A stretch of 64,000 nt of DNA, from NCBI GenBank assembly GCA_963783305.1, contig CAWAMW010000002.1, positions 544,001 to 608,000 on the forward strand. Reading direction: 5' to 3'. Below the pieces are notes generated by a model that searched no databases, was not told where the DNA came from, and saw only the letters and a list, made by a program, of their open reading frames with translations. Positions within the stretch are counted from its first letter, which is position 1, and every line of letters begins with the position of its first letter. Made by a program: the position numbers and the translations under genes. Origin of the DNA: an uncultured Gemmatimonadales bacterium (GTDB lineage: Bacteria > Gemmatimonadota > Gemmatimonadetes > Longimicrobiales > RSA9). Of the stretch, positions 1 through 64,000 are shown one piece after another.

Positions 1-88
1 GCGGGGTGGAGGATCATACATATGTTGGATAGCGGCCGTGAGCTCCGTCAGGCACATTTGGCGGGACTACTATCAACAAGGAGCGCGC

Positions 89-604
89 ATGCTGCCCGAC
101 CCCCTGCATCCCGCCGTGGTTCATTTTCCGATTGTCCTGTCCGCCCTCCTGCCAATCTTCGCGCTGGGCGCTCTCTGGGCAAATCGGCGGGGTGCCCATT
201 CCCGATGGACCTGGGCGATCCCGCTGGCCCTCTCGGCCGTCATGACCCTGAGCGGTTGGGTCTCCGTGGAGGCCGGTGAGGATCAGGGGGAGAGGGTGGA
301 GGACGTCGTGGGAGAATCGGCGCTGCACGAGCATGAAGAGGGTGGCGAGCGGTTCCTCGTCCTCTCCGGCCTCCTCCTCTTCGTCGCTGCGGCGGGTCTG
401 ATCGGCGGCACCGTGGGCACCGCCGGTCGGTACCTGACGACGGCCGGGTCGCTGGTCGTGCTCTGGGCAGGGGTCGCGGTGGGCAGCTCGGGCGGAGCGC
501 TCGTGTATGAGCACGGCGCCGCCGCGGCGTACGTCACGTCTCCGTCAGGGAACGCTCCGACGGCGGCCATTCAGGAAAACCACGAAGAGGAGGACGAACG
601 ATGA
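89..604 (+). CDS. DUF2231-like integral membrane protein
   Basis: ATG at 89 after AAGGAG; N-terminal LHPAVVHFPI motif, about 4 hydrophobic segments, GGALVYEHG near the C-terminus; stop overlaps next start (ATGA 601-604). Confidence 0.75.
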   Translation: MLPDPLHPAVVHFPIVLSALLPIFALGALWANRRGAHSRWTWAIPLALSAVMTLSGWVSVEAGEDQGERVEDVVGESALHEHEEGGERFLVLSGLLLFVAAAGLIGGTVGTAGRYLTTAGSLVVLWAGVAVGSSGGALVYEHGAAAAYVTSPSGNAPTAAIQENHEEEDER

Positions 605-1839
605 TCGGATTCCGACTGCCCGCCCCACTGACCCTGGCTGCATCCGCCACGGTCGTAACCCTTGTCGCGATCTTCCTCCTGCTCGCGAGCCCACCGCGCG
701 ACGCGGAAGCCATCCCGGCCTTCGCCCGCCAGTACAACGTCTCGTGCTCCCTCTGCCACGCACCGGCGCCGCGCCTCACGGAGTTCGGCGAGCAGTTCGC
801 CGCCAACGGATTCCGCCTGGCGCTCGAAGAAGAGCCGACGAAGGTGGTCGACACGGGCGACCCGCTCCTCCAGCTGATGGAAGATCTGCCGCTCGCGATT
901 CGGTTCGACGCGTACTTCCAGGCGCGCGCCGGCGGGGTTGGCCCCGAGACCGATTTCCAGACGCCCTGGGCCATCAAGCTGCTCTCCGGTGGCCGGGTCG
1001 CCGAGAAGGTCAGCTACTACATGTACTTCTTCATGTCCGAGCGCGGCGAGATCGCCGGACTGGAGGACGCGTTCATCCAGTTCAGCGACGTGGGCGGCAG
1101 CGGTGTCGACCTCCTCGTTGGCCAGTTCCAGGTCTCGGATCCCCTCTTCAAGCGGGAGCTCCGGCTGGAGTTCGAGGACTACCAGGCGTACCGCGTTCGG
1201 GTCGGTGAGACCCGCGCGGACCTCACCTACGACCGCGGGCTCCTGGCTGCCTTCTCACCATGGGAGGGCGCCGACGCATCGCTCCAGCTCCTCAATGGCC
1301 GCGGAATCGAACCCGCGGGTGAGCACCGGACCTACGACTCCGACAGCGGTAAGACCCTCGCCGCACGACTCTCCCAGGACCTTGGGACGTTCCGCTTGGG
1401 CGGCTTCGGCTACTACGGCGAGGAGACGACCGACGGGGTTCGCAACCGCATCCGCGTGCTCGGCCCCGACCTGAGCGTGGCGCTCGGACCCACTCTCGGG
1501 CTGAATGCACAGTACCTCTGGAGGGCAGACGACCGGCCGTTCTTCACCGATGCCGCCCCCACCGATACCGACGTCCAGATGGGCTTCGCCGAGCTGCTCT
1601 GGGCCCCGCAGGGGAACGCCGGGCGCTGGTTCTTCACCGCCCTCTACAACCATGTTGAGGCCGATTCACCGCTCTTCACGGTCCGACAGGGGGAAGCGGG
1701 GCTTCTGGAGAGCTACCGGTCCGGCGCGCTCGGAGCGAACTTCGTCATGGCCCGCAACGTTCGACTCACCAGCGAGATCCAGTACGACCTCGACCGCGAC
1801 GCCGCCCGCTTCGTGGCCGGCTTCATGTCCGCATTCTGA
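601..1839 (+). CDS. cyc2: Cyc2-like fused monoheme cytochrome c / outer-membrane porin
   Basis: Signal peptide then AIPAFARQY-NVS-CSLCH-APA-PRL-TEFGEQFAANGF, matching the Cyc2 AxPxFAR[QK][TY]..CxxCH..PxL signature; remainder amphipathic beta strands ending in Phe. Confidence 0.8.
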   Translation: MIGFRLPAPLTLAASATVVTLVAIFLLLASPPRDAEAIPAFARQYNVSCSLCHAPAPRLTEFGEQFAANGFRLALEEEPTKVVDTGDPLLQLMEDLPLAIRFDAYFQARAGGVGPETDFQTPWAIKLLSGGRVAEKVSYYMYFFMSERGEIAGLEDAFIQFSDVGGSGVDLLVGQFQVSDPLFKRELRLEFEDYQAYRVRVGETRADLTYDRGLLAAFSPWEGADASLQLLNGRGIEPAGEHRTYDSDSGKTLAARLSQDLGTFRLGGFGYYGEETTDGVRNRIRVLGPDLSVALGPTLGLNAQYLWRADDRPFFTDAAPTDTDVQMGFAELLWAPQGNAGRWFFTALYNHVEADSPLFTVRQGEAGLLESYRSGALGANFVMARNVRLTSEIQYDLDRDAARFVAGFMSAF

Positions 1840-1858
1840 CCGACTGCAGGAGGATACC

Positions 1859-2236
1859 ATGCGACTCTACACGATGCTCACCGCGCTCTCGATCGGCGCT
1901 CTCCTCGCGCTGCCTGGACTCGGCACGGCGCGGACCGCGGCCACGCAGGACCCCGGCGGTGAAAAGATCTTCCGGGGGAAGGGCAACTGCTTCACCTGCC
2001 ACGGCCCCGCCGGAAAGGGGACGCCGCTGGCTCCCGACCTGACCGACGATGTGTGGCTGGAGTTCGAGGGAACGCCCGCCCGCGCGGATATCGAGGACCT
2101 GGTGCGGCGCGGAGTGCCGCAACCGGTCCGCCATCCGGCCCCCATGCCCGCCATGGGCGGCGCACGCCTCAGCGATGACGAGATCACCGCGGTGGCCGAA
2201 TACGTCCTCTCTCTCAGCGGAGCTCCCGATGCATAG
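1859..2236 (+). CDS. Periplasmic class I monoheme cytochrome c
   Basis: ATG after AGGAGGA; signal peptide; CFTCH, APDL, distal Met in PMPAMGG, LSDDEITAVAEYV helix. Confidence 0.9.
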   Translation: MRLYTMLTALSIGALLALPGLGTARTAATQDPGGEKIFRGKGNCFTCHGPAGKGTPLAPDLTDDVWLEFEGTPARADIEDLVRRGVPQPVRHPAPMPAMGGARLSDDEITAVAEYVLSLSGAPDA

Positions 2237-2765
2237 CTGGACCCGGGCCATTCCTGCCCTGCCCGTCCTGCTGGCAGTCGCTGTCACGGGCGCCGCGTGC
2301 GGCAGCCCCGATGAGGCCCCGGAGATGGAGACGGCGGAAGTCACCAGGGTCGACTCGGGGAGCATCGCGGCCACCGGGGCGATGGACACGGCGGCGGCGG
2401 GGACGCGGGCAGCCCTTCCCTCCCTGTTCACCATCATGCTGGGCCTGCAGGGGGACCTCGACCGGATCAGCCACGGCCTCTGGACGGAGAGCTACGACAG
2501 CATCGCCGCGGCCGCCACGGGCGTGGCGGACCACCCGAGGGTCCCGCCCGAGGAGGCGTCCCTCATCGCGGGGATCCTCGGCTCGGACATGGCCCGCTTC
2601 CAGGCGCTGGACAGGGAGGTGCACGACCTCTCGGTGCAACTGGCCGAGCAGGCGCGAGCGCGGGACCTCGAGGCCGTTCTCGAGACCGACGCCCGGCTCC
2701 GCACGGGATGCGTAGAATGCCACACCACCTTCCGCGAGCGCCTGCGGGCAGGAGTGGATCGGTAG
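2229..2765 (+). CDS. Lipoprotein class II (c'-like) cytochrome c
   Basis: Hydrophobic leader with lipobox-like GAAC; helical body; C-terminal CVECH..FR; start overlaps previous gene. Confidence 0.8.
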   Translation: MHSWTRAIPALPVLLAVAVTGAACGSPDEAPEMETAEVTRVDSGSIAATGAMDTAAAGTRAALPSLFTIMLGLQGDLDRISHGLWTESYDSIAAAATGVADHPRVPPEEASLIAGILGSDMARFQALDREVHDLSVQLAEQARARDLEAVLETDARLRTGCVECHTTFRERLRAGVDR

Positions 2766-3919
2766 CCAGGGCAAGGGCCGCCGCCCCGCTGCTCTTCCTG
2801 TTCCTCGGAGGCGCGGCGGCGTGCGACCGCGACGGGACTCCCGACCGGGACCCCGCTTCGAGCGCCCCGGCCGCCACGGTCGCCACGGGCGACAGGAGCC
2901 CCGACGCCGCCACTCCCGGCTCTCCGCCGCGCCACGTGCTCATTCGGACGCCGGACGGCCCGACCGCCCGGGGTCTCGACAGCGCACACCTCGCCCGCGC
3001 CCTGGCGCTGGCCGACACGCTCCCGCGCCTGCGCTGCCTCATGATCGCGCGGCACGGGGAGACGCTGACGGAGCACTGCAGGCCGGGGTACGACCCCGCC
3101 GCTCCGGCGAACGTGAAGTCCGTATCGAAGAGCGTGCTCTCGGCACTGGTGGGGATCGCCATCGACGAGGGACACCTCGCCGGTGTGGAGCAGAGGCTGG
3201 TGCCGCTCCTGGAGTCCCATCTGGATACCCTCGCGGACCCGCGCAAGCGGGACATCACCATCGGGCACCTGCTGTCCATGCAGTCCGGTCTCGAGCGTAC
3301 CTCCGGTCGGAACTACGGTGCGTGGGTCAGCAGCCCCGACTGGGTGAGGGACGCCATCCGGCGACCCATGGAGGCGGATCCCGGCGGACGAATGCTCTAC
3401 AGCACCGGCAACTACCACCTCCTCTCCGCCATCCTCACGGACGCCACCGGGTCGAGCACCTGGGAGTATGCCCGGTCCCGGCTGGGCGACCCACTCGGGG
3501 TCCGCGTCCCGCGCTGGCCTACGGACCCTCAGGGCATCTACTTCGGGGGCAACGACATGCGGCTCTCTCCGCGCGCCATGGTCGCCTTCGGTGAGCTCTA
3601 CCGGAACGGTGGACGTAGCGGAGACGATCAGGTCGTGCCGGAAGACTGGGTCCGTAGTTCCCTGGAGCCCCGCACCCGCTCCCCCTGGAGCGGCAACCGC
3701 TACGGCTATGGCTGGTTCCTGGCCCGGGCGGGGCGGCACCCGATGTTCTTCGCCTGGGGCTACGGCGGCCAGTTCATCTTCGTGGTGCCGGACCTGGAGC
3801 TGACGGTCGTCACCACCTCCGACCCCGCCGCGCCCCGCGGGGGCGGCCACCTCCGCGCGATCCATGACCTGCTGGACAATGAGATCGTCCCGGCGGCCGA
3901 GGTCGGAAGCGGGGACTGA
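2708..3919 (+). CDS. Serine hydrolase, beta-lactamase class C / 6-aminohexanoate-dimer hydrolase family, probable lipoprotein
   Basis: SVSK (SxxK), LLSMQSGL, YST, AWGYGGQ motifs; AAAC lipobox-like; exact start uncertain. Confidence 0.85.
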   Translation: MRRMPHHLPRAPAGRSGSVARARAAAPLLFLFLGGAAACDRDGTPDRDPASSAPAATVATGDRSPDAATPGSPPRHVLIRTPDGPTARGLDSAHLARALALADTLPRLRCLMIARHGETLTEHCRPGYDPAAPANVKSVSKSVLSALVGIAIDEGHLAGVEQRLVPLLESHLDTLADPRKRDITIGHLLSMQSGLERTSGRNYGAWVSSPDWVRDAIRRPMEADPGGRMLYSTGNYHLLSAILTDATGSSTWEYARSRLGDPLGVRVPRWPTDPQGIYFGGNDMRLSPRAMVAFGELYRNGGRSGDDQVVPEDWVRSSLEPRTRSPWSGNRYGYGWFLARAGRHPMFFAWGYGGQFIFVVPDLELTVVTTSDPAAPRGGGHLRAIHDLLDNEIVPAAEVGSGD

Positions 3920-3954
3920 GATCCGACCACGGCTGGGCACGTTGCGTACTTCCT

Positions 3955-6906
3955 CTACCTGGAGGAGGCCGCCCCCGAGCGCAGCTCCTCGAAAAGCGCC
4001 GTCGTCTCCGCTTCGGGCTCCGCCTCCAGTTCGCGGCTCAGCAGTTCCACCACACGCGCATAATGACGGAGTGCCCGGGTCCTCTCTCCCGATCGGGCCC
4101 ATGCCGTCATGAGCCTCCGATGGACCTCCTCGTCCAGCTCCTCGCGCGCCGCAAGCGCCTCGTACACGCGGGCGGCCGCCGCCGGGTCGGTGGCCTCCAG
4201 CGCGGTGCCGAGCGCCAGGTGCAGCTCGACGGATGCCCGGCGGACGCCGTCACGGTGGGGATCGATCCAACGACCGACCGCCTCTCCCTCCAGCAGTTCG
4301 CCCCGACACAGCGCCAGCGCGTCCCGGATGGCATCCGCGTCAGCGACAGAGCGCTTCGTGACACGGGCCCTGGCCGTAAACTCCTCCACGTCGAAGCGGA
4401 TCCGCAGATCCGGCGAGAGCCGATATCGCTCCCCCTCCAGCACGATCCACTCGGGGTGCCTCAGCGCCTTCCGGAGATGGTGGAGCGTGACGTGGAAGCT
4501 GTTCTTGACCTTCGACCGCGGGCCCCCCGGCCAGAGCGCCTCGCCGATCTGGTCCCGGCTGCCGCCGAGCGGGTTCAGGAGCAGGTAGATCAGTAGCTCG
4601 CGGGGCTTTCCGTACGTGAAGCGCTCCGCCTCCAGCTCCTCTCCCTCCACACGCACGACGAGCGGCCCGAGCGCGTCCACCCGGAGCGCCGGCGATTCCT
4701 CGGTCTGCGGCGCGCGTCCCGCCTCCACACCGCCAGCCTTCACGCTCGCCGCGCCTTCGGACCGCGCCCCGTTCCCCCCGGAACGGGCACCAGCCGCCGT
4801 CGCAGTGGAATCGGAGCCGAACGGCTTTGCGTCCTCTGTACCCGCGACCAGCTCACCGAGGACGTCGTCCAGCGACAGCCGTCGCCCTTCCTCCCAGACG
4901 CGCTCGATTTCGTCGGCTCCCGCCGCCGCCTTCATCCGCACCACAGTTGCCGCGGCGCGCCGTGCGTCGAGGGGGAACGGGGTCGCACCGATCAGCTCAC
5001 GCGCCGCCTCGGCGGCTCCCATGAGCCGCGCCGCTTCCACCACACGACCCCGGCCTGCCGCGATCTCACCCATATAGGCGATCCCGATGGTGAGGAAGTA
5101 GAAGGAGGGATCGCGGCGGGAGGCCGTCAGGGCTTCCCGCACCAGCGCCTCGGCCTCTTCCAGTCGGTTTCGGGTGATCTGCACACCGGCCAGGTTCTGG
5201 AGCGCCACGGCAAGCTCCCGCTCCGCCCCGAAGAGCCGGGCCAGTCGAACGCCCTCACGGTTCAGCTCTTCGGCACGCTCGTATTCACCCCGGCCCATGG
5301 CACTGCTCCCCTGCAGCAGTGCGGCCAGGCGGAGCCCGTAGAGGTCGTCGTGGTCGCGGAACCAGGAGGCCGCCCGGCCGCAGAGGTCCATGGCGCGGGA
5401 ATCGCCCTCGCCGGCGTAGGTCATCCCCAGGTAGTTCGTCGCGTACGCCTCGAGACGCCCGTCACCCGCTTCCGCGGCCAGCGCTACGGCCTCCTCCAGG
5501 TCCGGGCGCGCCTCCGCCGCCCGGGCGCGCAGCGCAGCCAGCGCCCCGGCCGCGAAAAGCAGCGAAGCCCGCGCGTGGCCTCGCTCCGCGGCCTCCGGGA
5601 GCGCCCGCGCTCCGCGGATCCACCGGCCGGCCTCGGACCAGTGGCGGGTCGAGAACCAGAACCACCACAGCTTCCCGACCAGTCGGACGTGAAGCCCGCT
5701 ATCGTGATCGAAGCTCCACGCCAGCGCGGACCGGACATTGTCCATTTCCGGCTCCAGCCGCTCCACCCAGAACCGGCGCTCTCGCCGGATCAGGTGCGGC
5801 TCGGCCTCCACCACGCGCTCGAGCATGTACTCCGCGTGCCGGTGCCGCGTCTCCGCCTCTTCGCCGGCGCCCTTCAGCTCCTCCGTGGCGTACTGACGCA
5901 CCGCCTCCAGCAGGTGATAGCGCGCGAACCCGCCGTGCTCACGGACCACGAGCATCGAGCGGTCCACCAGGTGGGCGACCAGGTCGAGCACCTCCGGGCC
6001 CTCGATCTCACCCGCAGCCCCGACTCGCTCAGCTCCCTCCAGGCCGAACCCGCCCCGGAAGACTGCCACCCGCCGTAGAAGGACCCGCGCAGGCTCCCGC
6101 AGCAGGTCGTGGCTCCACTCGATCGTCGCCCGCAGCGTCCGATGCCGCGGCACCGCGATGCGGCTGCCCGACGTGAGGACCCCGAACACGTCGTCCAGCC
6201 GGGCCAGCAGGTCCGCCGGGCCCAGGACCTTCACCCGCGCCGCCGCGAGCTCGAGGGCCAGCGGAATGCCATCCAGACGGCGGCAGATCTCCGCCACAGC
6301 GCCAGCATTATTGTTATCGAGCGCGAAACCGGGCGCAACGTCACGGGCCCGCTCCACGAAGAGGCGCACCGCCTCCGAGCGCTCCGCCGCCTCGAGGGGC
6401 TCTCCGGTCCTGCCGTCCTCCGGCAGGGAGAGGGGCGGGACCAGCCATGCGCGCTCCCCCGGCACGCCCAGCGCCTCGCGGCTGGTGGCCAGCACCGCGA
6501 GGCCGGGGCAGCTCAGCAGCAGCTGGTGAACCGCCTCCGTGCAGGCGTCCACCAGGTGCTCGCAGTTGTCCAGCACCAGGAGCCCCTCATGGTCGCGGAG
6601 CAGACGCGCCAGGTCGTCCAGACCTCCCGCGCCCAACTCCTCGGCTCGCCGCACCGCCTCGGCGATCGTGGGCACCACCAGCGCGGGCTCACGAAGCGCC
6701 GCCAGCTCGACCCAGTCCACCGCACTCGACCAACGCGGGTCGCTTACCAGTGCCAGCGCCAGCCGCGTCTTTCCACTCCCGCCGGCGCCCGTGAGCGTGA
6801 CCAGCCTCGAGCGCGCGACGAGCTCCGCGATCTGCTCCAGCTCGGGCCCACGGCCGATGAAGCTGGTCAGCTCCGTGGGAATTCCGTACGGGTGTCGCTG
6901 CTTCAT
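3955..6906 (-). CDS. STAND (NB-ARC-like) ATPase-TPR transcriptional regulator with C-terminal wHTH/BTAD (SARP-type) module
   Basis: TSFIGR, GAGGSGKT, LLVLDNCEH, LDGIPLALELAAAR; C-terminal LWP..NSFHVTLHHLRKAL and EEVHRRLMTAWARSGERTRAL. Confidence 0.85.
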   Translation of the reverse strand: MKQRHPYGIPTELTSFIGRGPELEQIAELVARSRLVTLTGAGGSGKTRLALALVSDPRWSSAVDWVELAALREPALVVPTIAEAVRRAEELGAGGLDDLARLLRDHEGLLVLDNCEHLVDACTEAVHQLLLSCPGLAVLATSREALGVPGERAWLVPPLSLPEDGRTGEPLEAAERSEAVRLFVERARDVAPGFALDNNNAGAVAEICRRLDGIPLALELAAARVKVLGPADLLARLDDVFGVLTSGSRIAVPRHRTLRATIEWSHDLLREPARVLLRRVAVFRGGFGLEGAERVGAAGEIEGPEVLDLVAHLVDRSMLVVREHGGFARYHLLEAVRQYATEELKGAGEEAETRHRHAEYMLERVVEAEPHLIRRERRFWVERLEPEMDNVRSALAWSFDHDSGLHVRLVGKLWWFWFSTRHWSEAGRWIRGARALPEAAERGHARASLLFAAGALAALRARAAEARPDLEEAVALAAEAGDGRLEAYATNYLGMTYAGEGDSRAMDLCGRAASWFRDHDDLYGLRLAALLQGSSAMGRGEYERAEELNREGVRLARLFGAERELAVALQNLAGVQITRNRLEEAEALVREALTASRRDPSFYFLTIGIAYMGEIAAGRGRVVEAARLMGAAEAARELIGATPFPLDARRAAATVVRMKAAAGADEIERVWEEGRRLSLDDVLGELVAGTEDAKPFGSDSTATAAGARSGGNGARSEGAASVKAGGVEAGRAPQTEESPALRVDALGPLVVRVEGEELEAERFTYGKPRELLIYLLLNPLGGSRDQIGEALWPGGPRSKVKNSFHVTLHHLRKALRHPEWIVLEGERYRLSPDLRIRFDVEEFTARARVTKRSVADADAIRDALALCRGELLEGEAVGRWIDPHRDGVRRASVELHLALGTALEATDPAAAARVYEALAAREELDEEVHRRLMTAWARSGERTRALRHYARVVELLSRELEAEPEAETTALFEELRSGAASSR

Positions 6907-6924
6907 TCAGCGGCTGGCTGCCTG

Positions 6925-6954
6925 AAAGGGAAAGGGGAGGCTGAGCGCCTCCCC
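6925..6954 (-). terminator. Probable intrinsic terminator
   Basis: Perfect 8-bp stem GGGGAGGC/GCCTCCCC (6934-6941/6947-6954) followed on the minus strand by TTTCCCTTT. Confidence 0.55.
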
Positions 6955-6995
6955 CCGTGCATCGCCTCCAATTTCGTTCGGACGCGGATCCGCGG

Positions 6996-7466
6996 TCAAT
7001 AGTCTTCTGACCCGGCGTTGAGCGCGATTCTCAACGCGGCGCACACCTTCTCCGGGTCGCCCCATTCGAGCCGGACCACCGGCCCGGCCCGGCCCGGATC
7101 ACTGCGCGCGAATTCCTCCGCGCGCTGCGCGAACGTGCCGTCGGCGGCCAGAGCGGGGCGGTCGAGCCCCAGCCCGTCGATCACGCCGCGGATCCACCCG
7201 TTCCATTCGTGCCCCGGAGTCCGAGCCGTCGCGTCCCCGAGTGGCGAACGCGGGGTCTCCGGCTCCACCACCCGGAACTCCAAGGCCAGTCGCATGAAGA
7301 GTCGCTCCCTCTCGCCCGCGCCGGCGGAGCCCAGCAGGAGCAGGACCGGCCACCCCGTGCCGGCCCTGCGGTACGGCGTCTCGGCCGCAGCCGTCTGCAC
7401 CACTGCGGCGACCACCCGCACCGGCTCTCCGACTTCGCCCACCGGACCTCCCGACGCGGTCGTCAC
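6996..7466 (-). CDS. Hypothetical protein resembling a degenerate N-terminal alpha/beta hydrolase fragment
   Basis: YRRAGTGWPVLLL and IDGLGLDRPAL segments; no GxSxG nucleophile motif. Confidence 0.5.
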   Translation of the reverse strand: MTTASGGPVGEVGEPVRVVAAVVQTAAAETPYRRAGTGWPVLLLLGSAGAGERERLFMRLALEFRVVEPETPRSPLGDATARTPGHEWNGWIRGVIDGLGLDRPALAADGTFAQRAEEFARSDPGRAGPVVRLEWGDPEKVCAALRIALNAGSEDY

Positions 7467-7475
7467 TGCGCCGCC

Positions 7476-8009
7476 TCACCACCCAACCCGGGTCAACGCC
7501 CTCGACATCCCGGTTGCCGGCACCGCCACGAAGCTGCCCTCCGCCTCGATCTCCCACCCGGGTCCGCCAGGCATGCCCATCGCGCTGAACTCGAACGTGC
7601 CGCGTACCACCCGCGCGCTGGACTCCGTGATCCGGATCGTCGCGCTTTCCGGGACGAAGAACTCCACCAGATCCTCGCCTTCTGACACGATGTGGAGGAT
7701 CGTCCACTCGCCGGCGTCGCCAGCCCCACCGATGGTGTAGCTGCCGGTCGCGGGTCGACTGGCTCCCGCCCTGCCGATGACCACCAGGTGTCGGGACTCC
7801 TCGTCACCCAGGACCGTCGCCCAGATCGGGTCGCCTTCCTCGTCCAGATCGCTGCCGAACACGGCCGGCCCTTCCACCGACTCCTCTATCGATCCGGTCA
7901 CCTCCATCTCGAACGCCGCCGTGATCAACTCCGGCTCGCTCGGATCGTCTCCGCACCCGACCACCACCGCCGTCAGTAGCACCATTCCCGCGATATGCCT
8001 GCGCATCAT
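7476..8009 (-). CDS. Hypothetical lipoprotein
   Basis: MMRRH + hydrophobic stretch + VVGC lipobox; beta-rich acidic mature part. Confidence 0.7.
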   Translation of the reverse strand: MMRRHIAGMVLLTAVVVGCGDDPSEPELITAAFEMEVTGSIEESVEGPAVFGSDLDEEGDPIWATVLGDEESRHLVVIGRAGASRPATGSYTIGGAGDAGEWTILHIVSEGEDLVEFFVPESATIRITESSARVVRGTFEFSAMGMPGGPGWEIEAEGSFVAVPATGMSRALTRVGW

Positions 8010-8169
8010 GAGCCCCCCGCAAAAAGGTTCAGCCGGCCCGCCAGGGCCGCCGGTTACGACATGAAGCTTGCACCCTGGCGATTAACGGCCGCTTAAACCC
8101 CGGCTCCGCCGCGGTGAGCGGCGTGGAACCTGCACTCCGGCGCGTGGACATTTACCGAACGAAGAACCC

Positions 8170-10875
8170 ATGACGCATACAGAAGCCACCGCGCTGCCGC
8201 GCCGCCGCAGAGCCGGCCCGCTCTCCCTCGCCCTGATCCTGCTGCCGCCTTTTTGGGTGGCGCTCCTCGCGGAGCCCATCGCCGGGCAGGTCCGGCCGTC
8301 GCCGCCGCCCGCGTCCGCGGCGGGGGACACGGTGACGCTCGTGCCGGCTCCCGAATACCAGGCCAGCGACCTGAAACGCACCCTCCTCGGATCCGGCTGG
8401 CGATCCCTGTGGACCACACCGGTCGATGTGCAGGTCCTCGACTTCGACGCGTACGCGGGCGGCGTGGACTGGACCGAGCGAGGGGGCGGGAACCAGAGCA
8501 TCACACTGCACCTGGAATCGGAGCAGGGCTGGCGCGAGTACATCTTCCGGTCGGTGAACAAGTTTCCGGAACAGGCGCTGCCGGAGGCGCTCGCCGGCAC
8601 CACCCTCGGCTGGGTCGTGGGCGACCTCATCAGCGCCATGTACCCTGCGGCGCCACTGCTCGTCCCGCCGCTCCTGGACGCCCTCGGCCTCCTGCACGTC
8701 GAGCCCGTGCTCCGCGTCATGCCCGACGACCCCCGGCTCGAGGTCTATCAGGACACGTTCGCCGGGATGCTCGGGACCGTCGAGCTTCGGCCGAACGAGG
8801 GGCCGGATGACACCCCCGGCTTCGCGGGATCATCGAAGATCAAGGGGACGGAGGAGTTCTTCAACGACCTCGACGCGAGTAAATCACACCGGCTCGACGA
8901 GCGGGAGTTCCTGGCCGCGCGGCTCCTCGACTTCATGATCAACGACACCGACCGGACCATGGACAACATGCGCTGGGCCCGGTACGGCACAGAGGACGAC
9001 TTCCACTGGAGGCCACTGCCTGTGGATCGCGACTGGGCTTTCGTGAACGCCGATGGCTGGGTCGGCAAGATCGCCACCGGCATCTATCCCAAGTTGGTGG
9101 AGCTCGGGCCCACGTATCCGGACATCGTATCGCTCACCTTCAGCTCCCACATCATTGACCGCAGGCTCCTCCAGCGCCTGACCCGCGACGATTTCGCCGG
9201 GGTGGCGGAGCTCGTCCAGGCCGCCATCACCGATGAGGCGGTGGAGACCGCGATCTCCCGCATGCCCGATCGCTGGCGCACTACCACCCACGCGCCCGAT
9301 CGAATCCGCGAGGTGCTGGAGGGTCGGCGCCAGCGCCTTCCGGACATCGCGGAGGATTTCTACGAGTATCTGGCCACCGATGTCGACATCCGGGGCACCG
9401 ACGAGCCGGACCTCGCGATCGTCGAGCGCCACGGCGATGGTCGCATCCGCGTCACACTCACCTGGCCGGAGGGCGACGCCCGCTCGGGCGAGCCCTTCTT
9501 CGACCGCACGTTCCTCCCGGCCGAGACCGGCGAGGTCCGTGTGTTCCTCCACGGCGCGGATGACGAGGCCCGCGTAATCGGCGCCAGCTCCGACGCCATC
9601 ACCGTGCGCGTCATCGGCGGCGGTGGCGATGATCGCTTCGTGGATGAAGCGGGCGGCGGGGCCACGCGCTTCTACGACGCGAACGGCGACAACGAGTTCC
9701 GGACGGCCCGCGGAACGAGCGTAAGCACCCGCCCCTGGGACCCGCCCACCCCCACCGAGGGGATGCGCCTCGGCGGCGCATGGGTCCCCGACTGGGCGGG
9801 CGGAAGGAAGTGGAGCCCCACCGTCGATTTCGGCGACGTGGCCGGCCTGGTGATCGGGGTCGGGCCCACATGGACCTCATACGGGTTCCGCCGCCTCCCC
9901 TACCACTGGACGCTCGCCGCCCGGGCCCTGTACTCCTTCGGAACAAACAGCCCCGGCGTCGAGCTCTCCGGCGACTACCGCCTCGAGAACTCCCCCCTCG
10001 CCCTCACTCTCGACGCTCGCGCCACGGACTTCGAGTCGTTCCGCTTCAACGGGTACGGCAACGACAGCCCCGATACGGGTGACGCGGGACTGATCCGGCA
10101 GGACCGGGTGGTGGTCTCACCCGCTCTCCGCTGGCACATCGGCTGGCGCCAGCGCGAGAGCGATCAGTTCCTCGTGGGCGCCGCCAAGCTCCAGGAGTCT
10201 GCCGGAGACGTCCGACCGCTCGTGGGGACGATGGACGTCGGGCCCACCTTCCTCTGGACCGACCCCGAGGCCGACCCCGGCTCGCCCGTCGCCACGGCCG
10301 ACTCCTTCAGCGCAGGCAGCCTCACAAGGCTCGGAGCCCGCACCGCTCTCGACCTGGACCGCACCGACAGGGACGGCGTGCCCCACCGCGGCTGGAAATT
10401 CCACGCGGGCGCCGCCGGGTACCCCGCATGGGCCGGGCTGCCCGACGCGTTCGCAGAAGGCTCGGCGGAGGCCAGCGCCTTCGTGCCGCTCATCGATACG
10501 GGCCTCCACATGGCCCTGCGTGCAGGAGGCAGTGGCGCGATCGGCGCCTTCCCCGTCCAGCACTCGCCCTTCGTGGGCGGACGCACCACCCTGCGCGGCT
10601 ACCGCTGGCAACGGTATCGCGGCGACGCCGCCGCGTTCGGCTCCGCGGAGCTGCGCGCGCCACTCGTGCCGGTCGAGCTCCTCATTCGCTGGAACACCGG
10701 CGTCTTCGGGCTCGCCGATGCCGGCCGGGTCTGGGTCGATGGCGAAAGCCCCGGCGGCTGGCACACCGCCTTCGGCGCGGGCCTCTGGCTCGAAGCCCTC
10801 GACAACGTCGTGAGCGCTGCGTGGGCACGGGGCGACGAGGACCGCTTCTACCTCCAGGTGAACACAGGCTTCTAG
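8170..10875 (+). CDS. Omp85/BamA-TamA-type outer-membrane protein with large N-terminal domain
   Basis: Signal peptide; C-terminal barrel with GGRTTLRGY..RYRG (VRGY-like) loop, ELRAPL, DAGRVW, terminal Phe. Confidence 0.75.
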   Translation: MTHTEATALPRRRRAGPLSLALILLPPFWVALLAEPIAGQVRPSPPPASAAGDTVTLVPAPEYQASDLKRTLLGSGWRSLWTTPVDVQVLDFDAYAGGVDWTERGGGNQSITLHLESEQGWREYIFRSVNKFPEQALPEALAGTTLGWVVGDLISAMYPAAPLLVPPLLDALGLLHVEPVLRVMPDDPRLEVYQDTFAGMLGTVELRPNEGPDDTPGFAGSSKIKGTEEFFNDLDASKSHRLDEREFLAARLLDFMINDTDRTMDNMRWARYGTEDDFHWRPLPVDRDWAFVNADGWVGKIATGIYPKLVELGPTYPDIVSLTFSSHIIDRRLLQRLTRDDFAGVAELVQAAITDEAVETAISRMPDRWRTTTHAPDRIREVLEGRRQRLPDIAEDFYEYLATDVDIRGTDEPDLAIVERHGDGRIRVTLTWPEGDARSGEPFFDRTFLPAETGEVRVFLHGADDEARVIGASSDAITVRVIGGGGDDRFVDEAGGGATRFYDANGDNEFRTARGTSVSTRPWDPPTPTEGMRLGGAWVPDWAGGRKWSPTVDFGDVAGLVIGVGPTWTSYGFRRLPYHWTLAARALYSFGTNSPGVELSGDYRLENSPLALTLDARATDFESFRFNGYGNDSPDTGDAGLIRQDRVVVSPALRWHIGWRQRESDQFLVGAAKLQESAGDVRPLVGTMDVGPTFLWTDPEADPGSPVATADSFSAGSLTRLGARTALDLDRTDRDGVPHRGWKFHAGAAGYPAWAGLPDAFAEGSAEASAFVPLIDTGLHMALRAGGSGAIGAFPVQHSPFVGGRTTLRGYRWQRYRGDAAAFGSAELRAPLVPVELLIRWNTGVFGLADAGRVWVDGESPGGWHTAFGAGLWLEALDNVVSAAWARGDEDRFYLQVNTGF

Positions 10876-10922
10876 ACCGGGACGCTCGCTGTTGGAACCT
10901 CCCTGCTCACGGGGAGCGATAG

Positions 10923-11259
10923 CAGGCTGCTGAAGAAGGCGCGGGAGTCGAGGGTCGAGGGTCGAGGGTCGATCCCTGCGGTCGCTCCGCTCCCTTCGGG
11001 ACCCGCTGGCGCGGGGGGTCGATCGCCCGCGCTGCGCGCGAGGCGACCGCGCTGCGCGCGGCGTCGACGGGACGGGGCACGCGCGTGTGCTTTTCCTTCC
11101 GGCTATGGCGGCGAGACATGCGAGTAAAAACGGAGCGCCGCGGAGATCGACCAGCGAGGCCGCAGGCCGAAGCGGTCGACCAGCGAGCGAAGCGACGCGA
11201 TCGACAGGGAGCGCGAGCGACCGTCCGCTTCCCCGCCTTCACCCTTTTTCAGCGCCCTG
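10923..11259. mobile_element. Candidate MITE / non-autonomous element
   Basis: Imperfect terminal inverted repeats CAGGCTGCTGAAGAAGG / CCTTTTTCAGCGCCCTG (14 of 17 complementary) enclosing palindrome-rich non-coding DNA; no clear target duplication. Confidence 0.5.
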
Positions 11260-11503
11260 AGAGCGCTTTCGCCAGATCTCCCCCCAACAGGGAGGGCGAA
11301 GCCCGACCGACCCGACAGCGCCCCGCAGGGGTGCGACCCAACGCTGGCGCGAAGCGCCGCATTCGCCGGTGAGTGGGAGGACCCCCTACGTTTATTCGCC
11401 TCTTGTAGTTACCATGGTTGTGTCACCCTCCCCGGGGACCGCCGTAGACCCTGGCCGTCAGGCCGAGGATCTCATTTGGAAACCAAGCGAGAGATAGCGA
11501 CGA

Positions 11504-12265
11504 ATGCTGCAGCTCCCTTCCAGGATCATCCTGTTTTCCTGTCTTATCACCCTCGCCACTCTGGCCACCCCACCTGATCTCCGGGCCTCCGAAGCGTCCC
11601 GCTCCGTGGCCGCCTCCACGGACCGCGCCCTCGGGGCCCTCGCCCGCCACGTGGAGAAGCAGAGTCACCCCGACGCCCTGCGGCTGGCATTCCGTGCCTA
11701 CTACGCATTCGCCGCGGAGCACCCGGACCGGCTCCGGAACCCGTACCTGTTTTACGTGGACTACGGCCTCGACAACCGGACGGCCCGCGGTTACGTCTTC
11801 GACATGGACCGGATGGAGCTCGTGGAGGGGCCGTTCACCGTCGCCCACGGCAGCGGCTCATCGAAGCGCAGGAACGCGGTCCCCACGCGGTTCTCCAACC
11901 GCGCCGGGAGCTATCAGTCCTCCCTCGGGCTCTACCTGGCCCAGGAGACCTACGCTTTCCGGGGTCGGTCGGGAGGGCGGCGGTATACGTCCGTCGGGCT
12001 CCGCCTGAAAGGGGTGTCCGGCGCGTTCAACGACGCCGCGCGGCGGCGCGGGATCGTTTCGCACGGGGCGCCATACGTCTCCGCCGGCGATGCCGGCCGG
12101 AGCCAGGGCTGTCCGGCCATGGAGGAGCACCGGGCTCGCCGGCTGCTTCCCATGATCGCCAACGGCGGGATGGTTTTCCTGTTCTCGCCCAGCGACACCC
12201 GGTGGCTGCGCGAGGACCCGTGGATCAGAGCGGGGAGGGCCGTACTGGCCGGAGCCGGGTCCTAG
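11504..12265 (+). CDS. Murein L,D-transpeptidase catalytic domain protein (YkuD_2-like)
   Basis: VAHGSGS, FSN..GSYQSSLG, SHGAPYV, GRSQGCPA; signal peptide. Confidence 0.85.
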   Translation: MLQLPSRIILFSCLITLATLATPPDLRASEASRSVAASTDRALGALARHVEKQSHPDALRLAFRAYYAFAAEHPDRLRNPYLFYVDYGLDNRTARGYVFDMDRMELVEGPFTVAHGSGSSKRRNAVPTRFSNRAGSYQSSLGLYLAQETYAFRGRSGGRRYTSVGLRLKGVSGAFNDAARRRGIVSHGAPYVSAGDAGRSQGCPAMEEHRARRLLPMIANGGMVFLFSPSDTRWLREDPWIRAGRAVLAGAGS

Positions 12266-12687
12266 TCGCCCCGGGAGCTGCCGATGCTGGCCACGATGGC
12301 GCTCGCGATCTCCTCCGGCTGACGCCCCTGGATCTCACCGCGCTCGAGCATTCCCACCAGCTCGCCGTTCCGGAAGAATCCGATGGACGGGGACGATGGC
12401 GGATACGGCTGGAGCCGCTGTCGCGCACGCTCCGTGGCCTCGAGATCCGCGCCAGCGAATACCGTCCCGAGCCGGTCGGGCCTCACCCGGTCCAGTGCAG
12501 CCTTCAGCGCCGGGCGCATCGTCCCCGCGGCGCAGCCGCACACTGAGTTCACCACCAGCATCGCGGTGCCCCCCTCCGACCCGTCCACGAACGCGTCCAC
12601 GCTCTCCGGACTTCGGAGCTCCTCGGCCCCCAGGTCGGTGAGCTCGGCGCGCATGGGCGCGATCATCATCTCGGGATAACGGTGCAC
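12262..12687 (-). CDS. BrxA/BrxB family bacilliredoxin
   Basis: YPEMMIAPMRAELT, VVNSVCGCAAG (CGC), TVFAG, PPSSPS. Confidence 0.92.
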   Translation of the reverse strand: MHRYPEMMIAPMRAELTDLGAEELRSPESVDAFVDGSEGGTAMLVVNSVCGCAAGTMRPALKAALDRVRPDRLGTVFAGADLEATERARQRLQPYPPSSPSIGFFRNGELVGMLERGEIQGRQPEEIASAIVASIGSSRGD

Positions 12688-12839
12688 TGTGCCTCCACTT
12701 CGGTGCGTTTCCTACTGCCCTGCGTTGCTGGCGCTGCCAACCTCCGCTACCGTGCCCCTCGACGCAAGAAACGCTCGCACGCCCGGCCCCTTCGTTATCT
12801 TCCACGGATGATGCTGTCACTGACCATCCCGGGCCCTCC

Positions 12840-15008
12840 TTGAAACGGACTCTCGACCTCCCCATCCGGGGCATGGACTGCGCTTCCTGCGCCGCGCACG
12901 TGCGCTCCGCCCTCGAGCGCGTCGATGGCGTGGATTCCGCCGATGTCCGCGTCGCCGCGGAGAAGGCCGTGGTCGAATACGACGACAGCCGCACCCGCTT
13001 CGACGACCTCGCCCACGCGGTCGTTTCCGCCGGATACTCCGTCGCTGCCGATCGACTGCCCCCGGGCATGCCGGACGGCGAAGATGGCGCGTCGGGTGCC
13101 GCAGCCGAGCGCGCCGCGGAGGCACGGGGATTCACTCGCCGCGCGCTCGGCGTGACCGGGCTCCTCTTCGGCTTCATCCTCGTCGTCGTCGTCGCGGGCG
13201 AGTGGCTCGGCCTCTTCGACATGGCCACCGAACGCGTGCCGTTCCCTCTTGGCGCCGCCATCGTCGCCCTGGTGGGCTGGCCGGCGTTCCGGGGAGTCAT
13301 CCGCTCCGCGCTCCGCGGCCGCGTCATCTCCCACACCCTCATGACCGTCGGGGTCGTGGCCGCCCTCCTCATCGGACAGTGGGTGACCGCCGCCGTCGTC
13401 GCCTTCTTCATGCGCGTCGGCGACTTCGTCGAGGGCTACACCATGGACCGGGGCCGCGACGCGCTCCGGGAGCTCGAGGCCCTCGCCCCCACCACAGCCA
13501 GGGTGGATCGGGACGGCGCCGAGGAGGAGATCCCCGTCGCCTCCGTCCGCCCGGGCGACCTTGTCGTGGTCCGACCCGGGGAGCGTATCCCCGTGGACGG
13601 CCGCGTCCTAGACGGCAGCGCCTCCGTCGAGCAGGCCACCATCACCGGGGAGTCCATGCCCGTCGACGTGACGGCAGGACACGACGTGTTCGCCGCCACC
13701 ATCGCCCGGGGCGGCGCGCTTCGCATCGAGGTCACCCGCGTCGGCGCTGATGCGACCTTCGGCCGGATCATCAGGATGGTCGAGGACGCCGAGGGGCAGC
13801 GAGGGCGCGTACAGAGCTTCGCCGACCGCTTCAGCACCTGGTACCTGCCGATCGTGGGCACCATCGCCCTGGCCACGTACCTGGTCCGGGGCGACGTCCT
13901 GGCCACCGCCGCCGTCCTCGTCGTCGCCTGCTCGTGCGCCTTCGCCATCGCCACACCCGTGGCCATGCTCGCCTCCATTGGCACCGCCGCCCGCCGCGGG
14001 CTCCTCATCAAGGGCGGCGCCTACATCGAGGCCCTCGCACGCGCCGACGTGGTGCTGGTGGACAAGACCGGCACGTTCACCGCGGGACGACCCAGCGTGG
14101 CCGAGATCGTCGCGCTCGACGGCTCCGAGCCCGACGAGGTGCTCCGCCTCGCCGCCTCCGCCGAGCGCGATTCAGAACACCCTCTCGCCGCCGCCATCCG
14201 CCACGAGGCCACCCGCCGCGGGCTCAGCCTCTCCGCACCCGCACACTTCCGCGCACTCGAGGGCGCCGGCATCGCGGCCGAGGTCGAGGGTCGACAGATC
14301 CTCGTCGGAAGCGCAGAGATCGCGCTCAGAACGGACGTCCCGGCCTCCCGGCCACCCGAGGCGGCTCCGACCGAGATCGAGAGGCTACGGGCCTCCGGAA
14401 TGACCGTTGCCCACGTCCGTCGCGACGGTCAGCTCATCGGCGCGCTGGGGCTCCGCGACGAGATCCGCCCGGATGTTCCCGCCGCCGTCGCCGAGCTGCG
14501 GGAAATGGGATTCCGCACCATTGAGCTGCTCACCGGCGACCACGAGCAGGCCACCGCGCCCGTGGCAGGAAGTCTGGGGGTCCAGCACCGCGCGGGGCTG
14601 CTCCCGGAGGACAAGATCCGGATCGTGCGAGAGTACCAGGAGCGCGGCCACACCGTGGTCATGATCGGCGATGGCGTGAACGACGCCCCCGCCCTCGCCC
14701 AGGCCGACGTGGGCATTGCCATGGGCGCCGCCGGTACCGACCTCGCCCTCGAGGTCGCCCACGTCGCCCTCCTCCGCGACGACTGGAGCCTCGTCCCCGA
14801 GGCTTTCCGCACCGCCCGGCGCACCATGGGCATCGTGAAGGGCAACTTCGGCCTGACGGGCGTCTACAACGTGGTGGGCCTCACCCTCGCCGCCACCGGC
14901 ATCCTACCCCCCATCCTGGCCGCCGCCGCACAGTCCATCCCCGACCTAGGGATCCTCGGGAACTCGGCACGGCTACTGAAACGACGGGACCCCCCCGGCC
15001 GGGGGTGA
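12840..15008 (+). CDS. Heavy-metal translocating P1B-type ATPase with N-terminal HMA domain
   Basis: GMDCASC, TGES, ACSCA, DKTGT, SEHP, GDGVNDAPAL. Confidence 0.93.
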   Translation: MKRTLDLPIRGMDCASCAAHVRSALERVDGVDSADVRVAAEKAVVEYDDSRTRFDDLAHAVVSAGYSVAADRLPPGMPDGEDGASGAAAERAAEARGFTRRALGVTGLLFGFILVVVVAGEWLGLFDMATERVPFPLGAAIVALVGWPAFRGVIRSALRGRVISHTLMTVGVVAALLIGQWVTAAVVAFFMRVGDFVEGYTMDRGRDALRELEALAPTTARVDRDGAEEEIPVASVRPGDLVVVRPGERIPVDGRVLDGSASVEQATITGESMPVDVTAGHDVFAATIARGGALRIEVTRVGADATFGRIIRMVEDAEGQRGRVQSFADRFSTWYLPIVGTIALATYLVRGDVLATAAVLVVACSCAFAIATPVAMLASIGTAARRGLLIKGGAYIEALARADVVLVDKTGTFTAGRPSVAEIVALDGSEPDEVLRLAASAERDSEHPLAAAIRHEATRRGLSLSAPAHFRALEGAGIAAEVEGRQILVGSAEIALRTDVPASRPPEAAPTEIERLRASGMTVAHVRRDGQLIGALGLRDEIRPDVPAAVAELREMGFRTIELLTGDHEQATAPVAGSLGVQHRAGLLPEDKIRIVREYQERGHTVVMIGDGVNDAPALAQADVGIAMGAAGTDLALEVAHVALLRDDWSLVPEAFRTARRTMGIVKGNFGLTGVYNVVGLTLAATGILPPILAAAAQSIPDLGILGNSARLLKRRDPPGRG

Positions 15009-15047
15009 CAGCCTCACGATGGAATGGCAGGCGGGTGAGATCGTCGG

Positions 15048-15872
15048 TCAGTCGACGGACCTCGGCGCATTCGGGTGCTCCTCCACCACGGTCCGCGGAT
15101 CGTACGACACGCGGGAGTGCGGGGGAACGCTCCGGAGCAGCCACACGCTGCCGCCGATGACGCTGCCGCGGCCCACCACCGTGTCACCCCCCAGGATCGT
15201 GGCGCCGGCATAGATCACGACGTCGTCCTCCACCGTCGGGTGCCGCTTCGTCCGGGCCATGCTCTTGTCGACGCTGAGCGCCCCAAGCGTCACGCCCTGA
15301 TACAGCTTGACGTTGTTGCCGATGTGCGTGGTCTCACCGATCACGATGCCGGTGCCATGGTCGATGCAGAAGCGCCGACCGATCACCGCCCCCGGGTGGA
15401 TGTCCACTCCGGTACGCGCGTGCGCACACTCCGTCAGCACCCGCGGCAGCACCGGCACTCCCCGGCTGAACAGATGGTGGGCGATCCGGTAGATCGCGAT
15501 GGCGAGGAACCCCGGATAGCTGCGGATGACCTCGGCGAGGTCGGTGGCGGCCGGGTCGCCGGCGAAGATGGCGTCGGCGTCCTCGAGCAGCAGCGCCTTC
15601 ATCTGCGGCAGTCGTGCCTCCAACTCCTCCGCGAGGGCCTCGGGCGCGTCGGGCAGGCTCCCCTCCAGAGGTCGGAGCAGGTGCGTGAGACGATTCCTGC
15701 TCGCCCCCCACCGGTCCTTGAACTCGTCGAAGCTCGTGGGTCGGCCCCGGGCCATCTCCGGGAAGAGCAGGTGCAGCAGGTCGCCGACCCACGCCCGCAC
15801 CTCATCGGGGGACGCGCCGGGGGGCGCGGTCCGATGATTCTCGAACAGGCGTCGCAGCTCCGCTTCGTCCAT
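15048..15872 (-). CDS. cysE: Serine O-acetyltransferase
   Basis: GDPAA, DIHPGA, IDHGTG, YQGVTLG, KRHPT; adjacent to cysK. Confidence 0.92.
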   Translation of the reverse strand: MDEAELRRLFENHRTAPPGASPDEVRAWVGDLLHLLFPEMARGRPTSFDEFKDRWGASRNRLTHLLRPLEGSLPDAPEALAEELEARLPQMKALLLEDADAIFAGDPAATDLAEVIRSYPGFLAIAIYRIAHHLFSRGVPVLPRVLTECAHARTGVDIHPGAVIGRRFCIDHGTGIVIGETTHIGNNVKLYQGVTLGALSVDKSMARTKRHPTVEDDVVIYAGATILGGDTVVGRGSVIGGSVWLLRSVPPHSRVSYDPRTVVEEHPNAPRSVD

Positions 15873-15908
15873 CGCTCTCCTCCGGTGTGGCTCCGCGTCG
15901 GCGCCCGG

Positions 15909-16889
15909 CTACTCCAGCACGGCCTCGAGACCGTCCGGCAGTGACGGCTCCACCGCCTCGGTGTACAGCGGGTTCGACAGGTAGCGCTCGCCGAAGTCGC
16001 ACACGATGGAGACGATGAGCTTCCCCTCGTTCTCCGGCCGCGCCGCCAGCTGGAGCGCTGCCCACGTGATCGAGCCGGAGCTGATCCCGGAGAAGATCGC
16101 TTCTTCCCGCGCCAGCCGGCGCGCGGTGGCGAAGGCGTTCTCGTTGGAGACGCGGATCACCTCGTCGTAGATGTCAGTGTCCAGCACCTCCGGGATGAAC
16201 CCGGCGCCGATCCCCTGCTGCTTGTGCGGTCCGGGCGACCCGCCGGAAAGCACGGGGCTCTCCTCCGGCTCCACCGCCACCACCTTGAGCTCCGGCTTCT
16301 GTTCCTTCAGATAGCGACCCGCGCCCGTCACCGTCCCACCGGTCCCCACCCCCGCGACGAAGAGATCCACCTCGCCGTCGGTGTCCTCCCAGATCTCCGG
16401 ACCCGTGGTGCGATAGTGCACGCCGGGGTTCGCCGGGTTCCGGAACTGGCCGGGCATCCAGCCCCGGTCGCCGAGTCGCTCCGCGATCCCTTCCGCCCTC
16501 TGGATGGCTCCCGGCATCCCGTCCGCGGCCGGCGTAAGAACGAGTGTCGCACCCAGCGCCCGCAGGAGCTGCCGCCGCTCCACCGTCATGGAGTCGGGCA
16601 TGGTGAAGATGCAGGGGAAGCCGTACGCCGTCGCAGCGAACGCCACGCCGATCCCGGTATTGCCGCTGGTGGGCTCCACCACGACCATCCCCTCCCTCAA
16701 AGCGCCGCTCTCCAGCGCCTCCTCCACCATTGCGACGCCGATCCGGTCCTTCACCGATGCGTACGGGTTGAACCCCTCGTGCTTGACCACGATCCGGGCG
16801 CCCAGCCCCTCCCCCAGCTTCCGGAGCCGTATGAGGGGTGTGTCCCCCATGGTCTCCGTGATCCGGTCGTACAGCCGTCCTCTCGCCAT
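15909..16889 (-). CDS. cysK: Cysteine synthase A
   Basis: SVKDRIG, EPTSGNTG, GVGTGGT, HKQQGIGAGF, GERYLS. Confidence 0.95.
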   Translation of the reverse strand: MARGRLYDRITETMGDTPLIRLRKLGEGLGARIVVKHEGFNPYASVKDRIGVAMVEEALESGALREGMVVVEPTSGNTGIGVAFAATAYGFPCIFTMPDSMTVERRQLLRALGATLVLTPAADGMPGAIQRAEGIAERLGDRGWMPGQFRNPANPGVHYRTTGPEIWEDTDGEVDLFVAGVGTGGTVTGAGRYLKEQKPELKVVAVEPEESPVLSGGSPGPHKQQGIGAGFIPEVLDTDIYDEVIRVSNENAFATARRLAREEAIFSGISSGSITWAALQLAARPENEGKLIVSIVCDFGERYLSNPLYTEAVEPSLPDGLEAVLE

Positions 16890-16913
16890 CCGCTCCTCCT
16901 GGTCCGCGTGTCG

Positions 16914-19607
16914 TCAGTCGTCCCCACCCAGCTTCTTCCGCAGCAGCTCTTTCGCCAGCTCCGGGTTCGCCTTCCCCCCCGATGCGCGCATGACCTGACC
17001 CATGAAGAAGCCCAGCAGCGCCGGGCGACCCGAACGGTACTCCTCCACCTTCGAGGGATGCGCCGCCAGGACCTGCTCGACGACCGGCTCCAGCGCCGCC
17101 GCGTCGCTGATCTGCCGCAGCCCCTTCCGGTCCACCACCGCGCTCGGCGCTGCACCCGTCTCCACCATCTCCACCAGCACTTCGCGGGCCGTGCTGCTCG
17201 ACAGCGTCCCGTCCTCCAGCAACCCCACCATCTCGCCGAATTCGCTCCCGCCGAACGGCAGGTTGGCCAGCGTGCGGTCGCCGATCTCCCGCGGCAGCTC
17301 GTTCACCACCCAGTTCGCCACTCTCTGCGGCGATCCGCCCCCCTCCAGCGCCGCATCGAAGAAGTCCGCCAGTGCGGCCTCCCGCGTGATCAGCTCCGCA
17401 TCCTCCGCGTCCACACCCAGCTCCCTTTCCATCCGACGACGGCGCGCCTCGAGCTCCCGCGACCGCTCCGGCGCCGCGGCCTCCCGCAGACGACGGTGCT
17501 CTTCCACGGACAGCTCGGGGCCGCCCTTCCCGGAGCCACTCCTCCGGGCGTCTTCCCCCCCGGAGCCGCCGAAACCCCCGCCGACACCGCCACCGCCAGC
17601 GCCGCCGCCACCGCCGCCACCGCCGCCACCGCCGCCACCGCCACCACCGGCGACCACCGCCACGTCGCCCCCCCGCGCGCGCCGCGCCCAGGTATCCCGC
17701 AGCGTTACCGTACGGTTGAACACCAGCCGCTCAGCGGTGGAGTCCTCCGGGTCGCTCATGAAGTAGCCGAGCCGCTCGAACTGGTAGCGGCTGCCGGGAG
17801 GATCGGCCTCGACCGACGGCTCGATCCGGGCGTTCTCAACCACCACCAGCGAGTCCGGGTTCAGGAAATTGGTGAACTCCCGCCCGCTCTCGGCGGCCTC
17901 CGCGTCCGGGTCGGGCACCAGGAAGAGGCGGTCGTAGAGTCGGACCTCGCACGAGAGCGACCGCTCGGCGTCGACCCAGTGGATCGCGCCCGCTGGCTCC
18001 CACCCCTCCGGCGCCGCGCCCGCCGCGCTCTCAGGGGAGTAGCTGCAGCGGAGCTCGCGGATCGCTCCGGCGTCATCGCGTACCACGTCGTCGCAGCGGA
18101 TCACGTAGCCGTGGCGCAGCCGCACAGCGCGTCCGGGCGCCAGCCGCCTCCAGTCCGCGGGCGGGTCCTCGCGGAAGTCCTCGTCCTCGATGAAGATCTC
18201 ACCCGAGAACGGCAGCGGCCGCGTCCCCTCGCGCGGCACGTCACGAGGCCATGAATCCGCCTCGATCTCCTCGCTCTCACCCTCCGGGTAGTTCGTGATC
18301 ACCACCCGAACCGGGTGAAGCACGCAGAGGACCCGCGGCGCGCGGTGGTTCAGGTCGTCGCGGATGGCATATTCAAGCTTGCCCACGTCCACGCGGCTGT
18401 CCGCCTTCGTGATCCCCAGCATATCCCAGAACGCGCGCACCGCCTCGGGCGTGAAGCCGCGCCGCCGAAGCCCGGCGACGGTCGGCATCCGCGGGTCGTC
18501 CCACCCGCTCACCCGGCCCTCCCGCACCAGCGTGAGCAGCTTCCGCTTGCTCATCACCGTGAAATCCAGGTTCCCGCGCGCGAACTCGTACTGCCGGGGT
18601 CGCGTCGCCAGCCCGCTGTTCTCCACCACCCAGTCGTAGAGCGGCCGGTTGATCTCGAACTCCAGTGTGCACAGCGAGTGGGTGATGTCCTCGAGCGCGT
18701 CCTCGATCGGGTGCGCGTAGTCGTAGAGTGGATAGATGCACCACTCGTCGCCCGTCCGGTAGTGGCTCGCATGACGGATCCGGTAAAGCACCGGGTCCCG
18801 CAGCAACATGTTCGGCGACGCCATGTCGATCCGGGCCCGCAGCACGTGCGCCCCGTTCGGAAACTCCCCCGCCCGCATCCGCCGCAGCAGGTCCAGGCTC
18901 TCCTCCGCCGGGCGGTCACGATACGGGCTCGCCGTCCCCGGCGCCGTTACCGTCCCGCGACCCTCCCGTATCGACTCCTCGTCCTGGCTGTCGACGTACG
19001 CCTTTCCCTCCCGCACCAGGTGCTCCGCGATCTCGTACATCCGCGGGAAATAGTCCGAGGCGAAATAGAGGTGCTCTCCCCAGTCGAACCCGAGCCACTC
19101 CACGTCCCGCTTGATGGCCTCGACATAGGCCATGTCCTCCGTTTCCGGATTCGTGTCGTCGAACCGCAGGTGACAGCGGCCACCCGGCACCTCGCCCGCA
19201 ATCCCGAAATTCAGGTTGATCGACTTCGCGTGGCCGATGTGCAGGAACCCGTTCGGCTCGGGCGGGAACCGCGTGACGACTCGCCCGCCATGCCGACCCT
19301 CCCCGAGGTCCCTGGCCACGATGGTCCGGATGAAATCCCGCCCCTCCAGGGCCGCCGCCGCGCTCGTGGGCGCACCTGCGCCACCGGCCACGTAACCGAC
19401 CGCGCCAGGATCCGCACCGCCAGCCGCACCGCCAGCCGCACCGGCATCCGCACCGGCATCCGCACCGGTATCCGCACCGGCATCCGCACCGGCATCCGCA
19501 CCGGCAGCCGCACCGGCAGCCGCACCGCCGGCCGCACCGCCAGCCGCACCGCCGCCTGCACCGCCAGCCGCTTCCGACCCGCCTCGTCCGGTCCCGCTCG
19601 CCTTCAT
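16914..19607 (-). CDS. glnS: Glutamine--tRNA ligase fused to C-terminal GatB/YqeY domain
   Basis: TRFPPEPNGFLHIGH, MSKRKL, QFERLGYF; C-terminal FFMGQVMRASGGKANP; ATG 19607 preceded by AGGAG. Confidence 0.95.
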   Translation of the reverse strand: MKASGTGRGGSEAAGGAGGGAAGGAAGGAAAGAAAGADAGADAGADTGADAGADAGAAGGAAGGADPGAVGYVAGGAGAPTSAAAALEGRDFIRTIVARDLGEGRHGGRVVTRFPPEPNGFLHIGHAKSINLNFGIAGEVPGGRCHLRFDDTNPETEDMAYVEAIKRDVEWLGFDWGEHLYFASDYFPRMYEIAEHLVREGKAYVDSQDEESIREGRGTVTAPGTASPYRDRPAEESLDLLRRMRAGEFPNGAHVLRARIDMASPNMLLRDPVLYRIRHASHYRTGDEWCIYPLYDYAHPIEDALEDITHSLCTLEFEINRPLYDWVVENSGLATRPRQYEFARGNLDFTVMSKRKLLTLVREGRVSGWDDPRMPTVAGLRRRGFTPEAVRAFWDMLGITKADSRVDVGKLEYAIRDDLNHRAPRVLCVLHPVRVVITNYPEGESEEIEADSWPRDVPREGTRPLPFSGEIFIEDEDFREDPPADWRRLAPGRAVRLRHGYVIRCDDVVRDDAGAIRELRCSYSPESAAGAAPEGWEPAGAIHWVDAERSLSCEVRLYDRLFLVPDPDAEAAESGREFTNFLNPDSLVVVENARIEPSVEADPPGSRYQFERLGYFMSDPEDSTAERLVFNRTVTLRDTWARRARGGDVAVVAGGGGGGGGGGGGGGGGAGGGGVGGGFGGSGGEDARRSGSGKGGPELSVEEHRRLREAAAPERSRELEARRRRMERELGVDAEDAELITREAALADFFDAALEGGGSPQRVANWVVNELPREIGDRTLANLPFGGSEFGEMVGLLEDGTLSSSTAREVLVEMVETGAAPSAVVDRKGLRQISDAAALEPVVEQVLAAHPSKVEEYRSGRPALLGFFMGQVMRASGGKANPELAKELLRKKLGGDD
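17581..17649. repeat. Trinucleotide-type repeat encoding a poly-Gly linker in GlnRS
   Basis: Run of CCG/CCA triplets on the plus strand giving [23 protein letters not shown] between GlnRS and YqeY domains. Confidence 0.85.
19412..19567. repeat. 13 x 12-bp tandem repeat in the glnS 5' end
   Basis: Unit CCGCACCG(C/G)CA(G/T) with variants; encodes AGGA/AGAD-type tetrapeptides. Confidence 0.9.
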
Positions 19608-19719
19608 CCGGTCTCCTCGTTTCACGCTCCAGGCCGCTCCCACTCACCGCCGCTCTGGCGGGCGCTCGGGCTCATGAAGGTAATGTGCCACTCTGCGGGT
19701 GGGGAGGTCGGCGCCGGGC

Positions 19720-20685
19720 TCACGCCGGCTCCGCACGGCTGGCCAGCGCGCGATGATCGAGCGCCCGGGCCAGACGCACCAGCGTCGCCCGCTCCTCCTC
19801 TACGAGCTGCCGCCACGTCACACGGATGACCTGTACCCCCGCCGCCGCCAGGTCCATGTCCCGGCGGCGGTCGGCCTCGAAGCGGACGCGCCCCCTGTGG
19901 AACCGGAAGCCGTCCACCTCCCCGACGACCCGAAGCCCGGGCCAGAAGAAGTCCACTTCATACCCGGCGACCCTCACGTTCACCTCAGGCACCGGCAGAC
20001 GAGCCTCCCGGACCATCTCCAGAAACCGCCCCTCCGCCTCGGATCGGGTGAGCGCCGGCCCACCCTCCCGCTCCAGCACCGTCCGCAGAGCTCGGCTGCC
20101 GGGACGGCCGGCGTGCCTCGCCAAAGTGGCCGAGAGGCGAGTCTCCGTGACGATGCCCGACCGCAGAGCCCTCGCGACCGCCCTCTCCAGCACCCTCAGT
20201 TCCTCGCTGGCAGCCAGGTCCATCAGCGTTCGAGCCGGCGCCGTGACGGGAATGCCGGACACCCGCGCGATCTGCGCCTCGGGCATCGAATCGACCCGGT
20301 GCGGCCAGATGCCCGGCCTGCGGCCGCGGTTACCACCCACCACCGTCACGTGGACCAAACACCGACCCTTCGCCCGGGCCAGCATCTCCCACAGGCCGGC
20401 GCCCGTCCGGTGGCTGAGGCACGACCCCGGACCGCACGCCAGCAGCGCCGCTCGCTCCCGCACCCACGGCGGGACGACCACACCCACCAGATAGACGCCA
20501 CGCTGCAGCGGCCGGAGACGCGCCGCCTTCAGTCGGCGGTCAATCGACGACGCGCTGAGACCCACCTCCTCCATCAGCTGAGCGCGCGTGACCAGCCCGT
20601 GCTGCCGCTTCGCCAGCCGGGCGATCCGCTCGGCCTCGGGCACGGCCCCATCAGCAGTCCCTCTCCCACGATGTGAATCCGCCAT
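19720..20685 (-). CDS. AbiEi-like N-terminal domain + DUF559 (Vsr-like) endonuclease domain protein
   Basis: RQHGLVTRAQL, LSHRTGA, VTAPARTLMDL, TRSEAE, EVDFFW, EVDGFRFH, IRVTW. Confidence 0.85.
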   Translation of the reverse strand: MADSHRGRGTADGAVPEAERIARLAKRQHGLVTRAQLMEEVGLSASSIDRRLKAARLRPLQRGVYLVGVVVPPWVRERAALLACGPGSCLSHRTGAGLWEMLARAKGRCLVHVTVVGGNRGRRPGIWPHRVDSMPEAQIARVSGIPVTAPARTLMDLAASEELRVLERAVARALRSGIVTETRLSATLARHAGRPGSRALRTVLEREGGPALTRSEAEGRFLEMVREARLPVPEVNVRVAGYEVDFFWPGLRVVGEVDGFRFHRGRVRFEADRRRDMDLAAAGVQVIRVTWRQLVEEERATLVRLARALDHRALASRAEPA

Positions 20686-20833
20686 CCGTCACCGTCCCAA
20701 TCTCCGGTTCCCGATTACCCTCGCCGATCGGGGGTTAATCCCATCCCGCGGCCCCCCTCCACCGCCAGTGCGCATTCTCCCCCGTATAGCGAGGGCAATC
20801 CGCCAGCGGACAGAGCCAGCCGCCCCCGTTCAT

Positions 20834-20950
20834 CAGCCGAACCCACCAGCCGAACCCACCAGCCGAAGGCACCAGCCGAACCCACCAGCCGAACCCACCA
20901 GCCGAAGGCACCAGCCGAACCCACCAGCCGAGCGCCCCAGCCGAGCGCCC
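20834..20950. repeat. 9 x 13-bp intergenic tandem repeat
   Basis: CAGCCGAACCCAC with variants CAGCCGAAGGCAC and CAGCCGAGCGCCC; order A-A-B-A-A-B-A-C-C. Confidence 0.9.
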
Positions 20951-21163
20951 CATCAGGCAAAGTCCAGCAGCCAAAACCACCAGCCGGGAACCCGCCGCCG
21001 AAGTCCACCCATCCGGATGCCCGCCGCCGACCCTCCGGGTCCCGCCTCCGCGCGTCCACCAGCCATATCGCGGCGCGGGGAGGGCATGTCCATGGCAGGA
21101 TCGGCCGCCGCACCTCCCGCCAACCCGACGCCGAGACCCACCCGCACACCGTCTGGAACTCGG

Positions 21164-21390
21164 CGCGCCACCTCCCAACCGCACCACCTCCCAACCGCAC
21201 CACCCGACCGCGCCACCTCACGACCGCGCCACCCGACCACGCCGCAGCCCGATCGCGCCACCTCACGACCGCCGCACATCCCGACCGCGCCACCCCCCGA
21301 CCACGCCCCCCCCAACCGCGCCACCTCCCGACCCGCGCCACCTCCCGACCCGCACCACCTCCCTACGCCGCACCCGCACCCCCGACACCT
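21164..21390. repeat. Degenerate C-rich tandem repeat of about 13-17 bp
   Basis: Recurring CGCGCCACCTCCC(G/A)AC core with indels; strongly C-skewed. Confidence 0.7.
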
Positions 21391-21438
21391 CAGCGCCCGG
21401 CGGATTGCCAGCCCCGGAGTCACTCGCCACCTTCGGGC

Positions 21439-22866
21439 ATGCCGAACCGCCCTGTTACCTCGACCCGAACATCCCTCCGCCGGGCGCTCATCGTCGCCGC
21501 GGTGTGCGCGACCGCCCCGGCTATCGGCACCCTGGCCACCGCCGCCCTGGCCACCACCGCCCTGGCCACCGCCGCCCCGGCCACCGCCACCCTGGCCACC
21601 GCCGCCCCGGCGACCGCTCTCGAGGCGCTCCCGGCGGCGGGCACCCAGCGCGCGTCGACCACCGCCACCCCCCGGGACTCCCTCCGCGTCTACCACCTGA
21701 CGTTCGGTCCTGGGGCGGCGGTATGGGAGCGGTTCGGCCACAACGCCCTGTGGATCCACGATCCGGTGGCGCGCTCGGATGTCGCGTACCATTACGGGCT
21801 GTTCGACATGAGCGAGGACGGCTTCCTTCTCCATTTCCTGCAGGGGCGAATGTGGTACTCGATGGGCACGGCGCCCGCCGGGTGGACGATCGAGGCGTAT
21901 CGCCGGGTCGGCAGGGATGTGACGGTCCAGGAGCTTCGGCTCTCTCCCGACCAGGTGCGGCGGCTCCAGGACTTCCTCGAGTGGAATATGCGCCCGGAGA
22001 ACCGGGTGTATCGCTACGACTATTTCCGCGACAACTGCTCCACCCGGATCCGGGATGCGCTGGACCGTGTTATGGACGGCGCGCTCCAGGAGGAGCTTTC
22101 GCGCCGCCCCTCACCGGTTACCTACCGCGGTCAGGCGGTGGCACTCACGGCCGAGGACGAGCTGCTGACCACCGGCATGGACTTCGGCCTGGGACCGCTC
22201 GCTGATCAGCCCATCACCCGCTGGGAGCTGGCCTTCATCCCCATGCGACTGAGCGACGACCTCCGCGATATGACGATCGAGCGCGAGGGCCGCACCGTGC
22301 CCCTCGTCGTCTCCGAGCGGCACCTCCCCGCAATCCGGGTGGGTGAGCCGGACCTCGCCGTCCCGCCGTCGGAGACCTCACCGCCGACGCGCGCGCCGGG
22401 GCTCCTGCTCCTCGGAGTCCTGATCGGCGGGATCATGGTGGGAGCCGGGGAGCTGACGCGGCGCGAGCGGACCTCGGGGCGCACCCGGTCCGCCGCGCGC
22501 TGGATCCTCGCGGCGAGCGGGACGCTGTGGGCGCTGCTGACCGGCGTGCTGGGGACGGTGCTGCTCGCGCTCTGGACGCTCACCGACCATGAGTTCGCCT
22601 GGCGCAACGAGAACCTGTTCCAGGCGAATCCGCTGGCGCTCGCCCTCGTCGTGCTCATCCCGCTGGCGGTCATCGGGGGGCGTCGGCGCGACGGGGCTCG
22701 GGTCGTGGCGCTGGTCCTCGCCTCGCTCTCGATGCTGGGGCTGCTCGTCCACCCGCTCCCGCTCACCCCGCAGAGCAACCTGCCGGTCATCGCGCTGGCG
22801 CTCCCGATCCACCTCGGGCTCGCGTGGGCGCTCCGGGCGGCGAGCCGCGACGAGCCGACCGCGTAG
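21439..22866 (+). CDS. DUF4105 (Lnb-like N-terminal domain) membrane protein
   Basis: FGHNALWI, YHYGLFD, YRYDYFRDNCSTRIRD; 4-5 C-terminal TM helices. Confidence 0.85.
   Translation: MPNRPVTSTRTSLRRALIVAAVCATAPAIGTLATAALATTALATAAPATATLATAAPATALEALPAAGTQRASTTATPRDSLRVYHLTFGPGAAVWERFGHNALWIHDPVARSDVAYHYGLFDMSEDGFLLHFLQGRMWYSMGTAPAGWTIEAYRRVGRDVTVQELRLSPDQVRRLQDFLEWNMRPENRVYRYDYFRDNCSTRIRDALDRVMDGALQEELSRRPSPVTYRGQAVALTAEDELLTTGMDFGLGPLADQPITRWELAFIPMRLSDDLRDMTIEREGRTVPLVVSERHLPAIRVGEPDLAVPPSETSPPTRAPGLLLLGVLIGGIMVGAGELTRRERTSGRTRSAARWILAASGTLWALLTGVLGTVLLALWTLTDHEFAWRNENLFQANPLALALVVLIPLAVIGGRRRDGARVVALVLASLSMLGLLVHPLPLTPQSNLPVIALALPIHLGLAWALRAASRDEPTA
21531..21615. repeat. 15-bp in-frame tandem repeat in the DUF4105 gene leader
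   Basis: CC(T/C)GGCCACC(G/A)CC(G/A)C units encoding LATAA/PATAT. Confidence 0.75.
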
Positions 22867-22911
22867 ACCGGCCGACCGCGGGACGCGCGGGCACAACGGG
22901 GGTCGCGCCGC

Positions 22912-24207
22912 CTAGAGCGGCTCCTGCGCCCGAACCACCCGGACCTCCTGCACGCCCCGTCCTCGCACGGCCGTGACCTCCAGCTCCACCCCTTCGTGCT
23001 CCACCCGGTCGCCCACGACGGCCGGGCGGCCGAGCGTGGCCAGGATCAGCCCGCTGATGGTGTCCACTTCCTCGTGCTCCAGGACCAGGCCGAGCGCCTC
23101 ACCGAGCTCATCGAGACGCGCCGTCCCCGCCACCCTCAGGGTCCCGGTAGCATCACGGCGCACCGGGATCTGCTCCGCAGCGTCGCCGATCTCGCCCACC
23201 ACTTCCTCGAACAGGTCCTCGAGCGTGATGATGCCATCGGTGCCGCCGTGCTCGTCCATGACCACCGCCATGTGGGCCTTGGTCCGGCGCATTACCGCCA
23301 GCACCCGGTCGAGAGGATCGGTGGCGGGGATGAAAGGCACCTCACGGAGCATCTCCCGGTCCAGCGTGCCGCGCCTGGGCAACGCGTCCAGCAGGTCCTT
23401 CACGTGCACCACACCCAGGATCCGGTCGGGATCGCCGTCGTGCACGGGGTAGCGCGTGTGCCGATCGTCCACCACGAGGGAGTGGACCCTCTCGAGATCG
23501 GCGCCCAGCGGCAGCGCGGTCATGCCCGTGCGGGGCACCATCACCTCTCCCGCCGTGAGCTCGCCGAACTCCAGGAGCTCCTGGACCACACGCGCAGGCT
23601 CGTGCGCCAGCAGCCCCCCCGCGCGACTCTCCGCGACGATGAAGCCGATCTCGTCACTCGTGCGCGTCGCTTCCTCGCCGCCCACCGTCCGCTCGATCCC
23701 GAAAAGGGCCAGGAGCAGGTTGCCGATCCCGTTCAACGCCAGCACCAGCGGATAGAAGATCAGCTCGATCATCCGCATGGGCGCCGCCACGGCGACGGCC
23801 GTGTCCACCGGTGACTGCAGCGCTATGGCCTTGGGCACCATCTCCCCCAGCACCACGTGGAGGTAGGTCAGGAAAGTAATGGCGAGAGCGCTCGCCACCG
23901 CGTGCACGCTGATCCACCCTACGTCTCCCACGATCTCCAACTGGTGCGCCAGCCACTCCGCCAGCATGTGCTCCCCGTACATGCCGAGCGCCAGGCTGGC
24001 GGAAGTGATCCCCAGCTGGGCCGTAGCGATGTAGCGATCCTGCTCGCGCGCGTCCTGCACCACCCGGTTCACCAGCTTCGCGATACGATGACCCCCCGCG
24101 GCGCGGCGCTCCACCGCCATCCGCGGTGCGCCCACAATGGCGAACTCCGCCGCCACGAACAGCGCGTTCAGCAGGATCAGCCCCGCCACGATGAGGACCG
24201 GGGTCAT
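22912..24207 (-). CDS. CNNM/HlyC/CorC family transporter (DUF21-CBS-CorC)
   Basis: NALFVAAEFA, QLGIT, GEMVPK, VMVPR, DEHGGTDGIITLEDLFEE. Confidence 0.92.
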   Translation of the reverse strand: MTPVLIVAGLILLNALFVAAEFAIVGAPRMAVERRAAGGHRIAKLVNRVVQDAREQDRYIATAQLGITSASLALGMYGEHMLAEWLAHQLEIVGDVGWISVHAVASALAITFLTYLHVVLGEMVPKAIALQSPVDTAVAVAAPMRMIELIFYPLVLALNGIGNLLLALFGIERTVGGEEATRTSDEIGFIVAESRAGGLLAHEPARVVQELLEFGELTAGEVMVPRTGMTALPLGADLERVHSLVVDDRHTRYPVHDGDPDRILGVVHVKDLLDALPRRGTLDREMLREVPFIPATDPLDRVLAVMRRTKAHMAVVMDEHGGTDGIITLEDLFEEVVGEIGDAAEQIPVRRDATGTLRVAGTARLDELGEALGLVLEHEEVDTISGLILATLGRPAVVGDRVEHEGVELEVTAVRGRGVQEVRVVRAQEPL

Positions 24208-25547
24208 GGCTCTCTCCCGGGGGCCGTGTCCATCTCCGCGGGGCCGATGGGGCGCGCCAGGACCGACCGGACGGCGAACTGCTCCACGTCCTCCACCTCG
24301 ACCTCCACACCGTCCAGCAGCAGCGTCTCACCCGACTCCGGCACCCGCCCCAGGTGCTCGACCACGAGCCCGCCCACCGTATCGGACTCCCCTTCCCACA
24401 GCACACCCACCCAGCGCGGCGTGTGGTAGAGCGGAAGTCGTCCCGGCAGGCGGACGCGGCCGTCCGGAAGGCGGCGCGGCCGCTCGTCATCGCGTTTGAA
24501 CTCGTCGCCGACATCACCCAGCAGCTCCGTCAGGATGTCCTCCGTCGTGACGATGCCGGAGGTGCCGCCGAAGTCGTCCACCACCACCGCCATCACGCCG
24601 TGCTGGTCGCGCATCAGCGACAGGACCCGGTCGGCCGTGACCATCTCGTGCACCGCGAGGATCGGGCGCATCAGCGACGCAATCGATGGCGGGTCCTCGC
24701 CCGCGCCAGCCCCCGCCAGCCGCGCCACCATCAGGTCCTTGGCGTGGACGAAGCCCACCACGTCGTCCAGCGACTCGCCGTACACCAGGAACCGCGTGAA
24801 GGGCGAGGCCGACACCGCGCTGGCCGCCTCGTCGAACGCCAGGTCCCGCGACAGCGCCACCACCTCCGTGCGGGGGACCATGAGCTCCCGGGCCGTACGC
24901 TGCGTCAGTCCCAGCGCCCGGTTCAGTCGACGCTGCTCTTCCGGCTGCAGGTACCCGCCCTCCCGGCTCTCGGCGATGAGGAATCGGATCTCGTCCGGGG
25001 AATGCAGGTGCTGGTGCCCCACCGTGTTCACCCCCAGCAGCCGCAGCACCGCCCAGCCACTCCCGTTGAGGATCGCCACGAACCACGACAGCAGCCGCTT
25101 GGACCAGCGCATGGGGACCACGGTCAGGAGCGCGAGCCGGGTCGGATACTGGAGCGTGACCGACTTCGGCACGAGCTCCCCGAACACCATCTGCAGCGTG
25201 GTGAGACCCACGAGCACCACGGCCGCCGACGCCGACTGCGCCGCCACCGCCTGCATGTCGCCCCAGCGCTCGAACGCGGGCACCAGCGCGGTCCCGAGTG
25301 TCGCCTGGCCGTAGGCGCCGAGCACCAGGCTCGAGATGGTGATCCCCACCTGGCAGGCGGCGATGTAGGCGTCGAGCCGCTGACCGTCCTCGAGCGTCGG
25401 GAGGAGCTCCCGTGCCATCCGGTCCCCCTCCTCGGCCAGCTGGCGGATTCGGCTCCGGCGCACGCTCACGGCCGCGAACTCGGCGGCGACATACAGTCCG
25501 TTGAACGCGATCAGCATCGCGATGACGAACCAGGTGAAGAGCGTCAA
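24204..25547 (-). CDS. CNNM/HlyC/CorC family transporter, tandem paralog
   Basis: NGLYVAAEFA, QVGIT, GELVPK, LMVPR, DDFGGTSGIVTTEDIL; ATGA overlap with next gene. Confidence 0.92.
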   Translation of the reverse strand: MTLFTWFVIAMLIAFNGLYVAAEFAAVSVRRSRIRQLAEEGDRMARELLPTLEDGQRLDAYIAACQVGITISSLVLGAYGQATLGTALVPAFERWGDMQAVAAQSASAAVVLVGLTTLQMVFGELVPKSVTLQYPTRLALLTVVPMRWSKRLLSWFVAILNGSGWAVLRLLGVNTVGHQHLHSPDEIRFLIAESREGGYLQPEEQRRLNRALGLTQRTARELMVPRTEVVALSRDLAFDEAASAVSASPFTRFLVYGESLDDVVGFVHAKDLMVARLAGAGAGEDPPSIASLMRPILAVHEMVTADRVLSLMRDQHGVMAVVVDDFGGTSGIVTTEDILTELLGDVGDEFKRDDERPRRLPDGRVRLPGRLPLYHTPRWVGVLWEGESDTVGGLVVEHLGRVPESGETLLLDGVEVEVEDVEQFAVRSVLARPIGPAEMDTAPGREP

Positions 25548-25659
25548 GGCCTCTCGGGAACAGGTGTGGACAGTCCTGCGATGGTAGTCGGAGGAGCAGC
25601 GCGGAACAAGCGGTGCCGCCCGGCGAGCGGGTGAGCGCGGCGGCCACCGCGGCGAGAGA

Positions 25660-27597
25660 TCAGATCAGCCAGTTCGCGGCCCAGGCACCCACGTACGCCA
25701 GGAACAGCATGTAGCCGAACTGGAGCGCGGGCCATTTCCACCCGGCGGTCTCACGCCGCATCACCGCTACGGTCGACATGCACTGGAGCGCGAAAGCGAA
25801 GAAGATCAGGAGCCCCACGGCAGCGCCGAGATCCAGCTGCTGGCGCAGGTTCTCCATCAGCGTGAGCGAATCCTCGCTCGCGTCCTGCACTCCGTAGATC
25901 GTGCCCAGCGTCCCGACGATCACCTCGCGCGCGGCCAGCGACGAGATCAGCCCCATGCCGATCTGCCAATCGAACCCCAGCGGGGCGATGGCCGGCTCGA
26001 TGACGTGCCCCACCTGTCCGAGCACACTCTCCTCGATGGGCGGCGGACCGTCCGGCGAGCGCGGGAACTGCGTCATGACCCACAGCACCACCGTCACCGT
26101 GAAGATGATCCGGCCGGCACGCCGCAGGAAGATCCGGCTCCGGTCCAGCAGCCGGATGCCGAGCGACCTGAGAGACGGGAGACGGTACGGCGGCAGCTCC
26201 ATGACGAAGCTGGTGGACTTACCCCTGAGCAGCGTCCGCTTCAGCAGGAAGGCGGTCACCACGGCCGCGATCGCCCCGAGGGCGTACAGCCCCAGCAGCG
26301 TTGCCGCTCGTGTACCCATGACCGGCCCCAGCACGGGGCGCTCTGGGATGAACGCCGCGATGAGCAGAGCGTACACCGGGAGCCGCGCGGAGCACGTCAT
26401 GAACGGCGTGACGAATATGGTCGCCAGCCGGTCCCGCTCGTCCTCCACCGTGCGCGCGGCGAGGATCGCCGGCACCGCGCACGCGTAGCCGCTCAGGAGC
26501 GGAAGGAAGGCCCGTCCCTGCAGCCCCACCCGGTACATGAGCCGGTCGGCGATCACCGCCGCTCGGGCCATGTAGCCCGAGTCCTCCAGGACCCCCAGGA
26601 ACAGGAAGAGGATCAGGATCTGAGGCAGGAAGACGATCACCGACCCCACGCCCGAGAAGACGCCATCGATCACCAGCGATCGGATCCACCCGTCCGGCAG
26701 CCGCGGCGCCAGCCACTCCCCGGATGAGGTGATCAGCCACTCCGTGCCGTCCATGAACGGCGTCGCCCAGGTGAAGATTGCCTGGAAAACCAGCACGACC
26801 ACCGCCAGGAACACCAGCGGACCGGCCACACGGTGCAGGAGGACGCTGTCCAGCGTGTCGCTCCACCGCGACGGCCCCGGCGACCGATACTCCGCCGAGC
26901 CCACCGCCGCTCGCACCCGCTTCCGGCGCGCCTGGAACGCGTCCACCACCGGCAACGGCGTCCGCTTCGAGACGTTGCTCACCGTCCCCGCCGGTCGCGC
27001 CGGGCCCCGTCCCCGATCCGCCGCCGCCAACAGCCACGCCCGCACACGGTCCACCCCCGCGCCCGAGCGCGCGTTCGTACGCACCACCTCCACCCCGAGC
27101 GACGACGCCAGCTCCTCGTCGCTCACCGCCCCGCCCCGCGCCTCCAGCTCGTCCGCCATGTTCAGGACCAGCAGCGTGGGCAGATCGAGCTCCAGCACCG
27201 GCTCCGCCAGCATCAGCTGACTCTCCAGCCGCGTCGAGTCCACCACCAGCACCACCGCGTCCGGGGCCCGCAGACCCGCCACTCGCCCTTCCAGCACGTC
27301 CCGCGTCACCCGCTCGTCCAGCGTGCGCGCAGAAAAGCCGTTCACACCCGGCAGATCGACCAGGTCCACTTCCCGGTCATCCGCCAGACGCGCACGGCCC
27401 ACATGCTTCTCTACCGTCACTCCCGGATAGTTCGCCACCTTCTGACGAAGGCCCGTGAGCTGATTGTACAGCGTCGTCTTTCCCGCGTTCGGCGGGCCCA
27501 CCAGCGCGACCAGCGCCGCACCGCCCCCCGTCTCGATACCCTCGCCCGGCACCCGCCCGCGCACCGGCCGGGCAGGCGCGCTCACTCCCTCCACCAC
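25660..27597 (-). CDS. feoB: Ferrous iron transport protein B
   Basis: GPPNAGKT, NYPGVTVE, DLPG, NMAD, LEDSGYMAR, FMTCSARLPVY, MELPPY. Confidence 0.95.
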   Translation of the reverse strand: MVEGVSAPARPVRGRVPGEGIETGGGAALVALVGPPNAGKTTLYNQLTGLRQKVANYPGVTVEKHVGRARLADDREVDLVDLPGVNGFSARTLDERVTRDVLEGRVAGLRAPDAVVLVVDSTRLESQLMLAEPVLELDLPTLLVLNMADELEARGGAVSDEELASSLGVEVVRTNARSGAGVDRVRAWLLAAADRGRGPARPAGTVSNVSKRTPLPVVDAFQARRKRVRAAVGSAEYRSPGPSRWSDTLDSVLLHRVAGPLVFLAVVVLVFQAIFTWATPFMDGTEWLITSSGEWLAPRLPDGWIRSLVIDGVFSGVGSVIVFLPQILILFLFLGVLEDSGYMARAAVIADRLMYRVGLQGRAFLPLLSGYACAVPAILAARTVEDERDRLATIFVTPFMTCSARLPVYALLIAAFIPERPVLGPVMGTRAATLLGLYALGAIAAVVTAFLLKRTLLRGKSTSFVMELPPYRLPSLRSLGIRLLDRSRIFLRRAGRIIFTVTVVLWVMTQFPRSPDGPPPIEESVLGQVGHVIEPAIAPLGFDWQIGMGLISSLAAREVIVGTLGTIYGVQDASEDSLTLMENLRQQLDLGAAVGLLIFFAFALQCMSTVAVMRRETAGWKWPALQFGYMLFLAYVGAWAANWLI

Positions 27598-27607
27598 CTG
27601 CTCTCCG

Positions 27608-27910
27608 CTACGCCGCGTCCACCGTCAGCCGCACGCACAGGCACGACGCCATCTCGCGCCGCAGCGCCAGCAGCGTTCCCTCCACGTTCACGATCGGATC
27701 CCCGAACGGCGACATCCGCACCGGACAGAGACGACACCCCGGCAGCACACCTCGCTCCAGCAGCGCCTCCATGTCCGACTCCGGCAGCTCCATCTCCTCC
27801 AGCTCCACCTCCTGGCCCAGCGGAACGTCCGCCAGCCGAAGCCGCCTAGGCTCCACCCCCGCCACCCCGTCGATCACTCCTCGCTCCGCCTGCGCGTATA
27901 CTGTGGCCAT
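27608..27910 (-). CDS. feoA: Ferrous iron transport protein A
   Basis: LLERGVLPG, SPFGDPI, LALRR; immediately upstream of feoB. Confidence 0.9.
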   Translation of the reverse strand: MATVYAQAERGVIDGVAGVEPRRLRLADVPLGQEVELEEMELPESDMEALLERGVLPGCRLCPVRMSPFGDPIVNVEGTLLALRREMASCLCVRLTVDAA

Positions 27911-27925
27911 GGGCTCGATGGTTGA

Positions 27926-27946
27926 GATTGAAACTGATTCTCAATC
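27926..27946. promoter_or_regulatory. Fur-box-like operator upstream of feoA
   Basis: AT-rich palindrome GATTGAAACTGATTCTCAATC; minus strand TGAGAATCAGTTTCA resembles the 7-1-7 TGATAATnATTATCA consensus. Confidence 0.75.
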
Positions 27947-28124
27947 AAGGTAACCCGCTCGTTCCCCGATGAAAAGGGCGCACCGCGCCTCCGCTCCACG
28001 TGGGCACGCGAACGCGCAGTATCGAAGGGGGCTCCGGGAAGGGGGCTCGGAAGAAGCTGGCGGGCGGCCGACCTGTGCTCGTTCGAGCGACGGTGCACGG
28101 CCAGCCCGTCGCTGTGGCCTCCGC

Positions 28125-29669
28125 TCAAGCCTCAGGGCTGCCGAGGGCCATGGCCTCCGTCCATTTGCGGAGCCTGTCGGCCTGGAGGGGGTGGGTGAGG
28201 AGGCTGGCGATCTCCGCCGACGCGAGGGCCGGGTGCGCGCCGCGCAGGCGTTCGAGAACCTTCCGGGCGAGATCGGCGTCGACGTGTGGCAGGACCAGCA
28301 CCACATCGCCGTCCGGGAGGAGCGCGAACAGGTCGCCGTCAGCGAGTCGGAGGCGAGACCGTGCGGCCTGCCAGAGGGAGTCGGGCGCCGCGCCCATCGC
28401 TGGGCGAAGCCGGGCCACCGCGAAGAACGGGGACGGCGTCCCGTCTCCGAGGCGCGCCATCGCTTCCGCCAATTCGAAAGCGTCCATGGGCCGGATTTCG
28501 CCGTTCTGACCCACCGGCTGCAGCGGGCGCTCCCGCGGTATCGGGCCGGGATGACCTGCGTGGCCGAGGGTGGCGGTCGCTTCGATGCGCGCGACGATAT
28601 CGGCGGCGGGCAGCTCGGAGATGATGAAGTCGTCGGCGCCGATCCGTAGTGCGCGGGCCCGGGTTGCGCTCCGGAGCCCGCGACTCGGTGACAGCAGCAC
28701 GATGGGCGCGCCGTTCCCGGACTTTCGGACGGTGTACATGAGGTTGAACACCCGCTCCGGGTCGTACGGGTCGAGGGCCAGGACCAGCATTCCGTGGCGG
28801 GCGTCCAGGAGCGGGATGAGAGACTGAGAGAGATCGGTGTGAACGTCCACGTCGCGTTCGGCTTGGAGCAGGGCCAGCACCTCCCCCGGCACTGTACCTT
28901 CCTCGTCCAGGACGACGACGCGTTCCCTCAGGGACCCGTCCACCTCTCGCTCGTACGACGGGAGGTCCTCGGAGAACCCGCCGCCCGGGCGCAGCGCGTA
29001 GAGGAAGGGCTCGGTGGAGAACGCCGCCTGGCGCACTTCGACGAAATTGAGGGCGCGGCGGCCCCGGCCGGCGGCGTCGAGGCGGATCACCGCGGAGGCG
29101 GATCGGGAGACGGGCTCCAGGTATCCGCTCCAGAAGGACCGGTGCACCGCGGTGGAGGCGAGCAGGTACGAGGTCGCGCCGCTCTCGTCGAGGAAGTGAT
29201 CGAGCTCCCGGATCAGCCTGGCCGGTGAGGCGGTGCACCGGACGAGTTCCTCGATGTCGTCCACCACGATGCGGCTGAAGCGCTCCTCCCGAGCGAGCCG
29301 CCGGAGCACCGCCACGGGTTGGTTGCGATACACGATGTCGTGGGACTCACCGGAACTACGGGTGTTCAGGACCCGGAGGTGCGGGCTGCTGGAGATCGGG
29401 CCGGGGCTGTAGCCGACGAGCTCGCCGAGTTCTTCGAGCACCGCGCCGCCGCCGGCGGTCACCAGCAGGCATCTCTCCTTCCGCTGCAGCCCGGCCATGA
29501 GGAAGTGGAGTCCCAGGGCGGTCTTGCCGGCGCCATCGGGGCCCGATACCACGAACCGGCCCCCGACCTCGATCCCGCCAAGGCGAGAGTCCAGCGCCTC
29601 GACCCCGGTAGACAGCATGCTCCGCCCGCGAGTGGTGGCGCTCGACGCGGCCGTGGAGTCGCGGCTCAC
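28125..29669 (-). CDS. RecA/KaiC-like ATPase + degenerate REC + degenerate GGDEF-like protein
   Basis: STGVEALDSRLGG, GPDGAGKT, RIVVDD; APIVLLS..RALRIGADDF; LRLADGDLFALLPDGDVVLVLP..ARKVLERLR; GTG 29669 overlaps upstream stop (alternative ATG 29618). Confidence 0.7.
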   Translation of the reverse strand: MSRDSTAASSATTRGRSMLSTGVEALDSRLGGIEVGGRFVVSGPDGAGKTALGLHFLMAGLQRKERCLLVTAGGGAVLEELGELVGYSPGPISSSPHLRVLNTRSSGESHDIVYRNQPVAVLRRLAREERFSRIVVDDIEELVRCTASPARLIRELDHFLDESGATSYLLASTAVHRSFWSGYLEPVSRSASAVIRLDAAGRGRRALNFVEVRQAAFSTEPFLYALRPGGGFSEDLPSYEREVDGSLRERVVVLDEEGTVPGEVLALLQAERDVDVHTDLSQSLIPLLDARHGMLVLALDPYDPERVFNLMYTVRKSGNGAPIVLLSPSRGLRSATRARALRIGADDFIISELPAADIVARIEATATLGHAGHPGPIPRERPLQPVGQNGEIRPMDAFELAEAMARLGDGTPSPFFAVARLRPAMGAAPDSLWQAARSRLRLADGDLFALLPDGDVVLVLPHVDADLARKVLERLRGAHPALASAEIASLLTHPLQADRLRKWTEAMALGSPEA

Positions 29670-30322
29670 GGGTTCCCGCTGGCGTCGCCGGCGGGCGCCC
29701 CGGCCGACTCCTCCAGCTCCGGCCACCAGAACGTCGGGGTGCCGGTGGCGGACAGGCCCAGCGCCGCCCGGGCCCCGCCGTTGGCATCCGCGAAGAGGAG
29801 CGAGGCGGCGTCCCCGGCGGACATCCCCAGAACCGCGCGGGTGGTGCCGACCGCGTCGGCGAAGGCCAGGCTGCTGCTACGGTCGGAGAGGTGGCTGAGC
29901 ACGACGCGGTTGGCGCCCTTCTCATCGGCCATGGAGAGCCCCTGCTCGCCGTCCGCCCGTACGGTGAGCCGCATCCGCTCTACGCCGTTCGGATCGACCA
30001 GCACCAGGCGAGCGGCGCCCTGTTCGTCCACGGCCCAGTAGCCGCGCTCCACGCCCTGTCGGTCCACCAGCACCACCTCGCGGGCCCGGAGCGACGTGGC
30101 CGTCAGCAGCGGCAGGTCCTGGTGGAAGGCGAAATAGAGGAGGCCGCCCGTGCTTACGGCTGCCGCCAGCGCCAGGATCAGGGCGCTCCACCCCAGGACC
30201 CGGGCGCGACGCGACCGCCGGGCCTCCGCACGGAGCCGGTCGTCCATGCGCTGTCTGAAGTCGTCGAGAGTGCCCTGGATGGACGACACAATGGATTCCT
30301 GGCGGATCGTGGTCTCGCTCAT
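29666..30322 (-). CDS. Bitopic membrane protein with short beta-repeat domain
   Basis: ATG 30322 in ATGA overlap; one TM after RRSRRAR; repeated LxxxDxxGxxRxxL units. Confidence 0.7.
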   Translation of the reverse strand: MSETTIRQESIVSSIQGTLDDFRQRMDDRLRAEARRSRRARVLGWSALILALAAAVSTGGLLYFAFHQDLPLLTATSLRAREVVLVDRQGVERGYWAVDEQGAARLVLVDPNGVERMRLTVRADGEQGLSMADEKGANRVVLSHLSDRSSSLAFADAVGTTRAVLGMSAGDAASLLFADANGGARAALGLSATGTPTFWWPELEESAGAPAGDASGNP

Positions 30323-31773
30323 GCTTCTCTCGGCTTGGTGGTCATCCGGGCCCGGGTCTGAACGGCGTCGGGGGCCATGATGAGGAAGTAGGTCGCGCAC
30401 GCCCGCTCCAGCATATCGCCCTCCGGCCGGGGCTCCCGCCCCTCGTAGCGAGCGATGTCCTCCACGTGCTCCATGACGTCACGGGGGTGGCAGCCGCGTG
30501 GCTCGACGCCCCGGTCGTAGTACTCCTGGTAGAGAAAGTCGAGGGCCGACTCCAGATAGGGGATCTCCCGGCTCTCGCACTCCCGGCGCATGATCTCCCG
30601 CAGCGCCCGCCGGTCGGGGCTGGTCATCTCGATCTTGTACTGGATCCGCCGCAGGAACGCCTCGTCCACCAGGTCCTCGGGCTGGAGGTTGGTGGCGAAG
30701 ATGAGGAGCGCGTCGAAGGGGACGCGGAACTTCACGCCGGTATGGAGCGTCAGGTAGTCCACCCGCTTCTCCAGCGGCACGATCCAGCGATTCAGCAGGT
30801 CGTCGGCCGCCGCGTGCTGGCGACCGAAGTCGTCGATGATGAGCACGCCACCCGCGGCCTTCAGCTGGAAGGGCGCCTGGTACATGCGGGTCTTGTAGTC
30901 GTACTCCAGGTCGAGCTGGTTGAGCGTGAGCTCGCCGCCCGCCGTCACCACCGGCCGACGGATCCGCACGAAGCGCCGGTCGTGGGGCACCTCCCGCCGC
31001 AGCCACTCCGGCCCGCCACCGCCCGCCTCCTCCTCGACCTCCACCGGCACGTGGTGCGAGAGGTCGTACAGGATCATGGTCTGACCCGTGATGTCCACCG
31101 CGTGGGGGATGTAGACGGAGCCGCCCAGCAGGCGCGCGATGATCCCCGCAGCGTGCGTCTTCCCGTTTCCGGGGTCGCCGTGGAGGAAGATGGACCGGGC
31201 GGAGTTCACCGCCGGCCCCAGCACACGGAAGATCTCTGGATCCAGCACCAGCTCTCCGAACTCCTCCTCCATTCGCTCCGGCGTCACCCGCACCCGTCGG
31301 AGCGACTGCCGGGCGATCCAGTCCTCGTAGACCGCAAGCGGGACCGGCGCCGGCCCCACGTACTGACTCACCTCCATGGCCTCCCGGGCACGGTCCCTCC
31401 CCGCCTCCGTCAGGTTGAACCGGTAGCTCCCCCGGTTCGGGCCGGTCGTCCCGGTGACTTCCAGCAGGCGACGCTGCTGAAGCATCACCAGCCGCTCGTC
31501 CACGATGGCGAACGGGAGCGCCATGGACTCCGTCACCTCCCGACCCGTCCGCGCCCCCTGCACGTACAGCGTCTTCAGCAGCAGCTCGTCCACCGCCTCC
31601 CCCGTGAGCCCCGTCTCCTCCAGCGTGCGCGGCGCGGGCGGCGCCGCCGCGACTTCCATGACCTCCGCGACCTCCGCGACCTCCGCGACCTCCGCGACCT
31701 CCGCGACCTCCACCTCCTCCGGCGCCACCGGCGGGTCCAGGCGCTGCGCCGCGCTCCGCTCGAGACCGCTCAT
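30319..31773 (-). CDS. AAA+ ATPase of unknown function in the Tad operon
   Basis: YVGPAPV, GDPGNGKT, GGELT, LIIDDFGRQ, LVDEAFLRRI. Confidence 0.85.
   Translation of the reverse strand: MSGLERSAAQRLDPPVAPEEVEVAEVAEVAEVAEVAEVMEVAAAPPAPRTLEETGLTGEAVDELLLKTLYVQGARTGREVTESMALPFAIVDERLVMLQQRRLLEVTGTTGPNRGSYRFNLTEAGRDRAREAMEVSQYVGPAPVPLAVYEDWIARQSLRRVRVTPERMEEEFGELVLDPEIFRVLGPAVNSARSIFLHGDPGNGKTHAAGIIARLLGGSVYIPHAVDITGQTMILYDLSHHVPVEVEEEAGGGGPEWLRREVPHDRRFVRIRRPVVTAGGELTLNQLDLEYDYKTRMYQAPFQLKAAGGVLIIDDFGRQHAAADDLLNRWIVPLEKRVDYLTLHTGVKFRVPFDALLIFATNLQPEDLVDEAFLRRIQYKIEMTSPDRRALREIMRRECESREIPYLESALDFLYQEYYDRGVEPRGCHPRDVMEHVEDIARYEGREPRPEGDMLERACATYFLIMAPDAVQTRARMTTKPREA
31661..31705. repeat. 5 x 9-bp in-frame repeat (VAE)
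   Basis: ACCTCCGCG x5 in the AAA ATPase N-terminus. Confidence 0.85.
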
Positions 31774-32204
31774 GCCATCCTCTTCTTTCTTCTCCAGCTG
31801 GTGTGCCTGTCGTTCGTCACGTCCCGGGACCGCGATGGCTCTCCGGTGGCGCTGCCCCAGGAGAGCTCGTCGCCGATCTCCGTCCGCGTCACCGTCAGCG
31901 TCCCCACCGGCAGCTCGAGGGCGTGGGCGGCATGGCGGTGGAAGGGGGTCCAGCGCCAGGGCCGCAGGTCCGGGTGGGCGGCCACGACCTCACCCGCCTC
32001 GTTCAGGAAGACCACGTCCAGGGCGAAGCACATTCCGAACATGTGCACCCCCTGGCACGGGCTCAGCAGGAGCCCTTCCCCGGGCTCCAGCCGAGCGGAG
32101 AACAGCAGCCCGCGGGCCCGCGACCACACCCGGTCCGCGATCCGCACCTGCCCGCCGAGGACCGTTCCCCGCGTCCGGTTCACCACCTGGATGGGCGTCA
32201 TCAC
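31770..32204 (-). CDS. DUF192 domain protein
   Basis: RARGLL, GVHMFGMCFALDVVFL, ALELPVG. Confidence 0.85.
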   Translation of the reverse strand: MMTPIQVVNRTRGTVLGGQVRIADRVWSRARGLLFSARLEPGEGLLLSPCQGVHMFGMCFALDVVFLNEAGEVVAAHPDLRPWRWTPFHRHAAHALELPVGTLTVTRTEIGDELSWGSATGEPSRSRDVTNDRHTSWRRKKRMA

Positions 32205-33133
32205 CTGCCCAGCTCGGCGAAGGTCTCGAAGATCTGGATGAACCCGGGGCCGATCAGCACCACCATCAGCGCCGGGAAGATGAAAAGGACCAGTGGGAAG
32301 ACCATCTTGATGGTGGTCTTCGCGGCGGCCTCCTCCGCCCGCTGCCGGCGCTTGTCGCGCACGGTCTCGGAGTGGACCCGGAGCGCGTGGGCAATGGAGG
32401 TACCGAACCGGTCGGCCTGGATGAGCATCATGGAGAGCGCCCGGATGTCCTCCACGCCCGTGCGTGTGGCCAGGTTCCGGAGCGCCTCGTCCCGGGCTCC
32501 GCCGGCCCGGATCTCCAGGTTGAGGAGGCGGAGCTCCTCGGCGGTGATGGGGCTCAGGGGCGCGCTCTCCTGCGCGATCCGGACGAACGCCTGGTTCAAT
32601 GCCATCCCGCCCTCCACGCAGACCACCAGGAGGTCCAGCACGTCCGGCAGCGCCAGCGTGATCTCCTTCTGCCGCGCCCGGGCCTTCCTCCGGACCACCA
32701 GGACCGGACCGTAGTAGCCGACAACGCCCAGGTAGAGGGCGATGATCGTGGCGGCGAAGGTGCCGGCGCCAAGAAGCGGGCTCGTGATGGCTGCGATTGT
32801 GGCCAGGCCGAGGCCCAGGGTGGCGCGCAGCCCCCAGTACGTCGCCGGCGCCCCCGTCTTGCGGTAGCCCGCCTGAATCAGCAGTTCCCGGGCACCGTCC
32901 GTGTCGGTCGGCTGCCCCCTGATCTGGCGCCCCACGCCCTCCAGCACCTCCTGCAGCCGGTCGCGCTGCCGCTTTCGGCGGCGGCGCTCCACCCGCGCAC
33001 TGCCCGCGTGCAGGGCCGCCACTTCCTCCACGCGCCGGGTGACCTCCGGAGACCGGGCCGGGACGAGCTCCACGATCAGGAGTACGGCGAGACCCGCGGC
33101 GACGGCGATGGCGACAGCGAAGAAGAGGGTCAT
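32201..33133 (-). CDS. tadC: Tad pilus inner-membrane platform protein TadC
   Basis: [43 protein letters not shown]. Confidence 0.92.
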
Positions 33134-33135
33134 GG

Positions 33136-34113
33136 TCAGATCTCGATGGCCACGATCTTACGGATCCACAGGTATCCGAAGATCTGCAGCGTGATGGCGG
33201 CGCCGAGCATCATCCGGCCCATGGGGTGCTCGAACAGAATCCGCATGTAGTCGGGATTCAGCGCATAGAAGAGGAGGCCGGCCACTATGGGCAGGGCGCC
33301 CACCGCCATGCCGGTCATTCGGCCCTGCGCGGTATAGGTCCGGAGCTGCCGCTGGATCTTGAACCGCGACCGCACCATGGCGGAGATGTTGTCCAGGATC
33401 TCCGCCAGGTTGCCGCCGACCTCCCGCTGGACCAGGAGCGCCGTGGTGAAGATCCTGACGTCCACCAGGTCGATACGATCCACCAGCCCCATGAGGACAT
33501 CGTGGAACGGCGAGCCGAAGCGGAGCTCCTCGAACATGCGACGGAACTCCGCACCCACCGGGTCGGGGATCTCCTGTCCCACCATCTGCATCCCCGCGGA
33601 CACCGGGTGTCCCGCCCGGATGGCGCGGCCCAGCATGTCCACCGCCTCGGGGAAGAGCTCCTCGAACCGCTGGAGCCGCCGCGTGCGCTTGCGGGCCACC
33701 ACCATGTACGGCACCGCGGCCGCAACGAGGGCCAGCAGGAGCGCGAACAACAACCCTCGGTCCAGGAGCAGCCCGGCCAGCAGCCCGGCCAGGGCGGCGC
33801 CCAGCGTGAGCAGGAGGAAGTTCCTGGCCGACCACGAGAGGCCCGCGTTCTCCAGCAACCGCGGCAGGTCCGCGAGCTGCGGGATCCGGGCCGCCACCGA
33901 CTCCAGCACCCCCGGTGCGCCATCGCGCGCTTCCCGGAACAATCCGGGTCGCTGCTCCGACGAGCTCTCGTCTCCGTCCACCAGCTCCGTCACCCGCTGC
34001 TGGACGCGACGCCGAGAGCTCCACCCCCGCAGATCCTCCAGGAGGATGAAGAGGGCCACGCTGCCGGCGGCGACCCCCACGAACACCAGGAGCGCCGAAA
34101 TCCAGGGCGTCAT
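33136..34113 (-). CDS. tadB: Tad pilus inner-membrane platform protein TadB
   Basis: [34 protein letters not shown]. Confidence 0.92.
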
Positions 34114-35534
34114 GGCCGCTCCTCCCGCCGACGCGGACCCGGCCGCGGCCCGAGGGCCAGGGGCACGAACTCCGCCTCATCGTCCAGCGGGTGCTCCTGG
34201 TTCGTGAACAGCAGCTCGCCCAGGTTGATCCCGTGGACCTTGAGCCGGTCGGCGAACTTCGGCCGGATCCCGGTGGAGCGGAATCGGCCCACCACGTACC
34301 CCTCCTCGTCGATCCCCTCCCGCTCGAACGTGAAGATCTCCTGCATGGTGATGACGTCGGCCTCCATCCCCACGATCTCCGAGATCGAGATGACCTTGCG
34401 CGTCCCGTCCGACAGCCGACTGACCTGGATCACCACGTCGATGGCGGACGCGACCTGCTGCCGCATGGCGCGCTCCGGCAGCCGGAGGTTGGCCATGGAA
34501 ATCATGGTCTCCAGCCGACTGAGGGCGTCACGGGGAGAGTTCGCGTGGAGGGTGGTGAGAGAGCCGTCATGGCCGGTGTTCATGGCCTGGAGCATGTCCA
34601 CAGCCTCGCCGCCCCGCACCTCGCCCACGATGATCCGGTCCGGCCGCATCCGCAGCGCGTTGATCAGCAGCAGCCGCTGCGTCACCTCGCCCCGACCCTC
34701 GATGTTCGCCGGCCGCGTCTCCAGCCGCACCACGTGCGGCTGCCGCATCTGAAGCTCGGCCGAGTCCTCGATGGTGATGATCCGCTCCGTCGGCGGGATG
34801 TACGAGCTGAGCACGTTCAGCAGCGTCGTCTTCCCGGCGCCCGTCCCGCCCGAGATAAGCACGTTGAGCCGCGCCTGCACGATCCCTCGCAGCAGCTCGA
34901 GCATCGGCTCCGTCACGCTGTCGTAGCGGAGCAGGTCGTCGCCCGAGAGCGTATCGCGCATGAACTTCCGGATGGACAGGTGGGGCCCATCGATGGCCAG
35001 CGGCGGGATGATGGCGTTCACCCGCGAGCCGTCGGGGAGGCGCGCGTCCACCATGGGCGAGGAGTCGTCGATGCGGCGGCCCACGGCGGACACGATGCGG
35101 TCGATGATCTGCATCAGGTGCTGGTCGTCCTTGAACCGGATCCGGGTGGGCTCGAGCCGTCCGTGCTTTTCCACCATGACCTGGTCGTACGCGTTCACCA
35201 GGATGTCGGCGACGTCCGGGTCCGCCATGAGCGGCTCCAGCGGTCCCAGCCCGAAGATCTCGTCCAGCACCTGCTGGGTCAGCTTCGTCCGCTCCTCCTG
35301 GTTGAGCGCCAGCCCCTCGCCCACCAGCAGGCTCTGGATCTCGGGGCGGATCGCCGCGGCGGCGTCATCCCGGCTGAGCCCGTCCAGGTTCGACAGGTTC
35401 AGCCGCTCCAGCAGCTTCCGGTGGATCCGACCCCGGACCTCCTCCATGCTCGGGCCCACGCCCGGCCCGGGATGGGAGCCGTTCTCCACGAGGGGTCGGA
35501 GAGCCTGCGGGTGGTCCTGACGCGTGTCTGTCAT
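34110..35534 (-). CDS. tadA: Tad pilus assembly ATPase TadA/CpaF
   Basis: [45 protein letters not shown]. Confidence 0.95.
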
Positions 35535-35550
35535 CGATCCGTCCTCTCCG

Positions 35551-36819
35551 TCACCGCGCCAGGCGCGTCTTGATCCGATCCAGGAGCCCGCTGGCCGGCT
35601 CGGCGGCCTCGGGGTCCACCGACTTCGCCAGCTCCAGCCCCAGGGCCTTCACGTCGTGGCTGTAGGGCGAGCGGCTGCCGTTCAGGACGATGGGCACCCC
35701 CACGTTCACCGAGTGCACCACCGGGTCCTCGTCCCGCCGCAGCGTGAACGCCACGGGCAGGTCCAGCGCTTTCCGCACGTCCTCCGTACCGATCTCCCCC
35801 GCGCCCACGAACCGGTTCAGCAGGAGCCGGAGCTCCGGCTCGCCCTGCGTCTCCATGGCGCTCCGGATGTGGGGCAGGATCCTGCGTGCGTTGCGAAGCG
35901 AGGGCAGGTCGGCGCCGAGGATCAGGAACAGCTCGTCGGCCTGCTCGACCACGGCACGGCCCACAGGTGAGAGGGGACGGGCAAGATCGACGACGGTCAG
36001 CGGGTAGTGCTGGCGGAGTAGGCGGAACACCGTCCGCATCTGCTCCGGCTGGACCGCGTCGGCTCCCGCCACCTCCAGTGGAGAGGGCAGCACGTGGAGG
36101 CCTGAGCTGTGCTTCGTGATGAGAGACGCCAGCAGGCTCTCGTCCAGTCGGTGCAGGTTCTCGATGAGGTCCAGCACGCTGTAGCGGGCCGAGACACCCG
36201 TGAGGACGGCCGCGCTTCCGCCGTCCAGGTCCATGTCCAGGAGCAGCACCCTGCGAGCGGTGACCCGCGCGGCGTGACCGGCGGCATTCACCGCCGCCGT
36301 GCTCACACCTGTCCCGCCCTTCGCGCCGGTGAACACCACCACCCGGCCGGCGGGTGCGCTCACGGGCCCGCGCCCCAGCTTCTTCCCCGCCCGTCGCAGC
36401 GCCTCTGACAGCTCGCGGGCGCCCACCGGCGTCGGCAGGTACTCGGAGATGCCTGCCCGCATGGCCTCCATGAGCAGCCCCTGCGCCAGCTCCGGCCCGC
36501 AGCCCACGAAGATCCGGGAAGGCCGGGCATCGGAGAGGAGCCGAAGGAACCGGAGCGCCGAGGCGGGGTCCGTGCCGAAGTCCGCGATGACCAGCTCCGG
36601 GTCCTTCTCATGGAGCAGCTCCAGAGCCTCGTCGTCGAGCCGGCCCGCCGGAGAGGGCACGTCAGCGACCACCGTGACCAATGCCGGCAGGTCCCGCAGC
36701 GCGTCGGCCACCGCCTCCCGGAGGTCCCGGTTTGCCGAGATCACCGCGGTCCTCACCTTCGGATCCATCATCTGCTTCCCATCCATTCCGGTCACCTCGG
36801 TGCTTGCCCCCGTCCCCAC
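35551..36819 (-). CDS. cpaE: TadZ/CpaE (atypical receiver + MinD/ParA-like ATPase)
   Basis: [11 protein letters not shown] receiver remnant; deviant Walker [16 protein letters not shown]; start uncertain. Confidence 0.88.
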
Positions 36820-36826
36820 ATCACCG

Positions 36827-38098
36827 CTACTCGACCAGACGGAGCAGCTTCTGAAGGGTCCCCGCGCCCGGCCCGGGCGTCCCCGCCCCGTACTTGATCA
36901 GCCTGCCGGAGATCGGCAGCTTGAAGTTCTGGTTGCCCTGGTCGCCGTAGATATCCGTGGGATTCTCCAGGAACAGGGTGGCAATGTCCGCCACCCGCAT
37001 GGTGTGGCTGCTCCCCGAGCTGATGTCCCCGGGGTGCACGAGAAGCACCTGGAAGACCCTGGGGCTGTCCCAGATCGAACGGTGGGGCTCCTCGGGATAG
37101 TGAGGGATGCCGTTCGCCTCATCCCACTCGATGTCCCCATCCCCACCCTGCTCCGGATCCCAGAGCTGCTTGATGGCCTCGTATACGGGATTCCCGATGC
37201 TCCCCGTCTGCGGATCGGCTTCGACGACCGATCCCACCCCCAGAGTCTGCAGGTCAATGCAGCCCGCAATGGCATCCGTCAGGTCACTGGCCCCGCTGCT
37301 CCCGGGCATCTTCCAGTACTGGTACCAGCCCGGCGTGCCCGTCCCCTGCGCGCTCTGCGGCGTGATGAGGATCCGAGCCCCGTTGTCCCTGTTCTCTCCG
37401 TCGGCCCACGTGCTGCCCCAGCTCGTGGCGACCGCGGGGTCGGGCCAGGCCGGCGTCGTCCCCATCTCGTTCAGGGGCCGATACTGATCCACCCCCTCCT
37501 CGAAGGTCCAGATTTCGTTCGGGGAGCAGCCGCTGCCGTTGCACGGGATCTCGATGTTGAAATCCATGAGCTGGTCCCCGTTGTAGTCCTGCACCGGATC
37601 GGTGGAGCCCTCTTCCCACCGGTCGGGAATGGCGAACGGCTTGACGCACCGGCTCGAGGCGGCCGCGGAAGCCTCCGCGGCTGCCACGGCGCCCACCGTC
37701 ATCTCGTTGATCCCGAGGATACCAGCGAAGAAGGTGGGCAGCTCATCCCGCGTCACCGTGACCCGAACGCGCTGCTGGGCGTTGAGGACCTCGATCAGGA
37801 CGTCATCATCGGCCAGTATCCGCCCCCGGACCGCGTTCAGCGCCTGATACTCCCGGACCCGACTTATCGCTTCAGGTCCGAGGAGGGGATCCAGCGGGTC
37901 GGAATAGTCGAGGTACGCGCTGGCGCCGGCCAGCGAGAGCGCGTCGGCATACCGCTGGGCCTCCGCCTTCGCCGCGTACGCCATCCCCAGGTCCACCGTA
38001 AGCGCGGCGAAGCCCAGGAAGACCACCATCCCGAGCGCCACCAGCACGAGGACGGCGCCCTCGCGGTCGCTACGGATACGGCGGCGGATCGTGCGCAT
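36827..38098 (-). CDS. tadG: TadG-like pilus protein
   Basis: REGAVLVLVAL..ALTVDLG..QRYADALSLAGA N-terminal Tad motif. Confidence 0.82.
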   Translation of the reverse strand: MRTIRRRIRSDREGAVLVLVALGMVVFLGFAALTVDLGMAYAAKAEAQRYADALSLAGASAYLDYSDPLDPLLGPEAISRVREYQALNAVRGRILADDDVLIEVLNAQQRVRVTVTRDELPTFFAGILGINEMTVGAVAAAEASAAASSRCVKPFAIPDRWEEGSTDPVQDYNGDQLMDFNIEIPCNGSGCSPNEIWTFEEGVDQYRPLNEMGTTPAWPDPAVATSWGSTWADGENRDNGARILITPQSAQGTGTPGWYQYWKMPGSSGASDLTDAIAGCIDLQTLGVGSVVEADPQTGSIGNPVYEAIKQLWDPEQGGDGDIEWDEANGIPHYPEEPHRSIWDSPRVFQVLLVHPGDISSGSSHTMRVADIATLFLENPTDIYGDQGNQNFKLPISGRLIKYGAGTPGPGAGTLQKLLRLVE

Positions 38099-38102
38099 GG
38101 GC

Positions 38103-39509
38103 CTATCTCCCTCCCCCGGTCGGGGGCTCGACGATGCGGCGCCCGAGGGGCGGCCGCAGCATGGTGTCGTTCAGAACGTCCGGCCGCGGCCACGTTTCCG
38201 GCTCCCCGGTCGGGATCGCCGGCGCGCCGTCGGTCGGCTCGACGAGGTAGGGCGTGACCACCACCAGCAGCTCGGTCTGGCGGTCGGTCTGCTGCGTGTT
38301 GCTGAAGAAGGTCCCGATGATGGGCAGCTGCCCCAGCAGCGGGATCTGGTCCTTGCTGTAGTCCTGCTGGTTGTCCAGCAGCCCGGCGATGGCCAGGTGC
38401 TCCCCGGGCTTCAGCTCCACCTGCGTGGATGCCCGGCGAGTCAGGACCAACGGGATCCGGAACCCGGCGAACTCCAGACCGTTGCCGAAGTCCAGCGAGC
38501 TCACCTCGGGCGCCACGAGCAGCCGGATGCTGCCGTCGTTGGTGACGTGGGGCACGAAGTTCAGCTTGATCCCGAACTCCTTCCACGCGATGGTCACCTG
38601 ATTGCTCTGCCCGCCCTGGACGGTGGGGAAGGGGAACTCGCCACCGGCCAGGAAGCTGGCTTCCTCGCCTTCCATGGCCATGAGGTTCGGCTCGGCCAGG
38701 CTCTTGAAGTGGCCCCTGGAGCGGAGCGCGGTGAAGACCGCGTCGAGGGATGCGCCGTTGTCGCCCAGGAGGAAGAGCCGGACCAGACCGGAGGAGAGCG
38801 TCTCGATGTCCAGCGTGCCGATCTCCTCGACGTCCTGGTAGTCCTGGGGGTTGTGGAGGAACAGGTCGGACCCCAGCTCCTTCATCGCCGTACGGTTCAC
38901 CTCGGCGAAGCGCACGTGCAGCAGGATCTGGTGCGCCGACGGCGCGTTCATGTTGTTGATGACCGTGGCGCCCGTGGTCTGGACGATCTCCAGGATCCGG
39001 CGGGCCGTGGTGGCGTCCCGGATCGTTCCGCTCACCACAACCGACTCACCGGTGGCGGAGATGCGCACGTCCGCGGCCGGGAAGAGCGTCCGGATCTCCC
39101 GTTCCATCGCCGCGATATCCGGCGTCACTTCGATGGTGAAGAGGGACACCCGCTGCGCCTGGTCCCAGACGAAGAGGCTGGTGGTGCCGACGGTGAGCCC
39201 GTTCACCACGATCTCACGGGGCGAGATCACCACCGCGTCCGCCACCTCCGGATCCCCGAGGGACACCCGCTCGGCCGGCGCCCGCATGGTGATGAGCGCG
39301 GACGTGCCGCGTCCCACCGTCACCGTTCGCTCCGGCTGCGTCAGGACCTGCTGGGCGGTAGCGGACGCCGGCGCCAGCACCAGCAGGGCGCCCAGCAGCG
39401 TCGCCGCGCCCGCCATCCACGTCTTTACCATTCGAAGCCTCGTCGGTTTGGTTGAGCCTGGACCCGCGGGTCCCGGCGGCGTTCTCTCGCCCTGCCGTGA
39501 GTCGTTCAT
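38103..39509 (-). CDS. cpaC: Tad secretin RcpA/CpaC
   Basis: LAEPNL, SFLAGGEFP, KEFGIKL, IPLLGQLPIIG, ELLVVVTP; start uncertain. Confidence 0.92.
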   Translation of the reverse strand: MNDSRQGERTPPGPAGPGSTKPTRLRMVKTWMAGAATLLGALLVLAPASATAQQVLTQPERTVTVGRGTSALITMRAPAERVSLGDPEVADAVVISPREIVVNGLTVGTTSLFVWDQAQRVSLFTIEVTPDIAAMEREIRTLFPAADVRISATGESVVVSGTIRDATTARRILEIVQTTGATVINNMNAPSAHQILLHVRFAEVNRTAMKELGSDLFLHNPQDYQDVEEIGTLDIETLSSGLVRLFLLGDNGASLDAVFTALRSRGHFKSLAEPNLMAMEGEEASFLAGGEFPFPTVQGGQSNQVTIAWKEFGIKLNFVPHVTNDGSIRLLVAPEVSSLDFGNGLEFAGFRIPLVLTRRASTQVELKPGEHLAIAGLLDNQQDYSKDQIPLLGQLPIIGTFFSNTQQTDRQTELLVVVTPYLVEPTDGAPAIPTGEPETWPRPDVLNDTMLRPPLGRRIVEPPTGGGR

Positions 39510-40324
39510 CAGAAGCGCTGGATCGAGCGCGTGCCGCCGCGATAGACTTCCACCACGCCGGACGGCCGGGCGGCGGTCGCGGACGCCCGCGCCGGCGCCG
39601 CTCCGCTCCGGCGGGCGGTCCCCGCCCCCAGCAGCCCAGCCGTGCGCGCGCCCGGAGTATCCACCTCCTCCATGTCGAGCATGTTGCGGAGCGACAGCTG
39701 CACCCGCCCCCGCCGCGTGGCCAGCGAGAGCCGCTCGGCCTGCGCCGGGTCCAGCAGCAGCGTCACCACGTTCTCCAGGATCGGCTCACCCTCGTCCGTC
39801 CGCTGCGATACCTGCCCGGCCGTGAGAACGGTGATGTTCTGCAGGATCGTCTTCGTCACCGGGTCGGACCGGTCCTGCTCGAGCGTCAGGAGCACGTCCA
39901 CTCGCGTGCCCGGGATCACGAACCCCGCCACCCCCACTACCTGGTCCACCGAGATGCTCATGGCCCGCTTCCCTTCCGGGATCACGATGGGCAGCCCACC
40001 GCCCGACCCCGGCTCCGCCAGCCGCGTGGCCAGGAACGGCTCGTTCGTCCTCATGTCCCGGATCAACCCCCGGCCGATCACGTCCTCCGGATGGTTGAAG
40101 TAGCCGGCGGGCACGTCGCCGCCCGGCCACTCGATCAGCCGCACGTCCTCCACGCTCACCAGCGCGCCCACCGGCAGGTCCCGGGCGGCGACCGCCAGGA
40201 GGATCTTCCGGGTGGGCGCGGCCTCCGACACCGGCCGCGACGCGGCCAGTCGCAGAGTGGTGAAGCCCGCGGCTCCCGCCACGACCAGCGCGAGCACCAG
40301 GACGAAAAGTCGGTTTCTACGCAT
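39509..40324 (-). CDS. cpaB: Flp pilus assembly protein CpaB/RcpC
   Basis: SAF domain AARDLPVG; IPEGKRAMSI, GVAGFVIPGTRVDV, LSLRN. Confidence 0.93.
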   Translation of the reverse strand: MRRNRLFVLVLALVVAGAAGFTTLRLAASRPVSEAAPTRKILLAVAARDLPVGALVSVEDVRLIEWPGGDVPAGYFNHPEDVIGRGLIRDMRTNEPFLATRLAEPGSGGGLPIVIPEGKRAMSISVDQVVGVAGFVIPGTRVDVLLTLEQDRSDPVTKTILQNITVLTAGQVSQRTDEGEPILENVVTLLLDPAQAERLSLATRRGRVQLSLRNMLDMEEVDTPGARTAGLLGAGTARRSGAAPARASATAARPSGVVEVYRGGTRSIQRF

Positions 40325-40348
40325 CGGTCATACAGCTCCCGGCCAAGC

Positions 40349-40795
40349 TCACTCGGCCCGCATGGTGTAGGTGCTCACCAGATTGATCTCTTCCATCCCT
40401 GCGGCCCAACCGAGCAGCGGACCGATGAAGAGGAAGTCGAACGTGTGGTCGAGCGTCACAGTCACAGGAGTCCCGCGGACCGGCTCGGTCATCGGCGAGA
40501 ACGCGATGGTCGTGGCTGTGGTGTCCACGCTTGCGGCCCACAAACGCTCCTGGATCACAAGGGTGGCTTCGGCGACGCCAATGTCCGGGTCGTGCACCAC
40601 CACCATCCGCAGCCCCTCCCGGGCCGCATCGGCCACGGCGTGGCTGGCCGACCACGCCCGGGCGAAATCGATCAGCCCGAAGACAATGATCAGCAGGAGC
40701 GGCAGGACCAGCGCGAATTCGACCAGCGACTGGCCGGAACGGCGGCCCGCGCCCGCCCGCAGTGGAAGCTCGCGCAGCCTGCCATGCCGGATCAT
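40349..40795 (-). CDS. tadE: TadE pseudopilin
   Basis: GQSLVEFALVLP, AAREG; ATG 40795 in ATGA overlap. Confidence 0.9.
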   Translation of the reverse strand: MIRHGRLRELPLRAGAGRRSGQSLVEFALVLPLLLIIVFGLIDFARAWSASHAVADAAREGLRMVVVHDPDIGVAEATLVIQERLWAASVDTTATTIAFSPMTEPVRGTPVTVTLDHTFDFLFIGPLLGWAAGMEEINLVSTYTMRAE

Positions 40796-41334
40796 GAGAG
40801 TATCCACTCCGCCCACGGCGTGAACTGCGTGGCGAGGGCACCAACGGCGATGGCCACGCCGTACGGCACCGTGATGCGTTCCGAGTCGCCCAGAGCTGCG
40901 CGATGGCCCTTTCGGCCCAGGGTGACCCCGTACTTCAGGAGCCCGCCCGTCATCACGGCGGCCTCCATGGACTGCCGCCGCCACAGGACCACCGTTATCG
41001 CCAGTACACCGCCGCCCACGGCCGCCGCGAGCAGGTAGGGCACCAGCTGCTCCAGCCCCACGAACGCACCGCCCACCATCAGGAACTTGGCGTCGCCGCC
41101 CCCGAACGCGCCGATGGCGAAACCGCCGAAGCCCAGAACGAACGCCGCACCTGCGGCGGCCAGCGACGCCAGGAGACCGCTCGCGCCTCCCGCCGCGAAG
41201 GCCGCGGACGCCGCCAGCACGAGCCCCGCCAGCACCAGCCGGTTCGGGATCCGGTTGCTCCACGCGTCGGTCGCCGCGCCCGCCAGCAGCAGCGCCGCGG
41301 CCGAGGCGGTCAGGACGAGAACGAGAACGGTCAT
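40792..41334 (-). CDS. cpaA: Prepilin peptidase TadV/CpaA (A24)
   Basis: TD..RIPN, GGGDAKF, VPYGVAI. Confidence 0.92.
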   Translation of the reverse strand: MTVLVLVLTASAAALLLAGAATDAWSNRIPNRLVLAGLVLAASAAFAAGGASGLLASLAAAGAAFVLGFGGFAIGAFGGGDAKFLMVGGAFVGLEQLVPYLLAAAVGGGVLAITVVLWRRQSMEAAVMTGGLLKYGVTLGRKGHRAALGDSERITVPYGVAIAVGALATQFTPWAEWILS

Positions 41335-41342
41335 CTTCTTCC

Positions 41343-41514
41343 TCAGAAAGGCAGTCTCGCCACGATGTCCTGGTACACAGCCAGGAGGGCGTTGCCGAAC
41401 CCGCCCAGCGCCGCAACCAACGCCACGGCCATGAACGCCAGGATCACGGCGTATTCGGTGAGCCCCTGCCCTCGCTCATCCCGATACCAGTGTGGGATTA
41501 GGTTCTATGACCAC
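41343..41514 (-). pseudogene. flp: Second Flp pilin gene lacking an in-frame start (not in ORF track)
   Basis: 41504-41343 translates NLIPHWYRDERGQGLTEYAVILAFMAVALVAALGGFGNALLAVYQDIVARLPF*; preceded in frame by TAG within GTGGTCATAGAAC. Confidence 0.75.
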
Positions 41515-41544
41515 GTCCGCTCCCGTTGGGGTGGCGGCGAAGAG

Positions 41545-41599
41545 GACGGTTCAGCCCGGCCACCCTTCCACACTGCGGGGGCGACCGGGGTGAACCGTC
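41545..41599 (-). terminator. Long stem-loop directly downstream of the major flp gene (terminator or mRNA stabiliser)
   Basis: GACGGTTCA/TGAACCGTC perfect 9-bp base extended by CCCGG/CCGGG; no U-tract. Confidence 0.55.
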
Positions 41600-41605
41600 A
41601 CGCCA

Positions 41606-41785
41606 TCACGGGGTTGGGGCGTTGCCGAGTTCGGTCGTTGCGTTGGCGAAGGCGGTGGTGATGCCACCCTTGAGCGCTGTAAGGGCAACAACGAGTGCCA
41701 CGCTCACCAGCACGATGATCAGCGCGTACTCCACCAGCCCCTGGCCGGACTCGTCGTTCATGAACTGCTGGAAAAGCTCCTGCAT
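41606..41785 (-). CDS. flp: Flp family major pilin
   Basis: MQELFQQFMNDESG/QGLVEYALII; ATG after GGGAGG. Confidence 0.93.
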   Translation of the reverse strand: MQELFQQFMNDESGQGLVEYALIIVLVSVALVVALTALKGGITTAFANATTELGNAPTP

Positions 41786-41953
41786 GGTTCCTCCCTGTCC
41801 CTGAGGGGACGTGAGTTGAGTTGGATCGTCCGGCGCGCCGGACTGAACGGAGACCATCCGTGCGGGGCCGATCGACCCCGACGAGGCAGGATTCTCTGCC
41901 CCTGGCTCACCTACCGTCGACTGCCCGATGGGTGGTACGCCGACCGTCCATCA

Positions 41954-41969
41954 TTCAACCCCCGTGCCC
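41954..41969 (-). promoter_or_regulatory. Putative sigma-54 promoter of the flp-tad operon
   Basis: Minus strand GGGCACGGGGGTTGAA (GG-N10-GA; -12 element deviates from TTGC). Confidence 0.5.
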
Positions 41970-42044
41970 CAGGGTGCCACTGACACAAATCGTTGTGGCA
42001 CAATGGAATACGGCATATCTATGGCAGCAGGGAGGGGGTGTGGG

Positions 42045-42061
42045 TGTCGCACGGTGGGACA
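42045..42061. promoter_or_regulatory. Putative enhancer-binding-protein UAS
   Basis: Near-palindrome TGTCGCACGGTGGGACA (TGT-N11-ACA) 76-92 bp upstream of the putative -24 element. Confidence 0.5.
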
Positions 42062-42090
42062 GCCGCTGTTCCGCGGCAAACCGGCGGGGC

Positions 42091-43470
42091 TCAGCCGGCG
42101 GGGTCGACCAGGAGCTCGTGCTTCTCGATGATGCGGTCGAGGCGGCCGCGGCTGATGCCGAGGATCTCGGCGGTCCTGGACTTGTGGCCACCGGTCTCCA
42201 CGAGGATGTGCTGGACGTGGGCGCTCTCGGCGGCGTGCATCACGGCGTCGAGCTCTGTGCCGGCGTCGCTGTGGTCGCCGGGATGTTCTCCGTCGTGGAG
42301 TCGCTCGCCGGTGCCGAGCTCGAGGTGCTCGGGTCCGAGGGTGTCATCGGCGGCGAGGAGTACGGCGCGGGTGAGGGCGTTCTCGAGCTCCCGCACGTTG
42401 CCGGGCCAGTCGTACATCATCAGGCGCTTGAGGGCCTTGAGGGAGATGCGGGGCGGCCTGCGCTCCGCCACGGCGGCCGCGCGTGCGACGAGCTGCCGGG
42501 TGAGGAGGGGGATATCATCGCGCCGCTCGCGGAGGGGCGGGAGCACGATCTCGACGACGCGGAGCCGGAAATACAGGTCCTCTCGAAAGTGGCCCTGCCG
42601 GAGCAGGCGCTCGATGGGCTGGTGAGTGGCTGCCAGGACACGGGCCTCGGAGCGCCGGGGCTCCTCGCAGCCAACGGGATAGAACTCCTTCTCCTGGAGC
42701 ACGCGAAGCAGCTTGACCTGGAACGCCGGGCTGGTGTCGCCGATCTCGTCCAGGAAGATGGTGCCGGTCCCGGCCAGCTCGAAGCGACCCCTCCGGTCGT
42801 TCTGGGCGCCGGTGAACGCGCCTCTGACGTGACCGAACAGCTCCGACTCCAGGAGCGTTTCGGGGAGGGAGGCGCAGTTCACGGAGACGAAGGGCTGGGC
42901 GGCGCGGCGAGAGTTGTGGTGGATGGTGCGGGCGATCAGCTCCTTGCCCGTGCCCGTCTCGCCGCGGATGAGGATGGGCGCGCTGGACGCGGCGACGCGC
43001 CCGATGATCTTGAACACCTCGATCATCTTGCGGTTGTGCCCCACGAGCCCGTCGGGCGGCAGGATCTCCGGCTCCAGTGCGTCGGTGCTCTCGTTCGCCG
43101 TGCGCTTGTGGGCCTCCAGGCCGGAGCGGATGATCTCCTCGAGGCGGTCGAGGTCGAGGGGCTTCACCATGTAGTCGTAGGCGCCATCCTTCATGGCGTC
43201 GATGGCCGTCTGCATCTCATCGTAGGCGGTCATGAGGACCACCGTCGTATCGGGCGCGTCGGCGTGGAGCTTCCGAAGGAGCTCGAGGCCGTTCATCCCG
43301 GGCATGCGCAGGTCGCTCAGCACCAGGTCGGGCTGGAACCGGTGGAACGCGGCCAGGGCCCCCTCCCCGGACTCGCAGGCTTCCACCACGTAGCCGGAGC
43401 GGCTCAGGTGGCGGCGGAGGATCTCCAGGTGAGAGGGGTCGTCTTCGGCGATGAGTATGCGCGAGGGCAT
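42091..43470 (-). CDS. Sigma-54-dependent response regulator (NtrC/AtoC/PilR family)
   Basis: [50 protein letters not shown]-terminal Fis-type HTH. Confidence 0.95.
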
Positions 43471-43487
43471 TTCTTTAGGATCCCGGT

Positions 43488-45224
43488 TCAGTTCGGGAGC
43501 GCCGGCTCGAGGGCCGCCTCCTCGGGCGTGGTCGTCTCTGCCGGGTCGGACCCCGCCAGCTTGAGCCGGACCACGAAGACCGCGCCGCTCCCGGCGGCCA
43601 CGGGCTCGTACGTGATGGTCCCGCCCCATGGCTGCACGGTGCGCAGGGCCGTGGGCAGCCCGATCCCGTTGCCGCGCACCTTGGTGGTGAAGAAGGGCTC
43701 GAAGATGGAGTCGAGGATGTCCGGGGGCACGCCGGGTCCGTTGTCGGCGATCCGGACATGGAGCTCACCGCGGGCGGAGGGCGCCGTCCAGGTGGAGACG
43801 CGGATGCGTGCGTCGGGCACGTCCTTCAGGGCATCGAGGGCGTTCACCAGCAGGTTGACCCACACGCCCCGCAGCCCCTCCGCCTCGCCCCGCACCTGGT
43901 CGTCATCGGCCCGGGGCACGTACTCCAGCTCCACGCCCTGTGCCCGGATCTTCGGCTGGAGCACCTCCAGCGTGTCCGCCAGCCCTTCATGCACCGCGCA
44001 GATGCGCTCGCCGCCCTGCCCCTGCTGTCGCCCCATCTCCAGCACTGTCCGCATCACGCCGTCGAGCCGGTTCACCTCGTTCAGCGCGATCTCGATCACA
44101 CGGTCGGCGTCATCGGGGATGAAGCCGCTCCGCAGGTCACGGTGGAGGCTCTGCAGGCTCAGGCGGATGGAGCTCAGCGGGTTCCGGATCTCGTGCGACA
44201 GGTACGCAGCCAGTTCACCCACGGCCGCCAGCTTCTGACTCAGCTCCACCTGCCGGAGCGACTCCGAGAGCCGGTCGATCATGTTCCGGAACGCCAGCGT
44301 CAGGTGCCCTACCTCGTCGTCCCCGGGCGGTGGCAGCCACGGCGCCAGGTTGCCCACCCGGATCTCGTCCGCGGCCTCCGTCAGGGCGCCGAGGGATCGG
44401 AACTCCCGCCCGGCGAAGAGGAGGAACCCCAGTCCGGTGAGGAAGAGGAGGGCGATGGTAGCCATCAGGTAGCGGAGGCGGGTGGCCCGGAACGGCGCCA
44501 GGAACTCATCCTCGCTCGTATAGACCACCACGCCCACCTCCGGCCCGCTGGCGAACGCGACCGCCGCGTTCCAGGTGTGGCCGTCCACCGCTTGTGAGAG
44601 CGAGCGGGTGACGGACTGGCTGGATTCGCCGATCCGCCGCACCGCCTTTGCAATGGCGGCGGACGGCTGCTCCGACAGCCGATCGCAGCGGGAGTCGTAG
44701 ACGACCGATCCGCTGGACGGGCTCACCAGCTGGGTGTGGCTCTCGATCGCCGGCTTGGGACCCCCCGCCGCCGCCAGGAGCCGGTGGGCGGCGATCCGGC
44801 CCTCCAGCTCCAGCGCGCCCGGACCCGGGATACTGACCCGGACGGGCGTCAGCCCGGCTCCGCTCGAGCACGAGCTGTCGGCGGTCGACGGCAGCGGCAG
44901 CGCCCAGCTGAGCGCACCGCCCTGCAACAGCCGCAGCTCCTCGAACAGCCCCGGTTCTTCGGGGATCACCGACCGCGCGGCGGCGGCTGAGGAGAACGCG
45001 CCGTCCCGGGTGAGACGCTCCCCGATCCGGCTCAGCTCCGCCCGCGCCGCGTCGTAGCCGCGCTCCATCTCTCGCGCCGCCTGCCCCGCCAGCGCAGTGC
45101 CCCGCGCGTCCACCGCAACGCGCAGTGCCTGCATCGACTGCAGGTAGTCCCCCGCGCCGAGGACCGCCACCGGAAGGATGGCGAAAACGAGGAACAGGAC
45201 CAGGATACGGCGACGAAGCGACAC
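43488..45224 (-). CDS. Sensor histidine kinase (periplasmic sensor, HAMP)
   Basis: Two TM helices, DEVGHL HAMP, HEIRNPL, NALDA, DNGPG, FEPFFTTK, GIGL. Confidence 0.95.
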   Translation of the reverse strand: MSLRRRILVLFLVFAILPVAVLGAGDYLQSMQALRVAVDARGTALAGQAAREMERGYDAARAELSRIGERLTRDGAFSSAAAARSVIPEEPGLFEELRLLQGGALSWALPLPSTADSSCSSGAGLTPVRVSIPGPGALELEGRIAAHRLLAAAGGPKPAIESHTQLVSPSSGSVVYDSRCDRLSEQPSAAIAKAVRRIGESSQSVTRSLSQAVDGHTWNAAVAFASGPEVGVVVYTSEDEFLAPFRATRLRYLMATIALLFLTGLGFLLFAGREFRSLGALTEAADEIRVGNLAPWLPPPGDDEVGHLTLAFRNMIDRLSESLRQVELSQKLAAVGELAAYLSHEIRNPLSSIRLSLQSLHRDLRSGFIPDDADRVIEIALNEVNRLDGVMRTVLEMGRQQGQGGERICAVHEGLADTLEVLQPKIRAQGVELEYVPRADDDQVRGEAEGLRGVWVNLLVNALDALKDVPDARIRVSTWTAPSARGELHVRIADNGPGVPPDILDSIFEPFFTTKVRGNGIGLPTALRTVQPWGGTITYEPVAAGSGAVFVVRLKLAGSDPAETTTPEEAALEPALPN

Positions 45225-45488
45225 GTTTCCCCTTGGTCTTATGAGAGCCCGGACCGGACACGGGTGTGCTGCTCTGCTGCAGGAGAGCAGCGAGAATGGA
45301 TCTGTGGAGATCCGGTCGTGGCCGGTACTCTCATCGGTTTGCGCCGGGCATCGCGGCGAACACGTGCGTTCGCCGGCTAAGCCCGGAGCTTCAATGAAGC
45401 GAGTGGACGACGCGCGGTCAAGCTGCCTCCAACTCGGGGAGTATCGACTGCGCGCGACTCATCGATCCCGGCCCCTCCCCCACCACTG

Positions 45489-45517
45489 TTGACGCCGGCC
45501 CTGACAAGCATTAGCAA
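45489..45517 (+). promoter_or_regulatory. Sigma-70-type promoter, probably leaderless transcript
   Basis: TTGACG-N17-TAGCAA followed after 6 nt by ATG 45524. Confidence 0.5.
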
Positions 45518-45523
45518 GTACCC

Positions 45524-45706
45524 ATGATGGATCGCGCCACTGACATCGCACGCGCCGGGATCCACGCTGCCGGAGAGCTGTTCGCCGGTATCGGCGCCCT
45601 GGTCCGCGACTGGATGCGAGGGGACGACCTCACGCTCCTGATCGGGCTGGGGGTCGTGGCCCTCGTGGCCCTCTTCGTTTTCCTGCCCGGCCGCCGGCGC
45701 TACTAG
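45524..45706 (+). CDS. Small single-TM membrane protein
   Basis: 60 aa; amphipathic N-half, TM LTLLIGLGVVALVALFVFL, basic tail RRR; promoter upstream. Confidence 0.6.
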   Translation: MMDRATDIARAGIHAAGELFAGIGALVRDWMRGDDLTLLIGLGVVALVALFVFLPGRRRY

Positions 45707-45738
45707 CCCGGCAGAAGGCCGCACGCGCAGGCGGGCCG

Positions 45739-46344
45739 TCATGGCCGCCTCACAAACGCGAACGCGCCCAGGAGCATGAGCCCGCTGGCCACCAGCAGGA
45801 GTGTGCCCGGCTCCGGGACCACCTCGGGTGGCGGATCTCGCGGGTCATCGGATTCTTCCGTCCTGACGGTCTCCGACAGCGCCAGCACGCCCACGGCGAC
45901 AGGGAGAAGGAACCACGGCCTCAGCTCGGCCGGGTACACCGCGGTACTGTGGGAACCCGGCAGGAAGTGGAGGAGCGCCTCCCTGTAGAGGGATGGCACG
46001 TCGAACGAGAGGCCCACCTGCGGCACCGGCAGGCTGAACTTCGTGGCTTCCGGCAGTTGCGGAAAGGGCCAGCCCGCGGCGGCCCTCGGCTCGGGGGCGC
46101 TCGACTCCGGGACGCGCGGCAGGGTCGGCGGGACCTCTCCCGCGCGACTGGGGGCATCGAAGAGAGGGAGGGGCTCGTCGGTGAGTAGCCCCGCGGCGGT
46201 CGCGTGATCCGGACCCTTCAGGAGCACCAACGCGATCACGCCGAGCACGGCCGCAAGGGCCAGCAGCACCGCCACCCGGATCGCTCTCCTGGTCCTTATC
46301 CTGGAAAGCTCCTCTTGGACCAGCACTTCTCCCCCTCGTCGCAA
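45739..46344 (-). CDS. PEP-CTERM sorting domain protein
   Basis: C-terminal VPEPGTLLLVASGLMLLGAFAFVRRP; N-terminal hydrophobic anchor; start uncertain. Confidence 0.8.
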   Translation of the reverse strand: MRRGGEVLVQEELSRIRTRRAIRVAVLLALAAVLGVIALVLLKGPDHATAAGLLTDEPLPLFDAPSRAGEVPPTLPRVPESSAPEPRAAAGWPFPQLPEATKFSLPVPQVGLSFDVPSLYREALLHFLPGSHSTAVYPAELRPWFLLPVAVGVLALSETVRTEESDDPRDPPPEVVPEPGTLLLVASGLMLLGAFAFVRRP

Positions 46345-46434
46345 GTGTGCCTGAATCCTCCACCCGCCGAGCGCGGCTCAGCGGATGGGCTGGTTTCGAA
46401 GCAGGCCGGGGAGAAAGTGGCCGACCGTAGCGAA

Positions 46435-46450
46435 AGCAACTCGCGTGCCC
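46435..46450 (-). promoter_or_regulatory. Sigma-54 promoter of the PEP-CTERM gene
   Basis: Minus strand GGGCACGCGAGTTGCT, near-perfect TGGCACG-N4-TTGCW. Confidence 0.75.
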
Positions 46451-46589
46451 CGCCTCACTCAAATGCTAAATGCTTTCCTTGCAGCCAGATAGGTGATTGC
46501 CGACCTGCCGGCGGCCGCTGCACCGGTGCAACATCTGTAGCGGTGTGGCACGCCCCCCCGTGGCACGAGCCCGATACCGCGAGCGGGCG

Positions 46590-47909
46590 TCAGGCGGCGC
46601 GGACCCAGCGCACGAGCTCGCCGAGGGACGGGCGCTTGCCGGTGGCCAGGATCCCGACGCGATAGATCTTGCCGGCGATCCAGGCCAGGACGATGGAGCT
46701 GAGGACGAGGAGGCCAAGGGAGAGGGTTACGGTGCCGGTGTCGGGAGGAGTGGCGCCCAGTCGCATGGGCATGGCGACGGGGGCGGTGAGCGGGAACAGC
46801 GAGAGGAAGGTGGAGAGTGACCCCTCGGGGTCGCTCGTGAGGGGCCCCAGGAAGAGGAGTGGCACGAAGAGTGGCAGCATGAGGACCATCTGGTAGGGCT
46901 GGGCCTCCTGCTCGGAGCTCATGGCGGCGCCCAGACCGGCGAAAAGGGCGGCGTAGAGGAGGAATCCGAGGATGAAGTAGAGGATGAGGATCACGCCGAT
47001 GGCGGGCTCCAGCGCGAGGGCGTCCATGGCGGTGGCGGAGACGCCGAAGTGCTCCTGGAGGGCCTCGGACTGGCTGACGGCCACTACGACCATGATGGCC
47101 CAGATGGCGACCTGGAGGAGCGCGGCGGCGCTGACGCCGGCGATCTTCCCCGCCATGAGGTGAGTGGCGCGCATGGTGGATACGAGGATCTCCGAAATGC
47201 GCGTCACCTTCTCCTGGATGACGCTGCGCATGACGGCGTGGCCGTACATGGCGATGACGAAGTAGGCGAGGAAGGCGAGGATATAGGCAACGAAGAACGT
47301 GCTCTGGGCGTCGCCGCCCTCCTCGCCGCCCTCGGTGATGCGGGCGCTGGTCACCTCCACGGGGGCCATGAGCTGCTGGATCGCGCTGGCGTCCACGCCG
47401 GCGCTGCCCAGGCGCGCGAACTGGAGCGCCGCCGTGGCGGCGAGACGGATGTCCCTGAACACGGCCTGATTGGTGATGTTGCGGGCCCGGTACTGCACCG
47501 CGCCGGTCGCCATGACGTCGGACGGCAGGACCACGTAGCCGTCGATCTCCTTCATCAGCACACGCTCGTTCAGAGCGGCGATGTCAGCGGGACCGGGAAC
47601 CACCTCCACCCGGTAGGGCGTCTCACCCTGGCTGGCCGCTTCCATGACGGCCTCGGCGTCCCCGCCGCCGATGTCGGCGTCCACCGTGGTGCCGGTGTTC
47701 TGGAGTGCCTGGACGAAGACCGCCGCCACGCCCTCGGGCGCGTCGTCGACGATAACGAGCCGGCGCTGCGCGTCATCACTCCCCACCAGCGCCGGGAGGA
47801 AGAAGATGGCGAACATGAAGACGGGGAACGCCAGCGTGCCGATGACGAAGCTCCGGGTTTGGACGCGTTCGCGGAACTCGCGCTCGATGATGATCCAGAT
47901 CTCATGCAC
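46590..47909 (-). CDS. ABC-2 type transporter permease (NatB/YhaP-like)
   Basis: REFRERV, QEKVTRISEILVS, GKIAG, 6 TM. Confidence 0.9.
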   Translation of the reverse strand: MHEIWIIIEREFRERVQTRSFVIGTLAFPVFMFAIFFLPALVGSDDAQRRLVIVDDAPEGVAAVFVQALQNTGTTVDADIGGGDAEAVMEAASQGETPYRVEVVPGPADIAALNERVLMKEIDGYVVLPSDVMATGAVQYRARNITNQAVFRDIRLAATAALQFARLGSAGVDASAIQQLMAPVEVTSARITEGGEEGGDAQSTFFVAYILAFLAYFVIAMYGHAVMRSVIQEKVTRISEILVSTMRATHLMAGKIAGVSAAALLQVAIWAIMVVVAVSQSEALQEHFGVSATAMDALALEPAIGVILILYFILGFLLYAALFAGLGAAMSSEQEAQPYQMVLMLPLFVPLLFLGPLTSDPEGSLSTFLSLFPLTAPVAMPMRLGATPPDTGTVTLSLGLLVLSSIVLAWIAGKIYRVGILATGKRPSLGELVRWVRAA

Positions 47910-48861
47910 GGGCGGCCTCCTTCCGGCCGGCGCGGGGCGCGCTGGAGCCCACGTGCTGAAGGAAGATCTCGTGGAGTGTGGGCTCCACGTGCTCGAAGCG
48001 GGTGATGGGAAGGCGCTGGGCGGCCACGGCCTCCAGGAGCTCGGCCCGGCTGCGCCCCGGCGCCAGCTCCAGCTCCCACTCGTGGGCGTTGCGTCGGCTG
48101 GCGCTCCCGATCAGCCCGGTGCGCTGCAGGGGCGGGTCGTCGTCCTGGGCGCCGTTCTCCAGCGCGATGCGGAACCGGTTCGAGCGGTGGACGGTGCGCA
48201 GGTATCGCACCTCGCCTTCCAGCACCTTGCGGCCGGCCGCGATGAGGGTGACCTCGTCGCAGAGCTCCTCGGCCTGCGCCATGTTGTGGGTGCTGAGGAC
48301 CACCGTGCGGCCCTCGCTGCGGACGGCCCGTATCGTTTCGGCCAGCACCTCCTGGTTCACCGGGTCGAGACCGGACTGCGGCTCGTCCAGGATGAGGAGT
48401 TCCGGCCCGTGCAGGACCGTGGCTATGAACTGGGCCTTCTGCTGCATGCCTTTCGACAGCGACTCCACCCGCTCGTCCGCCCACTCGTCCAGCCCCAGCC
48501 GCTCGAGCCATCTCCGGCTCCGCTCCTTCGCCTCGGCCCGGCTCAGCCCCTTGAGCCGGCCGAAGAAGACGATGGTCTCCAGAACGGTCATCCTCTTGTA
48601 GAGCCCCCGCTCTTCCGGCAGGTAGCCCACCTGCCGGAGCACCTTTCGGTGCCGCTCCGGATCGTGACCCAGCACCTCCAGCCGGCCCTCATCGCGGAAG
48701 AGGATGTTCATGATCATCCGCAGAGTGCTGGACTTGCCGGCCCCGTTGGGGCCCAGGAGGCCGTGAATGGATCCCGGCCTGATGACGAGGTCGAGGTGGT
48801 CGACTGCGGTGTGTCCCGAGAAGTGCTTCGAGACGCCCTCGAGGAGCAGGGCTGGCTGCAT
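47902..48861 (-). CDS. ABC transporter ATP-binding protein
   Basis: GPNGAGKS, GYLPEERGLY, LSKGMQQK, LILDEP. Confidence 0.93.
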   Translation of the reverse strand: MQPALLLEGVSKHFSGHTAVDHLDLVIRPGSIHGLLGPNGAGKSSTLRMIMNILFRDEGRLEVLGHDPERHRKVLRQVGYLPEERGLYKRMTVLETIVFFGRLKGLSRAEAKERSRRWLERLGLDEWADERVESLSKGMQQKAQFIATVLHGPELLILDEPQSGLDPVNQEVLAETIRAVRSEGRTVVLSTHNMAQAEELCDEVTLIAAGRKVLEGEVRYLRTVHRSNRFRIALENGAQDDDPPLQRTGLIGSASRRNAHEWELELAPGRSRAELLEAVAAQRLPITRFEHVEPTLHEIFLQHVGSSAPRAGRKEAARA

Positions 48862-48879
48862 ATTATTTCGGCTCTGGGT

Positions 48880-49194
48880 TCAGACGAGAATGACGGCCGC
48901 GAGGAGGGCCAGGACCAGGGCGCAGCCCCCCACCCACAGGCGGAGCTGGGGCGAGTCCACGACCCGCTCTCCGGTTTCCTTCTCCAGCACCGATACGAAA
49001 AGGCCGGTCAGGAGCGCGGCGAAGAAGATGGCGGCCGCCAGGTACAGCGCATAGGCGAGCCGTGACGAGATGAGTGCGGCGATAAGGATGAGTGCGAGGG
49101 CGATGCCGCCCGCCCAGAGCGCCTCGCGGACCAGGGGCCGCGCCTCCGGCGACCGCAGGTATTCCACGGCCGCTGTCAGATCGGGTTGCGACAT
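48880..49194 (-). CDS. Small hypothetical membrane protein (about 3 TM)
   Basis: ATG after GAGGAG; hydrophobic helices; co-oriented with ABC genes. Confidence 0.65.
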   Translation of the reverse strand: MSQPDLTAAVEYLRSPEARPLVREALWAGGIALALILIAALISSRLAYALYLAAAIFFAALLTGLFVSVLEKETGERVVDSPQLRLWVGGCALVLALLAAVILV

Positions 49195-49239
49195 TGACTG
49201 CTCCTCATCGAGACGCGGAAGGCGGACATGGCGGCTAAC

Positions 49240-50952
49240 CTAGCGCGTGGATCGGTCCCGACCAATAGTCCCGGTGGCCGGCTCGGGTCGGCGCGTGGCC
49301 GGCCGCAATGGCAGGCTCGGCGGTCGGCCGAAGCCGACCAGCGCCCGGTCCAGCACGGCGAGGACGAGGTCCGCGATCCAGAGCAGGATCCAGGCGGCCA
49401 CGCCGAGCGCCGCGGTGATCAGCCCGGCGACCGCGGCGATGCCCTCCGGGAGCCGGATGGACGCCACGGCGGCGGTCAGGAGCAAGGCGTTGAGCCAGCC
49501 GGCGGCGAGCAGGGCCGAGTCCGCGGCCCCTCCCCCCGCGGCCAGCGGCCCCAGCGCGTACGCGAACCCCGCGGCGCCGAGACCCAGGAAGAAGACGGCG
49601 CCCGTCCGCCCGGGAGTGCCGAAGGGGCTGGACAGCGCGGTGACCAGGTACCGGAGGCCCGCCCCCGCCAGCAGGAGCGCGGCCGTGACCGCGAATGCGC
49701 CCGCCGTGAGCAGGGAAGACCCGCCGCGTGAGGCGGCTTCCTGGAGCGCTGGCGCCACCAGCCCCAGGCTGGCGCCGGCGGCCGCGAGCCAGACCATGAG
49801 CGAGCCGACGTCCAGCAGGATCCTGCCGGTCACCGCGGCGGGACGAGACGGCTGCGCCTCGATCCGTGTTGCCGGGCCGTTCCCCTCGAAGTCGGCCATC
49901 GCCCTGCGCAGCACGGCCAGGACGTGCTGGACGGATCGTCGATCGTCGGGGGCGAGCAGGAGCGCGCCTGCGGGCTCCGACGCCAGCGCCGCCACCTCCA
50001 TGCGCAGCGAGTCCGCGAAGGCGCGCATACGCTCGAGCGCGCCGCCCAGCTTCTCCGCCAGCTCGTCCTGGCGGATCACGGCCACGATGGCCGCCCGCCG
50101 CGCCCGCGCCGCTCGCCACCGCTCGAATCCCTCCACCGCAGCGTAGGCCAGCGCGGCGCCGAGCGGCGGGAGGAGCGCGGCCGTTCCGGCCAGCAGAGTG
50201 GCCGTCATGACACCACCCCACCAGGTGAGGTCGACCAGCGTCAGTGCCTCGAGAACGAAGACCACCGCGCCGGCCTCGAGTGCTGCCTGGGCCAGGACCA
50301 GAGCCACCGCCAGAACGGCCAGCATGTGGAAGCCCAGCGCCCTGCCCGCCACGCGGAGCCCGAAGTGGGCGAGCCCGAGGAGAAGCGACAGGAGCGCGAA
50401 GGCAGCGGGCACATAGGGCCCGTCGAGGGCGCCCACGTCGAGCGTCCCCATGGCCGGGAGCGACGGCAGGACATGGCGGTAGAGGACCCAGGCGTTTCCG
50501 GCGGCCACCACGAACGCGGCCACTCCCAGCAGCGACGGGATGACCCATCCGTGTCCCGGATTCCGCTGCTGTGCACGCCGGTGCACCGGCGTCCCGGGCT
50601 CGGTCCAGCTCACGGGGCCGACCTCCTCCAGCCGGTCCAGGCGCTGCCCCAGCTCACGCTGAGCCCGCACCACCCCGCGACCCGCCTCCGCCGCCCGGTC
50701 GAGGTGGTCGCCCACCCGCCGCACCTGGTCCGCAATGGATCGGCGCACCGGCCGCGTCCAGGACACGGCGACGAGGGCGGCCAGCCGGCTCATGCCGGGC
50801 CGCAGCGAGCGACGCCGGAACGCGCGGACTCGCCGGACACTCCGGCGCCGACCTGCGCGCCAGTCGCCGTCGCCCACCTGGTAGACACGTGCCGCCAGGA
50901 GCCCGACGAGGAGCAGGGCCATGCAGGAGAGAACGAGCACGAGGACCTCCAA
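49240..50952 (-). CDS. Hypothetical multi-pass membrane protein
   Basis: Two blocks of TM helices separated by a helical charged region; start uncertain. Confidence 0.55.
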   Translation of the reverse strand: MEVLVLVLSCMALLLVGLLAARVYQVGDGDWRAGRRRSVRRVRAFRRRSLRPGMSRLAALVAVSWTRPVRRSIADQVRRVGDHLDRAAEAGRGVVRAQRELGQRLDRLEEVGPVSWTEPGTPVHRRAQQRNPGHGWVIPSLLGVAAFVVAAGNAWVLYRHVLPSLPAMGTLDVGALDGPYVPAAFALLSLLLGLAHFGLRVAGRALGFHMLAVLAVALVLAQAALEAGAVVFVLEALTLVDLTWWGGVMTATLLAGTAALLPPLGAALAYAAVEGFERWRAARARRAAIVAVIRQDELAEKLGGALERMRAFADSLRMEVAALASEPAGALLLAPDDRRSVQHVLAVLRRAMADFEGNGPATRIEAQPSRPAAVTGRILLDVGSLMVWLAAAGASLGLVAPALQEAASRGGSSLLTAGAFAVTAALLLAGAGLRYLVTALSSPFGTPGRTGAVFFLGLGAAGFAYALGPLAAGGGAADSALLAAGWLNALLLTAAVASIRLPEGIAAVAGLITAALGVAAWILLWIADLVLAVLDRALVGFGRPPSLPLRPATRRPEPATGTIGRDRSTR

Positions 50953-51304
50953 CCGAGGGTGCTGATTTCCGGCGCTTCTCCGGTTCCTTCACTCTCGAGG
51001 TGAAGGGGGAGCGTGTTGTTCGGCCCACGTACGGGCAGGTTCCGAGCCCGAATGTCGCGCCACGCCCGCTCCCCCCGGCAGCGCGGCTCGAGGCCGCCGC
51101 CGCTGTCGCGCCACAAGACGGAGGCTGTACCGCGGCGGTACAGCAGAACCACCCGGCTGCGGAACGTTCCCCCCGCAGAGCCGAGTCCTCCCGAACTGGC
51201 ATCCCCCCTGAACTCGGTAGACTCGAGGTCCCGCGCCCCGCTCTCACGCGGGACTGCGGGTGGGTGCATCGAACAAGCCCTCCAGGCACCCGGCCGCCGG
51301 TCGG

Positions 51305-52342
51305 TCACATACCGGTGCCGGTCGCCTTCCGCACCACCGGCGCCACCTCGGCCCCCAGCAGCTCGATGGATCGCAGCACGCTGGCGTGCGGCAGCGTCCC
51401 AACGATCTGCATCATGTAGCGCTGGTGTCCGAACAGCTCGTGCTGCCAGAGGATCTTCTCGATGACCTCCTGCGGGCTCCCGACGGCCAGGGCGCCGTGG
51501 AGGGTGCGATTCCCATCGAACTGCTGCCGGCTCATGGGCGGCCAGCCGCGCTCGCGCCCCACTCGGTCCATCATGGCGGCATAAGGCGGGAAGAGCTCGT
51601 CGGCCGCGGCGCCGCCGTCGGGGCCGACATGGCCGTGGGTGTTGATGCCGATGGCCAGGGTGGCGGGATCGTGCCCCGCGCGTTCGCCGGCCTCACGGTA
51701 GAGCTCGACGAGCGGCTTGAAGCGTTCGGGCGATCCGCCGAGTATGGCGATGGCCAGGGGGAGCCCGAGTGTGCCGGCGCGGACGGCGGAGCGGGGCGTG
51801 CCGCCGACGGCGATCCACACCGGTAGCTTCGGCTGGACGGGCCGAGGATAGACGCCAGCGTGGTCGAGCGGCGGACGGTGCTTTCCGCTCCAGGTGATCC
51901 GCTCGTTGTCGCGGAGCGCCAGCAGCAATTCGAGCTTCTCCTGGAACAGCTCATCGTAGTCGGACAGGTCCTGCCCGAAGAGGGGGAACGACTCGGTGAA
52001 GGAGCCGCGGCCGGCCATGATCTCGGCCCGGCCATTCGAGATCCCGTCGAGGGTGGCGAACTGCTGGAAAACGCGTACGGGGTCATCGGAGCTCAGCACG
52101 GTGACCGCGCTGGTGAGGCGGATGGTGTGCGTGCGTGCGGCGCCGGCGGCCAGCGCCACGGCGGGTGCGGACACGGCGAAATCGGGGCGGTGGTGCTCGC
52201 CGAGCCCGAACACGTCGAGTCCCACCTGGTCCGCCAGCTCGATGGCCTCGACCGTCTCCCGGAGCCGCCGGCCGGCCTCCACTCCCGCGCCGCCCCCTTG
52301 GTCGGGCCGGGTCTCGGCGAACGTGAAGACGCCGATCTCCAT
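51305..52342 (-). CDS. LLM class flavin-dependent oxidoreductase
   Basis: [41 protein letters not shown] overlaps upstream TGA. Confidence 0.92.
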
Positions 52343-54540
52343 CAGGCGGCCCGGCGGCCGGCCCTCGAGACCGGCATCTTCTCCTCGTCGGCGGTCCCCC
52401 GCAGCCCAGGATAGGGTGTGCGGTTCACCCAGATGAGGGCGAGCGCGGCGACGAGCCCCACGACCGCGGTCGGGTAGAGCCAGCCGGGCAGGACCGTCTC
52501 CGGGTCCCACCAGCCGAGGTAGCTCGGTGCGAGCGCCACGGCATTGTTCAGCGCGTGCCAGAGCATGGCCGGGAAGATCGATCCGGTGGCGAGCGTAACG
52601 CCCGTGAGCACGATCCCGAGATAGCTGACGGGAACGATCCGGAAGAGGTCTACGTGGAAGAGGCCGAAGATGACGCCGGCCACCACCGCCAGCGCCGCTG
52701 GCCGGAACCGCCGCCGCAGTCCGTAGAGCAGTACACCGCGGAACGCGATCTCCTCGCAGATCCCCGGCAGCACCGCCAGGAACAGCAGGATCTGCCAGAG
52801 CGGGAGCTCTTCCGGCAGCATGAACTGCCCGAACGACTCCATCACCTGCTCGGGGATCGGGAAGATCCGCTGTGCCAGTTGCGCGATGCCGATCGCCACG
52901 ATGAAGGAGGACGGCGCGCCCAGCAGCACCCCGAGCCATACGGCCGGCCGGGGCATTCGGAGGGCGAGAGCGCGGCGCGGATCCAGTCGGTACCGTCGGA
53001 TCATCAGGATCGACGCGCCCATGAAGAGTCCCACCACGTTGAACAGCACCTGCCCCCGGATCTCCAGCTCGCTGGTGAACCAGAGGGCGGAGAGGAAGAA
53101 GACCACCCAGAGGACAGCGAACCAGCGGAGCACGCGGCGCGGGAAGAGCGCCGGTCCGCCGTGCAGGTCGGCCTCATCCAGCTCGGCAGCGCTGATGAGC
53201 TTCTCGGTGGAGAGGGTCCTCTCGGTCAGGGTCGCCAGCCATGCGGCCACCGCCGTGGTGCTGAGGATCGTTATGGCCAGGAATACCCAGTCGTACTGCC
53301 CCACCAGCACCTCCCGGACGGCCACGCTGATGTTGGCCAGCGGGAGCACCGAGATCACGGACGCCAGCTCCATCCCCGGCAACACGGCCGTCAGCGACGG
53401 GAGCAGGAAGAGGATCATGACGGGGAAGAAGTAGATCTGGTACTCCTTGTAGCTCTTGGAGTATCCGGACAGCATGAGCAGCACGCTCGACATCAGCACG
53501 GTGAGGGGCAGGAACAGCAGGAGCAGGATCACGACCGCCACGGGCGGCACGCTGATCACGAATCGCTCGGGCAGCTCGAAGAGGCCCAGCCCCAGGAACA
53601 ACCCGAGCTCCGCCACGTTGATGACCGTGATCGCGATCCCCACCGTGATGATCAGGAGCTGCTTGGCCTTGACGATGTCCGATCGGCGGACCGATGTCGT
53701 GAGCAGCGTCTCCAGCGTCCCGCGCTCCTTCTCACCCGAGATGGCGTCGGCGGCCACGACGGAGCCACCGCTGAGCATCATCATGATGAGGATGGGCGTA
53801 AGCCACAGCGCGAGCTGGGCCCCGCTCTCCCGCTCGGCGCTCGCGACGCCCACCGCCTCCACCGCCGCCACCGCCTCGGGCTCCACCGGGAGCCCCGCCT
53901 CGCGGTAGGCGGTATTACGGCGGTCCTCCCGCAGCGCTTCGAGCTGCCGCCTCAACGCGCTCGCCGCCTCCTGCGACGACTCCCTGTTCCCCCGGAACCG
54001 CAGCCGGATCATCGGGACGTCCGGGACCGTCGCGCTCTCGAGCTCCGACGACAACGCTGCCACGGCAGCCTCGCCGTCCAGTCCGCGTCCCGCGGCCTCT
54101 TCCCGCGCTTCCGCGAGCCGGGCGGCGCGTGCCGAGTCGCGCACCGACCGCGCCTCGGCGACGGAGAGCCCCTCCACTACGACCTCGATCTCCCCCGCCA
54201 TCAGCGCGGAGTCCGGCTCCGCCGGCTGCACCTCCGTGAACGTGTTCGCGGCGTCGGCACGGTTCCCGGGCACATCCCGCTCACCACCCGTGACGGGCAG
54301 CGACAGCGCCTCGCGGATCAGATCACGGGCCAGAGCCGGTTCGGATCCCACCACCGCGTACTCGTACGTCCGCTCCTCCCTCCGCTCCTCCGCCCGGCTC
54401 TCAGAGTAGCGCATGAGGAAGATGAAGGCGGGGATGATGAGCAGCGGCAGGATGATGGAGAAGAAGATCATCCGCTTGTCGCGGAGCAGCATCTTCAGCT
54501 CGTAGCGGTACAGCGTGCGGAGGGAGCTCGATCCGGCCAT
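52342..54540 (-). CDS. NatB-like ABC permease fused to CPBP (CAAX/Abi) intramembrane protease
   Basis: [13 protein letters not shown]-terminal [19 protein letters not shown]. Confidence 0.9.
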
Positions 54541-54543
54541 GGG

Positions 54544-55326
54544 TCAGACGCTCGATCCCGGGGCGGCCACGCGATCCGGCTGGCCACCCACGTAGTGGAC
54601 GAAGATGTCTTCCAGGTAGTGCTCCTGGGTGTGGTCCCGGAGTCCCTGCAGCGTGTTCGAGGCCAGGATCCGGCCCCGGTGGATGATGGCGATCTGGTCG
54701 CAGAGCTTCTCGGCCTCGCTCATGATGTGGGTGGAGAAGATGATGGTCTTCCCGCTGTCCCTCAGCTCGCGGATCACCCGTTGCATCTCCAGCGCGGCCA
54801 TGACGTCCAGCCCCACGCTCGGCTCATCGAAGATCAGCACGGGCGGGTCGTGCGCGATGGTCCGCGCGATGGAGACCTTCTGCTTCATGCCGCTGGACAG
54901 CTTCTCCACGCGCGCGTCCGCGTACTCCGTGATCCCGAAGCGCTGGATCAGCTCTTCCACCCGCGCCCGCACCCGGTCCGGCGGGTAATGGTTGATCCGG
55001 GCGAAGAACTCGAGCGTCTCCCGGGCGGTGAGTCGTGGGTAGAGCGCGGTCGAAGCCGAGTAGAAGCCCAGGCTGCGCCGCACGGCCTCCGGCTCCTCCT
55101 CCACTCCGTGCCCCATGACGCGCGCGCTGCCAGTGCTCGGCTGGAGGATGGTGGCGAGGATCCGCAGCGTCGTCGTCTTCCCGGCGCCGTTCGCCCCCAG
55201 CAGCCCGAAGATCTCGCCCTCATGGCATTCGAAGCTGATGCCATCCACCGCCCTTACCTCCCCGCGCCCCTCGTCGTAGAAGAGCTTCGTGAGGTCTTCG
55301 ACCATTACTGGTCTGTCCATGATCAA
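54544..55326 (-). CDS. NatA-like ABC ATP-binding protein
   Basis: GANGAGKTT, LSSGMKQKV, IFDEP, STH. Confidence 0.93.
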   Translation of the reverse strand: MIMDRPVMVEDLTKLFYDEGRGEVRAVDGISFECHEGEIFGLLGANGAGKTTTLRILATILQPSTGSARVMGHGVEEEPEAVRRSLGFYSASTALYPRLTARETLEFFARINHYPPDRVRARVEELIQRFGITEYADARVEKLSSGMKQKVSIARTIAHDPPVLIFDEPSVGLDVMAALEMQRVIRELRDSGKTIIFSTHIMSEAEKLCDQIAIIHRGRILASNTLQGLRDHTQEHYLEDIFVHYVGGQPDRVAAPGSSV

Positions 55327-55357
55327 CTCTCTCGCTCGATGCAGTACAGGAATGCCA

Positions 55358-56647
55358 TCACTTGCGGACCGCCCCTCGGGCTTCCCCCTTCTTCAGGACG
55401 CGCTCCTTGAAGAACTTCCAGAAATTGCCATCGTAGGATCCGACCAGCAGGTCCTCAAAGCTCAGGACATAGCGGGCGAGCGCGAGGCTCGCCGCAACCA
55501 GCGCCACCACGACCAGCAGCGTCTCCCCGATATAGAGCCACTGGTACGTGCCCTGGAACGCCTCCCGGATCATCATGATCACGTTGGCCACCGGGATGGC
55601 CGCGAGCTGTGCGTCCAGCTCCAGATCCGGCTGGTTGACCAGCAAGGTCGGCAGGAGCGCCAGGTAGTAGACGGGCACGACCATGGCCTGACCGTCCTTG
55701 AAGGTCTGGGCGAACGTCGCCAGGACCATCATCAGCGCGGCGAAGAGCAGCGCCAGCCCAATGGCGCCGATCATCATGACCGGGATCGCGGGTGCGGGGA
55801 TCGTAAACTCGACGCTCGCCGCACCGCCCATGAGCGGGCCCAGCAGCGCACCGATGGTGACCAGCATGGCCATCACGTTCAGGAGCCCCGCGGCAATGCC
55901 GAACGTGGCCACGTACAGGTACTTCGCCACGAGCACGCTGGTTCGTGACGCGGAGACGGTCATGAGGGTCTCCCACGTGGAGCGCTCGCGCTCACCCGCC
56001 GTGGAATCGACCGCCGGATAGAAGCAGCCCAGGGCCACCATGATCACCAGCAGCAGCGGGATCACGAGCGACAGGATGAAGCCCCCCATCTCGCTCTCCG
56101 ACGCCACGTTCTCGCGCCCCACGTCGAACTGGACCAGCCGCTCAGGGCTGATGTCCAGCGCGGCCACCTCCCGCTCCAGCCACTCCGCCCGGTATTCGCT
56201 CACCACGCCCTCGACCCGTTCCCGCGCCCGCCTGCTCCGATCCTCCGACTGGTCATAGGTGACGCGGGCGAGGAAGTTGCCCGGCAGCGCGGAAGCGGTC
56301 TCCGGCGCCGGCTCGAAGGAGACGACCGCGTCCAGGTCGCCCGCCCGCACCGCCTCCTCCGCCGCCTCGACCGTAGCCGGCGGATCCGCGATCAGCTGGA
56401 CGCTCTTCATCACCACGAGCGAATCCCGGATCGCCGCGTGCCGCGACTCGAGTCCGTACAGCGCCACCCGGGACGTGGACCCCTCCGACATCCCCTGCAC
56501 CAGCGTCATCGCGCTCAACGCAGCCCACATGAGCACCGGGTACAGCAGGATCGGCATGAGGATGCTGTTCACGACGATGGCGCGCTCGCGCAGCGCGCTC
56601 CGCAGCTCATGCCGGTAGAGGAGCCAGATCTCTCGTCGGTTCATCAA
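55358..56647 (-). CDS. NatB-like ABC permease
   Basis: ELRSALRE, AGERERSTWETL, 6 TM. Confidence 0.9.
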   Translation of the reverse strand: MMNRREIWLLYRHELRSALRERAIVVNSILMPILLYPVLMWAALSAMTLVQGMSEGSTSRVALYGLESRHAAIRDSLVVMKSVQLIADPPATVEAAEEAVRAGDLDAVVSFEPAPETASALPGNFLARVTYDQSEDRSRRARERVEGVVSEYRAEWLEREVAALDISPERLVQFDVGRENVASESEMGGFILSLVIPLLLVIMVALGCFYPAVDSTAGERERSTWETLMTVSASRTSVLVAKYLYVATFGIAAGLLNVMAMLVTIGALLGPLMGGAASVEFTIPAPAIPVMMIGAIGLALLFAALMMVLATFAQTFKDGQAMVVPVYYLALLPTLLVNQPDLELDAQLAAIPVANVIMMIREAFQGTYQWLYIGETLLVVVALVAASLALARYVLSFEDLLVGSYDGNFWKFFKERVLKKGEARGAVRK

Positions 56648-56921
56648 CGGGGTTCGGTCTCGGGAATCAGAGGGACGCTCGGTGTGCGTACGCCGGCCGC
56701 AGCCAATGGCTTCAAAGCTCGGACCTGCAAGGGTTTGGGGCGCGCCAGCCTCAAGCTATGTGCCGCGGCTGGCGCCGGGCAACCGGCATGTCGCGAGCCC
56801 GGTCCGGGCTGTCGCGAGGCGCGTCGCAGCGGGGACGGCCGCTCCCGGACGCCGAAACTCCGGCGGCCGACATGACGTACGTCCCCCAGCGGCACGTCCA
56901 TCGATCAGCGGGGTGAGCAAC

Positions 56922-58022
56922 ATGAAACGCAGGGGCAAGATCATCATGGGCACGACCCTCGGGCTGGTGGTCCTGGGGGGCGCCACCGTCGTGGCCCGGG
57001 GCGACAGCGGGAGCGAGAGCATGGCCCGCAGCGTAGTGGTGGAGCGGGGCACGGTGGTGGCCAAGGCGCTGGCGGTGGGCACCGTGGAGCCGGAGATCGA
57101 GATCACGGTCAAGTCCAAGGTCTCGGGCGTGGTGGCGCGGGCGTTCGCCGAAGAGGGCGACTTCGTGAGCGCGGGGGATCCGCTGCTGGAGATCCGACCG
57201 GACCCGACTCCGCTGGAGCTGGTGGAGGCGCGCCGGGCGCTGGAGCTCCGGGGCATTGCGGTGGACAACCTGCGGAAGGAGCGGGACCGCATGCGCACGC
57301 TGGTGGCTCGTGACCTGGTCTCGCGCCAGGACCTGGACACAGCGGAGCGTGCGTTCCGCGAGGCCGACCTCCAGCTCACCACGGCGCGTGACCGCCTCCA
57401 GCTCCTGGAGACCGGCAAGGTAACGAGCTCCGATGGCGCGGTTCAGAGCGTCGTCCGCTCACCCATCACCGGCTACATCCTCCAGAAGATGGTGGAGGTG
57501 GGCGACCCGGTGACTCCGCTGTCGACGTATCAGGAGGGCACCGTTCTCATGACCATGGCGGACATGAACCGGCTCGTCTTCCGCGGCACGGTGGACGAGA
57601 TCGACGTGGGTCGGCTACGGGAGGGGATGCCCGTGAGCATCAGCGTGGGCGCACTCCCCGGACACACCGTGGACGGCTTCCTCGCCCGGATCTCGCTCAA
57701 GGCGCGCACGGAGGAGAGCGCGACCGTGTTCCCGGTGGAAATCGGGATCCAGGTGCCGGAAGAGATCCAGCTGAGAGCCGGCTTCAGCGCCAACGCCGAC
57801 ATCCTCATGGAGGAGCGACTGGACGTGCTGGTGGTCCCGGAGCGTGTGGTGACGTTCGAGGGCGACTCGGCGTGGGTCGAGGTGCCCGGCAGCGGTGAAA
57901 GCCGCGTCCGGCGCGCGATCCGTACGGGGCTCAGCGACGCCATCACCGTCGAGGTGCTGGACGGCCTCGAGGAGGGCGAGGTCGTGCTGGAGAAGCCGCT
58001 CAAGACCGTCGCCGACGGCTGA
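56922..58022 (+). CDS. Efflux periplasmic adaptor (MacA-like)
   Basis: VKSKVSG, coiled-coil hairpin, RSPITG, VDEIDV, LRAG, TGLSD. Confidence 0.9.
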   Translation: MKRRGKIIMGTTLGLVVLGGATVVARGDSGSESMARSVVVERGTVVAKALAVGTVEPEIEITVKSKVSGVVARAFAEEGDFVSAGDPLLEIRPDPTPLELVEARRALELRGIAVDNLRKERDRMRTLVARDLVSRQDLDTAERAFREADLQLTTARDRLQLLETGKVTSSDGAVQSVVRSPITGYILQKMVEVGDPVTPLSTYQEGTVLMTMADMNRLVFRGTVDEIDVGRLREGMPVSISVGALPGHTVDGFLARISLKARTEESATVFPVEIGIQVPEEIQLRAGFSANADILMEERLDVLVVPERVVTFEGDSAWVEVPGSGESRVRRAIRTGLSDAITVEVLDGLEEGEVVLEKPLKTVADG

Positions 58023-58040
58023 GGCCGGAGCATCACGCGC

Positions 58041-59279
58041 ATGAGACTCGGCTCCCTCCTCGCCCAGCTCCTGGACGACCTCCGACGGCAGCGCCTGCGG
58101 ACCGCGCTCACCGTCCTGGGGATCACCTGGGGCACCACCGCGGTCATCACCCTGCTCGCGTTCGGCACCGGATTCCAGCGCCAGATGGTGGTGAACGCCC
58201 GCGGCATGGGCGACGGCATCGTCCTGGTGCGTGGCAACCGCACCACGCTTCCCTTCCGCGGCTTCCCGGAACGCCGCCGGATCGGTCTGGTGGAAGAGGA
58301 TGCAGAGCTGCTGGCCCGGGAGGTCCCGGAGATCGACCTCATCACGCCGGAGTACGGGACGTGGGGGCGTCGGATCAGCCGGAACGACAAGCGGACGGAG
58401 ATCTTCATGACGGGCGTCCACCCCGAGTACGGGGAGCTGAGGAACGTGTTCGCCGCGGACGGCGGGCGGTTCCTCAACGAGCAGGACGTGGCCGATCAGC
58501 GCCGGGTGCTGGTGCTCGGGGACGAGGTGAAGGAGCTGCTCTTCGGCGATGACGAGGCGGTGGGCGGCGAAGTGTTCCTGGGTCGTACGCCGTTCACGGT
58601 GGTGGGTGTGATGGCGCCGAAGTCACAGAACTCCTCGTACAACGCGCGCGACAAGGACCGGGTCTTCATTCCCATCACCACCTACCGGGCGATGGAGGGG
58701 AGCCGCAACGTCAGCTACCTGCTCTACCGTCCGGTGGATCCCGAGCTTTCGGGCGCCGCCAACACGGGGATCCGTGAGGTCCTGGGCCGCAAGTACGCCT
58801 TCGACCCAGCCGATGAGGACGCCCTCTCGATCTGGGACACCAACGAGATGATGAAGATGTTCAAATACCTCTTCATCGGCTTCAACCTCTTCCTGGGCAT
58901 CGTGGGCAGCTTTACGCTGGTGGTGGGCGGTGTGGGGGTGGCCAACATCATGTTCGTCGTCGTGCAGGAGCGGACCCGTGAGATCGGCATCCGCCGGAGC
59001 GTGGGCGCCCGTCGTCGTGACGTGCTCGCGCAGGTCCTGCTCGAGGCCTTTCTCATCGTGGTGGCCGGCGCCGCCATCGGCTTCGTCATCTCCGTGGGGA
59101 TCACGAAGGTGATCGCCCTCCTGCCCATCGAGGAGTTCGTCGGTGTGCCCACCATCTCGGCCCCCGTCACGCTGCTCACCGCCGGGCTCCTGGCCGTGGT
59201 GGCCCTGGCCGCCGGACTCATGCCGGCGCGCAGGGCCGCCGCCCTCGACCCGGCCGACGCGCTCCGCTGGAGCACCTGA
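58041..59279 (+). CDS. MacB/FtsX-family ABC permease
   Basis: LRTALTVLGI, GRFLN, GGVGVANIM..ERTREIGIR, PARRAA.LDP. Confidence 0.92.
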   Translation: MRLGSLLAQLLDDLRRQRLRTALTVLGITWGTTAVITLLAFGTGFQRQMVVNARGMGDGIVLVRGNRTTLPFRGFPERRRIGLVEEDAELLAREVPEIDLITPEYGTWGRRISRNDKRTEIFMTGVHPEYGELRNVFAADGGRFLNEQDVADQRRVLVLGDEVKELLFGDDEAVGGEVFLGRTPFTVVGVMAPKSQNSSYNARDKDRVFIPITTYRAMEGSRNVSYLLYRPVDPELSGAANTGIREVLGRKYAFDPADEDALSIWDTNEMMKMFKYLFIGFNLFLGIVGSFTLVVGGVGVANIMFVVVQERTREIGIRRSVGARRRDVLAQVLLEAFLIVVAGAAIGFVISVGITKVIALLPIEEFVGVPTISAPVTLLTAGLLAVVALAAGLMPARRAAALDPADALRWST

Positions 59280-59290
59280 GGGGGCCGGCC

Positions 59291-60535
59291 ATGTTTCGAC
59301 TGCTCATTGGCGAGTTCTGGGCCGACCTGAAGGTCCAGCGCACGCGCGCGCTGCTGACGCTGTTCGCGGTGTTCTGGGGGACGCTCACCATCGTGCTCCT
59401 GCTGGCGTTCGGCGAGGGTCTGAAGCGGGCCGTGGTGGAAGCCATGGTGGGGGCGGGGTCACGCATGTTCATGGTCTATGGCGGCGAGACCACCGAGCCG
59501 TTCCAGGGGCTCCCCGGCGGGCGGCGGATCGGCCTCGTGGAGGCGGATCTCGACCTGATCATGCGGAGCATCCCGCAGGTGGATGGTGGAAGCGTCTCCT
59601 ACGGCCGTGGCGGCACGCTCCTCGAGTCCAACGCCATCACCACCACCACGATGATGGAGGGGGTGCACCCCGATTTCGCCGAGCTCCGGTCCATGTTCCC
59701 GGTGGCGGGCGGGCGATTCCTGAACCAGCGCGACCTGGACGAGCGACGCCGCGTCCTCTTCCTCGGCGACTCCATCGCCAGCCGACTCTTCCCTGCGGGT
59801 GACGCAGTGGGAGGGATCGTGCGGATCGACGGGCTGCCGTTCACGGTGGTGGGCACCATGGCAAAGAAGGCGCAGAGCGGCATGAACAATGGCCCCGACG
59901 CGGACCGCGCCATCATCCCCGCGAGCACCCTCCGCACCATGTACGGCCCCACCCGTGTAAGCCACCTGCTGGTCAGACCCCGGGACGTCACCGAGGCGGC
60001 GCTGGTGAAGCGCCGGCTCTACGAGGTGCTCGGCTCGCGCTACTCCTTCGATCCCGACGACACGCGCGCCCTCTGGATGTGGGATTTCGTCGAGGACGAG
60101 CGCATGACCCGCAATATCGGCGTGGGCATCCAGATCTTCCTGGGCGCCGTGGGCGCGCTGACGCTCATTGTGGCGGGCGTGGGCGTGGCGAACATCATGT
60201 ACGTCGTGGTCCGCGACCGCACCCGGGAGATCGGCGTCAAGCTGGCCGTGGGCGCGCGGCGCCGGCATATCATGGCGCAATTCGTCTTCGAGGCCGTGCT
60301 CGTGTGCATGGCGGGCGGGCTGGCGGGTCTCGGGCTGGGGGCTGGCATCGTGGCCGCGGTCGCCAGTCTCCCCGATGGCAACGAGGCCATGTTCTACATC
60401 GCCAACCCGACGCTCTCGTGGCCCATCACTCTGGCCACCGTCGGGATCCTCGTGGCGATCGGCGTCCTCGCCGGCGTGTTCCCCGCCCGGAAAGCCGCCT
60501 CCCTCGACCCGGTGGAGTCCCTCCGTTACGAGTAG
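59291..60535 (+). CDS. MacB/FtsX-family ABC permease, paralog
   Basis: GRFLN, GVGVANIM..RTREIGVK, PARKAASLDPVESLRYE. Confidence 0.92.
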   Translation: MFRLLIGEFWADLKVQRTRALLTLFAVFWGTLTIVLLLAFGEGLKRAVVEAMVGAGSRMFMVYGGETTEPFQGLPGGRRIGLVEADLDLIMRSIPQVDGGSVSYGRGGTLLESNAITTTTMMEGVHPDFAELRSMFPVAGGRFLNQRDLDERRRVLFLGDSIASRLFPAGDAVGGIVRIDGLPFTVVGTMAKKAQSGMNNGPDADRAIIPASTLRTMYGPTRVSHLLVRPRDVTEAALVKRRLYEVLGSRYSFDPDDTRALWMWDFVEDERMTRNIGVGIQIFLGAVGALTLIVAGVGVANIMYVVVRDRTREIGVKLAVGARRRHIMAQFVFEAVLVCMAGGLAGLGLGAGIVAAVASLPDGNEAMFYIANPTLSWPITLATVGILVAIGVLAGVFPARKAASLDPVESLRYE

Positions 60536-60657
60536 CCGCCCTCACGTTGCTTCTCCCGGACGGGCGCTGGCGGGCCGGTTCCTGCACCGCCACACTACAA
60601 CGTCTTCCGGACGGGAGGCGTCTCGCTAGGGCACAGGAACCGAAAACGGAGGAAGCA

Positions 60658-61968
60658 GTGCACGAGGAGATCGCGTCGCATCGGCGCCGGCCGGTGGCGG
60701 CGTTCAGCATGTTCATCATCGGCGTCATGGCGCTGGTGCCGGTGCTCGTCATGCCCGCGGCCGCCGCGGGGCAGGAGGGGGCGCGGGTGCGGGTCTTCCT
60801 CGATTGCCAGATCCACGGCTGCCCCGGGGAGGAGTTCCGGACGGAGATCCAGTTCGTGGACTGGGTTCGGGAACCGACGGCGGCGGACCTCCACGTCATC
60901 CTCACCGGCCAGGGCACCAGCGCCGGGACGGAGTACGTCTTCGACCTGATCGGCCGGAACGATTTCGCCGACCACCCGCTCACGGCCACGGTCAATGTGT
61001 CGGCGACGGCCACCCGGGACGAACGGCTGGGCAGACTGACACGGACGTTCAAGGCGGCACTGGTGGGATACGTGGTGAGACGCGGATATGCAGACCGGAT
61101 CGCCATCACGGACCGGGAGACGGTGGAGGCCGCTTCGCCCCGCCTCGGTCCTGCCCAGGACCCCTGGCACATGTGGGTGTTCACGGTCGGGGCGTCGGGG
61201 CGCGCGGAGGGGGAAGAGCGGCAGCGGGAATACGAGGTGGGGGCCCGGGTAAGCGCGAACCGCACCACGCCCGACTGGAAGATCGACCTCGGTCTGGACG
61301 GTGAATACGTGTACGAGGAGTTCGAGCTGAGCGACGGTACGTTCATCAACCGCGTGGATGAATGGGAGCTGGACGCGCTGGCCGTTCGCAGCATTACGCC
61401 GCACGTATCGGCCGGTGGCGAGATGGAGATCAACAAGTCCACGGAGATCAATCGTCAGCTGGGAGGGAGGGCAGCGGCGGCCGTCGAGTGGAACTACTTC
61501 CCGTACGAGGAAGCCAATCGGCGCCAGCTCCTCGTTCACTACCAGCTCGGCTACTCCCTGGTCCGGTACATCGACGAGACGGTCCTGGGCAAGCTGGAGG
61601 AGAGCCTGTTCGATCAGCGGATTGCCACCGCCTGGCAGACGCGGGAGCCGTGGGGAGATGGCGCCGTCTACGCCCGATTCTCGAACTACCTGCACGACTG
61701 GTCGCAGTACCGGCTTTCGCTGGGCGCGGATATGAGCATCCGGCTTCTCCCCGGGCTCGACCTGGACCTCAACGGCGATTACAACGTGATCCGCGACCAG
61801 ATCTACCTGTCGGCCGAGGAGCTCGATGACGAGGAGATCGTCGCCGGCGGTCGGCAGCTGCCCACCGGCTACGAATATTTCGTCCGTATCGGCCTCAGCT
61901 ACCGATTCGGGTCCATCTTCAACAACGTGGTGAACAACCGGTTCCCGTCCATCACGCGCCGGTTCTAG
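60658..61968 (+). CDS. Hypothetical outer-membrane beta-barrel protein
   Basis: GTG after GGAGG (alternative ATG 60709); signal peptide; VFLDC..C N-domain; amphipathic strands; [15 protein letters not shown]. Confidence 0.7.
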
Positions 61969-62308
61969 ACAGCATCGGGCCGAGGGGTCGCCCGCCCAGC
62001 AGGTGCATGTGGAGGTGGTAGACCTCCTGCCCGGCGTGATCGCGGGTGTTCACGATCAGTCGGAACCCGTCCGCCGCGATCCCCTCATCCTCGGCGATCC
62101 GCCGGGCCACCGTGAACAGGCGCCCGAGCGCGGCCTCGTGGCGCTCCTCCACGTCGGCCACCGTGGCGACCTCCTCGTTCGGGATGATCAGCACGTGCGT
62201 GGGCGCCTGCGCGTTGATGTCGCGGAACGCTGTCACGAGGTCGTCCTGATAAAGCACTTCGGCGTCGATCTCACCACGAACGATCCTGCCGAATATGGTG
62301 TCGGCCAT
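61952..62308 (-). CDS. HIT family nucleotide-binding protein (HinT-like)
   Basis: [26 protein letters not shown] after AGGAG. Confidence 0.93.
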
Positions 62309-62379
62309 GCGGGTACTCCTTCCGATTGAATGGCGGCCTCCCCGGCCATGGCCGGGTCGACCGGTGCAGGGTCTCCTGC

Positions 62380-63570
<1,191 letters not shown>

Positions 63571-63658
63571 TGTCGTCCAAGCTAGGGCGTAGCTCCGCAC
63601 TCCGCACACCGCCCCGACGCTTGCACCGCCCGCACCGCCCGGCCTACGTTCGCCACCC

Positions 63659-64000
63659 ATGGACTGGAGCGAATGGCGCGGCGAGTTCCCGATCCTCGCC
63701 CAAACGACCTATCTCAACTCCTGTTCCCTCGGCGCTCTCTCGCGCCGGGCGGAGCAGCGGCTGCGGGATTTCCGAAACGAGTGGCACCAGTACGGCGCCT
63801 CCGCCTGGTACGAGACCTGGATGGGACGGCTCGCCGAGCTGCGCGGGCGAGTGGCGGGGATGCTGGCGGCGGACGAGGCCGAGATCGCCCTCGGCGCGTC
63901 GGTCTCCGCGGCGCTCTCTGTCATCGCGTCCGCCATCGACCACCGTCCGCCCCGTCACCGTGTGGTCGTGGCCGAGCTGGACTTCCCCACGCTCGCGTAC
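63659..64000 (+). CDS. Aminotransferase class V / kynureninase-like PLP enzyme, 5' part (runs off window; not in ORF track)
   Basis: MDWSEWRGEFPILAQTTYLNSCSLGALS...VVVAELDFPTLAY. Confidence 0.8.
   Translation, partial: MDWSEWRGEFPILAQTTYLNSCSLGALSRRAEQRLRDFRNEWHQYGASAWYETWMGRLAELRGRVAGMLAADEAEIALGASVSAALSVIASAIDHRPPRHRVVVAELDFPTLAY

What the first reader, a model, noticed from the sequence alone, without database searches (positions are those of the whole stretch)
89..2765. Cyc2-type cytochrome-porin operon with its own periplasmic and membrane partners
Seen: four tightly coupled genes (ATGA overlap at 601-604, 19-bp gap, 8-bp overlap) encoding a His-containing 4-TM DUF2231-like protein, a Cyc2-signature cytochrome-porin, a His/Met class I cytochrome c and a lipid-anchored class II cytochrome c. 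Known: Cyc2 proteins act as outer-membrane Fe(II) oxidases in Acidithiobacillus, Zetaproteobacteria and Gallionellaceae, and many homologs have no tested function. Inference: the four products could form a complete outer membrane to periplasm to inner membrane electron path in a lineage not known for lithotrophy, with DUF2231 as a possible heme b/quinone-side partner. I do not know of this combination being described.
Basis: partly seen in the sequence, partly recalled or inferred. Interest (0 to 1): 0.85.

Follow-up and report, generated by a model that had tools for sequence, protein, structure and literature searches.

The report
Cyc2 cytochrome-porin mosaic with membrane regulator
A bacterium from a soil sample encodes a Cyc2-family outer-membrane cytochrome-pore followed by a small cytochrome that accompanies it in over half of its relatives and likely takes its electrons, whereas the other two genes are occasional add-ons, one from a separate module likely run by a membrane-bound regulator, so the four-gene set is a rare mosaic rather than a conserved complete wire.

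Summary
The four coupled genes are real. ORF2 meets the published Cyc2 criteria: signature motif, one CxxCH, 412 aa, predicted 16-strand OprP/OprO-like barrel. The host groups with Gemmatimonadota (Longimicrobiales), where Cyc2-like genes are common (128 of 301 genomes) and already noted in print. Only cyc2 plus the class I cytochrome is a conserved pair (31 of 55 related loci). The full four-gene order was found in 0 of 26 other family loci. DUF2231 instead travels with a divergent two-helix membrane LuxR regulator (21 of 23 loci; here just off-window) and a 17-bp promoter motif (window 16-32), whose best genome-wide copy precedes a di-haem peroxidase-family gene. DUF2231 has decayed in 3 of 4 family LuxR-cyc2 loci while cyc2 stays intact. 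It is, however, fused to the class II cytochrome twice and recurs beside the closest Cyc2 homologues. Its conserved His/Glu residues all map to one membrane face, arguing against a transmembrane di-haem b wire. Best reading: a regulated Cyc2-to-cytochrome c electron-uptake branch feeding oxidases encoded elsewhere in a probable non-autotroph; Fe(II) activity, direction and Cyc2 cluster are untested. The scan earlier noted a porin-cytochrome c-DUF2231 set on other DNA (unchecked).

The parts
1..88 (.). Intergenic region shared with a divergent gene just off-window (G000:C2:543403-543954, minus strand): 184-aa regulator with two N-terminal membrane helices (conserved Asp in helix 1, invariant His and near-invariant Glu at the start of helix 2) and a C-terminal LuxR/GerE HTH
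   Evidence: position; PF00196 E 1e-8, over cut-off; alignment; weak, below-cut-off match to the LIC13292 family
16..32 (+). Copy of a conserved 17-bp promoter motif with a dyad core, 56 nt before the ORF1 start; likely binding site of the divergent LuxR (inferred)
   Evidence: matrix trained on 20 other loci scores it 16.9 bits at the same spacing (51-59 nt in most relatives); genome-wide control
89..604 (+). ORF1, DUF2231-family membrane protein, 171 aa, four-helix bundle; conserved H7, H12, E71, H80, H82, E83, E84, E87, Y140, H142 all on the inferred periplasmic face; paralogue with its own LuxR and no cyc2 at G000:C2:494348-495547
   Evidence: paralogue
601..1839 (+). ORF2, Cyc2-family fused monohaem cytochrome c-porin, 412 aa; hydrophobic signal region, Cyc2 motif at about 709-735, CxxCH at 745-759, PxL motif, predicted 16-strand barrel at about 892-1833
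   Evidence: criteria from PMC8406198
1859..2236 (+). ORF3, class I monohaem cytochrome c, 125 aa, signal peptide-like N-terminus, CxxCH 44-48, Met96 as likely sixth ligand; likely periplasmic redox partner of Cyc2; three paralogues elsewhere in the genome
   Evidence: (nearest solved relatives are CcoP domains, E 1e-11)
2229..2765 (+). ORF4, class II (four-helix-bundle type) monohaem cytochrome c, 178 aa, predicted lipoprotein (Cys24), C-terminal CxxCH 161-165, invariant Met70, His102, His132; accessory

Best explanation
ORF2 is a Cyc2-family cytochrome-porin that likely takes single electrons from extracellular Fe(II) or a similar reduced donor and likely passes them to the adjacent class I cytochrome c (ORF3), which would carry them to haem-copper oxidases encoded elsewhere, under likely control of a divergent membrane-bound LuxR regulator. 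Shown: family membership by motif and predicted fold, the cyc2-ORF3 pairing, the LuxR-DUF2231 pairing, the promoter motif, several haem-copper oxidase subunit I genes and cytochrome c maturation genes in the genome. Inferred: the substrate, the inward direction, ORF3 as acceptor, and LuxR binding the motif. ORF4 is an optional membrane-tethered relay. ORF1 (DUF2231) came in with the regulator and is more likely a periplasm-facing His/Glu metal- or haem-binding accessory of that module than a quinone-side cytochrome b. With no RuBisCO or acetyl-CoA synthase found, the branch would give supplementary energy or redox control to a heterotroph or mixotroph rather than support autotrophy.
For: Cyc2 motif spacing, single CxxCH, 16 strands and OprP/OprO as top fold hits. 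Fe(II) oxidation is reported for Cyc2 proteins of all three clusters, including a second cluster 3 protein (PMC8406198 section 13; PMC13647500 passages; PMC13692758 sections). An ORF3 homologue directly follows cyc2 in 16 of 24 family loci and 15 of 31 more distant loci with enough flank, in both large Gemmatimonadota clades of the tree. LuxR is divergent from 21 of 23 close DUF2231 copies. Strict motif: 11 matches in 9 of 73 genomes, 0 for the reversed control; 9 lie at LuxR/DUF2231 or LuxR/cyc2 promoters, 1 before a decayed DUF2231 gene and 1 before the di-haem gene. The genome has six long PF00115 matches and three PF01578 matches, and no PF00016 or PF03598 match (96% complete).
Against: No activity, expression or binding data. 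The Cyc2 cluster could not be assigned, and function outside cluster 1 is called uncertain. Measured Cyc2 potentials span -130 mV to over +500 mV, so direction cannot be read from sequence. Iron reducers also carry cluster 3 cyc2 (FeGenie preprint passages). 24 of 55 loci lack the ORF3 neighbour, including all 4 family LuxR-linked loci, and ORF3 has three paralogues that could serve other chains. The window's motif copy is degenerate: 13 genome sites score as high, against a mean of 6.1 (range 1-16) for 12 column-shuffled matrices, so only its position marks it. The motif could be a sigma-factor element rather than a LuxR operator.
Confidence: 0.5

Rival explanations
1. One reading: all four proteins form one wire from the outer membrane to the quinone pool, with DUF2231 as a haem b membrane terminus; it could run inward (uptake) or outward (reduction of Fe(III) or humics).
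For: Tight translational coupling. DUF2231 and the class II cytochrome are fused in P0189 and in L102, where the fusion precedes a broken cyc2. Contig length and source coincide for DUF2231 with 6 of the 19 closest Cyc2 homologues (6 matches among 120 x 119 listed, control mean 0.57, max 3) and with 4 of 27 class II cytochromes (control mean 0.44, max 3) (indirect). H12 (118 of 119) and H82 (119 of 119) on helices 1 and 3 could ligate one haem.
Against: Four-gene order in 0 of 26 other family loci and 0 of 32 others. DUF2231 decayed in 3 of 4 family LuxR-cyc2 loci. DUF2231 is common in the phylum without Cyc2 linkage (191 of 301 genomes; 0 of 20 distant cyc2 loci have it nearby). No conserved His in the cytoplasmic half, so no two-haem transmembrane path (topology inferred). 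Two of the four DUF2231/class II co-occurrences are on contigs too short to hold cyc2 between them (1369 and 1763 bp).
Confidence: 0.15
2. The operon is a protective redox module: the membrane LuxR senses periplasmic Fe(II), haem or peroxide and turns on Cyc2 to remove surface Fe(II) and feed electrons through ORF3/ORF4 to a co-regulated di-haem peroxidase, limiting Fenton chemistry rather than conserving energy.
For: The single perfect motif in the 4.35-Mb genome (25.2 bits; 0 such sites in 12 shuffled matrices) plus a second copy lie upstream of a CCP/MauG-family gene at C2:510008-511084, whose close homologue follows LuxR-DUF2231 directly in L139 and L151. Other LuxR-DUF2231 neighbours include haemerythrin, Rieske, PepSY, Tll0287 and other c-type cytochromes.
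Against: The di-haem gene is below the NCBIfam cut-offs for MauG and MbnH and is not shown to be a peroxidase. Most LuxR-DUF2231 loci have no cytochrome within 1.5 kb. Most cyc2 genes of this subfamily have no motif: of 67 upstream regions scored only L045 was high.
Confidence: 0.22
3. This Cyc2 subfamily is not an iron oxidase but a redox-linked channel or sensor for another solute, with the cytochromes resetting its haem.
For: The subfamily is spread through Gemmatimonadota, KSB1, Bacteroidota and Aminicenantota with no tested member. The most conserved residues outside the haem domain are charged barrel positions (E147, E155, D156, D180, R185, R188, R212). No conserved second His or Met ligand was found among 120 close homologues.
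Against: Every Cyc2-family protein assayed in the papers read oxidised Fe(II). Only one axial His is also predicted for the known Cyc2 proteins (PMC13741234 passages), so the missing ligand is not a difference.
Confidence: 0.13

Closest known systems
Cyc2 fused cytochrome-porin family (Acidithiobacillus Cyc2, Leptospirillum Cyt572, Mariprofundus Cyc2 PV-1, Ghiorsea Cyc2 TAG1, Ca. Mariimomonas cluster 3 Cyc2)
   Same: Signal region, AxPxFAR[QK][TY] motif, one CxxCH, PxL, 16-strand barrel matching OprP/OprO.
   Different: Separate subfamily in a phylum with no tested member; cluster not assigned; followed by a monohaem class I cytochrome rather than a dihaem c4; linked here to a membrane LuxR module.
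Acidithiobacillus rus operon (cyc2-cyc1-cup-coxBACD-rus; PMC10654088 passages)
   Same: cyc2 directly followed by a periplasmic c-type cytochrome in one operon.
   Different: No oxidase, rusticyanin or Cup in this operon; the partners are monohaem; host is not an acidophile autotroph (no RuBisCO match).
Class II cytochromes c (cytochrome c' and c-556)
   Same: C-terminal CxxCH; profile matches c' (E 4e-5) and weakly c-556 (E 0.65).
   Different: Predicted lipid anchor; invariant Met70, His102, His132; naturally fused to DUF2231 twice. Whether Met70 ligates the iron, as recalled for c-556, is untested.
Membrane-anchored LuxR regulators (NCBIfam LIC13292 family)
   Same: N-terminal membrane segment plus C-terminal LuxR HTH; match E 7e-20.
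   Different: Below the family cut-off (72 versus 200 bits); no paper on LIC13292 in the library; paired with DUF2231 and a 17-bp motif.

Membership tests
Cyc2 cytochrome-porin | AxPxFAR[QK][TY] motif 5 residues before CxxCH and PxL 4 residues after | tested here: met
   Sequence against the definition in PMC8406198; P39, F41, R43, C49, C52, H53, P57, L59 invariant in 120 homologues.
Cyc2 cytochrome-porin | Single CxxCH, N-terminal export signal, length of at least 365-375 aa | tested here: met
   412 aa, one CxxCH, hydrophobic helix 8-28; thresholds. No signal-peptide predictor was run.
Cyc2 cytochrome-porin | 16-strand beta-barrel like OprP/OprO | tested here: met
   Model pLDDT 87, 16 strands; Foldseek 2o4v E 2e-13, 4rjw E 8e-13; VIA-align 2o4v Z 23.9, rmsd 3.4, 303 aligned.
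Cyc2 cytochrome-porin | FeGenie HMM hit and cluster 1/2/3 placement | not testable with these tools
   No FeGenie model or reference Cyc2 sequences available; Pfam and NCBIfam give no hit; the published alignment is not held as text.
Cyc2 cytochrome-porin | Fe(II) oxidation | not testable with these tools
   Needs an assay.
Class I cytochrome c (ORF3) | N-terminal CxxCH, distal Met, Pfam PF00034/PF13442 over cut-off | tested here: met
   Met96 in a Met-Pro motif seen in neighbours of related cyc2 genes; ligation itself is inferred.
Class II cytochrome c (ORF4) | C-terminal CxxCH on a four-helix bundle, PF01322 | tested here: inconclusive
   Motif invariant in 28 sequences; PF01322 21.8 bits against cut-off 26.5; profile hits c' over the C-terminal 54 residues only; not folded.
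DUF2231 (ORF1) | PF09990 match | tested here: inconclusive
   Below cut-off as a protein; most homologues carry PF09990; Atlas top clusters DUF2231 at 0.97.
Di-haem transmembrane cytochrome b (ORF1) | Two pairs of intramembrane His on opposite sides of the membrane | tested here: not met
   Conserved His 7, 12, 80, 82, 142 lie at the starts of helices 1 and 3 and after helix 4, all on one face; His37 on the other face is not conserved. Sidedness inferred from conserved Arg33, Arg34, Arg114.
Di-haem transmembrane cytochrome b (ORF1) | Fold match to a solved cytochrome b | tested here: inconclusive
   Only generic four-helix bundles matched; a single periplasm-side haem remains possible.
Conserved four-gene Cyc2 operon | Gene order kept in relatives | tested here: not met
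   0 of 26 other family loci and 0 of 32 more distant loci hold all four; cyc2-ORF3 31 of 55, cyc2-ORF3-ORF4 1 of 55, intact DUF2231-cyc2 1 of 55, plus L004.

The most novel reading that the evidence does not exclude
The two-helix membrane LuxR and DUF2231 form an undescribed periplasm-facing Fe(II)/haem sensor that switches on a Cyc2 operon and a di-haem peroxidase through one 17-bp operator, and DUF2231, docked or fused to the class II cytochrome, is a haem-binding membrane terminus, giving soil Gemmatimonadota a regulated, complete surface-to-membrane electron path and the first dedicated Cyc2 regulator.
Probability: 0.18. Interest if true: 0.8.

Novelty: new variant of a known kind. Interest (0 to 1): 0.48.

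Why it matters
The native periplasmic partner of neutrophilic Cyc2 is described as unidentified (PMC13692758, sections read), and most Cyc2 homologues are untested. This subfamily offers a compact, recurrent Cyc2-monohaem cytochrome pair that can be expressed and assayed together. If it oxidises Fe(II), a large share of Gemmatimonadota would carry an iron-linked electron-uptake branch; if not, cyc2 is over-read as an iron-oxidation marker in this phylum. The LuxR-DUF2231 pair with its motif gives a testable regulator and a first functional lead for a common DUF. The searches made found no paper on it.

Tried and rejected
Pfam and NCBIfam have no model for ORF2; sequence search of solved structures found nothing; plasmid tblastn gave one short unannotated N-terminal hit. 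A long inverted repeat that I first saw at window 18-59 occurs in 1 of 26 promoters and was dropped. No sigma-70 promoter and no + strand terminator were found in 1-4200. ORF1 and ORF4 profiles are unrelated. Fold searches with the ORF1 model gave only generic helical bundles, no cytochrome b. Trans-regulation of unlinked cyc2 genes by the motif is mostly rejected: 1 of 67 upstream regions scored high (L045), in a genome with no close DUF2231. DUF2231 next to distant Cyc2 paralogues: 0 of 20 loci; one weak case 1.7 kb upstream of cyc2 in L086. No nosZ or ccoN over cut-off in the genome; the ATP-citrate lyase search rang in no control and says nothing. No RNA holder listed. No complex model was obtained, so binding between any of the proteins is untested. 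The tree is the quick version only. Literature: cyc2 + DUF2231, 0 papers; DUF2231, 1 database paper, listing only; Longimicrobi + cyc2, 2 papers; cyc2 + LuxR, 2 papers, listing only. The library lacks most subscription papers, and the figshare Cyc2 tree files, which may already hold this subfamily, could not be seen.
Full report
Observation. The four ORFs and their junctions are as described: 89-604, 601-1839, 1859-2236, 2229-2765. Contig pieces of run X1, recorded as a soil metagenome and possibly the source sample, bridge each junction. The window is G000:C2:544001-608000 of a 4.35-Mb, 96% complete genome. The named homologues closest to ORF2 are from Longimicrobiales and other Gemmatimonadota.

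ORF2 is a Cyc2. Keffer et al. define the family by an AxPxFAR[QK][TY] motif before a single CxxCH, a PxL motif after it, and a 16-strand barrel like OprO/OprP (PMC8406198, passages). ORF2 has all three at the stated spacing, and the motif residues are invariant in 120 homologues. The AlphaFold2 model (pLDDT 87) has 16 long strands. The top Foldseek hits are OprP (E 2e-13) and OprO; VIA-align ranks Omp32 (Z 24.6) and OprP (Z 23.9) as tied best. His53 is the only conserved His, and no Met is conserved among close homologues; only one axial His is predicted for known Cyc2 proteins too (PMC13741234, passages). I could not assign a cluster. Atlas neighbours are unnamed clusters, mostly Bacteroidota and Aminicenantota.

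It is common. An alignment profile matched 128 of 301 sampled genomes of the phylum at E 0.001, 42 of them at E below 1e-50; the tally includes one unpublished genome, G156. In the family, 27 of 73 genomes match. Of 20 weak-match loci fetched, 18 show the Cyc2 motif. Cyc2 was already called widely annotated in marine Gemmatimonadota, with direction left open (PMC11316326, passages).

What is conserved. I fetched flanks for all family hits and 32 of the 38 strong non-family hits. An ORF3 homologue directly follows cyc2 in 16 of 24 family loci and 15 of 31 other loci with at least 1.4 kb downstream; loci with shorter flanks (2 and 1) were left out, as were the two fragments from G317. Kin are not independent, but the pair occurs in both large Gemmatimonadota clades of a quick tree. 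ORF4 follows in 1 of those 55 (G341, same genus), intact DUF2231 precedes cyc2 in 1 of 55 with enough upstream flank (G323) and also in L004, and no locus other than the window has all four. Of 16 family matches to the ORF4 profile, 2 are beside cyc2.

DUF2231 belongs to a regulator module. Just before the window lies a divergent gene for two membrane helices plus a LuxR HTH. Of 23 close DUF2231 copies in the family, 21 have this gene divergent and 2, counting the window, have cyc2 next; flanks were 1.5 kb and L133 ends at a contig edge. The genome's second LuxR-DUF2231 pair has no cyc2. In 4 family loci LuxR sits upstream of cyc2; in 3 of them DUF2231 is truncated or decayed while LuxR, the motif and cyc2 persist, and none has ORF3. 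A 17-bp motif with a dyad core lies 51-59 nt before most DUF2231 starts: 19 of 20 training regions scored 12.7 bits or more, and the held-out window copy at 16-32 scored 16.9 at 56 nt. By score alone that copy is weak: 13 genome sites reach it, against a mean of 6.1 for shuffled matrices. The strict pattern has 11 matches in 9 of 73 genomes and 0 for its reversed control. The one perfect site in G000, with a second copy 49 bp away, precedes a CCP/MauG-family di-haem gene whose close homologue follows LuxR-DUF2231 in L139 and L151. That the LuxR binds this motif is inference.

Is DUF2231 a cytochrome b? The model is a four-helix bundle (pLDDT 87) with only generic fold matches. Conserved Arg in loops 1 and 3 suggest both termini face the periplasm. 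On that topology H7, H12, E71, H80, H82, E83, E84, E87, Y140 and H142 cluster on the periplasmic face and no conserved His lies on the other side. This argues against a two-haem transmembrane wire but allows one haem or a metal site. In favour of a redox role: P0189 is a DUF2231-class II cytochrome fusion, L102 holds a second one ahead of an internally deleted cyc2, and contig length and source coincide between DUF2231 and 6 of the 19 closest Cyc2 homologues (control mean 0.57 over the whole lists) and 4 of 27 ORF4 homologues (control mean 0.44). That last test is indirect. So the linkage recurs in a narrow clade but is not obligatory. Across the phylum DUF2231 is common (191 of 301 genomes) and was near 0 of 20 distant cyc2 loci.

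Mechanism. Most likely (0.5): Cyc2 takes electrons at the surface, probably from Fe(II), and passes them to ORF3, whose nearest solved relatives are CcoP domains; ORF3, perhaps via the tethered ORF4, feeds haem-copper oxidases encoded elsewhere. The genome has six long PF00115 matches, eight NrfD matches and cytochrome c maturation genes, and no RuBisCO or CdhC match; other carbon-fixation routes were not tested conclusively. From general knowledge, electrons on a His/Met class I cytochrome run to oxidases without entering the quinone pool, so no membrane cytochrome b is needed. Fe(II) oxidation is reported for members of all clusters (PMC8406198 section 13; PMC7029218 passages; PMC13647500 passages; PMC13692758 abstract and sections 13 and 18). 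Against over-reading: cluster 3 cyc2 also occurs in iron reducers (10.1101/777656 passages), one MAG with both Cyc2 and OmcS is discussed in 10.1101/2020.09.22.307553 (passages), and potentials vary widely. Rivals: a protective Fe(II)/peroxide regulon (0.22), the full four-part wire (0.15), a non-iron function (0.13).

Comparison and novelty. It works like the cyc2-cyc1 start of the Acidithiobacillus rus operon (PMC10654088 passages) but with monohaem partners and no oxidase in the operon. It is a Cyc2 family member by every sequence and fold criterion I could test. The four-gene combination was not found in the searches made, but it is a rare mosaic. What is new is the recurrent monohaem partner, the membrane LuxR-DUF2231 module with its motif, and the DUF2231-cytochrome fusion. 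Earlier notes of this scan report a LuxR-DUF2231 pair beside metal and redox genes and a porin-cytochrome c-DUF2231 set in other genomes; they are unchecked leads. Verdict: new variant of a known kind, interest 0.48.

Noticed in passing
G000:C2:543403-543954 (just before window position 1), minus strand: Two-helix membrane LuxR with conserved Asp and His-x3-Glu at the outer ends of its helices; a possible one-component metal or haem sensor.
   Followed up: partly
   Followed up: partly
window 2708-3919 +: Beta-lactamase-family serine hydrolase (PF00144) overlapping ORF4; no homologue in any related cyc2 locus. A contig of run X1 leaves the window at 2802 and resumes with letters like those near 3003, which may be a deletion variant.
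   Followed up: partly
L102:2-1359: DUF2231-class II cytochrome fusion followed by a cyc2 that has lost its haem domain by internal deletion and is split across frames.
   Followed up: partly
L045 (G307:C1), about 67 nt before cyc2: Strong motif copy before cyc2 in a genome with no close DUF2231; the regulator was not searched for there.
   Followed up: no
L046:3493-4116 and L067:3586-4230: A Tll0287-like c-type cytochrome lies on the far side of the LuxR in two LuxR-cyc2 loci.
   Followed up: no
L187, L188, L193: A longer, distant Cyc2 type sits upstream of multihaem cytochrome genes in several Gemmatimonadota.
   Followed up: no
window 3955-6906 -: STAND NTPase-TPR-BTAD regulator, 983 aa.
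   Followed up: no
window 8170-10875 +: 901-aa protein with a C-terminal Omp85-like barrel (weak Pfam match) and an unannotated N-terminal part.
   Followed up: no
G000:C2:434695-444243 and C15:153363-163978: Clusters of multihaem cytochromes (up to 16-17 CxxCH) elsewhere in the genome, relevant to extracellular electron transfer in this host.
   Followed up: no
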